DNA from: an uncultured Nitrospinota bacterium
Lineage (GTDB): Bacteria > Nitrospinota > Nitrospinia > Nitrospinales > JAJDAT01
NCBI GenBank assembly: GCA_964570665.1
Contig: CAZMZH010000007.1
Location: 29,319-61,318 of the forward strand
DNA length: 32,000 nt
Direction of reading: 5' to 3'
The position numbers and the translations under genes are program-made. Shown here piece after piece: positions 1 to 32,000 of this stretch. Every line of letters begins with the position of its first letter. Within the stretch, counting starts at the first letter, position 1. Below the pieces are notes generated by a model. That model had not been told where the DNA came from, ran no database searches, and was given only the letters and a program-made list of their open reading frames with translations.

Positions 1-510
1 TCTAGCGGTAGTTTTAGTGAGGCCAATTAAACCAGCCTTAGCGGCTGAGTAGTTAGCTTGGCCAAAATTACCCATAACGCCCACTATAGAAGCAATATTA
101 ACAATAGAACCTGATTTTTGCTTCATCATTTGTTTTGTCGCTTGCTGAGTACACAAGAAACAGCCTTTAAGATTGGTAGATAAAACCGCGTCCCAATCGC
201 TTTCCTTCATACGAATCAACAATCCATCCCGAGTAATCCCTGCATTATTAACCAAAATATCTACCAGTTTTTGCTCTTTCGAAATGGAGTCGAAAACTGA
301 TTGAATATCCGCTGAATCGGTAACATCCAAACGCTTGGCCGAAGAAGACCCGCCAGCGCTTTTGATCTCTTCGGAAGATTTTTCGGCAACTTCTAACTGA
401 ATATCCGCGAGGACTACATGGGCTCCATCTCCGGCTAATTTTTTGGCAATAGCCAAACCGATTCCTTGAGCTCCACCGGTAACCAGGGCTATTTTACCAT
501 TTAATCCCAT
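1..510 (-). CDS. fabG: 3-oxoacyl-[ACP] reductase FabG (partial, 3' end beyond the window)
   Basis: Reverse strand from the ATG at 508-510 reads MGLNGKIALVTGGAQGIGLAIAKKLAGDGA...DILVNNAGITRDGLL...NYSAAKAGLIGLTK. This has the SDR TGxxxGIG, NNAG and YxxxK motifs. It lies next to fabD/fabH. Confidence 0.95.
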   Translation of the reverse strand, partial: MGLNGKIALVTGGAQGIGLAIAKKLAGDGAHVVLADIQLEVAEKSSEEIKSAGGSSSAKRLDVTDSADIQSVFDSISKEQKLVDILVNNAGITRDGLLIRMKESDWDAVLSTNLKGCFLCTQQATKQMMKQKSGSIVNIASIVGVMGNFGQANYSAAKAGLIGLTKTTAR

Positions 511-580
511 TTATCACTCCAATATATATTTTCAAAAATTTATAATTTTTTAAAAAACAAAATCAAAAAAATTCTAGCGA

Positions 581-1522
581 TTAAGATTCCTTCAAAGTCG
601 CCACCGCTTTTTCAAGCGATTCCCTATCGCCAATTGGAATACAAGTTTTCGATTTATCATAACGTTTTATTAATCCGCATAAAACCTTTCCAGGGCCGAA
701 TTCAATGACTCTTTCAATTTTTTCATTTACTAAATAAGTCATAGTTTCCGTCCATCTAACTGGAGAACAAACTTGACGAACTAAAGAGTCTCTTGCTATT
801 GTTCCATCAGAGACAGCTTTACAGTCTACATTTGTAATTACAGGAAAAATTGAATCTTTAAAGGTTATTTCTTCAAGTTTTGCTTTAAGTTTAATTTCGG
901 CAGGTTTCATGAGGGAGCAATGAAACGGAGCGCTGACCGGCAATAAAATTGATTTTTTAGCGCCAGAATTTTTAGCTTCTTCAGCCAGTTTTTCTACTGC
1001 ATCTTTATGGCCCGCTGCAACAATTTGAGTTGGACTATTCATATTAGCAGGTTGGACAAAACATTCAGCCTTGGAAATTTGGTTACAAAGTTTTTCGACT
1101 TCGTTTAATTCCAAACCAATAATAGCCGCCATGGCGCCAACCCCAACAGGAACCGCTTCTTGCATATATCGGCCCCGATTCTGTACAACTTTTACTGCAT
1201 CGGCAAACTCTAAAGCGCCTGCGGCAACTAAAGCGGAATACTCTCCTAAGCTATGTCCGGCGGCAACCACGGCATCTATATCATGTTCCCTAAGGCTTTT
1301 CAAGGCTATTATACTGTGTATTAATATTGCCGGTTGGGTGTTTTCAGTGAGCATTAATTCGTCTTCCGGACCTTCAAAACAGATACGCGCAATATCTTTC
1401 TCAAGAAGTTCGTTTGCTTCTTCATACATGGATTTAGCCCAATCAAAACCATCGTAGAAATCTTTCCCCATTCCTACAAATTGAGCTCCCTGTCCTGGAA
1501 ATACAAAGGCCGTTTTTACCAT
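581..1522 (-). CDS. fabD: Malonyl-CoA:ACP transacylase FabD
   Basis: FPGQGAQFVGMGKDF, GHSLGEYSAL catalytic serine motif, VSAPFHCSLM; neighbours fabH/fabG. Confidence 0.97.
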   Translation of the reverse strand: MVKTAFVFPGQGAQFVGMGKDFYDGFDWAKSMYEEANELLEKDIARICFEGPEDELMLTENTQPAILIHSIIALKSLREHDIDAVVAAGHSLGEYSALVAAGALEFADAVKVVQNRGRYMQEAVPVGVGAMAAIIGLELNEVEKLCNQISKAECFVQPANMNSPTQIVAAGHKDAVEKLAEEAKNSGAKKSILLPVSAPFHCSLMKPAEIKLKAKLEEITFKDSIFPVITNVDCKAVSDGTIARDSLVRQVCSPVRWTETMTYLVNEKIERVIEFGPGKVLCGLIKRYDKSKTCIPIGDRESLEKAVATLKES

Positions 1523-2502
1523 TTAACCAACGCCGCTCCCCAAGTTAATCCCGCTCCTAAAACGGGCATTAGAATTAGATCTCCAGATTTTATTTTACCG
1601 TCACACACCCATTCATGCAGCGCTATAGGAATAGAAGCAGCTGAAGTATTACCATATTTATGGATATTAACGGCTACTTTTTCTGTAGGTACCTTTAGTT
1701 TTGCTCCCACCGCGTCAATAATACGCTGGTTTGCCTGGTGAGGGATTATCCAATCCACATTTTCTAGCGAAAAACCATTGAATTTTAACGCTTCTAAGGA
1801 CACTTCGGTCATTCTTCTGACCGCTAATTTAAAAGTTGGGCCCCCATCCATTTTTATCACAAATTTGTTATCATCCAACGCTTTCTGAGAAATTCGTTCT
1901 TTGCCAAAACCTCCAGGGTTTTGGATTAATTCAGAATGGCCGCCATCTGAATAAATATGAGTTGAGAGTAATCCTGTTTTTTCGGAAGATTCGGTTTTTG
2001 ATAAAACTACAGCTCCAGCGCCATCGCCAAAAATAATGCAAGTTGAACGATCTTTCCAATCTACAATACGAGAATTGACTTCGCTAGCGACGACCAAAAC
2101 ATTCTGGTATCTACCAGATTTTATATATTGCTCCGCTATAGACAAGCCAAAGATAAAACCGGAACATACGGCTGAAATATCATAAGCTGCGCAATTCCCT
2201 GCATCTAATTTTTTTTGTAAAAAACAGGCTGTTGATGGAAAGATGATATCTGGCGTAGAAGTACAAACGATGATCATATCCAGGTTTTTAGCCTCTAATC
2301 CGGCTGAGTTTAGGGCTATTTTGGACGCCTCCAATGCCAAATCCGATGGGGCTTGATCTTCTGCGGCAATTCTTCTTTCTTTAATACCCGTTCTTTCGCT
2401 AATCCACTCATCCGAAGTATCGACCAACTTTTCCAAATCGAAATTAGTTAAAACCTTTTCGGGAACATACATTCCCGTGCCCTTAATTTCAGCGTTAAAC
2501 AA
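1516..2502 (-). CDS. fabH: Beta-ketoacyl-ACP synthase III FabH
   Basis: DTSDEWISERTGIKERRIA, AVCSGFIFGL catalytic Cys, PHQAN, HKYGNTSAASIP; overlaps fabD by 7 nt. Confidence 0.97.
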   Translation of the reverse strand: MFNAEIKGTGMYVPEKVLTNFDLEKLVDTSDEWISERTGIKERRIAAEDQAPSDLALEASKIALNSAGLEAKNLDMIIVCTSTPDIIFPSTACFLQKKLDAGNCAAYDISAVCSGFIFGLSIAEQYIKSGRYQNVLVVASEVNSRIVDWKDRSTCIIFGDGAGAVVLSKTESSEKTGLLSTHIYSDGGHSELIQNPGGFGKERISQKALDDNKFVIKMDGGPTFKLAVRRMTEVSLEALKFNGFSLENVDWIIPHQANQRIIDAVGAKLKVPTEKVAVNIHKYGNTSAASIPIALHEWVCDGKIKSGDLILMPVLGAGLTWGAALVKW

Positions 2503-2545
2503 AGAGTTTTTCTCCAGTCAGAACAGTAAGAGTTAGATAAAAGGT

Positions 2546-3811
2546 TTATTCTGCAGCCTCAGGCTTGGGATCGGATGGTTTGGGCGGAGTGGAATCGGAT
2601 GAATCAGGAGAAATGGGCCCTGACTGATCAGATAATTCTTTTGACTCGCTTGATACGATAGTTTCGTCTGATTCCTTTAAATCGGAAGGGTTTTCCAATG
2701 TGTCAGATGATTCCTCTGTCGGCTTTTCATTATCATTTGCCGAGTCCGTACCAAAATGAATACTTTCTTTCAAGTGTTGCCAAATTATTCCTTTTCGCAT
2801 CCAAAGATCTTGATCTTCTAAATTCTCTTCAATATCTTCTTGAATATGTTCATTGACCTTTTTTTCAATAAACTCTTTTGCTCTTTTTATAGCATTTTTA
2901 ATTGCTTTTGGAGAAGAACTGCCATGCGCAATGATACAAACGCCATTAACTCCTAACAGTGGAGCTCCACCCGTTTCAGAATAATCGACGGATCTTTTAA
3001 AACTTTCCAAATAGGGTTTTAATAATAAAGCTCCTAACTTACTAATCCAGTTTGTCAAAAATATTTTTTTCAAACTTACGCCAATCATATGGGCCAAACT
3101 TTCACTTATCTTTAAAGCAACATTTCCTATAAAACCATCGCAAACAATGACGTCGGCGTTACCCTTGTAAACTTCTTTTCCTTCAATATTTCCCATGAAA
3201 TTGATATGGCTTTTTTTAAGCATTTGAAAAACTTCTTTGGTAATTTCATTACCTTTTGAGTCTTCCTCTCCAATGCTTAGTAATCCTACCTCTGGTTTTT
3301 CATTTCCTATAATATATTTTGCGTAAACATGGCCCATAATTGCAAATTGGAACAATTGAGCGGCTTTGCAATCCACATTGGCGCCAGCATCTAATAGAAT
3401 AGAAGTTCCTTTTAAAGTAGGTAGTTGAATGGCTATGGCAGGTCTATCTACACCTTTAAGCGGTCGAAGAATAATTGTGGAGTAAGCCAATACGGCCCCA
3501 GTATTGCCAGCGCTCACAAAGGCGCCGGCCTCCCCTTTTTTAACTAGGTCTAAACCAATCTTCATAGAAGATTTGCGTTTACCTCGCAAGGCTTTGCTAG
3601 GGGAGTCCTCCATCGTGACAATTTCATCGGCGTGAACCACTTCGATATTGAGACGTTCGCTAGCAGGAAACTTATTAAGCTCTTTTTCGACTAAATCCTT
3701 AATTCCTACAAGGATAATCTCTATATCATATTCTTTAGAGGCCAACACAGACCCCTCGACAATCGCCTCTGGAGCATGATCTCCGCCCATTGCGTCAACG
3801 ACTATTTTCAT
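2546..3811 (-). CDS. plsX: Phosphate acyltransferase PlsX with a long acidic Pro/Ser-rich C-terminal tail
   Basis: MKIVVDAMGGDHAPEAIVEG, DSPSKALRGKRKSSM, SAGNTGAVLA, LLDAGANVDCKA, CDGFIGNVALK, GGAPLLGVNGVCIIAHGSS; rpmF-plsX-fabH-fabD-fabG order. Confidence 0.96.
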   Translation of the reverse strand: MKIVVDAMGGDHAPEAIVEGSVLASKEYDIEIILVGIKDLVEKELNKFPASERLNIEVVHADEIVTMEDSPSKALRGKRKSSMKIGLDLVKKGEAGAFVSAGNTGAVLAYSTIILRPLKGVDRPAIAIQLPTLKGTSILLDAGANVDCKAAQLFQFAIMGHVYAKYIIGNEKPEVGLLSIGEEDSKGNEITKEVFQMLKKSHINFMGNIEGKEVYKGNADVIVCDGFIGNVALKISESLAHMIGVSLKKIFLTNWISKLGALLLKPYLESFKRSVDYSETGGAPLLGVNGVCIIAHGSSSPKAIKNAIKRAKEFIEKKVNEHIQEDIEENLEDQDLWMRKGIIWQHLKESIHFGTDSANDNEKPTEESSDTLENPSDLKESDETIVSSESKELSDQSGPISPDSSDSTPPKPSDPKPEAAE

Positions 3812-3949
3812 TCTTCACCAAATTCAGTAAAATTTGCCATACAGATCGAAGAGAGTTGGAGAATAAGGCGTTCCTTTGCTTGAGGCAACACATTGGCCAC
3901 TTCCATCAAGCCATCTACTCCAATATAGGTAGGAAGTTTGGAAGGACCT

Positions 3950-4132
3950 TTATGCGTCGTCAATCTCCAAAATCTCTTTTTCTTTATAATGTCCACAATA
4001 AGGGCATACCATATGCGGTCGCTTCATTTCAGAACATTCCGGACACTCGGAATAAGCTGGAACTTTTAAAGCATGATGGGACCTTCTCATTCCTTTTTTG
4101 GATTTAGAGGTCCTTTTTTTAGGGGTTGGCAT
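3950..4132 (-). CDS. rpmF: 50S ribosomal protein L32 (zinc-ribbon form)
   Basis: MPTPKKRTSKSKKGMRRSHHAL...CPEC...CPYCGHYK; located between plsX and DUF177. Confidence 0.95.
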   Translation of the reverse strand: MPTPKKRTSKSKKGMRRSHHALKVPAYSECPECSEMKRPHMVCPYCGHYKEKEILEIDDA

Positions 4133-4684
4133 CTAACTATTCTCCTTTTGTTGCAATTTTTCTTTCAGTTGTTTCAATTTTTCAAACCTTGGATCAATGG
4201 CGGCATTTTCGCCGCATTTGCATTGAGATTCGTTTAAATTTTGACCGCAATCCGAACACAACCCCAGGCAATCTTTTTTGCACAATTGAATCATTGGCAA
4301 AGCTAACATAATGGCATCGCGAACAGAAGCAGCTAAATTGATTTTGGAATCTGTATAAAATTCCGCATCAATTTCTTCTTCCAATGTTTGCCTTTCCATT
4401 TCTAATTCGTTCGCCGAAGGCTTTGGAATAAATCTAGCAAAAACTTCGGTTTCCGCTAAAAACTGAAAAGGCGCCAGGCAACGGGAACATAAAAGCCTTA
4501 AATCAGCTTTCGCTTTCCCTCTAAAATAAATTTCTTTTTTAAATAGCTTTAATTCACCTTTAACGGCGACTGGTTTTTCTAGAACGCAATCATTTTGATT
4601 TATTTCAAATAGTTCCGCATTTGCGGAAACATCCAAATTAAACCCACTGCTTGGAATTCGGTTTATCTCAAATTCCATGATCAC
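4133..4684 (-). CDS. DUF177 / YceD-family protein (23S rRNA accumulation protein family)
   Basis: LLCSRCLAPF...CKKDCLGLCSDCGQNLNESQCKC cysteine pattern typical of DUF177; adjacent to rpmF. Confidence 0.9.
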   Translation of the reverse strand: MIMEFEINRIPSSGFNLDVSANAELFEINQNDCVLEKPVAVKGELKLFKKEIYFRGKAKADLRLLCSRCLAPFQFLAETEVFARFIPKPSANELEMERQTLEEEIDAEFYTDSKINLAASVRDAIMLALPMIQLCKKDCLGLCSDCGQNLNESQCKCGENAAIDPRFEKLKQLKEKLQQKENS

Positions 4685-5383
4685 ATTTAGGAAAGTTGAT
4701 TAAAGCCCAAAATTATAGAAATACCTGGTGAGGCAAATTTTTATTTTATCTATTTCCCTTATCCTAGTCAAGCCAATTACTTTAATAAAATAAAGAGGTT
4801 AGAGACAAGCTTTTGAGGCTTTATAAATAAATATATAGTGGGGAATTAAAATATCTAAATTTAAGTATATGGGCGAAATTTATCCTGTATATCCAGAAAG
4901 CAGGTTTAAGCGATATGTGTATAAATATGAGCGGTAAAATTATCGAAAAGACAAACTTTTGCTGGGATAACCTTAAAATGTGCTAACCCTCGATAACGGC
5001 TAGTATCATCTCTGGAAACTATTCCACAAAGTTCTTTCCTTTTTAAATTCAAACTATTAATTAATTTGGAGAAATTTTTAATAAATAAAACTGGAAAGGC
5101 CTGGATAGTGATAATTATATTTCCATATATACTATAGAGGCAAAAAATTAATACTTAAGAGGGACAAAAAAGATTAAATTTTTCATATCAGAACCTTATT
5201 CAAGAAATTTTTCCAAATTTTAATAAATTTAATTTATTTTTCTGAAGAGGCTGATTGGATGACAGTATTATGATGTACGCGAAATGATACTTGATTAGGC
5301 CATTAGAGATCCATTACCTCCTCACACTTTTAGTCGCTTATTTCTTTTTTTAATTTAACAATCAAGACTAATACAAAACCAAA

Positions 5384-7099
5384 ATGATCAAATTAAGAAT
5401 ATTTATCAACGTCTTATTTTTTATCATTTTTTTATATGTGAATATAAAAACTAGCGAAGCCGAAATAACCTTTCTTACCTTGCCCGATTCTCCTTATGAA
5501 AATAAGGATTTTTATTTAGCCGAAAAAGAATTAAAAAACCTTCCAAAAAATACCAATTTTATTATTCACATTGGACATAAAACGGATGCACAAGAAGGAG
5601 ATTGTGATGAAAATAATTATAAAGATTTAAGTTTTTTACTAAAACAGTCCCCCCTACCCGTTTTTATAATTCCCGGCGCAAATGTCTATTGGAATTGCAA
5701 AAATAAAAATAAAAGAAATCCATTTTGGGATAAATACTTTGGACAATTTGAAAATAATTGGGATTTAAATTTTTCAGTCGCCAGACAAAAGGAACAAAAA
5801 GAAAACTTTGCGTTTTTATTGGAAAACACCCTTTTTATCGGAATCAATTTATTTGAAAAAAGAGATAGAGAAGTTATTAAATTTAATAAAATATTACGAA
5901 ATAATATTTCCTGGGTTCAAGAAAACTTAACTCAAAATCAAAACTTAGTTAAGAATTTAGTTATTTTCTCTCATGACTTTAGCGGACTTAAAGACGAAAA
6001 TTCTGATTATTTTGCTTGCGGTGAAATTCAATTTAACTCTTGGAATATTCATAAAGATTATAAGCTTTTTAGAGATCAATTTATTGAATTAGCCAAAAAC
6101 TTCAACAAACCAATCCTTTACATTCATGGGAATAAACAGTGTTGGACATATGATCGTCCTTATAAAGAACTAAAAAACATTGAAAGGATTATTTTAGATA
6201 AACTCGGAAATCAACCAATGGTTAAAATCACCGTAGGAAAAGGAGGTTTTGCTATAGATCAAAGAACCCATAATAGATTTGATTTCTACCTTCATGAAGC
6301 GATTCAAGGAAATCCAAGGTCGCAATATTTTCTTGGTTTAGAATACTTAAAAATACAAGACTACGAGAATTCAACAAAATGGCTAACAAAAGCGTCTCTT
6401 CAAAATTACCCTCCCGCACAAATCCTGCTAGGCGAAATGCTTAAAGGCAATAACAATGAAAATAAACTGAAAGATTATGCAAAGGCTATAGAACTGTTTC
6501 AGTTGTCAATAGATCGGAAAAATTTCAATATTAACAACGTCAAAAATAAAAAAACTGATAATACTCCTCTTACATACCAAAAAAGAATTAATCAATTTCA
6601 TAAAGAAGTAATAAAAAACTCTTTATATAAAGCTAATTTCAACCTAGGGACTATGTATTTTTTGGGTCTTGGGACCTCTCAGGACTATAAAAAAGCCTTA
6701 AATTATTTCAAAAAAGCTGGAAAAGGAGTTGGTAGCGCTTATTATAATATTGCAACAATCTACTACAATGGCCTAGGAGTTAAAAAGGATGTCAACGAAG
6801 CCAAAAATTGGTGTATCAAAGGGGCTTTAAATGGAATAAAAGAATGCAGTTTTTTGGTTGGTAACATTTATCGAACGGGTCAAGATGGCGTAAAACCAAA
6901 TTATTTGGAAGCTGTAAAATGGTTTAAGCTTGCAGGAAAACATGGAAAAAGTTTATTTAATCTTGGCGTTTTATATTTTAAAGGCTTAGGAGTCTCGCAG
7001 AATATTAAAACAGCAATCAAATATTTTAAAAATGCTGAAATAAATGGAAGTTTAGAAGCAAAAAAAGTATTAGAAAGTCTCCGCAGCGCTCCCAAATAA
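5384..7099 (+). CDS. Secreted protein: degenerate metallophosphatase-like N-domain plus C-terminal Sel1-like repeats
   Basis: N-terminal signal-like hydrophobic segment. ITFLTLPDSPY, FIIHIGHKTD, VFIIPGANVYW and LVIFSHD resemble calcineurin-like domain blocks. At least 4 Sel1 repeats follow (FNLGTMYFLGLGTSQDYKKALNYFKKA, YYNIATIYYNGLGVKKDVNEAKNWCIKGA and others). Confidence 0.75.
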   Translation: MIKLRIFINVLFFIIFLYVNIKTSEAEITFLTLPDSPYENKDFYLAEKELKNLPKNTNFIIHIGHKTDAQEGDCDENNYKDLSFLLKQSPLPVFIIPGANVYWNCKNKNKRNPFWDKYFGQFENNWDLNFSVARQKEQKENFAFLLENTLFIGINLFEKRDREVIKFNKILRNNISWVQENLTQNQNLVKNLVIFSHDFSGLKDENSDYFACGEIQFNSWNIHKDYKLFRDQFIELAKNFNKPILYIHGNKQCWTYDRPYKELKNIERIILDKLGNQPMVKITVGKGGFAIDQRTHNRFDFYLHEAIQGNPRSQYFLGLEYLKIQDYENSTKWLTKASLQNYPPAQILLGEMLKGNNNENKLKDYAKAIELFQLSIDRKNFNINNVKNKKTDNTPLTYQKRINQFHKEVIKNSLYKANFNLGTMYFLGLGTSQDYKKALNYFKKAGKGVGSAYYNIATIYYNGLGVKKDVNEAKNWCIKGALNGIKECSFLVGNIYRTGQDGVKPNYLEAVKWFKLAGKHGKSLFNLGVLYFKGLGVSQNIKTAIKYFKNAEINGSLEAKKVLESLRSAPK

Positions 7100-7280
7100 T
7101 AAATTAAAGATTTATTACCTATACTGTATTTCGATTTTTTATGGATACAGGATAACTAAAAACAAAATCAATAACCGTTTAAATTTCTTTTTCTATAAAA
7201 CTCTTGGAAGTTATAAAACGTCAAAAAACATTTTATTGATAATATCCTCATTATTCGATTTGAAATAAACCAAATTTTTT

Positions 7281-8981
7281 ATGATAAAACCTATACTTTT
7301 TTTAAAAACCTTATTTCTTATTATTATTTTCATATTTACGAATATTGATAACAGCAAGGCAGAAGTAAGTTTTCTTGCCATGGCCGATTCTCCTTATACC
7401 AACAAAGCTTTTTATTTAATTGAAAACGAATTAGAAAATGTTCCTCAAAACACAAATTTCATAATTCACCTTGGGGACATAAAACCAAAAGAAAAGAATT
7501 GTACAGAAAAAGATTATAAAGATTTTAGAGACCTTCTAAAACAATCGCCCATACCTGTTTTTATAATTCCGGGAACTAATGGTTATAGTGTTTGCGGCGA
7601 CCATTCCCAGGCAAAACAATTTTGGGATCAATATATCTTGAAATTTGAAAAAAATTGGAAGTTGAAATTTTTAGTAAATAGACAAAAAGAACAAAAAGAG
7701 AATTTTTCGTTTTTATTAGAGAATACGCTTTTTATAGGAATTAATTTATTCGAAAAAAAGAATCCAGAAAAAAATAGTTATAAAAATATATTAAAAAATA
7801 ATATAACTTGGCTACAAAAAAACTTAAAACAGCATCAAGATCAAGTAAAAAACCTTGTAATCTTTGCCCACGATTTTATCGGTCTAAAAAACAAGAATTA
7901 TTCCAATAAATCTTGCGGGAATATAATTTTAAAGTCTTGGAAAGCCCATAAAAGCAATGACTATTTTAGAAATCATTTTTATTCACTTGTTAAAGAATTT
8001 AAAAAACCTATCCTTTATATCAACGGTAACGATCATTGCTGGACCCATGACCGTCCTTATAAGGGAATAACTTTTTTTGAAAGAATTGTAATAGACAAGA
8101 TTGAAAAATTGCCAATGGTGAAATTTACGATAAAAGATAACAAGTTTCGTTTGGATCAACGAATCAAGGATAGAGAAAACATCTTAATTAAAAAAGCAAC
8201 TTTAGGAGACGTATGGTCTCAATACTTTCTTTCTTCAGAATACTTTAATTTAAATGAACTCCAAAAAGCAAAGAAATGGCTAGCTAAAGCGGCGAACCAG
8301 GAGTTTCCACCTGCCAAAGCTTTACTAGGAAAAATCCTTCAAGGTTTTTTAAATAAAACTTCAGGAGGAAACTATGACCAAGCTAATTTTTTATTACAAT
8401 CATCTATTAAAAAACAAGGCGCTGAAATTGATAATTTCTTAATTGGAAAAAACAATCTTCCATATCAAAAAAGAATTAATCAATTAAAACGAAAAATAAT
8501 AAAAGCTTCAAAATATGAAGCTCATTTTGACTTAGGCTTGATGTACTTTAGGGGGCTTGGGCAAAAACAAAATTATAAGGAAGCGTTAAAACATTACAAA
8601 AAAGCGAGCCAAGGCGTGGGTAATGCCTATTTTAATATTGCTATGTTCCACTTCTATGGTTTAGGAATTGCCAAAAATTCTAATGAGGCCATAAAATGGT
8701 GTACTAAAGGCGCCGTTCATGGGGTTACAGCCTGTATGTTTTTTATTGGCAAATTATATTTGGATGGCCTAGAAGTAAAAAAAGATTATAAAAAAGCCGC
8801 GAAATGGTTTAAATCTGCCGGCAATCATGCCCAAAGTTTATTACATCTAGGTTTTTTATATTTTAACGGTTTAGGAGTACCTCAAGACAATAAAATTGCG
8901 ATGAATTACTTTAAAAATTCTGCTAGAAATGGAAGTCAAGAAGCAAAAAAAATATTAGATATTATTAAAAACAATAAATAA
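7281..8981 (+). CDS. Tandem paralog of the 5384-7099 gene: metallophosphatase-like N-domain plus Sel1-like repeats
   Basis: Same architecture (VSFLAMADSPY, FIIHLGDIKP, VFIIPGTNGY, LVIFAHD, YINGNDHCW) and Sel1 repeats (HFDLGLMYFRGLGQKQNYKEALKHYKKA and others). Confidence 0.78.
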   Translation: MIKPILFLKTLFLIIIFIFTNIDNSKAEVSFLAMADSPYTNKAFYLIENELENVPQNTNFIIHLGDIKPKEKNCTEKDYKDFRDLLKQSPIPVFIIPGTNGYSVCGDHSQAKQFWDQYILKFEKNWKLKFLVNRQKEQKENFSFLLENTLFIGINLFEKKNPEKNSYKNILKNNITWLQKNLKQHQDQVKNLVIFAHDFIGLKNKNYSNKSCGNIILKSWKAHKSNDYFRNHFYSLVKEFKKPILYINGNDHCWTHDRPYKGITFFERIVIDKIEKLPMVKFTIKDNKFRLDQRIKDRENILIKKATLGDVWSQYFLSSEYFNLNELQKAKKWLAKAANQEFPPAKALLGKILQGFLNKTSGGNYDQANFLLQSSIKKQGAEIDNFLIGKNNLPYQKRINQLKRKIIKASKYEAHFDLGLMYFRGLGQKQNYKEALKHYKKASQGVGNAYFNIAMFHFYGLGIAKNSNEAIKWCTKGAVHGVTACMFFIGKLYLDGLEVKKDYKKAAKWFKSAGNHAQSLLHLGFLYFNGLGVPQDNKIAMNYFKNSARNGSQEAKKILDIIKNNK

Positions 8982-9056
8982 CTTATCCGATATTTTAATA
9001 TTTATGAATTAATCAAAGTTACTAAAGATTATTTATATTAGGTTTTAAAAGTCTGA

Positions 9057-9953
9057 TTATGGACGTGGGTGATATTTTTCATGTATTTCACGCAAGCGCG
9101 TTTGCATAACATGTGTATAAATTTGAGTCGTGGAAATATCAGAATGACCCAACATTTGCTGAACCGACCTTAAATCGGCTCCCCCTTCCAATAAATGAGT
9201 CGCAAAAGCATGGCGAAGTGTGTGTGGAGATACAGGTTTTTTGATACCCTCTATTAAGGTATATCTTTTTATAATTTTCCAAAAACCCTGACGAGTCATT
9301 GCTTTACCCCGCCGCGTTAAAAATAATTCTGAAACATTGCGTCCTTTTGTAAAACCGGGACGCGCTCTTAAAACATAATCTTCTACGGCATGCTTGGCAG
9401 CGTCTCCTATTGGAATCAGACGTTCTTTCGAACCCTTCCCAAAAGCTAAAACAAAGCCCATTTGCAAATTAACTTTAGAAGCTTCAAGGTTGATTAGTTC
9501 TGAAACCCGCACCCCAGCCGCGTACAAGATTTCCAACATAGCTTTATCCCGGAGTCCTTCTTGTGTTTTTAAGTCGGGCGCGTTTATTAACCGATCAACT
9601 TCTTCCAAACTCAATACATCAGGAAGTTTTTGTAAAAGCTTAGGCGTTTCTAGTAATTCGGCAGGATTTTTATCGGTGATTTTTTCTTGAATCAAGAATT
9701 CGAAAAACGACCTAATAGACGATTGTAATCTGGCAATTGACCTTGTAGACAGCCCACTCTGCCGAAGCTTTAATAAAAATTCTCTAATATTATTAACGGA
9801 AATATCTTCTAAACGATCGTTTTTAAATTCATTGGCGAATTTGTTCATATCTCTTCTATAAGCTTCCGTCGTGTTTAACGAGCGACGCTTTTCGATTGAA
9901 AGATAATCAACAAATTCTCTTATATAATGTTGCAATTCTATCCTCAGTTCCAA
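9057..9953 (-). CDS. xerD: Site-specific tyrosine recombinase XerD
   Basis: Core-binding domain SLNTTEAYRRDM. Catalytic blocks AAGVRVSEL, HTLRHAFATHLLEGGADLRSVQQMLGHSDISTTQIYTHV. Closer to XerD than XerC in the GADLRSVQxxLGH block. Confidence 0.9.
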   Translation of the reverse strand: MELRIELQHYIREFVDYLSIEKRRSLNTTEAYRRDMNKFANEFKNDRLEDISVNNIREFLLKLRQSGLSTRSIARLQSSIRSFFEFLIQEKITDKNPAELLETPKLLQKLPDVLSLEEVDRLINAPDLKTQEGLRDKAMLEILYAAGVRVSELINLEASKVNLQMGFVLAFGKGSKERLIPIGDAAKHAVEDYVLRARPGFTKGRNVSELFLTRRGKAMTRQGFWKIIKRYTLIEGIKKPVSPHTLRHAFATHLLEGGADLRSVQQMLGHSDISTTQIYTHVMQTRLREIHEKYHPRP

Positions 9954-10163
9954 CAGTTTTTTTTACGTCACTATGTGGCTAAAATCGTAAGTTCCACTCT
10001 GAATTTCATCCTGGTCCTTCGGTAAACTCAGGATAAACTCTGTCCAAGGATCACACCTCGATTCAATAAATCTTTTCCTATATCTACTATATAATAATAG
10101 CAAAAACTCATTTATTATCAATTAGTTATATGCTATTAGATTTTTCATGAATTTAAAACCTAA

Positions 10164-11387
10164 TTACTGACACAAACTTTTCCCTCCTTCTAGAATAATG
10201 CAGTTGGTAGGATGCCCTCCAATACCATATTTTCTATCAGTTACCAATATCTGATTATTTAATATTCTTGCGCCATCTGTTTTCCCCAAATTTATACCTA
10301 AACCGCCGCTTAAGATGGAAGAGTTTTTTATTGTTGGACGGATTGAATTACGCAAATTAACGGCCCAACCTGATGTAGGTCCCTTAAAAATCTTAAAATT
10401 ATCGAAAACGACTTCTGACACATCATTACGGACGCTAATAGGACTGGAAACCCATGAACCTGTGATTTGCGTTTCCTCTAAATAAGCGCCTTTTCCACCT
10501 TTGACATCAATAGCTAATGTATTTTGGAATCCCTCCCCTCCGTCTATTATATTTTTTTTCGTTTTGACTCTCCCCGAATGGATCCGTATTCCATATTGAT
10601 TGCTATTTGAGAGGTATATCTTATTTTCTTTAATGGAAACATTGTTTGAAGAGTTCCCTACGTTAATTGCGGCTACATGATGATTCAAATGACTTATATT
10701 ATTTTTTTCAATTAAAACCTTGATGCTATTAGAAACTTTTATTCCGCTTTGAACGGTAATAGGGGAATTAAATGCAATTCCCGAGATTTCATTACCTATT
10801 AATCGTACTTCTCGACCAACACTTATATAAATACCATGTTGAGTGGTGTTAATAATTTTATTATTTGAAACTAATATTCCATCACCACTTAAGCCAATAC
10901 CAACTGTTGGCCCACCATCGATAAAGTTTTCCAATATTGAAACGTTAGAAACCTTTTCAAGATAGTTGTCTATTTGAATAGCCGCGCGTCCATGGCCTTT
11001 TCCATTTACAAATACAGGTTTTCCATGATTTACAAAACGAATTCCTTTAATCAATATATTTGAGATAGGAAAACCTTTCTCCGCCTGAATAACCAAAGAT
11101 TGTGAAATACTATCGAATATAATGGTCGAAGCTTTTTTACCAGACCCGATAAAAGAAGTATGGGATGTTTTAATTATTATTGGACGCGAAATTTTATAAT
11201 TACCAGGCGGTAAAAAAATTGTTCCTCCGGACGGAGGAAGAGAATCTAGTGTAGTCTGTATCGCGGTCGTGTCGTTGGTTATTCCATCCCCAATAGCGCC
11301 ATATTTTTGAACATTAAGTTTATCGGCGATAGCATTACCTTCAAAAACCAAAATCAGCCCCAAACAAAACCAAAAATATTTCATCAA
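10164..11387 (-). CDS. Secreted right-handed beta-helix (pectate-lyase-superfamily-like) protein
   Basis: Signal peptide, then LNVQKYGAIGDGITNDTTAIQTTLDSLPPSGGTIFLPPGNYKIS, then beta-helix coil repeats (GILVSNNKIINTTQHGIYISVGREVRLIGNEI...). Confidence 0.85.
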   Translation of the reverse strand: MMKYFWFCLGLILVFEGNAIADKLNVQKYGAIGDGITNDTTAIQTTLDSLPPSGGTIFLPPGNYKISRPIIIKTSHTSFIGSGKKASTIIFDSISQSLVIQAEKGFPISNILIKGIRFVNHGKPVFVNGKGHGRAAIQIDNYLEKVSNVSILENFIDGGPTVGIGLSGDGILVSNNKIINTTQHGIYISVGREVRLIGNEISGIAFNSPITVQSGIKVSNSIKVLIEKNNISHLNHHVAAINVGNSSNNVSIKENKIYLSNSNQYGIRIHSGRVKTKKNIIDGGEGFQNTLAIDVKGGKGAYLEETQITGSWVSSPISVRNDVSEVVFDNFKIFKGPTSGWAVNLRNSIRPTIKNSSILSGGLGINLGKTDGARILNNQILVTDRKYGIGGHPTNCIILEGGKSLCQ

Positions 11388-12112
11388 ATATTTTCTGATT
11401 TAAGCCAGTCCTGATGACACGATCTAATCAAGCCTATAGTTTCCTTAGCAGTTTGGACACATTGAGGAATAAGGAGGTCTTCTTTATTAGCCATTTCCAA
11501 TTCAGGACGCAGCATATATTTTTTACTCCACTCAACTAGATCTTCCCACATGTTTCCCATTAAAATTAAAGGGGTTTTTCGGAGTTTCCTAACTTGCAAA
11601 AGTTGCCAAACCATCATGAGTTCCATGGTTGTTCCTATACCACCGGGTAAGACCACAAATGCCTCGGAGACTAATACAAAATGATGAAGCCGTGAAAAGA
11701 AGGTGCGATGTTCAAAAACTTGTCCCACAAAAGGATTAGTTCCTTGTTCAAAAGGAAGATGAACCCGAATTCCCATAGACCTTTCTTTGGCTTCTGGTCC
11801 TGCCATAGCGGCGCCTTCGTTAGCAGCCTGCATTAAACCGGGGCCACCACCCGTAACAATACCGCAACCCATCTCCGCTAATTCAGTAGCTAAATCTCTA
11901 ACTGCCTCATAAACCCAATGTTCGGGTTGAATCCTCGCCGAACCAAATATTGTAACGTGAAATTCACCACGTTTAGAGGGTTTAAGGCGGGTTAGGTTAT
12001 TGACAACCTCCCAAAGTCTCATAACCGATTCTTCAAGCACCTTAATAGATTCGTCTTCGTCGCCAAGACTAACTTTGTCGTCGGTACCGGGCTGGTTTTT
12101 AGAATCGCTCAT
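11384..12112 (-). CDS. LOG-family protein (Rossmann, PGGxGTxxE), putative nucleotide hydrolase / cytokinin riboside phosphohydrolase-like
   Basis: VTIFGSARI, GIVTGGGPGLMQAANEGA, VVLPGGIGTTMELMMVWQLLQ. Confidence 0.9.
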   Translation of the reverse strand: MSDSKNQPGTDDKVSLGDEDESIKVLEESVMRLWEVVNNLTRLKPSKRGEFHVTIFGSARIQPEHWVYEAVRDLATELAEMGCGIVTGGGPGLMQAANEGAAMAGPEAKERSMGIRVHLPFEQGTNPFVGQVFEHRTFFSRLHHFVLVSEAFVVLPGGIGTTMELMMVWQLLQVRKLRKTPLILMGNMWEDLVEWSKKYMLRPELEMANKEDLLIPQCVQTAKETIGLIRSCHQDWLKSENI

Positions 12113-12432
12113 AGAGTTGTCTCCTCTTTCAATTCAGAAACTATTTTTATATAAAATCAAAGGAAATGTAAATTAATAAATAGATACAACTAAAAGGATC
12201 AAGTAGGCTAAATTTATTTCCATATATACTATAATAATTAAGGTTCTAGAAAGAACATCAACAAAACTAAAATTTAATTGATGGCAAAGAATTCCCTAGA
12301 TCCAATAATAAATAACTAAATTAAACTCTCCTTCCAATGAGTGACTCAACTTAATAAAATTAAAAATGGATGGCGCTGAAAGTTTTACTGGGTGGCGTGG
12401 GTCGCTTTGAAAGTTTTCTTAAAGATGCTTTT

Positions 12433-13152
12433 TTATGAGAAGGCTTCTTCGTCGACAAATAGATGACAGTTGGAATGTTTCCATAAAGAAGAAACCGGTA
12501 CGGACGGATTAAAGCTTTTATTAGTTAACAGTTCTTTAATAATGGGTTTTTTCTTTAGTCCCGACGCTATTAGTATTATGACTCCGGTCTCTAAAATTTG
12601 TTTTAAACCTAAGGTGATTCCTTGGGTTAATTTTTGCTCAGTTTCAAAATATTTTTGACCAACATTTTGAGTGATTTCATCCAAAGAGACTAATCTGGCA
12701 ACTGATTCTAATGAGGAACCCGGTTCGTTAAAACCAATATGTCCGTTTACGCCAATTCCTAATAAAGCCAGATTAATAGGTCCATTATTTTCTATAAAAT
12801 TGTTTAATTGTTCGCATTGTTTAGAATAATCATTGCCTTTACCCTCAAAAAAATGAATCTTGGATTCTTTAATATTCAACGGTCGATACAAATCGCGATT
12901 TAAAGTAAAACGACAACTTCCAGAATCTTCGTCATTCAATCCCACCCATTCGTCTAAACCAACAAAATTGGCTTGATTGAAAACACCTCTACCTGATTGG
13001 TCCAATTTTACTAAGTTTTTATAGACTCCGGTTGGGGTATCGCCTCCAGCAAAACATAATAATGGAGCGGATAGTTCTTTAATTTCATCGACAATAAAGT
13101 TCGCGACTTTATTGCAAAGTTCTATATAATTTTTAGAGACAATAATTTGCAT
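12433..13152 (-). CDS. nagB: Glucosamine-6-phosphate deaminase
   Basis: FAGGDTPTGVYKNL, FVGLDEWVGL, LLGIGVNGHIGFNEPGS, ITLGLKQIL. Confidence 0.88.
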   Translation of the reverse strand: MQIIVSKNYIELCNKVANFIVDEIKELSAPLLCFAGGDTPTGVYKNLVKLDQSGRGVFNQANFVGLDEWVGLNDEDSGSCRFTLNRDLYRPLNIKESKIHFFEGKGNDYSKQCEQLNNFIENNGPINLALLGIGVNGHIGFNEPGSSLESVARLVSLDEITQNVGQKYFETEQKLTQGITLGLKQILETGVIILIASGLKKKPIIKELLTNKSFNPSVPVSSLWKHSNCHLFVDEEAFS

Positions 13153-13154
13153 AC

Positions 13155-14069
13155 TTATGTTTTTAGAAAACCTCCTAGGTTTTTCAAATTATCTAGCATT
13201 TTTTCTTCTGAAGAAATAACTGCGGCCCCTAAAGCGCTGGCGCGCTCGCCTAACTGGGAAAACTCAATTTTATTGGGGACAGGTGTCATTTTAGCTAATT
13301 TCTCTTTAATCGTTTCTATATAAGGTTCTAAAGGTTTAGATAAACCTCCACCCAATATAACCTTCTCAGGGTTTAATAAACAAACTGCGTTCGCAATCAT
13401 TATAGATAGATCAATTGAAAACTCTTCAAATGTTTCTAATGCTGATTTATCATTACTACCAAGTTTTTCAAAAAATTTCTCTGACGAAAAAAATCGATTC
13501 CTCAAAGCGGTTCCAGAAATCTTATTTTCTGAAGTTCCAAATTGACTCGGAAGATTTAGTTTCCCTTTTTTATAATCGTCTTTATCCAATTGATAACCTA
13601 TTTCACCAGCCATATTATTGGCCCCATGAATTATATTGCCCCCGACCATCAAAGCGCCTCCCAAACCCGTCCCTATAGAAATAAAAAAAACAGGATCGCA
13701 ATTTTGAGCGGCCCCCATTTTCCGCTCGGCAATTAAAGCGCAATTTACGTCATTCTCAATAAATAGTGGGAAAGAAAAATGAGGTTTTAAATTAGAAATC
13801 AAATCAAACAGCTTCCATCCTAAAGCCGGCGCGTCAACTACTTTATTTGTGGAGGGTTCTATAGCGCTAGCCACTCCTAATCCCAAACCGCCCACGTCAT
13901 TTACCGTAATTTTCAATTCGCCAATAGCTTCTTTAATAAGCGCTATTAAATACTTCCAGTCTTTTGACGAAGGAATTTTTTTTTCATAGACTCTATTCTG
14001 ATTAGAATCTAAAACGATCAATAATGTTTTAGTCCCGCCGATATCAATACCTATCCCATAATTTTCCAT
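13155..14069 (-). CDS. ROK-family sugar kinase
   Basis: YGIGIDIGGTKTLLIVLDSN, FIENDVNCALIAE, ISIGTGLGGALMVGG, GEIGY, KVILGGGLSKP. The canonical ROK Zn cysteine cluster is absent. Confidence 0.88.
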   Translation of the reverse strand: MENYGIGIDIGGTKTLLIVLDSNQNRVYEKKIPSSKDWKYLIALIKEAIGELKITVNDVGGLGLGVASAIEPSTNKVVDAPALGWKLFDLISNLKPHFSFPLFIENDVNCALIAERKMGAAQNCDPVFFISIGTGLGGALMVGGNIIHGANNMAGEIGYQLDKDDYKKGKLNLPSQFGTSENKISGTALRNRFFSSEKFFEKLGSNDKSALETFEEFSIDLSIMIANAVCLLNPEKVILGGGLSKPLEPYIETIKEKLAKMTPVPNKIEFSQLGERASALGAAVISSEEKMLDNLKNLGGFLKT

Positions 14070-14071
14070 AA

Positions 14072-15028
14072 TCAGCGTCTTTTCCTGGCATAAGAATCTA
14101 AACCTACCGCAACTAAAATAATTGCGCCTTTAATAATCAGCTGAGAATAAACGGGAATTCCCATTAAATTAAAAGTGTTACCAATCACTGCAAGCAGCAA
14201 GACTCCAATTAAAGTTTTAAAAACAGACCCTTGGCCGCCGGAAACGCTGGTGCCTCCGATAACCACCGCAGCAATAGCGTCCAACTCATATCCTTGGCCA
14301 GCTAAAGGAGATACCGACAGTAATCGAGATGCGTATACAATTCCGGCAACTGCCGCTAAAGCTCCGCCAATAACAAACGTCAAGATTTGAAACTTATCGA
14401 CGGATACTCCAGAATAACGCGCCGCTTCTTTATTCCCGCCAATAGCGCATATATATCGTCCATAACGAGTTTTAACTAAAAACCACTGCCCTATTATTAT
14501 GGCCAAAAATAAAAGAATTACTGGAAATGGTATAAAACCAAAATTTCCTTGGCCAATAAATGTAAATCCTTCCGATGCGCCTTCTACTAAAGTAAAGGGA
14601 TAGCCATCGGAATATAAATAAACCAACCCGCGAACAACGCTCATCATTGCCAAGGTAACTATAATGGACGGTATACCAACGGTTACAGATAATAATCCAT
14701 TACATAGTCCAATAACAGCTCCTACAATTACCACAATGATACAGGCAAAAGCCCAATGCATCGAATATTGTAATCCTAAAGTCAATGCTCCACATAATGC
14801 CAAAACCGATCCTACGGAAATATCAAATCCGGCTCCAATAATGATGAAAGTTGCGCCCACAGCAATGATTCCAATAATCGAACTTTGCCTTAAAATGTTA
14901 AATATATTCTCGGTCGATAAAAAATTTGGAGCCATGAAGGACAATCCTCCACAGAACACTATAAATATGGTCAATATTAAATGATTTTCTAAGACTTCAT
15001 TTAGAAGGTTTTTCAATTTGGAATTCAT
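14072..15028 (-). CDS. Ribose-type sugar ABC transporter permease (RbsC family)
   Basis: GIIAVGATFIIIGAGFDISVGSVLAL, YAIGGNKEAARYSGV, RLLSVSPLAGQGYELDAIAAVVIGGTSVSGGQG. Confidence 0.95.
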   Translation of the reverse strand: MNSKLKNLLNEVLENHLILTIFIVFCGGLSFMAPNFLSTENIFNILRQSSIIGIIAVGATFIIIGAGFDISVGSVLALCGALTLGLQYSMHWAFACIIVVIVGAVIGLCNGLLSVTVGIPSIIVTLAMMSVVRGLVYLYSDGYPFTLVEGASEGFTFIGQGNFGFIPFPVILLFLAIIIGQWFLVKTRYGRYICAIGGNKEAARYSGVSVDKFQILTFVIGGALAAVAGIVYASRLLSVSPLAGQGYELDAIAAVVIGGTSVSGGQGSVFKTLIGVLLLAVIGNTFNLMGIPVYSQLIIKGAIILVAVGLDSYARKRR

Positions 15029-15032
15029 TTAT

Positions 15033-16541
15033 TTATGGGTTCTCAACTTTTTCCGAATTAAAAATTAATTGCATCATTTTTTCGACACTTTCAGTAGGTT
15101 CAACCTCTCCCGTTAGTTGTCCGCCATGTAATAATAATATTCGGTCTGCGGCTAACTTCACTTCATTAAAGTCTGAGCTTAGATATAATACGGCGCAACC
15201 ATCGCTTGCCAGTTTTTTAACAATACTTATTATTTCTTGTCTAGCTTTAACGTCCATTCCTTTGGTGGGTTCGTCAAGAATGAGTAATTTAGGTTGGCGA
15301 TGCAGCCATTTGGAAACGACAACCTTCTGTTGATTGCCTCCGCTAAGCGTTCGAACTTTTTTGGAAGGCGTTCCTCCTCGAAAATTCATATTAGATAATA
15401 GTTTTTCCGAAACGCTAATTTCTTTATGTTGGATCAAACCAAACGCGCCAAGAAAACTCGGTAAATTGGTTAACGTAATATTTTTATAAATCTCAAAATC
15501 AAGATAGAGTCCCTGAGTTTTACGGTCTTCCGGCAATAAATAAATTCCTTCTTTAATGGCATCGTTAGGTTCGTTAGGTCTATAAGGAGTTCCATTAAAA
15601 AATAATTCTCCTTCGTCGAAATCCTCCAATCCAAATATTACTTTTGCCAATTCCGTTTTTCCGGCGCCAATCAACCCCGTTAGCCCTACCACTTCTCCTG
15701 AGTGCACTTCAAAGGATAATTTATTTAATATTCCCTCCACGCTAAGTTCTGAAAGTTTTAGGACAGGAGAACCGGTTACCGCCTTTTTCTCTGTAGTAAC
15801 ATTTATCTTTATAGACTCTCCCACCATCATGGTAATCACCTCGTCAAATGTACTGTTAGATGTTTGGGAAGTGAAAACATTTTGACCGTCTCTCAACACG
15901 GTTATCCTATCGGACACCTTAAATATTTCTTCTAATTTATGCGAAATATAAAGAACGCTTACATTTTTGGATTTTAAATTTTGAATGATTTTTAGCAACT
16001 GTTCCGTATCCATAGGGGATAAAGAATCGGTGGGTTCGTCCATAACAATAAATCGAGACTGTTTTGTTAACGCTTTAATAATTTCAACAAGCTTTTGATT
16101 AGCGGCGCTCAAGTTGCTAACTATCATATTGGGTTTCAGATGAATCCCAATATCCATGCAGTTTTTTTTAAATTGACCCAACATGGCCTGTTCGTCCAAA
16201 AGACCGAATGACTTTAAGATCTCTGCGCCTAAATAAACATTTTGCAAAACCGTTAATTGTGGAACAAGGCTTGTCTCTTGGAACATCGCGGAAATACCGT
16301 CTTTATACGCGGCATTTGGGGAAGAGTAATTTTTTAATTTTCCGTCAAACCAAATCTCGCCTGTATCTGCCGATTCAACACCTAAGATAATTTTGACCAA
16401 AGTCGATTTTCCAGCCCCATTTTCTCCTAAAAGAGCCAACGTTTCTCCTTGTCTAACTTCTAAATCCACTTGGCTTAAAGCTTTATTTCCTCCAAATGAT
16501 TTGGAAACCTGTTTGATCTCTAAGATATTTGGGTTATTCAA
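15033..16541 (-). CDS. Ribose-type sugar ABC transporter ATPase with two ABC domains (RbsA family)
   Basis: GENGAGKSTLVKI; second ABC half with GLIGAGKTELAKVIFG, LPEDRKTQGLY, LSGGNQQKVVVSKWL, LILDEPTKGMDVKAR. Confidence 0.96.
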   Translation of the reverse strand: MNNPNILEIKQVSKSFGGNKALSQVDLEVRQGETLALLGENGAGKSTLVKIILGVESADTGEIWFDGKLKNYSSPNAAYKDGISAMFQETSLVPQLTVLQNVYLGAEILKSFGLLDEQAMLGQFKKNCMDIGIHLKPNMIVSNLSAANQKLVEIIKALTKQSRFIVMDEPTDSLSPMDTEQLLKIIQNLKSKNVSVLYISHKLEEIFKVSDRITVLRDGQNVFTSQTSNSTFDEVITMMVGESIKINVTTEKKAVTGSPVLKLSELSVEGILNKLSFEVHSGEVVGLTGLIGAGKTELAKVIFGLEDFDEGELFFNGTPYRPNEPNDAIKEGIYLLPEDRKTQGLYLDFEIYKNITLTNLPSFLGAFGLIQHKEISVSEKLLSNMNFRGGTPSKKVRTLSGGNQQKVVVSKWLHRQPKLLILDEPTKGMDVKARQEIISIVKKLASDGCAVLYLSSDFNEVKLAADRILLLHGGQLTGEVEPTESVEKMMQLIFNSEKVENP

Positions 16542-16553
16542 AATATATTTCGC

Positions 16554-17510
16554 CTATAATTCCGCTTCATAACGATTAACGTTTTGTTGATTTACAATCG
16601 TAGGAACAATTTCAACAAATTTTGGTATTTCTCTTTTATTAAGGAAAAGTCCCGCGGTTTCTACCGCTTTATAACCTTCCTCTTTGATTGAAAAATAAGT
16701 AGACATAGCAACTTCGCCTGATTTTAAATAAGGAATGAGTTCTCTAGAATACTCCAAGCCGAAAACCTTAACGCCCAATGTCTTTTTTTCTTTTAAAGCC
16801 ATGGCCGCCGCTATGGCCCCCGTCCACCATTGCGCCACAACCACATCGAATTTTTTACCGGTTTGCAAGAAATCCTGAACGCCATTCAATGCCCCTTCTT
16901 TGGTCCAACCTGGCACAAAATGATTAAAAATAATTTCCCAATTATTGTGTTTTTGCATTACCTCCATAAAACCTTTTTCACGCATTCTTTGGGCAGAAGT
17001 TCCGGGAGCTCCCTGCACTAAAACAATTTTTACCGACATATCTTTTGTTATCCCGTCGACCATTTCGCCTAATAGGACTCCACTCTTTACTTCGTCCCGG
17101 CCAATGTGGGCGATTACCCCTTCATACAACCCATGTGGATCTTCCCCAATCGTATTTGAAAAAGTCATTAAGGGAATGCCCGCCTTCTTGGTTAAAGGAA
17201 CGGCTCTCTGTAAGGCCAGATTATCCACCGAACACAAAAGTATGAGATCGACCTTGCGGGCAATGAAATTTTCGACTTGAGCCAATTGTTTTGCGGGTTC
17301 CCATTCCGCATCAGCGTATATAAGATTTAAATCAAACTGTTTAGCGGCTTCGTTTAACCCTTTTTTCTGAACGGCAAAAAATTCCACAGTACCGGGGATT
17401 AATACGGCAACTTGAAATTTCGAATTATCGGAATTACTGGAAGGTTTTGTCCAAAAAATCAACGCAAACAAAAAGGCAATCGTTATAAAAGCAATGGGCA
17501 AATTTTTCAT
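16554..17510 (-). CDS. Periplasmic sugar-binding protein (RbsB/PBP1 family)
   Basis: N-terminal signal/anchor; VAVLIPGTVEFFAVQKKGLNEAAKQF..., HIGRDEVKSGVLLGE, VLVQGAPGTSAQRMREKGF; adjacent to rbsA/rbsC-like genes. Confidence 0.9.
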   Translation of the reverse strand: MKNLPIAFITIAFLFALIFWTKPSSNSDNSKFQVAVLIPGTVEFFAVQKKGLNEAAKQFDLNLIYADAEWEPAKQLAQVENFIARKVDLILLCSVDNLALQRAVPLTKKAGIPLMTFSNTIGEDPHGLYEGVIAHIGRDEVKSGVLLGEMVDGITKDMSVKIVLVQGAPGTSAQRMREKGFMEVMQKHNNWEIIFNHFVPGWTKEGALNGVQDFLQTGKKFDVVVAQWWTGAIAAAMALKEKKTLGVKVFGLEYSRELIPYLKSGEVAMSTYFSIKEEGYKAVETAGLFLNKREIPKFVEIVPTIVNQQNVNRYEAEL

Positions 17511-17697
17511 AATACAGAACGGAAAACTTGTGGTGTGCTAAATAAAATAAGAACTGAGGCTGAGCAAACCCTATCGCTTGTCATTCTGACAAGCCGCTTT
17601 AGCGGTGAGGAAGAATCTCGCCCCGATTCAACTAATTGTCACAGTGAGCTGGTCGAACTGCGACAACTTCACTCAAACTTTATGACCACAAATTTTT

Positions 17698-18924
17698 TTA
17701 AACCTTAAATAATTCGTTTTTTGCCGCAAGCATATTCTTGAATGGAGTCAGGCAATAATCCCACGAAAGAATAACGCCTTCTGCCCCGCTTTCCATGGCG
17801 CACTGAACTCCTCTACGTATTTTTTCTTCCGATTCGGTACGAAGACAATTGATTCCAGGATAAATAGGTTTACCGGATAGTTCCCGCGCAAGTTTTACTC
17901 CCTCGCCTATTTCTTCAGGACTTAACGGTACATCATACGTGCAGGAATAAAACATGGGTTTAATCCAATCGCAATACTTGGAGAGTTCGCTAAATTGAGT
18001 CTGATATTTCCAATCGTCCTTAGCGCCATAAATATCCAGACCTACCTGATATTTACGTTGTTTAGACTTTATCCTTTCGTAAAGTCTTTGATGCAATCGC
18101 GTCATAATCGAGGACCGAAATCGTAGCCAATCCAAATATTCTGGAACGGATAAAAGAAACCGAATCGCCTCGTCGGCGGTTTTCATTTTTTCTACTTTGT
18201 GAGGAATGAAACCTAATGCGATCCCTTTCAATAACCCTTCCTTTACTCGGTTAACGTCAATTCCTTTGGACTGAGCTTCTGCGACACAAACGGAACAGAA
18301 ACAACTTAAACCCATTTCAGGATTAGCAAAGCTAGGAATTCCAAGAGTATCGGCAAGTTCGTCGGTTAATGATTGAAACCCAAACAAGGAATAGTGATCC
18401 AATAAGGCGAAACAATAACCATCTAACTCGTATTGATCGTCTAAATGATCGATCAAGCTATCGTAAAAATGAATAACGTCAGGTTGATTATGGCAAAGTG
18501 TTTTTGGAACGCTTTGGCCGTTAACCGTTTTCATATTCAATGTAGGATATCGGTCCACTTCCGGAAAACGATGCAAAATTAACGCATATACCTGAATATC
18601 AAATTTCTTGGCGGCTTCCGCTACTTCGCGAAACAAATCTCTTTCATTTAGAATAGAAATTTTGGTTTTAACAGGTTTGATCTGAGTATTTTGATAAAAT
18701 TCTAAACGCGGATCGCAATTAAACCCGTCGCAATCGTAGTTTTCATCAGTCGAGTTAGGTAAAGGACCCCATGTTTTCGTCGACTGAAAATCAATATGAG
18801 AAGCTAACAACAAAGTGTTGACTCCTCCTTTTTCAACCATATTTTTTAGCGCGTTATCTATTCCCTCATAAATAAACTGAGAAAAATAAAAAGCCTGCGC
18901 GCCTATAACAAGGGGTTGGCCCAT
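17698..18924 (-). CDS. Putative TIM-barrel glycoside-hydrolase-like protein, cytosolic, function unknown
   Basis: 408 aa with no signal peptide. WIKPMFYSCTYDVPLSPEEIGEGV...GKPIYPGINCL...GAEGVILSWDYC resembles the C-terminal strands of a (beta/alpha)8 glycosidase-like fold. Located upstream of, and codirectional with, the sugar ABC genes. Confidence 0.55.
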   Translation of the reverse strand: MGQPLVIGAQAFYFSQFIYEGIDNALKNMVEKGGVNTLLLASHIDFQSTKTWGPLPNSTDENYDCDGFNCDPRLEFYQNTQIKPVKTKISILNERDLFREVAEAAKKFDIQVYALILHRFPEVDRYPTLNMKTVNGQSVPKTLCHNQPDVIHFYDSLIDHLDDQYELDGYCFALLDHYSLFGFQSLTDELADTLGIPSFANPEMGLSCFCSVCVAEAQSKGIDVNRVKEGLLKGIALGFIPHKVEKMKTADEAIRFLLSVPEYLDWLRFRSSIMTRLHQRLYERIKSKQRKYQVGLDIYGAKDDWKYQTQFSELSKYCDWIKPMFYSCTYDVPLSPEEIGEGVKLARELSGKPIYPGINCLRTESEEKIRRGVQCAMESGAEGVILSWDYCLTPFKNMLAAKNELFKV

Positions 18925-19091
18925 GATTCTATCTTACCTTCCATAAAAATTATCCTTTTTCAAAACCAGGTCAATTCTACAATATATTAAGGAAATAATG
19001 TGAACGGGAATAAATAACGAAGAATTAAACTATATTTAAAGGTAAAGTTAATTGTTTAAAGAAGAATTTCCTTATATTGAATTATTCATTT

Positions 19092-20057
19092 TCAAAGAGA
19101 CACTCCTTGATTTTCGGCCGCATATGCTTGAAGGAAAAAAATCACCGTTTCATGTCCCTTTTTTAGAGCGTAATCTAAAGCGGTAAATCCCGCCTTTGTT
19201 TTGATATTTAAATTAGCCTCGTTAGTTATCAACCGCTTGACCGTTTTATCATGTCCATTAATAGCCGCAATATGCAATGGAGTGAAACCTTTATTTGTCT
19301 TTACGTTTACGTCAGAACCGTGTTCGACAAACCATTCGATCAAATCATAGTGTCCTCTTTCAGCGGCCATGTATATAGGAGTGTAACCGCCCTTGGCTTT
19401 CTGGTTTAGTCGAGCGCCCTTCCTCGCCAAAAGTTCAATGATTTCTTTATAACCATCTAAAGCGGCTAAATGCATTGGGGTGTAATTTCCATTGTTTTTT
19501 GAATTAACATCGGCTCCTTCTTCAATCAACTTTTCCGCTAACTTTATATGCCCTCCCTTAACTGCGTAATGCAAGGGCGTACCTATCTTATCGCTCACTG
19601 CATTTAACTCGCTACCTCTTTCAATTAGCACTTCAACAACTGAATTTTGCCCCAAACTTGCCGCCATGTGTAAAGGCGTAATCCCTTCAAGAGTTTTTGC
19701 GTTTAGATTGCAACCTTTATTAATCAGCAGCATTGCAATAGATTCTTGATCGTTATTTATTGCAATATGAAGAGGTGAAAATCCGCTTTTACTTTGCGTA
19801 TTAATGTCTGCGCCGTTTTCAATGAGTTTTTCGGCGACGCCTAAATGTCCGTTAAATGCCGCAAAATGCAAAGGAGTGAACCCCTCTTTGTTTACTTCGC
19901 TAATTTTCTCCCCTTGTGCGATCAATTGCCGAACTGGGTAAAAATCTCCAATTGTCGCCGCATCATGAAGAGGGCTAGCCCACGCAGATTTAACCATTGA
20001 GACAAAAATGCACGCAACCAGCGGGAAATAGATCCAAAATTTAAAAAACCTTGTCAT
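19092..20057 (-). CDS. Secreted ankyrin-repeat protein
   Basis: Signal peptide ending near SAWAS, then about 9 consecutive ANK repeats (GFTPLHFAAFNGHLGVAEKLIENGADIN and others) covering nearly the whole mature protein. Confidence 0.93.
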   Translation of the reverse strand: MTRFFKFWIYFPLVACIFVSMVKSAWASPLHDAATIGDFYPVRQLIAQGEKISEVNKEGFTPLHFAAFNGHLGVAEKLIENGADINTQSKSGFSPLHIAINNDQESIAMLLINKGCNLNAKTLEGITPLHMAASLGQNSVVEVLIERGSELNAVSDKIGTPLHYAVKGGHIKLAEKLIEEGADVNSKNNGNYTPMHLAALDGYKEIIELLARKGARLNQKAKGGYTPIYMAAERGHYDLIEWFVEHGSDVNVKTNKGFTPLHIAAINGHDKTVKRLITNEANLNIKTKAGFTALDYALKKGHETVIFFLQAYAAENQGVSL

Positions 20058-20213
20058 TACGGTTTCCTAAAAAATATCTGAATAGTTGTAAAAAAAATCA
20101 CTTTCACACGGGATCAATTCTACAATAATTTTAGACCGTATGGGATTGCTTTAATGATAGAAAGAGGAAGGAAATACTAATTTATATTAATAGCGCTAAT
20201 TCAAAAATTATTC

Positions 20214-20759
20214 TTACTTGTAAACGTTAAACGTTTTAGAAAATAACAATCTATTATCCTGAAATATAGTAATAGTATAAAGTCCAGGTTTATCTTTTGT
20301 TTCATGCTGAATAAAGAATTGTCCCGCTTTGAGTTTAACTGGAAAATCCCAAGGAAAAGTTTGTTTCTTCTCGATTGTGGCGTATTCCATTTTTAAAGGG
20401 ACAAAATCATTAGGGCCGCCATTCAAAGCGACCCAATACACTCCAAATTTTTTTCCAAAAGGTATTTCTACTTTTGGAATTACCCTAAATTCCCCACCCT
20501 TGTTAAGAATTAATGTATCGTCTTCATTTAATTTTTGTTCTTCTAAAGTCTTGGAGTTTTTAATGGTTTCGACCAAACCATAAGAAAAATGTAATTTAAT
20601 AATTTTCCCATTTGAAGTTCTAACCTCGCTAATGGATTCTGATTGAGTATAAGTTAAAGAACGCGAGGTTTTAGCTTTAATAATTGATTGAGAAAAAGCA
20701 AAAGGCAAAAGGATTAAAAAAGATAAAACCTGTATAAATACTATTAAATAGATCTTCAT
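20214..20759 (-). CDS. Secreted hypothetical protein, possibly DUF3859-like
   Basis: Signal peptide MKIYLIVFIQVLSFLILLPFAFS; FGKKFGVYWVALNGGPNDFVPLKMEYAT...PGLYTITIFQDNRLLFSKTFNVY. Family assignment is from recollection only. Confidence 0.5.
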   Translation of the reverse strand: MKIYLIVFIQVLSFLILLPFAFSQSIIKAKTSRSLTYTQSESISEVRTSNGKIIKLHFSYGLVETIKNSKTLEEQKLNEDDTLILNKGGEFRVIPKVEIPFGKKFGVYWVALNGGPNDFVPLKMEYATIEKKQTFPWDFPVKLKAGQFFIQHETKDKPGLYTITIFQDNRLLFSKTFNVYK

Positions 20760-20955
20760 ATATTTTAAATTTTTAAAGCAATAGATAAGGTTTAAAAAAT
20801 TATATCTTCACTAATTTATATCAGTACTTAATTATTAAATCCGACAATTCCGCCTGCTATAACCTATACACCCACGTTAATTAAGCAACCCAAATCCAAA
20901 CCAAAAACAGTTCCAATAATAATGGATGTAGAAGACATGGCTAATCCAAAACACT

Positions 20956-21312
20956 TTAAGACAATGCCCATTTTTCTTTGGCTAATTTAATGGCTTTTTC
21001 ATCATTATCGGAAAATTTCCATCCGTTTCTTATTAAACTCCTTCCGCTAATTTTATTTCCTTTAATGGATAAAAAAATATTCATAGAAATTTGGACTCCA
21101 TAACCGTAAAATTCTCCAAAATTAAGTTCAATTTCAGGAAACGAGGCGATAGCAAAAACCAAAAGAAAAAATCCAGCCTCAACAAATTGTCTTCTTACTA
21201 AAAAAACTAAAACCCCAAATATTAAAAATCTAATACTAAAACCAACGGTTAATTTTTTTTCTTTATTCTGAGTAGCGTTTTTTAGTTTAACAAAGGGATT
21301 ATTATCCTCCAT
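20956..21312 (-). CDS. Small hypothetical membrane protein
   Basis: 118 aa ORF with hydrophobic segments (FSIRFLIFGVLVFLV, AGFFLLVFAIASF). Confidence 0.45.
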   Translation of the reverse strand: MEDNNPFVKLKNATQNKEKKLTVGFSIRFLIFGVLVFLVRRQFVEAGFFLLVFAIASFPEIELNFGEFYGYGVQISMNIFLSIKGNKISGRSLIRNGWKFSDNDEKAIKLAKEKWALS

Positions 21313-21370
21313 TGTTAGGAGTTTGCTGCCAAATTTGTAAATAATTAATACTTCTTTCTCTCATGGAAAA

Positions 21371-21700
21371 CTAAACTTGAAGATTTGCTTTAGGCGTCTT
21401 TGATTTTTGGGAAGAGTTAAATAACTTAATATCTTTGAGATCTCCACCCTTTTCTTCGGCAACTTCTAAGTCGTATTTCTGTTGTAGATTCAACCAGATT
21501 TCTGGACCTGTTCCAAAAAACTTTCCTAATCGTCTAGCGGTATCTGCAGTAATATCTCTTTGCCCATTCAAGATTTGATAAATTCGGTTACTAGGCACAT
21601 TTAGAGCTTTAGCAAATTGATTGCCATTCATTTCAATTTCTTCCAGCTCTTCTGCCAATATTTCTCCGGGATGTATAGGAACTCTCCAATCATTCGCCAT
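21371..21700 (-). CDS. higA: HigA-family antitoxin (HTH XRE)
   Basis: WRVPIHPGEILAEELEEIEMNGNQFAKALNVPSNRIYQILNGQRDITADTARRLGKFFGTGPEIWLNLQQKYDLE. Confidence 0.95.
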   Translation of the reverse strand: MANDWRVPIHPGEILAEELEEIEMNGNQFAKALNVPSNRIYQILNGQRDITADTARRLGKFFGTGPEIWLNLQQKYDLEVAEEKGGDLKDIKLFNSSQKSKTPKANLQV

Positions 21701-21711
21701 GTTTTTATCCT

Positions 21712-21990
21712 TTAATGATAGTCGACAATTTCCACATCAAGAGCATAGCCATCTTCCCATTTAAAACAAATACGCCACTGATCGTTTATCCTGATACTAT
21801 ACTGGTCTTTTCGATCTCCTTTTAACGCTTCAAATCGATTTCCTGGTATAGCGACCAAAGCCCCCAAAGTTGGGGCGGTCTCCAAAACACGAAGTCGCGT
21901 TAGCGCTTTTCGTGCAATGGGTTTAAATTTTTTTACAAATTCACGGCCATAAAGCTTTTCCGTGTTTTTACATTTAAAACTCTTAATCAT
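21712..21990 (-). CDS. higB: HigB/RelE-family toxin
   Basis: MIKSFKCKNTEKLYG...LEALKGDRKDQYSIRINDQWRICFKWEDGYALDVEIVDYH-type signature, directly upstream of higA. Confidence 0.95.
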   Translation of the reverse strand: MIKSFKCKNTEKLYGREFVKKFKPIARKALTRLRVLETAPTLGALVAIPGNRFEALKGDRKDQYSIRINDQWRICFKWEDGYALDVEIVDYH

Positions 21991-22091
21991 TCAGCTTTGG
22001 AAACAGGATTAACGTACTACGTCAATCGTAGCAAAAAATAGTTTATCAATCAATTTTCAATTGCTATTTATTCAAGTAAAACAACTGCAAC

Positions 22092-22384
22092 GGGCTCTGT
22101 AGCAGTATAACCCGCTTTCGTCCAACTCGCCTCCGGTCTAATGCAATCGATTGCCGTTTTCATTGCCGGTTTCGGTAATCAATTCGCCAAAAGGACCTAC
22201 TGCATCGTCGCTTGCGCGCTGCCTAACGATTCCACCAGGGACGTGACCGATCGTAAATGGTCGTGATGATAGGTCGCGGCGGTTTCGTTCCCGCTAGAAT
22301 TATAATGCAACCCATGCACCACCTCGTCCACCACCACGCCGCGAAAGTATTGATCCTCCAATTGAAATGTCTGGTAGTAAACGA
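22092..22384 (-). pseudogene. RHS/YD-repeat core remnant
   Basis: Reverse strand reads YYQTFQLEDQYFRGVVVDEVVHGLHYNSSGNETAATYHHDHLRSVTSLVESLGSAQATMQ*. A 1-nt deletion (ATGCAGTAGGTCC versus ATGCAGTACGGTCC in the other copies) creates the stop. RHS similarity then continues in another frame to ...YRARC. Confidence 0.9.
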
Positions 22385-22426
22385 AGTAAAAAATAATATC
22401 TCCATTTAAAAATCAAAATGCACAAA

Positions 22427-22455
22427 TTGACAAACGTCATTTGACATTTTACAAT
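22427..22455 (+). promoter_or_regulatory. Sigma70-like promoter of the second higBA pair (TTGACA-N17-TACAAT)
   Basis: TTGACA at 22427-22432, TACAAT at 22450-22455, exactly 17 nt between. The -10 box is 6 nt from the ATG at 22462. Confidence 0.7.
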
Positions 22456-22461
22456 TAGAAA

Positions 22462-22740
22462 ATGATTAAAAGTTTCAAGCATCGTGGATTGAAAAAGTTT
22501 TTTGAGGATGGTGATTCTCGAAAAATACCACACGATATGTTAGATCGAATACGTTTAATTCTCGCTCGTCTAAATACTGCCCGAAACCTTGAAGCTATGA
22601 ATATTCATTCCTATCATTTGCATGAACTCAAAGGGAATCGCAAAGGAACTTGGAGCGTTACTGCTCGGGCTAATTGGCGGATTACTTTCCGATTTGAAAA
22701 TGGGGACGCTTTTGATTTAAATTTTGAAGATTATCATTAG
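22462..22740 (+). CDS. higB: HigB/RelE-family toxin (second locus)
   Basis: MIKSFKHRGLKKFFEDGDSRKIPHDMLDRIRLILARLNTA...LHELKGNRKGTWSVTARANWRITFRFENGDAFDLNFEDYH. Confidence 0.96.
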   Translation: MIKSFKHRGLKKFFEDGDSRKIPHDMLDRIRLILARLNTARNLEAMNIHSYHLHELKGNRKGTWSVTARANWRITFRFENGDAFDLNFEDYH

Positions 22741-22752
22741 AAGGAAAAAAAC

Positions 22753-23073
22753 ATGGCCATTAAAAAATATCAAATGAAAAATCCACCTCACCCTGGATTA
22801 GGCGTGAAAGTTGATTGTTTAGAACCTTATGGATTGAGTATTACTAAAGGCGCAAAAATATTAGGTGTTACGAGACAAACCTTAAGCCTTCTGGTCAATC
22901 AAAAAACATCCTTATCGTGGGACATGGCAATCCGGCTTTCGAAGGCCTTTGGATCAACCCCAGAAGGATGGATGGAATTACAATTTCAATATGATTCCGC
23001 ACAAGCCGTTAAACGCGCAAAAAAAATAAAGGTGACCCCCTATCAGGGATCACTAGAACCCGCTTATCAATAA
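22753..23073 (+). CDS. higA: HigA-family antitoxin (second locus)
   Basis: PPHPGLGVKVDCLEPYGLSITKGAKILGVTRQTLSLLVNQKTSLSWDMAIRLSKAFGSTPEGWMELQFQYD. Confidence 0.95.
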   Translation: MAIKKYQMKNPPHPGLGVKVDCLEPYGLSITKGAKILGVTRQTLSLLVNQKTSLSWDMAIRLSKAFGSTPEGWMELQFQYDSAQAVKRAKKIKVTPYQGSLEPAYQ

Positions 23074-23198
23074 TGGATCTTCCGTTAAGAACCTTCCGAC
23101 CTCCGGATCGTAATAGTGTGCTCGGTAGTAATATACTGAGGCCCATTCAAGTCCAAAGCTTAAAAAACTGTCCGCCTGAGGCTCTCGAAGGCCGAGCG
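23074..23198 (-). repeat. R0: RHS core-end fragment plus linker repeat
   Basis: Reverse strand reads SVYYYRAHYYDPEVGRFLTEDP, fused upstream to a linker nearly identical to R1 (cccattcaagtccaaagcttaaaaaactgtccgcctgaggctctcgaaggccgagcg). Confidence 0.85.
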
Positions 23199-24665
23199 GC
23201 GGAATACGTTATTCCAAAATGATGAATTAGCGAAAGGAGCCCGCTAGGATCACTAGCATTTATTGGATTATTTTCTACATAAGCATAGAAATTAATTCCA
23301 GCACGGAAACCCATGGAATCTTCCGTTAAGAACCTTCCGACTTCCGGATCGTAATAGCGGGCTCGGTAGTAGTATAACCCGGAATCGTCCAACTCGCGTC
23401 CGGTGTAATGCAATCGGTTGCCGTTGTCGCTGCCGGTTTCCGTTATCAATTCGCCAAAAGGACCGTACTGCATCGTCGCCTGTGCGCTGCCTAACGTTTC
23501 CACCAGGGACGTGACCGACCGTAAATGGTCATGGTGATAAGTTGTCCCGCTTTCGTTCCCGCTAGAATCGTAATGCAACCCATGCACCACCTCGTCTACC
23601 ACCACGCCGCGAAAATATTGATCCTGCAATTGAAATGTCTCGTCATAAATCGCTTCTAAATGCTCCCCTTCTAAATAATAGTTCCGCGTATTAAACCCTC
23701 CATCATTATTCTTGATGCGGTAATCGCTCGGATCGTATTTAAAATAAAACGATTTACCCGGAGTCGACATTCCCGTCACTCGGTTTTTTTGATCGTAAAC
23801 AAAACTCTGTAGAGTCGTGTCGTCGACATTTCGCTTGGTTAATCGATTGCCGTTAGAATCGTACTCGTATTTGGCGACCAAAGGACCCATAACGCTGCCC
23901 TGGCGCACTTCCATTAACTGATTATTGACGTTATAAACGTAAACATGAACGACGCCGTCTTTCGTATGAGTCAATCGATTTCCCACCTTATCGTACGTAT
24001 AAGCATGATCGTTTGCGGTATTTGGCGCTTCCACTCCGATCAAACGATTGAGACTATCGTAGGTATAAAATGTGGTTCCTTCCCCTCCCTGGGGTCCAAC
24101 AGAAACGGTTGTGATATTTCCCACTTTGTCGTAAGTGTACAACGTACGGCTTATTTCCGTTCCTCCTAAACCTTCGTTGACCAAAGACGTCAACCGATTA
24201 TCGGCGTCGCACCTCTTGAGCTTGCCCTGAGCTAGCCGAAGGGTCGTTTGACAAGATACGATTCACCAATCGTCCCGCTTCGTCGTAGAAATAAGAAACC
24301 TGAACGTGATCCGAATTACTCTGCGCGATCAACCGATTGGCGGAGTTGTATTGATAATTCGTCGTCTTTCCCTGATAATCGGTTTTGGTAGCGACGTTGC
24401 CAACTTTATCGTAAGTCCAACTGAGAGTTTTGTTGGTTGTGGCGCCATTGTGATCGAGCCGTTCGTCGTTTTTACTAATCAAACGATTCTGCTGGTCGTA
24501 GGTGAACGAATAGATGATGCCGCCATTAGCAACCTGTTGCAAATTGCCAAAACTATCGTAAGTGCGCAGTTCCTGTTTGCCGTCATTATAAAAATCGGTA
24601 AATATCAACCGATTCAAGGTGTCGTACGCAAAGAAAAAGTTGTGACTGTAACTATAATAACAGTT
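23147..24665 (-). pseudogene. Truncated, frame-disrupted RHS/YD-repeat gene
   Basis: YD repeats (YTYDKVGNITTVSV, YDSLNRLIGVEAP, YEYDSNGNRLTK) and core end LHYTGRELDDSGLYYYRARYYDPEVGRFLTED...NPINASDPSGLL. Two ORFs (24198-24617 and 23147-24193) are in different frames. No intact N-terminus: stops appear upstream of YSHNFFFAYDTLNRLI. Confidence 0.9.
24211..24246. repeat. Short REP-like repeat inserted in the RHS coding sequence
   Basis: acctcttgagcttgccctgagctagccgaagggtcg sits between RHS sequence ...RLVNRILSN and DADNRLTSL and shifts the frame. It resembles ccagcctgtcctgagcgaagccgaaggatc at 26568-26597. Confidence 0.6.
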
Positions 24666-24849
24666 ATCTAGTCTGAAATACTTGACCCCAAAGCTGTGTT
24701 TGGTAAAATAAATATAGTCTTAGACTAGTGTCCTGCGGTAGGTGGGTTAAAGGTCGTAGCTTTGGCAACGCCCCGCCCAAAGTAGGGAACTGGGGGTCGG
24801 TTTTCTCTTTACTGCTTCGGCAGTCGCTTGAAAGCTATCCCCCATTTTT

Positions 24850-25224
24850 TTAGAACGTCGAAATCAAAAACAATTTTTTATCCTTCCCCTCTTTTTGCTC
24901 GCGTATGTGGATGGTAACGACTATTCCTTTTGACGTGATCCCTTTAAACTCGTTGGAAATACCCATCTGATCCCGTTTTTGATCAGTTAAATCCTTTTTT
25001 CTAACTTTCGCAATTAACTCTAATCCAACAAAGAAGCGACGTTTCCTTCGAGTTCGGTCATTACGGTCATTTGTGATTGCAAGATATCTATCTAAAAAGA
25101 CAGTTCTCTTTTTTCCTAACCCGTTAAAATTAATCCGACCTTCGATTTGTTCAATTTTTTGGTTTATCAGATCGTCCAGCGATTTTCCTTTTTGCGTTGC
25201 AATTTCCGTTTTCAACTTAAGCAT
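24850..25224 (-). CDS. Hypothetical protein, highly basic
   Basis: 124 aa ORF with many Lys/Arg; no recognised domain; coding status uncertain. Confidence 0.3.
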   Translation of the reverse strand: MLKLKTEIATQKGKSLDDLINQKIEQIEGRINFNGLGKKRTVFLDRYLAITNDRNDRTRRKRRFFVGLELIAKVRKKDLTDQKRDQMGISNEFKGITSKGIVVTIHIREQKEGKDKKLFLISTF

Positions 25225-25363
25225 GGAGCGAATTGTACAGCGAAATTAACGCAAACAAAAGCATCCTTTCTCTCTTTTGATTATGACAACAAGCAAGAAT
25301 TAAATTAGTAAACCCAGGCTCACCATGAGAGCGCTGATAGAAGAGAAATAATATGACTGATTT

Positions 25364-25590
25364 CGGAATCGTAATAGCGGGCTCGGTAGTAATATACAGA
25401 GGCTCATTCAACTCCAGAGCTTAAAAAACTGTCAGCCTGAGGCTCTCGAAGGCCGAGCGCCATACGTTAAAATAAAACGACTCCAAAACTTCCAATCAGT
25501 TACAAACCAATTTTCCCAATAAAATTAATTAGCTGTCATCCTTGAGTGAAGCGAAGGATCTACCCCAATGCGGTTTTAGAATTAATTTTC
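25364..25590 (-). repeat. R1: RHS core-end fragment plus linker repeat
   Basis: Reverse strand ASVYYYRARYYDSE. The linker contains the gaaggccgagcg block, ccaatcagttacaaacc, tgtcatccttgagtgaagcgaaggatctaccccaatgcggtttt and attaattttc. Confidence 0.85.
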
Positions 25591-25682
25591 TTATTAATCC
25601 AAAAGTAGTTTTAGCTTAATTTTAAAATGAAATGAAGATGAAAGTTTGTACCTATACATCCTATTTCCTTAATGTTTCCTTC

Positions 25683-25711
25683 TTGCTGACCTGATAAAGG
25701 AAGAGTATAAT
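25683..25711 (+). promoter_or_regulatory. Sigma70-like promoter of the first PIN toxin-antitoxin pair (TTGCTG-N17-TATAAT)
   Basis: TATAAT at 25706-25711, TTGCTG at 25683-25688, 17-nt spacer. The -10 box is 6 nt from the ATG at 25718. Confidence 0.6.
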
Positions 25712-25717
25712 TTCCTC

Positions 25718-25987
25718 ATGGCTACTATTACAATCAAATTGGACATTGACAAAAAAGAACAAGGTTGTCTTTTCGAAGTCGACGAAAATGCAGAGCGACA
25801 AATAGAAAAAGAACGTCAACGTTCTGGCAAGGATCGCGATGCAATTATTCTTGACATAGCCCAACGAACACTCTCTCTAATGGAATTCAATGCTATTCGG
25901 GAAGAGTTAGCTCCCTATGCTGAAAAAGCAAATTTGAGCGAAGAAGAAATACTCGCTCTGCCAAGAATGTCTTCAAAAAATAGCTAA
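25718..25987 (+). CDS. Putative antitoxin partner of the PIN-family toxin
   Basis: 89 aa acidic protein immediately upstream of and codirectional with a PIN-domain gene. IEKERQRSGKDRDAIILDIAQR resembles a ribbon-helix-helix-like regulator. Confidence 0.65.
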   Translation: MATITIKLDIDKKEQGCLFEVDENAERQIEKERQRSGKDRDAIILDIAQRTLSLMEFNAIREELAPYAEKANLSEEEILALPRMSSKNS

Positions 25988-25999
25988 CCGATAAAGTAC

Positions 26000-26410
26000 G
26001 TGAGAGTTTTTTTTGACACGAACGTATTGGTGAGCGCTTTTACTAGCGGGGGAATATGCCTTAATCTAGTAAAAAGAACAATTGAAGACACGCAACACAA
26101 CCTGCTCGTAGGCACAGTTATTATTGACGAGCTAAGTCGGATTTTGACTCACCGGTTTAACTACCCTCCCCAAAAATTAGATCGCGTAATAGCCTTCCTA
26201 ATTAAATATAGGGCAATACTTATGCCCAAAACAAAGCCTCCCGTTTCTGTCCGCGATCCCGATGACGAACTGGTGCTCGCCTCTGCGCTGGAAACAGGAG
26301 CAGACATTCTAGTTACAGGAGACAAAGATCTACTAATACTGGGCGACACAGCGGGAATTAAAATAGTAGACCCACGCATGCTTTGGGAGATGTTGACAAA
26401 GGAAGATTAG
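26000..26410 (+). CDS. PIN-domain toxin (putative toxin-antitoxin system toxin component, PIN family)
   Basis: MRVFFDTNVLVSAFTSGG, VIIDELSRIL, VRDPDDELVLASALETGADILVTGDKDLLIL. The PIN acidic residues are present. Confidence 0.93.
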   Translation: MRVFFDTNVLVSAFTSGGICLNLVKRTIEDTQHNLLVGTVIIDELSRILTHRFNYPPQKLDRVIAFLIKYRAILMPKTKPPVSVRDPDDELVLASALETGADILVTGDKDLLILGDTAGIKIVDPRMLWEMLTKED

Positions 26411-26437
26411 CGCATCCGGATTCCTAATCGTCAAATC

Positions 26438-26690
26438 AGGCTCTGTAGTAGTATACGGAAGCTCATTCCATAAGGCAGCCCCGCTTCCGGGCTCTAAAAA
26501 AATGTCACTCTGAGCCTGTCGAAGGCCGAGCGTCGGACGTTAAAATTAAATTACCTCTCTCCCGCCCCAGCCTGTCCTGAGCGAAGCCGAAGGATCTAGA
26601 CCAATTTTTCCAATAAAATTCATTAGCTGTCATCCTTGAGTGAAGCGAAGGATCTACCTTAATGCGGGTTTTGGCTTAATTCTTATTGAT
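26438..26690 (-). repeat. R2: RHS core-end fragment plus linker repeat
   Basis: Reverse strand ASVYYYRA*. The linker shares gaaggccgagcg, tgtcatccttgagtgaagcgaaggatctacc, aatgcgg. It also has an extra cctgtcctgagcgaagccgaaggatct copy. Confidence 0.8.
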
Positions 26691-26806
26691 TTCAATCGTA
26701 CTATATACGCTATAACATTCAGTACAAAATCCTAACTTGATTGTTTATTTACGAATATTCCCGTAAAATAATTCTATTAAGCTTTTTTGTTACCGGAGAT
26801 TAGGGA

Positions 26807-27052
26807 ATGCCAATTAAAATCCTAGAGCATGTCAAAGCCCAGGAACTTCCAAAATCCTGGAAAAAGGAACTAAATCCCAGCCCCGAGGAAACGTTTCGAA
26901 TTACTATTGAACCCGAAAGCGAGCTGACTGACGAGCCGTTTGACGTAACCCATGATCCTATCTTTCAATTAGAAGGATATGACTCAGATGCGCCTTCTGA
27001 CTTATCTAAAATTTCAGATAAGTTACTTTATGGAAAAAACCATCCTGCATAA
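26807..27052 (+). CDS. Putative VapB-like antitoxin
   Basis: 81 aa acidic protein preceded by an SD-like ggag. Its stop codon overlaps the start of the downstream PIN gene by 1 nt. Confidence 0.65.
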   Translation: MPIKILEHVKAQELPKSWKKELNPSPEETFRITIEPESELTDEPFDVTHDPIFQLEGYDSDAPSDLSKISDKLLYGKNHPA

Positions 27053-27459
27053 TGGAAACGGTTTTCCTGGATGCAAATGGGTGGATCGCCCTTTCAAATA
27101 AAAGGGATCAATTAAACGCTAAAGCGGTTAATCGTAATAAAGAACTCCTTCAAAATCAGACTCGCTACCTAACAACCAATTTCGTTCTAGACGAAACCTA
27201 TACCACACTCATGGCAAAGGTAGGAAACTTTGCGGCTGTGGACTTCGGCGAAAGAGTCAGAAACTCAAAATCCGTCACGATTGTTCACATCTCTCCAGAA
27301 ATCGAAGAAGAAGCTTGGCAACTTTTCAAAAAATACTCCGACAAACAATTTTCTTTTACAGACTGCACTTCATTTGTTGTGATGCAAAGATTTAAATTGG
27401 AAAAAGCATTCACAAACGACCATCATTTTGAACAAGCAGGATTTTCAATTCTGTTATAA
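27052..27459 (+). CDS. VapC-like PIN-domain ribonuclease toxin
   Basis: METVFLDANGWIAL, LTTNFVLDETYTTL, FSFTDCTSFVVMQRF, AFTNDHHFEQAGF. Confidence 0.93.
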   Translation: METVFLDANGWIALSNKRDQLNAKAVNRNKELLQNQTRYLTTNFVLDETYTTLMAKVGNFAAVDFGERVRNSKSVTIVHISPEIEEEAWQLFKKYSDKQFSFTDCTSFVVMQRFKLEKAFTNDHHFEQAGFSILL

Positions 27460-27532
27460 TCAAATTTTATAAACCAAATCCGTTTGCGAGAGAAACCTCA
27501 AAACTCCTTTTACAAAAAAACACTTAATCTAA

Positions 27533-27700
27533 GTGGGCTCGGTAGTAATATACGGAGGCAGAAGAACGCCGTACACTAAAATTAAACTTCTCCATTGCCT
27601 CCAATCAGTTACAACTTAATTTTCCCAATAAAACTCAATACCTGTCATCCTCGAACGAAGTGAAGGATCTACCCCAATGCGGTTTTGAAATTAATTTTCC
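27533..27700 (-). repeat. R3: RHS core-end fragment plus linker repeat
   Basis: Reverse strand SASVYYYRAH. The linker shares acggaggcagaagarcg, ccaatcagttacaa, tgtcatcct..gaagtgaaggatctaccccaatgcggttttgaaattaattttcc. Confidence 0.85.
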
Positions 27701-27775
27701 TTCTGGTTCAGAAGAAGTCTATGAGTAAAATTTTATAATTAAAGAAATGAAAAATATTTCTGGAAAAGATTAATT

Positions 27776-28090
27776 TTAGTTGTCTGGAAGGTTATATTCT
27801 TTTTTAGCATATTCAAAAGAAACTACTGATAAACGAAATGGCCCCAGCCCATGCATTGCACTATGGGGATATGTGTATTCCCAATATCGCCCCTTAAACC
27901 ATTCTCTATATAAAATATGAAAACCACCAGGTGCATCAGCAATCTTTTTCAGGAAAAATAGTCTAAAAAATTCTAATCTTCTTACGTTTTCACTCACTAT
28001 TCTTCCATTTATGACTTCCCAATCTTGATCAAGCTTGGTTTCACCTTTTGTTATTTTAAAAAAAATCTTTAAATATAAGTTTTTTAACAT
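27776..28090 (-). CDS. Candidate immunity protein, Imm27-like, for the adjacent RHS tip
   Basis: ETKLDQDWEVINGRIVSENVRRLEFFRLFFLKKIADAPGGFHILYREWFKGRYWEYTYPHSAMHGLGPFRL. The GRYWExTYPxSxxHGxGPxxL pattern matches my recollection of Imm27. It starts 21 nt after the stop of the RHS tip. Confidence 0.6.
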   Translation of the reverse strand: MLKNLYLKIFFKITKGETKLDQDWEVINGRIVSENVRRLEFFRLFFLKKIADAPGGFHILYREWFKGRYWEYTYPHSAMHGLGPFRLSVVSFEYAKKEYNLPDN

Positions 28091-28111
28091 GTCAAAAAGT
28101 TTAAAGAGAAA

Positions 28112-28880
28112 TCACTTTGAATAAACTTGTTGCATCATATTATTATTTGGCTTGTTTGGGTAGATTACAAAACCACCTTGTGCAGGTTCGCCCTGACTTA
28201 CCGCATTAATACCAAACCCAATTCCCGAAGCTCTATCTGAGACAATTCGGCCAGTTGCATCACTTGGAATAGAACCATTTGGAACAACGAACTCTCGTGC
28301 TCCACCCTGAGTAAATCCTCCATCTATAAACCCTGGTTCAGTACGATTTCTTGGAATATCAAGTTTAGAAAAGTTGCTTGAAGAAAATTCAAAAAGATGA
28401 AAAGATCCAGGATTCTCAATTATTAGTCGTTCAGCAATTTATTGAGCACTATTCAATCCCTCTAATGCTCCTGCGTCAGCAACAAAAGCATCTGGTCTCG
28501 TTTTTAAATTTAAAAGAAAATCTGGATTGAGGTCTTTAGAAGGAATTGTACGAACTAGATTTTCAGGTATACCGCTCCTTGTAAAAGTGGACGTACAGCT
28601 TGCCCACCGCCAGTAACAAAAGGAATTAATGCACCGCCAACGTCTAAAAGCAATGCAACTCCGTTTGTTAAAGTTAACCCCTCTTCGGCTATAAAAGCGA
28701 GATCGGCAACAATAAATCCTATATCCAATAATGTGTCTGCAAAGTTTCCTGTAGGATCATTTGCGTTAATTGGGTTATTGTGGACATATGCATAAAAATT
28801 AACTCCGGCCTTAAATCCTACAGGATCCTCAGTTAAGAACCTTCCGACTTCGGGATCGTAATAGCGGGCTCGGTAGTAAT
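28112..28880 (-). pseudogene. Orphan RHS C-terminal tip cassette (core-end fragment plus variable tip) with frame disruptions
   Basis: Reverse strand YYYRARYYDPEVGRFLTEDPVGFKAGVNFYAYVHNNPINANDPTGNFADTLLDIGFIVADLAF...GGGQAVRPLLQGAVYLKI*. A frameshift follows near 28590, then SGIPENLVRTIPSKDLNPDFLLNLKTRPDAFVADAGALEGLNSAQ*IAERLIIENPGSFHLFEF...AREFVVPNGSIPSDATGR...GGFVIYPNKPNNNMMQQVYSK*. Confidence 0.85.
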
Positions 28881-29013
28881 ATACGGAGGCAGAAGAGCGT
28901 CATACGCTAAAATCGAATTTAGCCAATGCATCCAACCAGTTACAAACAAATTTTTTCAAAAAAAACACCAATCTAAAATTTTGACCCCAATGCGGTTTTA
29001 AAATTAATTTTCC
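28865..29013 (-). repeat. R4: RHS core-end fragment plus linker repeat
   Basis: cgggctcggtagtaatatacggaggcagaagagcgtcatacgctaaaat...ccaaccagttacaaac...ccccaatgcggttttaaaattaattttccc, parallel to R3 and R1. Confidence 0.85.
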
Positions 29014-29075
29014 CACTTAAACAGAAACGATTTTGGTTTATTTTTTCGATTAAAAAAAGAAGGGAGTAAGTATTT

Positions 29076-29615
29076 TTAAGAACTAGAACTTTTTAGCGAA
29101 GAATTTTCTTTAGAAGTTTCTAATTTACTCTCTTTTAGTATTGAAGCAATTTTAGAATAATCAGAACCTATTTTTTTTCCAGCCCAATCAGAATAAACAT
29201 ATTTTAACTTATTATTATTTTCTGAAATAATTATCGAAATTGAATGATCAACTAGAAATTTTTTTTCATATAAGACATCAATGATCTTATTTCTTTCAAT
29301 TAACATTAAATAAGTCAATGAAGTTACTCCAAACAACACATACTTGCTAGTAATCGCTATTCCAAAATGACCAAGAATTAGGGGATCAATATCTTTTCTA
29401 ATTTTTTTACCATTTGATTCACTATATATCTTGAGGACACCTCGACGAACTCGGAAGATCACTTTGTCTTCAAGGTTTTTAATTAATTTATGCCCCAGTA
29501 AAATTCGGGTAATTCCAATAAAACCATAATCTAAGAATACTATCAGAACAATTAATGGAAATATTGCTTCGAGCCAAAAATCCCAACTCACAATCATTTC
29601 TTTTAGGTAGCTCAT
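29076..29615 (-). CDS. Hypothetical membrane protein; candidate partner or immunity protein of the RHS tip at 29699-30844
   Basis: 179 aa with an N-terminal hydrophobic segment (LEAIFPLIVLIVFLDYGFIGI) and a second one (KYVLFGVTSLTYLML). Codirectional, 83 nt after the RHS stop. Confidence 0.45.
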   Translation of the reverse strand: MSYLKEMIVSWDFWLEAIFPLIVLIVFLDYGFIGITRILLGHKLIKNLEDKVIFRVRRGVLKIYSESNGKKIRKDIDPLILGHFGIAITSKYVLFGVTSLTYLMLIERNKIIDVLYEKKFLVDHSISIIISENNNKLKYVYSDWAGKKIGSDYSKIASILKESKLETSKENSSLKSSSS

Positions 29616-29698
29616 TTAAAAAACTAAAGTCTCAAAAAAATTAGATATTATTGAATAAATTACTGTACTAAAACTTTTTATCTCGAAAATACTTTTTC

Positions 29699-30844
29699 CT
29701 ATTTACTATACACTTGTTGCATAAAATTATTATTGGGTTTATTAGGATAGATCACAAATCCCCCTCCAGCGCCACCGGAATTAGATTGAGCGTTTCCAGT
29801 AAAAAAATTGGAAATACTATTGAATAAATTCTTTGCTCCATCAACAAAATCTCCAATAGCGTTGCTTCGAAAAGCCGATTCAGTATTCGTTATTGTAGGA
29901 CCTACTTCAGGAGTATTAATTCCAAAAGGAGAAAGACCAAACTCGAAAAATGCTTGAACATTATCTTTGGTGCTGGTGGTTGGAAATGTTGCCCCAAATG
30001 TAAAACTTCGCTTTTGAGTAATGGGAAATGATCCGCTAATAGACCTTGATCTACCCTCAAGGTTATCTAGCGTAGTATTTTCATTGCCAAATAAAAAGTT
30101 AACAAACAATCCACCACTCTCGCTTTGTCCTGAAAGGACTCCCCCTTCTTCATGTTGGGTAAAAATACCAAACTCCAATGTTTCCGTATCGATGGCAACA
30201 ATAGTACTTACAGAACCTTTTGCCCCAACTCCTTCGGGAGCAAAACCACCACCGCCTCCAAAATTGAAACCAACAGGCCTTTTCCCAGCTGGATCGTTAA
30301 AACTGATTGGGTTATTATTTACATAAGCATAAAAATTTGGTCCGGCTTCGAAACCTAAAGGGTCTTCAGTGAGGAAGCGGCCAACCTCAGGATCGTAATA
30401 GCGGGCTCGGTAGTAGTATAACCCGCTTTCGTCCAACTCGCGTCCGGTGTAATGCAATCGATTGCCGTTGTCGCTGCCGGTTTCCGTTATCAATTCGCCA
30501 AAAGGACCGTATTGCATCGTCGCCTGTGCGCTTCCTAACGATTCCACCAGGGACGTGACCGACCGCAAATGATCGTGATGATAGCTCGCCCCTGTTTCAT
30601 TACCGCTAGAATCGTAATGGAGCCCGTGCACCACCTCGTCCACCACCACGCCGCGAAAATATTGATCCTGCAATTGAAATGTCTGGTCGTAAATCGCTTC
30701 TAAATGCTCCCCTTCTAAATAATAGTTCCGCGTATTTAATCCTCCATCATTATTCCTGATCCTGTAATCGCTCGGATCGTATTTAAAATAAAACGATTTA
30801 CCCGGAGTCGACATTCCCGTCACTCGATTTTTTTTATTTTCCAT
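29699..30844 (-). CDS. RHS-family protein fragment (5'-truncated core plus Gly-rich variable tip)
   Basis: GKSFYFKYDPSDYRIRNNDGG, YFRGVVVDEVVHGLHYDSSGNETG, LHYTGRELDESGLYYYRARYYDPEVGRFLTEDPLGFEAGPNFYAYVNNNPISFNDPAG core, then a unique tip ending GGGFVIYPNKPNNNFMQQVYSK. No N-terminal repeats or secretion signal. Confidence 0.85.
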   Translation of the reverse strand: MENKKNRVTGMSTPGKSFYFKYDPSDYRIRNNDGGLNTRNYYLEGEHLEAIYDQTFQLQDQYFRGVVVDEVVHGLHYDSSGNETGASYHHDHLRSVTSLVESLGSAQATMQYGPFGELITETGSDNGNRLHYTGRELDESGLYYYRARYYDPEVGRFLTEDPLGFEAGPNFYAYVNNNPISFNDPAGKRPVGFNFGGGGGFAPEGVGAKGSVSTIVAIDTETLEFGIFTQHEEGGVLSGQSESGGLFVNFLFGNENTTLDNLEGRSRSISGSFPITQKRSFTFGATFPTTSTKDNVQAFFEFGLSPFGINTPEVGPTITNTESAFRSNAIGDFVDGAKNLFNSISNFFTGNAQSNSGGAGGGFVIYPNKPNNNFMQQVYSK

Positions 30845-30962
30845 TATTAATCACAAAAAGGCTTGATACTACTAAATGTTTCAATTTGAGAAAAGGAAGG
30901 AAATAAGTTAAAATCTGGAGCTTTTATTCCGTACTTTTTGAAAGGTTTTAAGGTTTCCTAAT

Positions 30963-31958
30963 ATGTCTGGAATCACTTTAGTTCAACATATCCGCGCGCA
31001 GGAACAGAAATCCCCTGGGGCTACCGGAGAATTCTCAGGTTTAATGAACGATGTACTGGTCGCGGCAAAACTAGTTTCGCGCGAAGTCAATCGCGCTGGT
31101 ATCGCCGAAGATATTATTGGATTGACGGGCGAAGTGAACGTGCAAGGCGAGGAAGTTCAAAAACTCGATCACTATGCGAATGAAACCTTTATTAAAGTGC
31201 TTTCTCAATCTGGCAAAGTTTGCGCTATAGGCTCTGAAGAAAACGAAAACGCAGTTATAGTCCCTAAAGACCAACAAACCAGCGGTAAATACATATTTAT
31301 GATGGACCCACTGGACGGCTCTTCAAATATCGACGTGAACGTAGGAATTGGGACCATTTTTGCCATTTATGAAAAGAAAAGTTCTGGCGATACGGTTACC
31401 GATGAAGACTTATTACAAAAAGCCGATCAACAAGTTGGAGCTGGTTACGTTCTCTATGGTTCCAGCACAATGTTTGTCTATACCACAGGTAACGGAGTTC
31501 ATGGTTTTACGCTCGATCCCGCTATCGGAGAATTTTATCTTTCTCACCCAGATTTAAAAATTCCCTCAAAAGGTTCCATTTATAGCGCCAATGAGGGAAG
31601 CGTATCCTTCTGGAACGACAAACAAAAAGCTCTTGTCCAATACTATAAAGAAACGGATAAAGAAACCGGCAGGCCTTATAAATTACGCTATATCGGAACT
31701 CTGGTGTCGGATTTTCACCGAACTCTTCTTAAAGGCGGTATTTTTATGTATCCTGGGGACAGTAAAAGTCCCAATGGGAAACTAAGGTTTGCGTTTGAAG
31801 CCGCTCCCTTAGCTTTTATTGTCGAGCAAGCCGGCGGCAAAGCGAGCGATGGGAAGTCCAATATTTTTACTCAATCGCCCACTGAACTTCACCAAAGAAT
31901 TCCACTTTTTATCGGCAGTAAGGAAGATGTTGAGTTAGCCGAAAAAAAATTGCAGTGA
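30963..31958 (+). CDS. fbp: Class I fructose-1,6-bisphosphatase
   Basis: MDPLDGSSNIDVNVGIGTIFAIYE, RYIGTLVSDFHRTLLKGGIFMYP, LRFAFEAAPLAFIVEQAGGKASDG. Confidence 0.97.
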   Translation: MSGITLVQHIRAQEQKSPGATGEFSGLMNDVLVAAKLVSREVNRAGIAEDIIGLTGEVNVQGEEVQKLDHYANETFIKVLSQSGKVCAIGSEENENAVIVPKDQQTSGKYIFMMDPLDGSSNIDVNVGIGTIFAIYEKKSSGDTVTDEDLLQKADQQVGAGYVLYGSSTMFVYTTGNGVHGFTLDPAIGEFYLSHPDLKIPSKGSIYSANEGSVSFWNDKQKALVQYYKETDKETGRPYKLRYIGTLVSDFHRTLLKGGIFMYPGDSKSPNGKLRFAFEAAPLAFIVEQAGGKASDGKSNIFTQSPTELHQRIPLFIGSKEDVELAEKKLQ

Positions 31959-32000
31959 TTTGACGAGAACTCTGAAATCTTTTGAATACTAAAAAAATAA

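Follow-up and report, generated by a model that had tools for sequence, protein, structure and literature searches.

A conserved C-terminal tail behind the variable toxin domains of a family of RHS proteins

Introduction

In the current understanding, polymorphic toxins consist of a constant delivery part and, at the very end of the protein, a toxin that varies freely. The RHS/YD polymorphic toxins combine autoproteolysis of a DPxG...DPxG core with a variable C-terminal toxin and a downstream immunity gene, and they occur with orphan cassettes. The solved T6SS Rhs effectors, RhsA of P. protegens, Rhs1 of P. laumondii, Tse5, Tse15 and S. bongori Rhs, consist of a closed YD cocoon around an unfolded or molten toxin that is freed by aspartyl autoproteolysis. 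Published Rhs structures show no ordered toxin and no anchor for the toxin C-terminus, and the T6SS Rhs proteins are without the tail described here.

The window, the whole 32,000-nucleotide stretch of DNA analysed here, contains two minus-strand RHS tips, with stops at 29699 and 28112, that end in the same C-terminal peptide of 21-23 residues. Here, we describe this peptide, its distribution and the RHS family that carries it.

Results

Two RHS tips in the window end in the same tail

The relevant features of the window are as follows.

29699-30844, minus strand: tip A gene, a 381-aa N-terminally truncated RHS C-terminal module with shell end, core, variable tip and tail
30284-30511, minus strand: RHS-associated core of tip A, the 5' constant region, YYYRARYYDPEVGRF...NDPAG
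29771-30277, minus strand: variable toxin domain A, Gly-rich, without known family
29702-29770, minus strand: tail A, 23-residue version AGGGFVIYPNKPNNNFMQQVYSK (21-residue version at 29702-29764; stop at 29699-29701)
29076-29615, minus strand: 179-aa ORF immediately downstream of tip A, candidate immunity protein with a hydrophobic N-terminal region
28884-29072, minus strand: inter-cassette leader repeat, adjoining the tip B core stub in front
28112-28884, minus strand: tip B, an orphan cassette and pseudogene with core stub, hydrophobic pre-toxin segment, Ntox10, linker and tail
28241-28570, minus strand: Ntox10 domain of tip B (Pfam PF15520, profile positions 85-192 of 193; E 2e-28, 100 bits)
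28115-28183, minus strand: tail B, 23-residue version AQGGFVIYPNKPNNNMMQQVYSK (21-residue version at 28115-28177; stop at 28112-28114)
27776-28090, minus strand: Imm27 immunity gene of the Ntox10 tip (Pfam PF15590, E 1.4e-6, above its cutoff)
23147-24617, minus strand: third RHS fragment, two ORFs, with a core near-identical to that of tip A and without tip or tail

Tip A matches the RHS-associated core model TIGR03696 at 88.6 bits (cutoff 32.5) over residues 112-187. Its core is of the same subtype as that of the tail-bearing family (LEGEHLEA..., F/YHHD...SV), reading YLEGEHLEAIY and SYHHDHLRSV. The ~174-aa tip has no Pfam match and no Ntox10 signal, and domain A shows no relationship to either tip B or 18 further tail-bearing tips. 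The adjacent 179-aa ORF, which has no match in Pfam or NCBIfam, is by position only a candidate immunity protein of tip A.

Tip B and its downstream gene form a PF15520 toxin followed by a PF15590 immunity gene, the Ntox10-Imm27 pair listed by Zhang et al. 2012 (PMC3482391). Tip B itself is a pseudogene: it starts at the core stub near 28884, is frameshifted near 28560-28575 and is interrupted by an in-frame TAA at 28439-28441, leaving a final intact reading frame of 108 codons. The orphan tip of the first-pass annotation thus keeps its tail and its stop at 28112 but not an intact ORF. The third RHS fragment contains an RHS-associated core (TIGR03696, 87.7 bits) and PF05593 YD/RHS repeat matches, and its last ~30 codons run into the leader repeat (D9/D10 at 23102-23216). 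The RHS copies of the window are 3' fragments only, N-terminally truncated orphans, and both tails appear to belong to an orphan-cassette array of the tail-bearing RHS family in a Nitrospinota-like genome.

The shared ending of both tips is GGFVIYPNKPNNN[F/M]MQQVYSK, located at the two stops where the first-pass annotation had reported a common 21-mer. A back-translated degenerate pattern matches exactly these two tail sites, with no match in 100 shuffles. The tails are identical at 20 of 21 residues, encoded by different codons at 11 of 20, including Ser as TCA versus AGT. BLASTP of the post-core regions aligns the final 31 residues (24/31 identical, E 9e-13) and gives no alignment between the tips farther upstream.

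A constant tail behind hypervariable tips

The tail has the consensus [S/G-rich linker]-A-x-G-G-F-[VL]-[LI]-Y-P-[NS]-K-[PSA]-N-x-N-x4-V-Y-x-K-COOH. The columns GG..YP...N.N.....Y.K are invariant in a 70-sequence family alignment. G1, N13, Y19 and K21, which the search pattern had left free, are still invariant among the pattern matches. S/G/A/N/T/P make up 71% of the linker that precedes the tail, and Ala occupies position -2 of the tail in 253/286 sequences. The constant part spans ~23 residues, with nothing conserved farther upstream; a longer pre-tail motif, F.D...FF, seen in tip A and at two other loci (L007 and L009), was rejected as it occurs in only 10/254 sequences.

A search with a tail HMM yielded 443 protein clusters (E<=1e-3), nearly all with the tail at the extreme C-terminus. 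The top 150 clusters include 147 true matches, and all but a few of these lie at the C-terminus or <=3 residues from it. Breadth is counted from this exhaustive search instead of a tail-only profile search of a 5.8-billion-protein index, which returned five short proteins, its hits apparently being limited to query-like length. DNA-pattern scans identified 64 loci in Nitrospinota, Desulfobacterota, Gammaproteobacteria, Bacteroidota and others, most hosts being outside Bacteroidota; among the 75 pattern matches in the 64 fetched loci and the window, 72 finish exactly at ...VYxK-stop. All tail-bearing ORFs for which sufficient upstream sequence exists encode RHS proteins, and arrays with several tails are present in the window and in seven loci (L005, L010, L022, L033, L049, L052 and L057). 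The viral contigs searched gave no match, leaving a viral origin unsupported. The tail has no model in Pfam or NCBIfam and no match as a PDB sequence query, and we found no paper that covers it. It is an undescribed, strongly conserved C-terminal module that one family of secreted RHS proteins carries behind hundreds of different toxin domains in many bacterial phyla.

Comparison of 20 tips by all-vs-all BLAST reveals 2 related pairs only, so that the interval between the NDPxG core end and the tail is hypervariable and its tips are mutually unrelated. Pfam matches of the tips include Ntox10, Peptidase_C92, alpha/beta hydrolase and NTP_transf_2, and the domains preceding the tail comprise papain-like amidase, alpha/beta hydrolase, nucleotidyltransferase, WHH-like and many unassigned ones. 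Tip length is narrowly bounded at ~140-216 aa, which fits encapsulation. The tail lies outside the toxin domain proper and follows toxins of unrelated folds. As the first-pass annotation had suggested from two proteins, it forms a second constant region: the hypervariable toxin domain is bracketed by the RHS core end on one side and the tail on the other, and this holds in hundreds of proteins.

Homology of both window tips throughout, with the tail as the end of one toxin domain family, has a negligible probability, nothing but the shared tail speaking for it. The PF15520 match of tip B stops ~42 residues short of the C-terminus and tip A gives no Ntox10 signal, BLASTP aligns the last 31 residues only, and the same tail is found behind amidase, hydrolase, nucleotidyltransferase, WHH-like and unassigned domains. 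Pfam, BLASTP and the all-vs-all tip comparison together refute full-length homology, and the two tips are unrelated upstream of the tail, as they had seemed by eye.

Conservation of the peptide and of its DNA

The shared peptide had been read in two ways, as a functional tail or as a 3' homology block for tip exchange. Third codon positions of the tail alignment are near saturation (1.7-1.9 bits at four-fold sites); because the peptide is conserved while synonymous sites are saturated, the tail is kept by purifying selection on its amino-acid sequence and not on its DNA. The comparison of nucleotide with protein identity therefore points to selection, not to recent recombination.

A homology block that, with the core end, allows tip swaps between cassettes by homologous recombination is very improbable. 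The tail and the core do bracket the variable region, several-tail arrays exist, and the window tails form an 81% repeat of 58 nt (family D12 in a repeat search of the window). However, 12 within-contig tail pairs have 67-80% DNA identity with longest exact runs of 5-13 nt, which equals the between-genome background (mean 71% identity, median run 9): tails within an array are no more similar in DNA than tails of unrelated genomes. RecA-dependent exchange is generally considered to require ~20-30 nt of exact identity, and the tail runs are well under this length. The differences between tails are concentrated at synonymous sites, and a core-to-tail swap would part a toxin from its immunity gene.

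Far better repeats flank the cassettes, elsewhere than the tail, as a 41-nt core stub and a leader of 80-250 nt. The core-end block at 30380-30420 (41 nt) has six copies in the window, and the tip B core stub (28843-28883) aligns at the DNA level with 95% identity to the reference copy. Additional leader copies are located at 27564-27759, 26600-26681 and 25455-25650 (families D6, D7, D8 and D11, 79-90% identity). Of the two original readings, the functional peptide is retained, whereas the tail as a nucleotide-level recombination site is contradicted by the match between within-genome and between-genome identity.

The tail-bearing RHS family

Members of the family are composed of a Sec signal peptide, a transglutaminase-like domain, DUF6531, a YD shell of ~1,250 aa, the RHS core, the tip and the tail, with the signal peptide, PF01841 and PF20148 preceding the shell in the reference protein P0084 and ~115 homologues. 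They display a TIGR03696 core before the tip, YD repeats, and a variable tip with downstream immunity, the hallmarks of RHS polymorphic toxins. The transglutaminase-like domain has Asp at the catalytic Cys position. The proteins also include a ~650-aa region without a PDB fold match, and the N-terminal 900 aa used as a PDB sequence query gave no match. No PAAR, VgrG, clade domain or T6SS marker was found in the family. Full-length members include P0292 of Methylomonas methanica (CP002738, 2158904-2186184).

Among 100 full-length P0084 homologues, 70 possess a strict tail and 17 a degenerate one (87/100 together). Up to 13 are scored tail-less by regex, some with relics; in one such member an in-frame stop lies ahead of an intact tail. 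Cores of tail-bearing proteins group together, with discriminating columns, and the nearest neighbour by core has a tail for 39/48 tail-bearing versus 4/35 tail-less proteins, an association that may partly reflect sampling of the two sets. The tail thus appears to track the scaffold of one RHS family across phyla.

In 7/7 looked-up loci and also in L032, the RHS gene is immediately preceded by a conserved partner gene for a small secreted protein of ~240 aa; in one locus this gene is fused to an LRR gene. In three loci (L065, L066 and L067), the RHS gene is flanked by the genes of an XrtM exosortase (TIGR04300, 233 bits) and of an LRR protein with IPTL-CTERM.

The combination of a Sec signal peptide with the lack of PAAR, VgrG or a T6SS marker leaves the outer-membrane step unexplained, and this favours a tail that serves as an address label for machinery outside the RHS operon, either as an export signal at the producer outer membrane or as an import motif for the target envelope like a TonB box or Tol box. 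A short linear motif with an exposed terminus on a flexible linker would suit such a label, as would the tail left undocked on the shell by AlphaFold. We nevertheless consider an address label unlikely: the tail is near-identical across phyla whose envelopes and secretion systems differ widely, is limited to one RHS family and was found on the RHS gene only in scans of L065-L068, matches no known C-terminal signal model, and is expected to reside inside the shell with the tip before release.

The flanking XrtM and IPTL-CTERM LRR genes bear on a processing or ligation element, in which the tail is either a pro-peptide cut off at the conserved A-x-G-G site or a carrier of an invariant C-terminal Lys that accepts covalent attachment, for example by the neighbouring XrtM. 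Y-P-N-K resembles YPKN, a pilin motif that sortases use; the tail is directly preceded by Ala at -2 and the invariant GG, and K21 is invariant. Such an element is nonetheless decidedly improbable. XrtM occurs in 3/7 loci examined versus 7/7 for the tail, which makes it an unlikely tail reader, and has an obvious substrate of its own in the LRR protein with its IPTL-CTERM signal. The Lys inside YPNK is replaced by R, Q, M, S or T in some members, even in an XrtM locus. The Cys-to-Asp change at the nucleophile position of the transglutaminase-like domain makes transglutaminase chemistry on the invariant Lys unlikely.

Discussion

The reading we prefer, and hold tentatively, is that the tail is a cargo-independent handle that sits on a flexible linker and is recognised by an invariant component of the system. 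Core autoproteolysis would free the tip inside the YD shell, where the tail would present a short peptide on a flexible linker, with a free C-terminus and its invariant Y-x-K. An invariant component encoded alongside would bind this C-terminus; candidates, besides the conserved small secreted upstream protein, are the RHS protein's own plug or N-terminal part. The same machinery could position and retain any toxin through its tail and then thread it out or release it. An AlphaFold2 model of the C-terminal 1,199 residues has a shell pLDDT of ~90, with the tip, linker and tail undocked at pLDDT 20-30; the tail itself, in this model with about three quarters of the shell included, is at 23-24. 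The undocked tail lends no support to binding within these C-terminal three quarters. Full-length members that have no tail also speak against a handle, as do the published Rhs structures with no anchored toxin C-terminus, although these are of T6SS Rhs proteins.

A wider proposal, possible but doubtful, is that the tail is the universal cargo-recognition peptide of an uncharacterised T6SS-independent YD-shell toxin delivery system. Such a system would comprise the RHS protein, the conserved upstream secreted protein and adhesin-like partners, and its constant machinery would hold and then eject the encapsulated toxin by the C-terminal 21 residues. If so, the tail added to a foreign protein of suitable size could turn it into a substrate.

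The tail behind the variable domain is a concrete, mutable element in at least 443 clusters from several phyla. It opens to testing both the handling of cargo of any fold by the delivery part and the exit of Rhs toxins from the cocoon. As a simple marker in the sequence, it also allows annotation of this large, unstudied and T6SS-independent RHS family and of its orphan tips, many of which are now called as anonymous proteins of 50-130 aa.

Comparison with known systems

The tail-bearing family shares with RHS/YD-repeat polymorphic toxins the YD repeats, the RHS-associated core, hypervariable tips, downstream immunity, orphan arrays and the Ntox10-Imm27 pair. Zhang et al. 2012 (PMC3482391) list a Sec-dependent 'RHS + transglutaminase' architecture for Ntox10/Imm27, and this is the specific match to the family. 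The family differs in the conserved 23-residue module after the toxin, an element not mentioned in that paper.

With the T6SS Rhs effectors, the family has in common the YD shell, which AlphaFold models confidently. It departs from them in the signal peptide, the transglutaminase-like domain and the ~650-aa region, and in its lack of PAAR, VgrG and clade domain; the solved T6SS Rhs proteins, in turn, have no conserved post-toxin tail.

Exosortase signals (PEP-CTERM, IPTL-CTERM) and the T9SS CTD are likewise constant C-terminal elements on diverse secreted proteins, and XrtM and an IPTL-CTERM protein adjoin some members of the family. The tail, however, has no transmembrane helix or basic cluster and matches no NCBIfam CTERM model; with no helix after the motif and XrtM absent from 4/7 loci, we reject it as an exosortase sorting signal. 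The T9SS CTD is an 80-100 residue beta-sandwich confined to Bacteroidota. It is rejected for a tail of ~23 residues with mostly non-Bacteroidota hosts and no Pfam or NCBIfam match.

Encapsulin cargo-loading peptides are short, extreme C-terminal peptides behind a Gly/Ser/Ala-rich linker on unrelated, shell-enclosed cargo. They have no sequence similarity to the tail, whose cargo is made covalently as part of the shell protein, and the likeness is one of logic only: a tail on a linker, carried by unrelated cargo and associated with one kind of shell.

Two dissimilar RHS tips end in one constant peptide

Two RHS reading frames of the window, tip A and the orphan tip B, terminate in the same short peptide, here called the tail.

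29699-30844, minus strand: tip A ORF, 381 aa, C-terminal end ...SGGAGGGFVIYPNKPNNNFMQQVYSK
Stop at 28112, minus strand: tip B reading frame, C-terminal end ...GEPAQGGFVIYPNKPNNNMMQQVYSK
27776-28090: gene next to tip B, Pfam match to Imm27

The sharing of this peptide, noted in the first-pass annotation, is borne out by translation, DNA pattern and BLASTP. A degenerate back-translated tail pattern has two sites in the window, tails A and B, and none in 100 shuffles. BLASTP of the post-core regions aligns the last 31 residues only, 24 of them identical; the reading in which both tips are one homologous domain family, with the tail merely its end, is effectively excluded, at a probability close to nil.

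Tip A contains a TIGR03696 RHS-associated core (88.6 bits, residues 112-187) followed C-terminally by a Gly-rich region of ~174 residues, which has no match in Pfam or NCBIfam. Tip B, an orphan cassette, begins with a core stub near 28884 (VYYYRARYYDPEVGRF...) and includes a hydrophobic pre-toxin segment; its Pfam match is to Ntox10 (E 2e-28), covering profile positions 85-192 of 193. A frameshift near 28560-28575 and a TAA in frame at 28439-28441 break its reading frame. Since the Ntox10 match stops ~42 residues short of the C-terminus, the tail lies outside the toxin domain. Imm27 is the immunity family given for Ntox10 (PMC3482391).

The core of a third RHS fragment (23147-24617) is near-identical to that of tip A, but this fragment lacks the tail. 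Its seeming short tip (23147-23240, ...SAARPSRASGGQFFKLWT) is read-through into an inter-cassette repeat (D9/D10), so this copy has lost its whole tip.

A hypervariable domain between core and tail

The RHS core is present in every tail-bearing ORF with enough upstream sequence, and NDPxG and the tail are separated by a median of 178 residues (5-95% range 140-216, n=140). All-vs-all BLASTP of 20 tail-bearing tips recovered only two related pairs. Pfam assigned Ntox10, Peptidase_C92, alpha/beta hydrolase and NTP_transf_2 to a few tips, leaving most unassigned, and WHH-type nuclease tips were recognized by eye. Because the tips are mutually unrelated between NDPxG and tail, the bracketed hypervariable domain suspected from the window is real, as the BLASTP comparison and Pfam variety attest.

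Evidence for selection on the peptide

Tails A and B are identical at 20 of 21 residues and 49 of 66 nucleotides, with a longest exact run of 11 nt; for 11 of these 20 residues the codons differ, for example TCA versus AGT for Ser. The 12 within-contig tail pairs (67-80% nucleotide identity, exact runs of 5-13 nt) cannot be told apart from the full set of between-genome pairs (mean 71%, median run 9). Third codon positions show 1.7-1.9 bits of entropy at four-fold sites, and first and second positions none. These comparisons indicate that the tail is kept by purifying selection on the peptide, not by DNA homogenization. Two accounts had been offered for the shared peptide: a second constant region with a functional tail, and a 3' homology block for tip exchange. 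The former holds, the peptide being conserved with variable synonymous sites, widespread and terminal. The latter fails because within-contig tails are no more alike in DNA than between-genome ones; it is effectively excluded, with a very slight residual probability.

Other repeats mark the array.

23095-23135, 23336-23376, 25356-25396, 26415-26455, 28843-28883, 30380-30420: 41-nt RHS core-end block, six copies
25455-25650, 26600-26681, 27564-27759, 28863-29072: leader repeat, 80-250 nt, 79-90% identity

The leader (ACCCCAATGCGGTTTT...) precedes several of the six core-end blocks, defining a cassette array, and the orphan stubs at 28884 and 23140 start at one common junction, GCCTC[C/A]GTATATTACTACCGAG. 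It is plausible that the core-end block and leader repeats, rather than the tail, are the substrates for cassette exchange.

Distribution and conservation of the tail

Scanning with a DNA pattern for GFV.YPNKPN gave 15 loci among one-genome-per-species contigs and 49 among metagenome contigs, with no tail in viral contigs (0 matches). Hosts in the genome set include Nitrospinales, Nitrospirales, Desulfobacula, Thermodesulfobacteriota, Gammaproteobacteria including Methylovulum, Bacteroidales, Pedobacter and others. ...VYxK is followed by a stop codon in 72 of 75 matches, and positions left free by the pattern are still conserved among 63 distinct DNA versions (G1 63/63, N13 62/63, V18 61/63, Y19 63/63, K21 63/63).

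A tail HMM run against 1.84 billion cluster representatives, with no word index, returned 443 proteins at E<=1e-3. True tails make up 147 of the top 150 matches, all but a few lying <=3 residues from the protein C-terminus, and yield the unbiased consensus GGF[VL][LI]YP[NS]K[PSA]N[TLN]N[MQ]M[QR][SQA]VY[SAK]K. The only clear internal tail (residues ~78-100 of the 188-aa P0128, followed by 88 more residues) probably reflects a lost stop codon.

S/G/A/N/T/P account for 71% of the 12 residues preceding the tail, and no conservation was found farther upstream than this linker. Position -2 is Ala in 253 of 286 distinct C-termini. That the tail is a processing or ligation element, acting via A-x-G-G or the invariant Lys, is quite improbable.

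The RHS family carrying the tail

Among the first loci, just one gene is complete, that of P0084 (L032 2172-9263, 2,363 aa). This protein combines a Sec signal peptide with a transglutaminase-like domain, DUF6531 and a YD shell, and has neither PAAR nor VgrG. As a query it retrieved 187 homologues, nearly all of 2,300-2,750 aa with the same architecture. Among the 100 of at least 2,200 aa, 70 carry a strict tail, 17 a recognizable degenerate one (e.g. ...YPSALNNEGLANAYKK), and several of the remaining 13 retain tail relics. An alignment of 70 sequences gives GG..YP...N.N.....Y.K as the invariant tail columns. P0296, a 2,277-aa RHS protein scored tail-less, has an in-frame stop after the toxin domain (L021 9947-9949), past which the frame runs on for 91 codons and ends in a perfect tail; a nonsense mutation, an error in sequencing or read-through could each account for the stop.

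Over the last 115 core residues, tail-bearing proteins group together: the nearest core neighbour is tail-bearing for 39 of 48 tail-bearing versus 4 of 35 tail-less proteins, figures that sampling may inflate. The column that best separates the two reads FHHD versus YHAD. Tail-less tips of the sister YHAD type include P0185, P0190, P0218, P0239, P0245, P0255 and others, and many end Cys-rich (...CGCQE, ...CEYCENKK, ...CCERRR), which may represent a second kind of recurrent C-terminal ending.

Residues 82-86 of P0084 (L032 about 9006-9020) read GNDVD in place of the catalytic Cys motif; across the family, Asp is 97% conserved at the Cys position and His153 is retained. Cys-dependent catalysis is therefore unlikely, and the domain, judged from its sequence, may be a pseudo-enzyme or possess a variant active site. 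AlphaFold2 gives a confident fold for the N-terminal 900 residues (pLDDT 84.8), where the transglutaminase-like part alone has a PDB match. The strongly conserved residues ~200-840 (L032 6744-8663; e.g. GGYYLIATGGETSNWSQVHRAA and SSLEHEIWQELTGYDA) also fold confidently, with no Pfam or PDB fold match.

Gene neighbourhood of full-length members

Directly upstream of the RHS gene, six of seven looked-up loci and L032 encode a secreted coiled-coil protein of 215-450 aa, which lacks a Pfam match and carries a conserved C-terminal PT..T.T.HR motif; in the seventh, L068, this protein and the upstream LRR protein form one fused product of 652 aa. Three loci, L065 (Methylomonas methanica), L066 and L067, each hold three further genes beside RHS.

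L065, L066, L067: XrtM exosortase (TIGR04300, 233 bits)
L065, L066, L067: membrane protein, ~210 aa
L065, L066, L067: prenyltransferase-like/LRR protein, ~415 aa, with a terminal IPTL-CTERM sorting signal
L065 8027-10004 and 19525-20728; L066 7014-9998; L067 7863-9897 and 19760-21029: exosortase-RHS cluster

The conserved cluster thus comprises RHS, XrtM, the ~210-aa membrane protein, the IPTL-CTERM LRR protein and a ~240-aa secreted coiled-coil protein. Other loci have cadherin-like giants in place of the XrtM group. The IPTL-CTERM protein beside XrtM, together with the loci without XrtM, argues that XrtM acts on a substrate of its own and that its occurrence does not follow that of the tail. 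A literature search returned no paper naming XrtM or linking any exosortase to RHS. That the tail serves as an address label for export or target-cell machinery is unlikely.

The window is a partly decayed orphan-cassette array

The window DNA is 80-86% identical to L013 (Nitrospinales MAG) and L062 (metagenome contig), and ~77% identical to L009 (Nitrospinia MAG) over RHS core and repeats; the closest core protein is that of the L013 MAG (83% identity).

Window 30879-31958; L013 6958-7998; L062 1036-2697: fbp-RHS neighbourhood
25718-26410; 26807-27459 (+ strand); 21371-22000; 22480-23073: toxin-antitoxin modules after RHS core stubs

The fructose-1,6-bisphosphatase-like gene fbp adjoins a truncated RHS module in all three sequences, so the chromosomal position of the array is conserved. 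Full-length RHS, upstream partner gene and XrtM are all absent from the window, which is an orphan-cassette array, partly decayed. VapBC- or HigBA-type modules occupy three cassette positions. The listed toxin-antitoxin modules, namely two PIN/VapC genes, each set with small genes upstream, and two HigBA/HTH-like pairs, stand directly after core stubs, at the expected place of tip and immunity gene, and look as if they replaced or invaded RHS cassettes.

A decayed RHS shell-end copy with in-frame stops (22091-22381) is 87-92% identical to 23358-23649 and 30402-30693. Elsewhere, two tandem paralogous genes of ~570 aa (5384-7099 and 7281-8981, + strand), with signal peptides and Sel1/TPR-like C-terminal repeats, lie in a low-GC island (25-32% versus ~40% elsewhere).

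A proposed role for the tail

In this protein class, the cargo is cut loose inside the closed YD shell. Our results show that the tail is a constant peptide, preceded by a flexible linker and forming the cargo's free C-terminus, indifferent to toxin fold, and inherited with one scaffold family across 38-55% identity divergence and across phyla. In the simplest reading, an invariant component encoded with the tail would read it; either the RHS protein or the upstream coiled-coil protein might be this reader, and reading might serve to position or retain the toxin or to thread it out.

P0084 was modelled over its last 1,199 residues as a single chain (AlphaFold2, 32 homologues). The shell reached a pLDDT of about 90 and no tail docking appeared, with tip, linker and tail at 20-30; a tail site on the C-terminal three quarters of the shell is therefore unsupported. 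Candidate sites beyond this model are the plug, the N-terminal 1,160 residues and the upstream protein.

Neither Pfam nor NCBIfam holds a model of the tail, and a literature search with its motif string returned no paper. The system is of a known kind; the tail is a new element within it, for which the libraries searched have no annotation.
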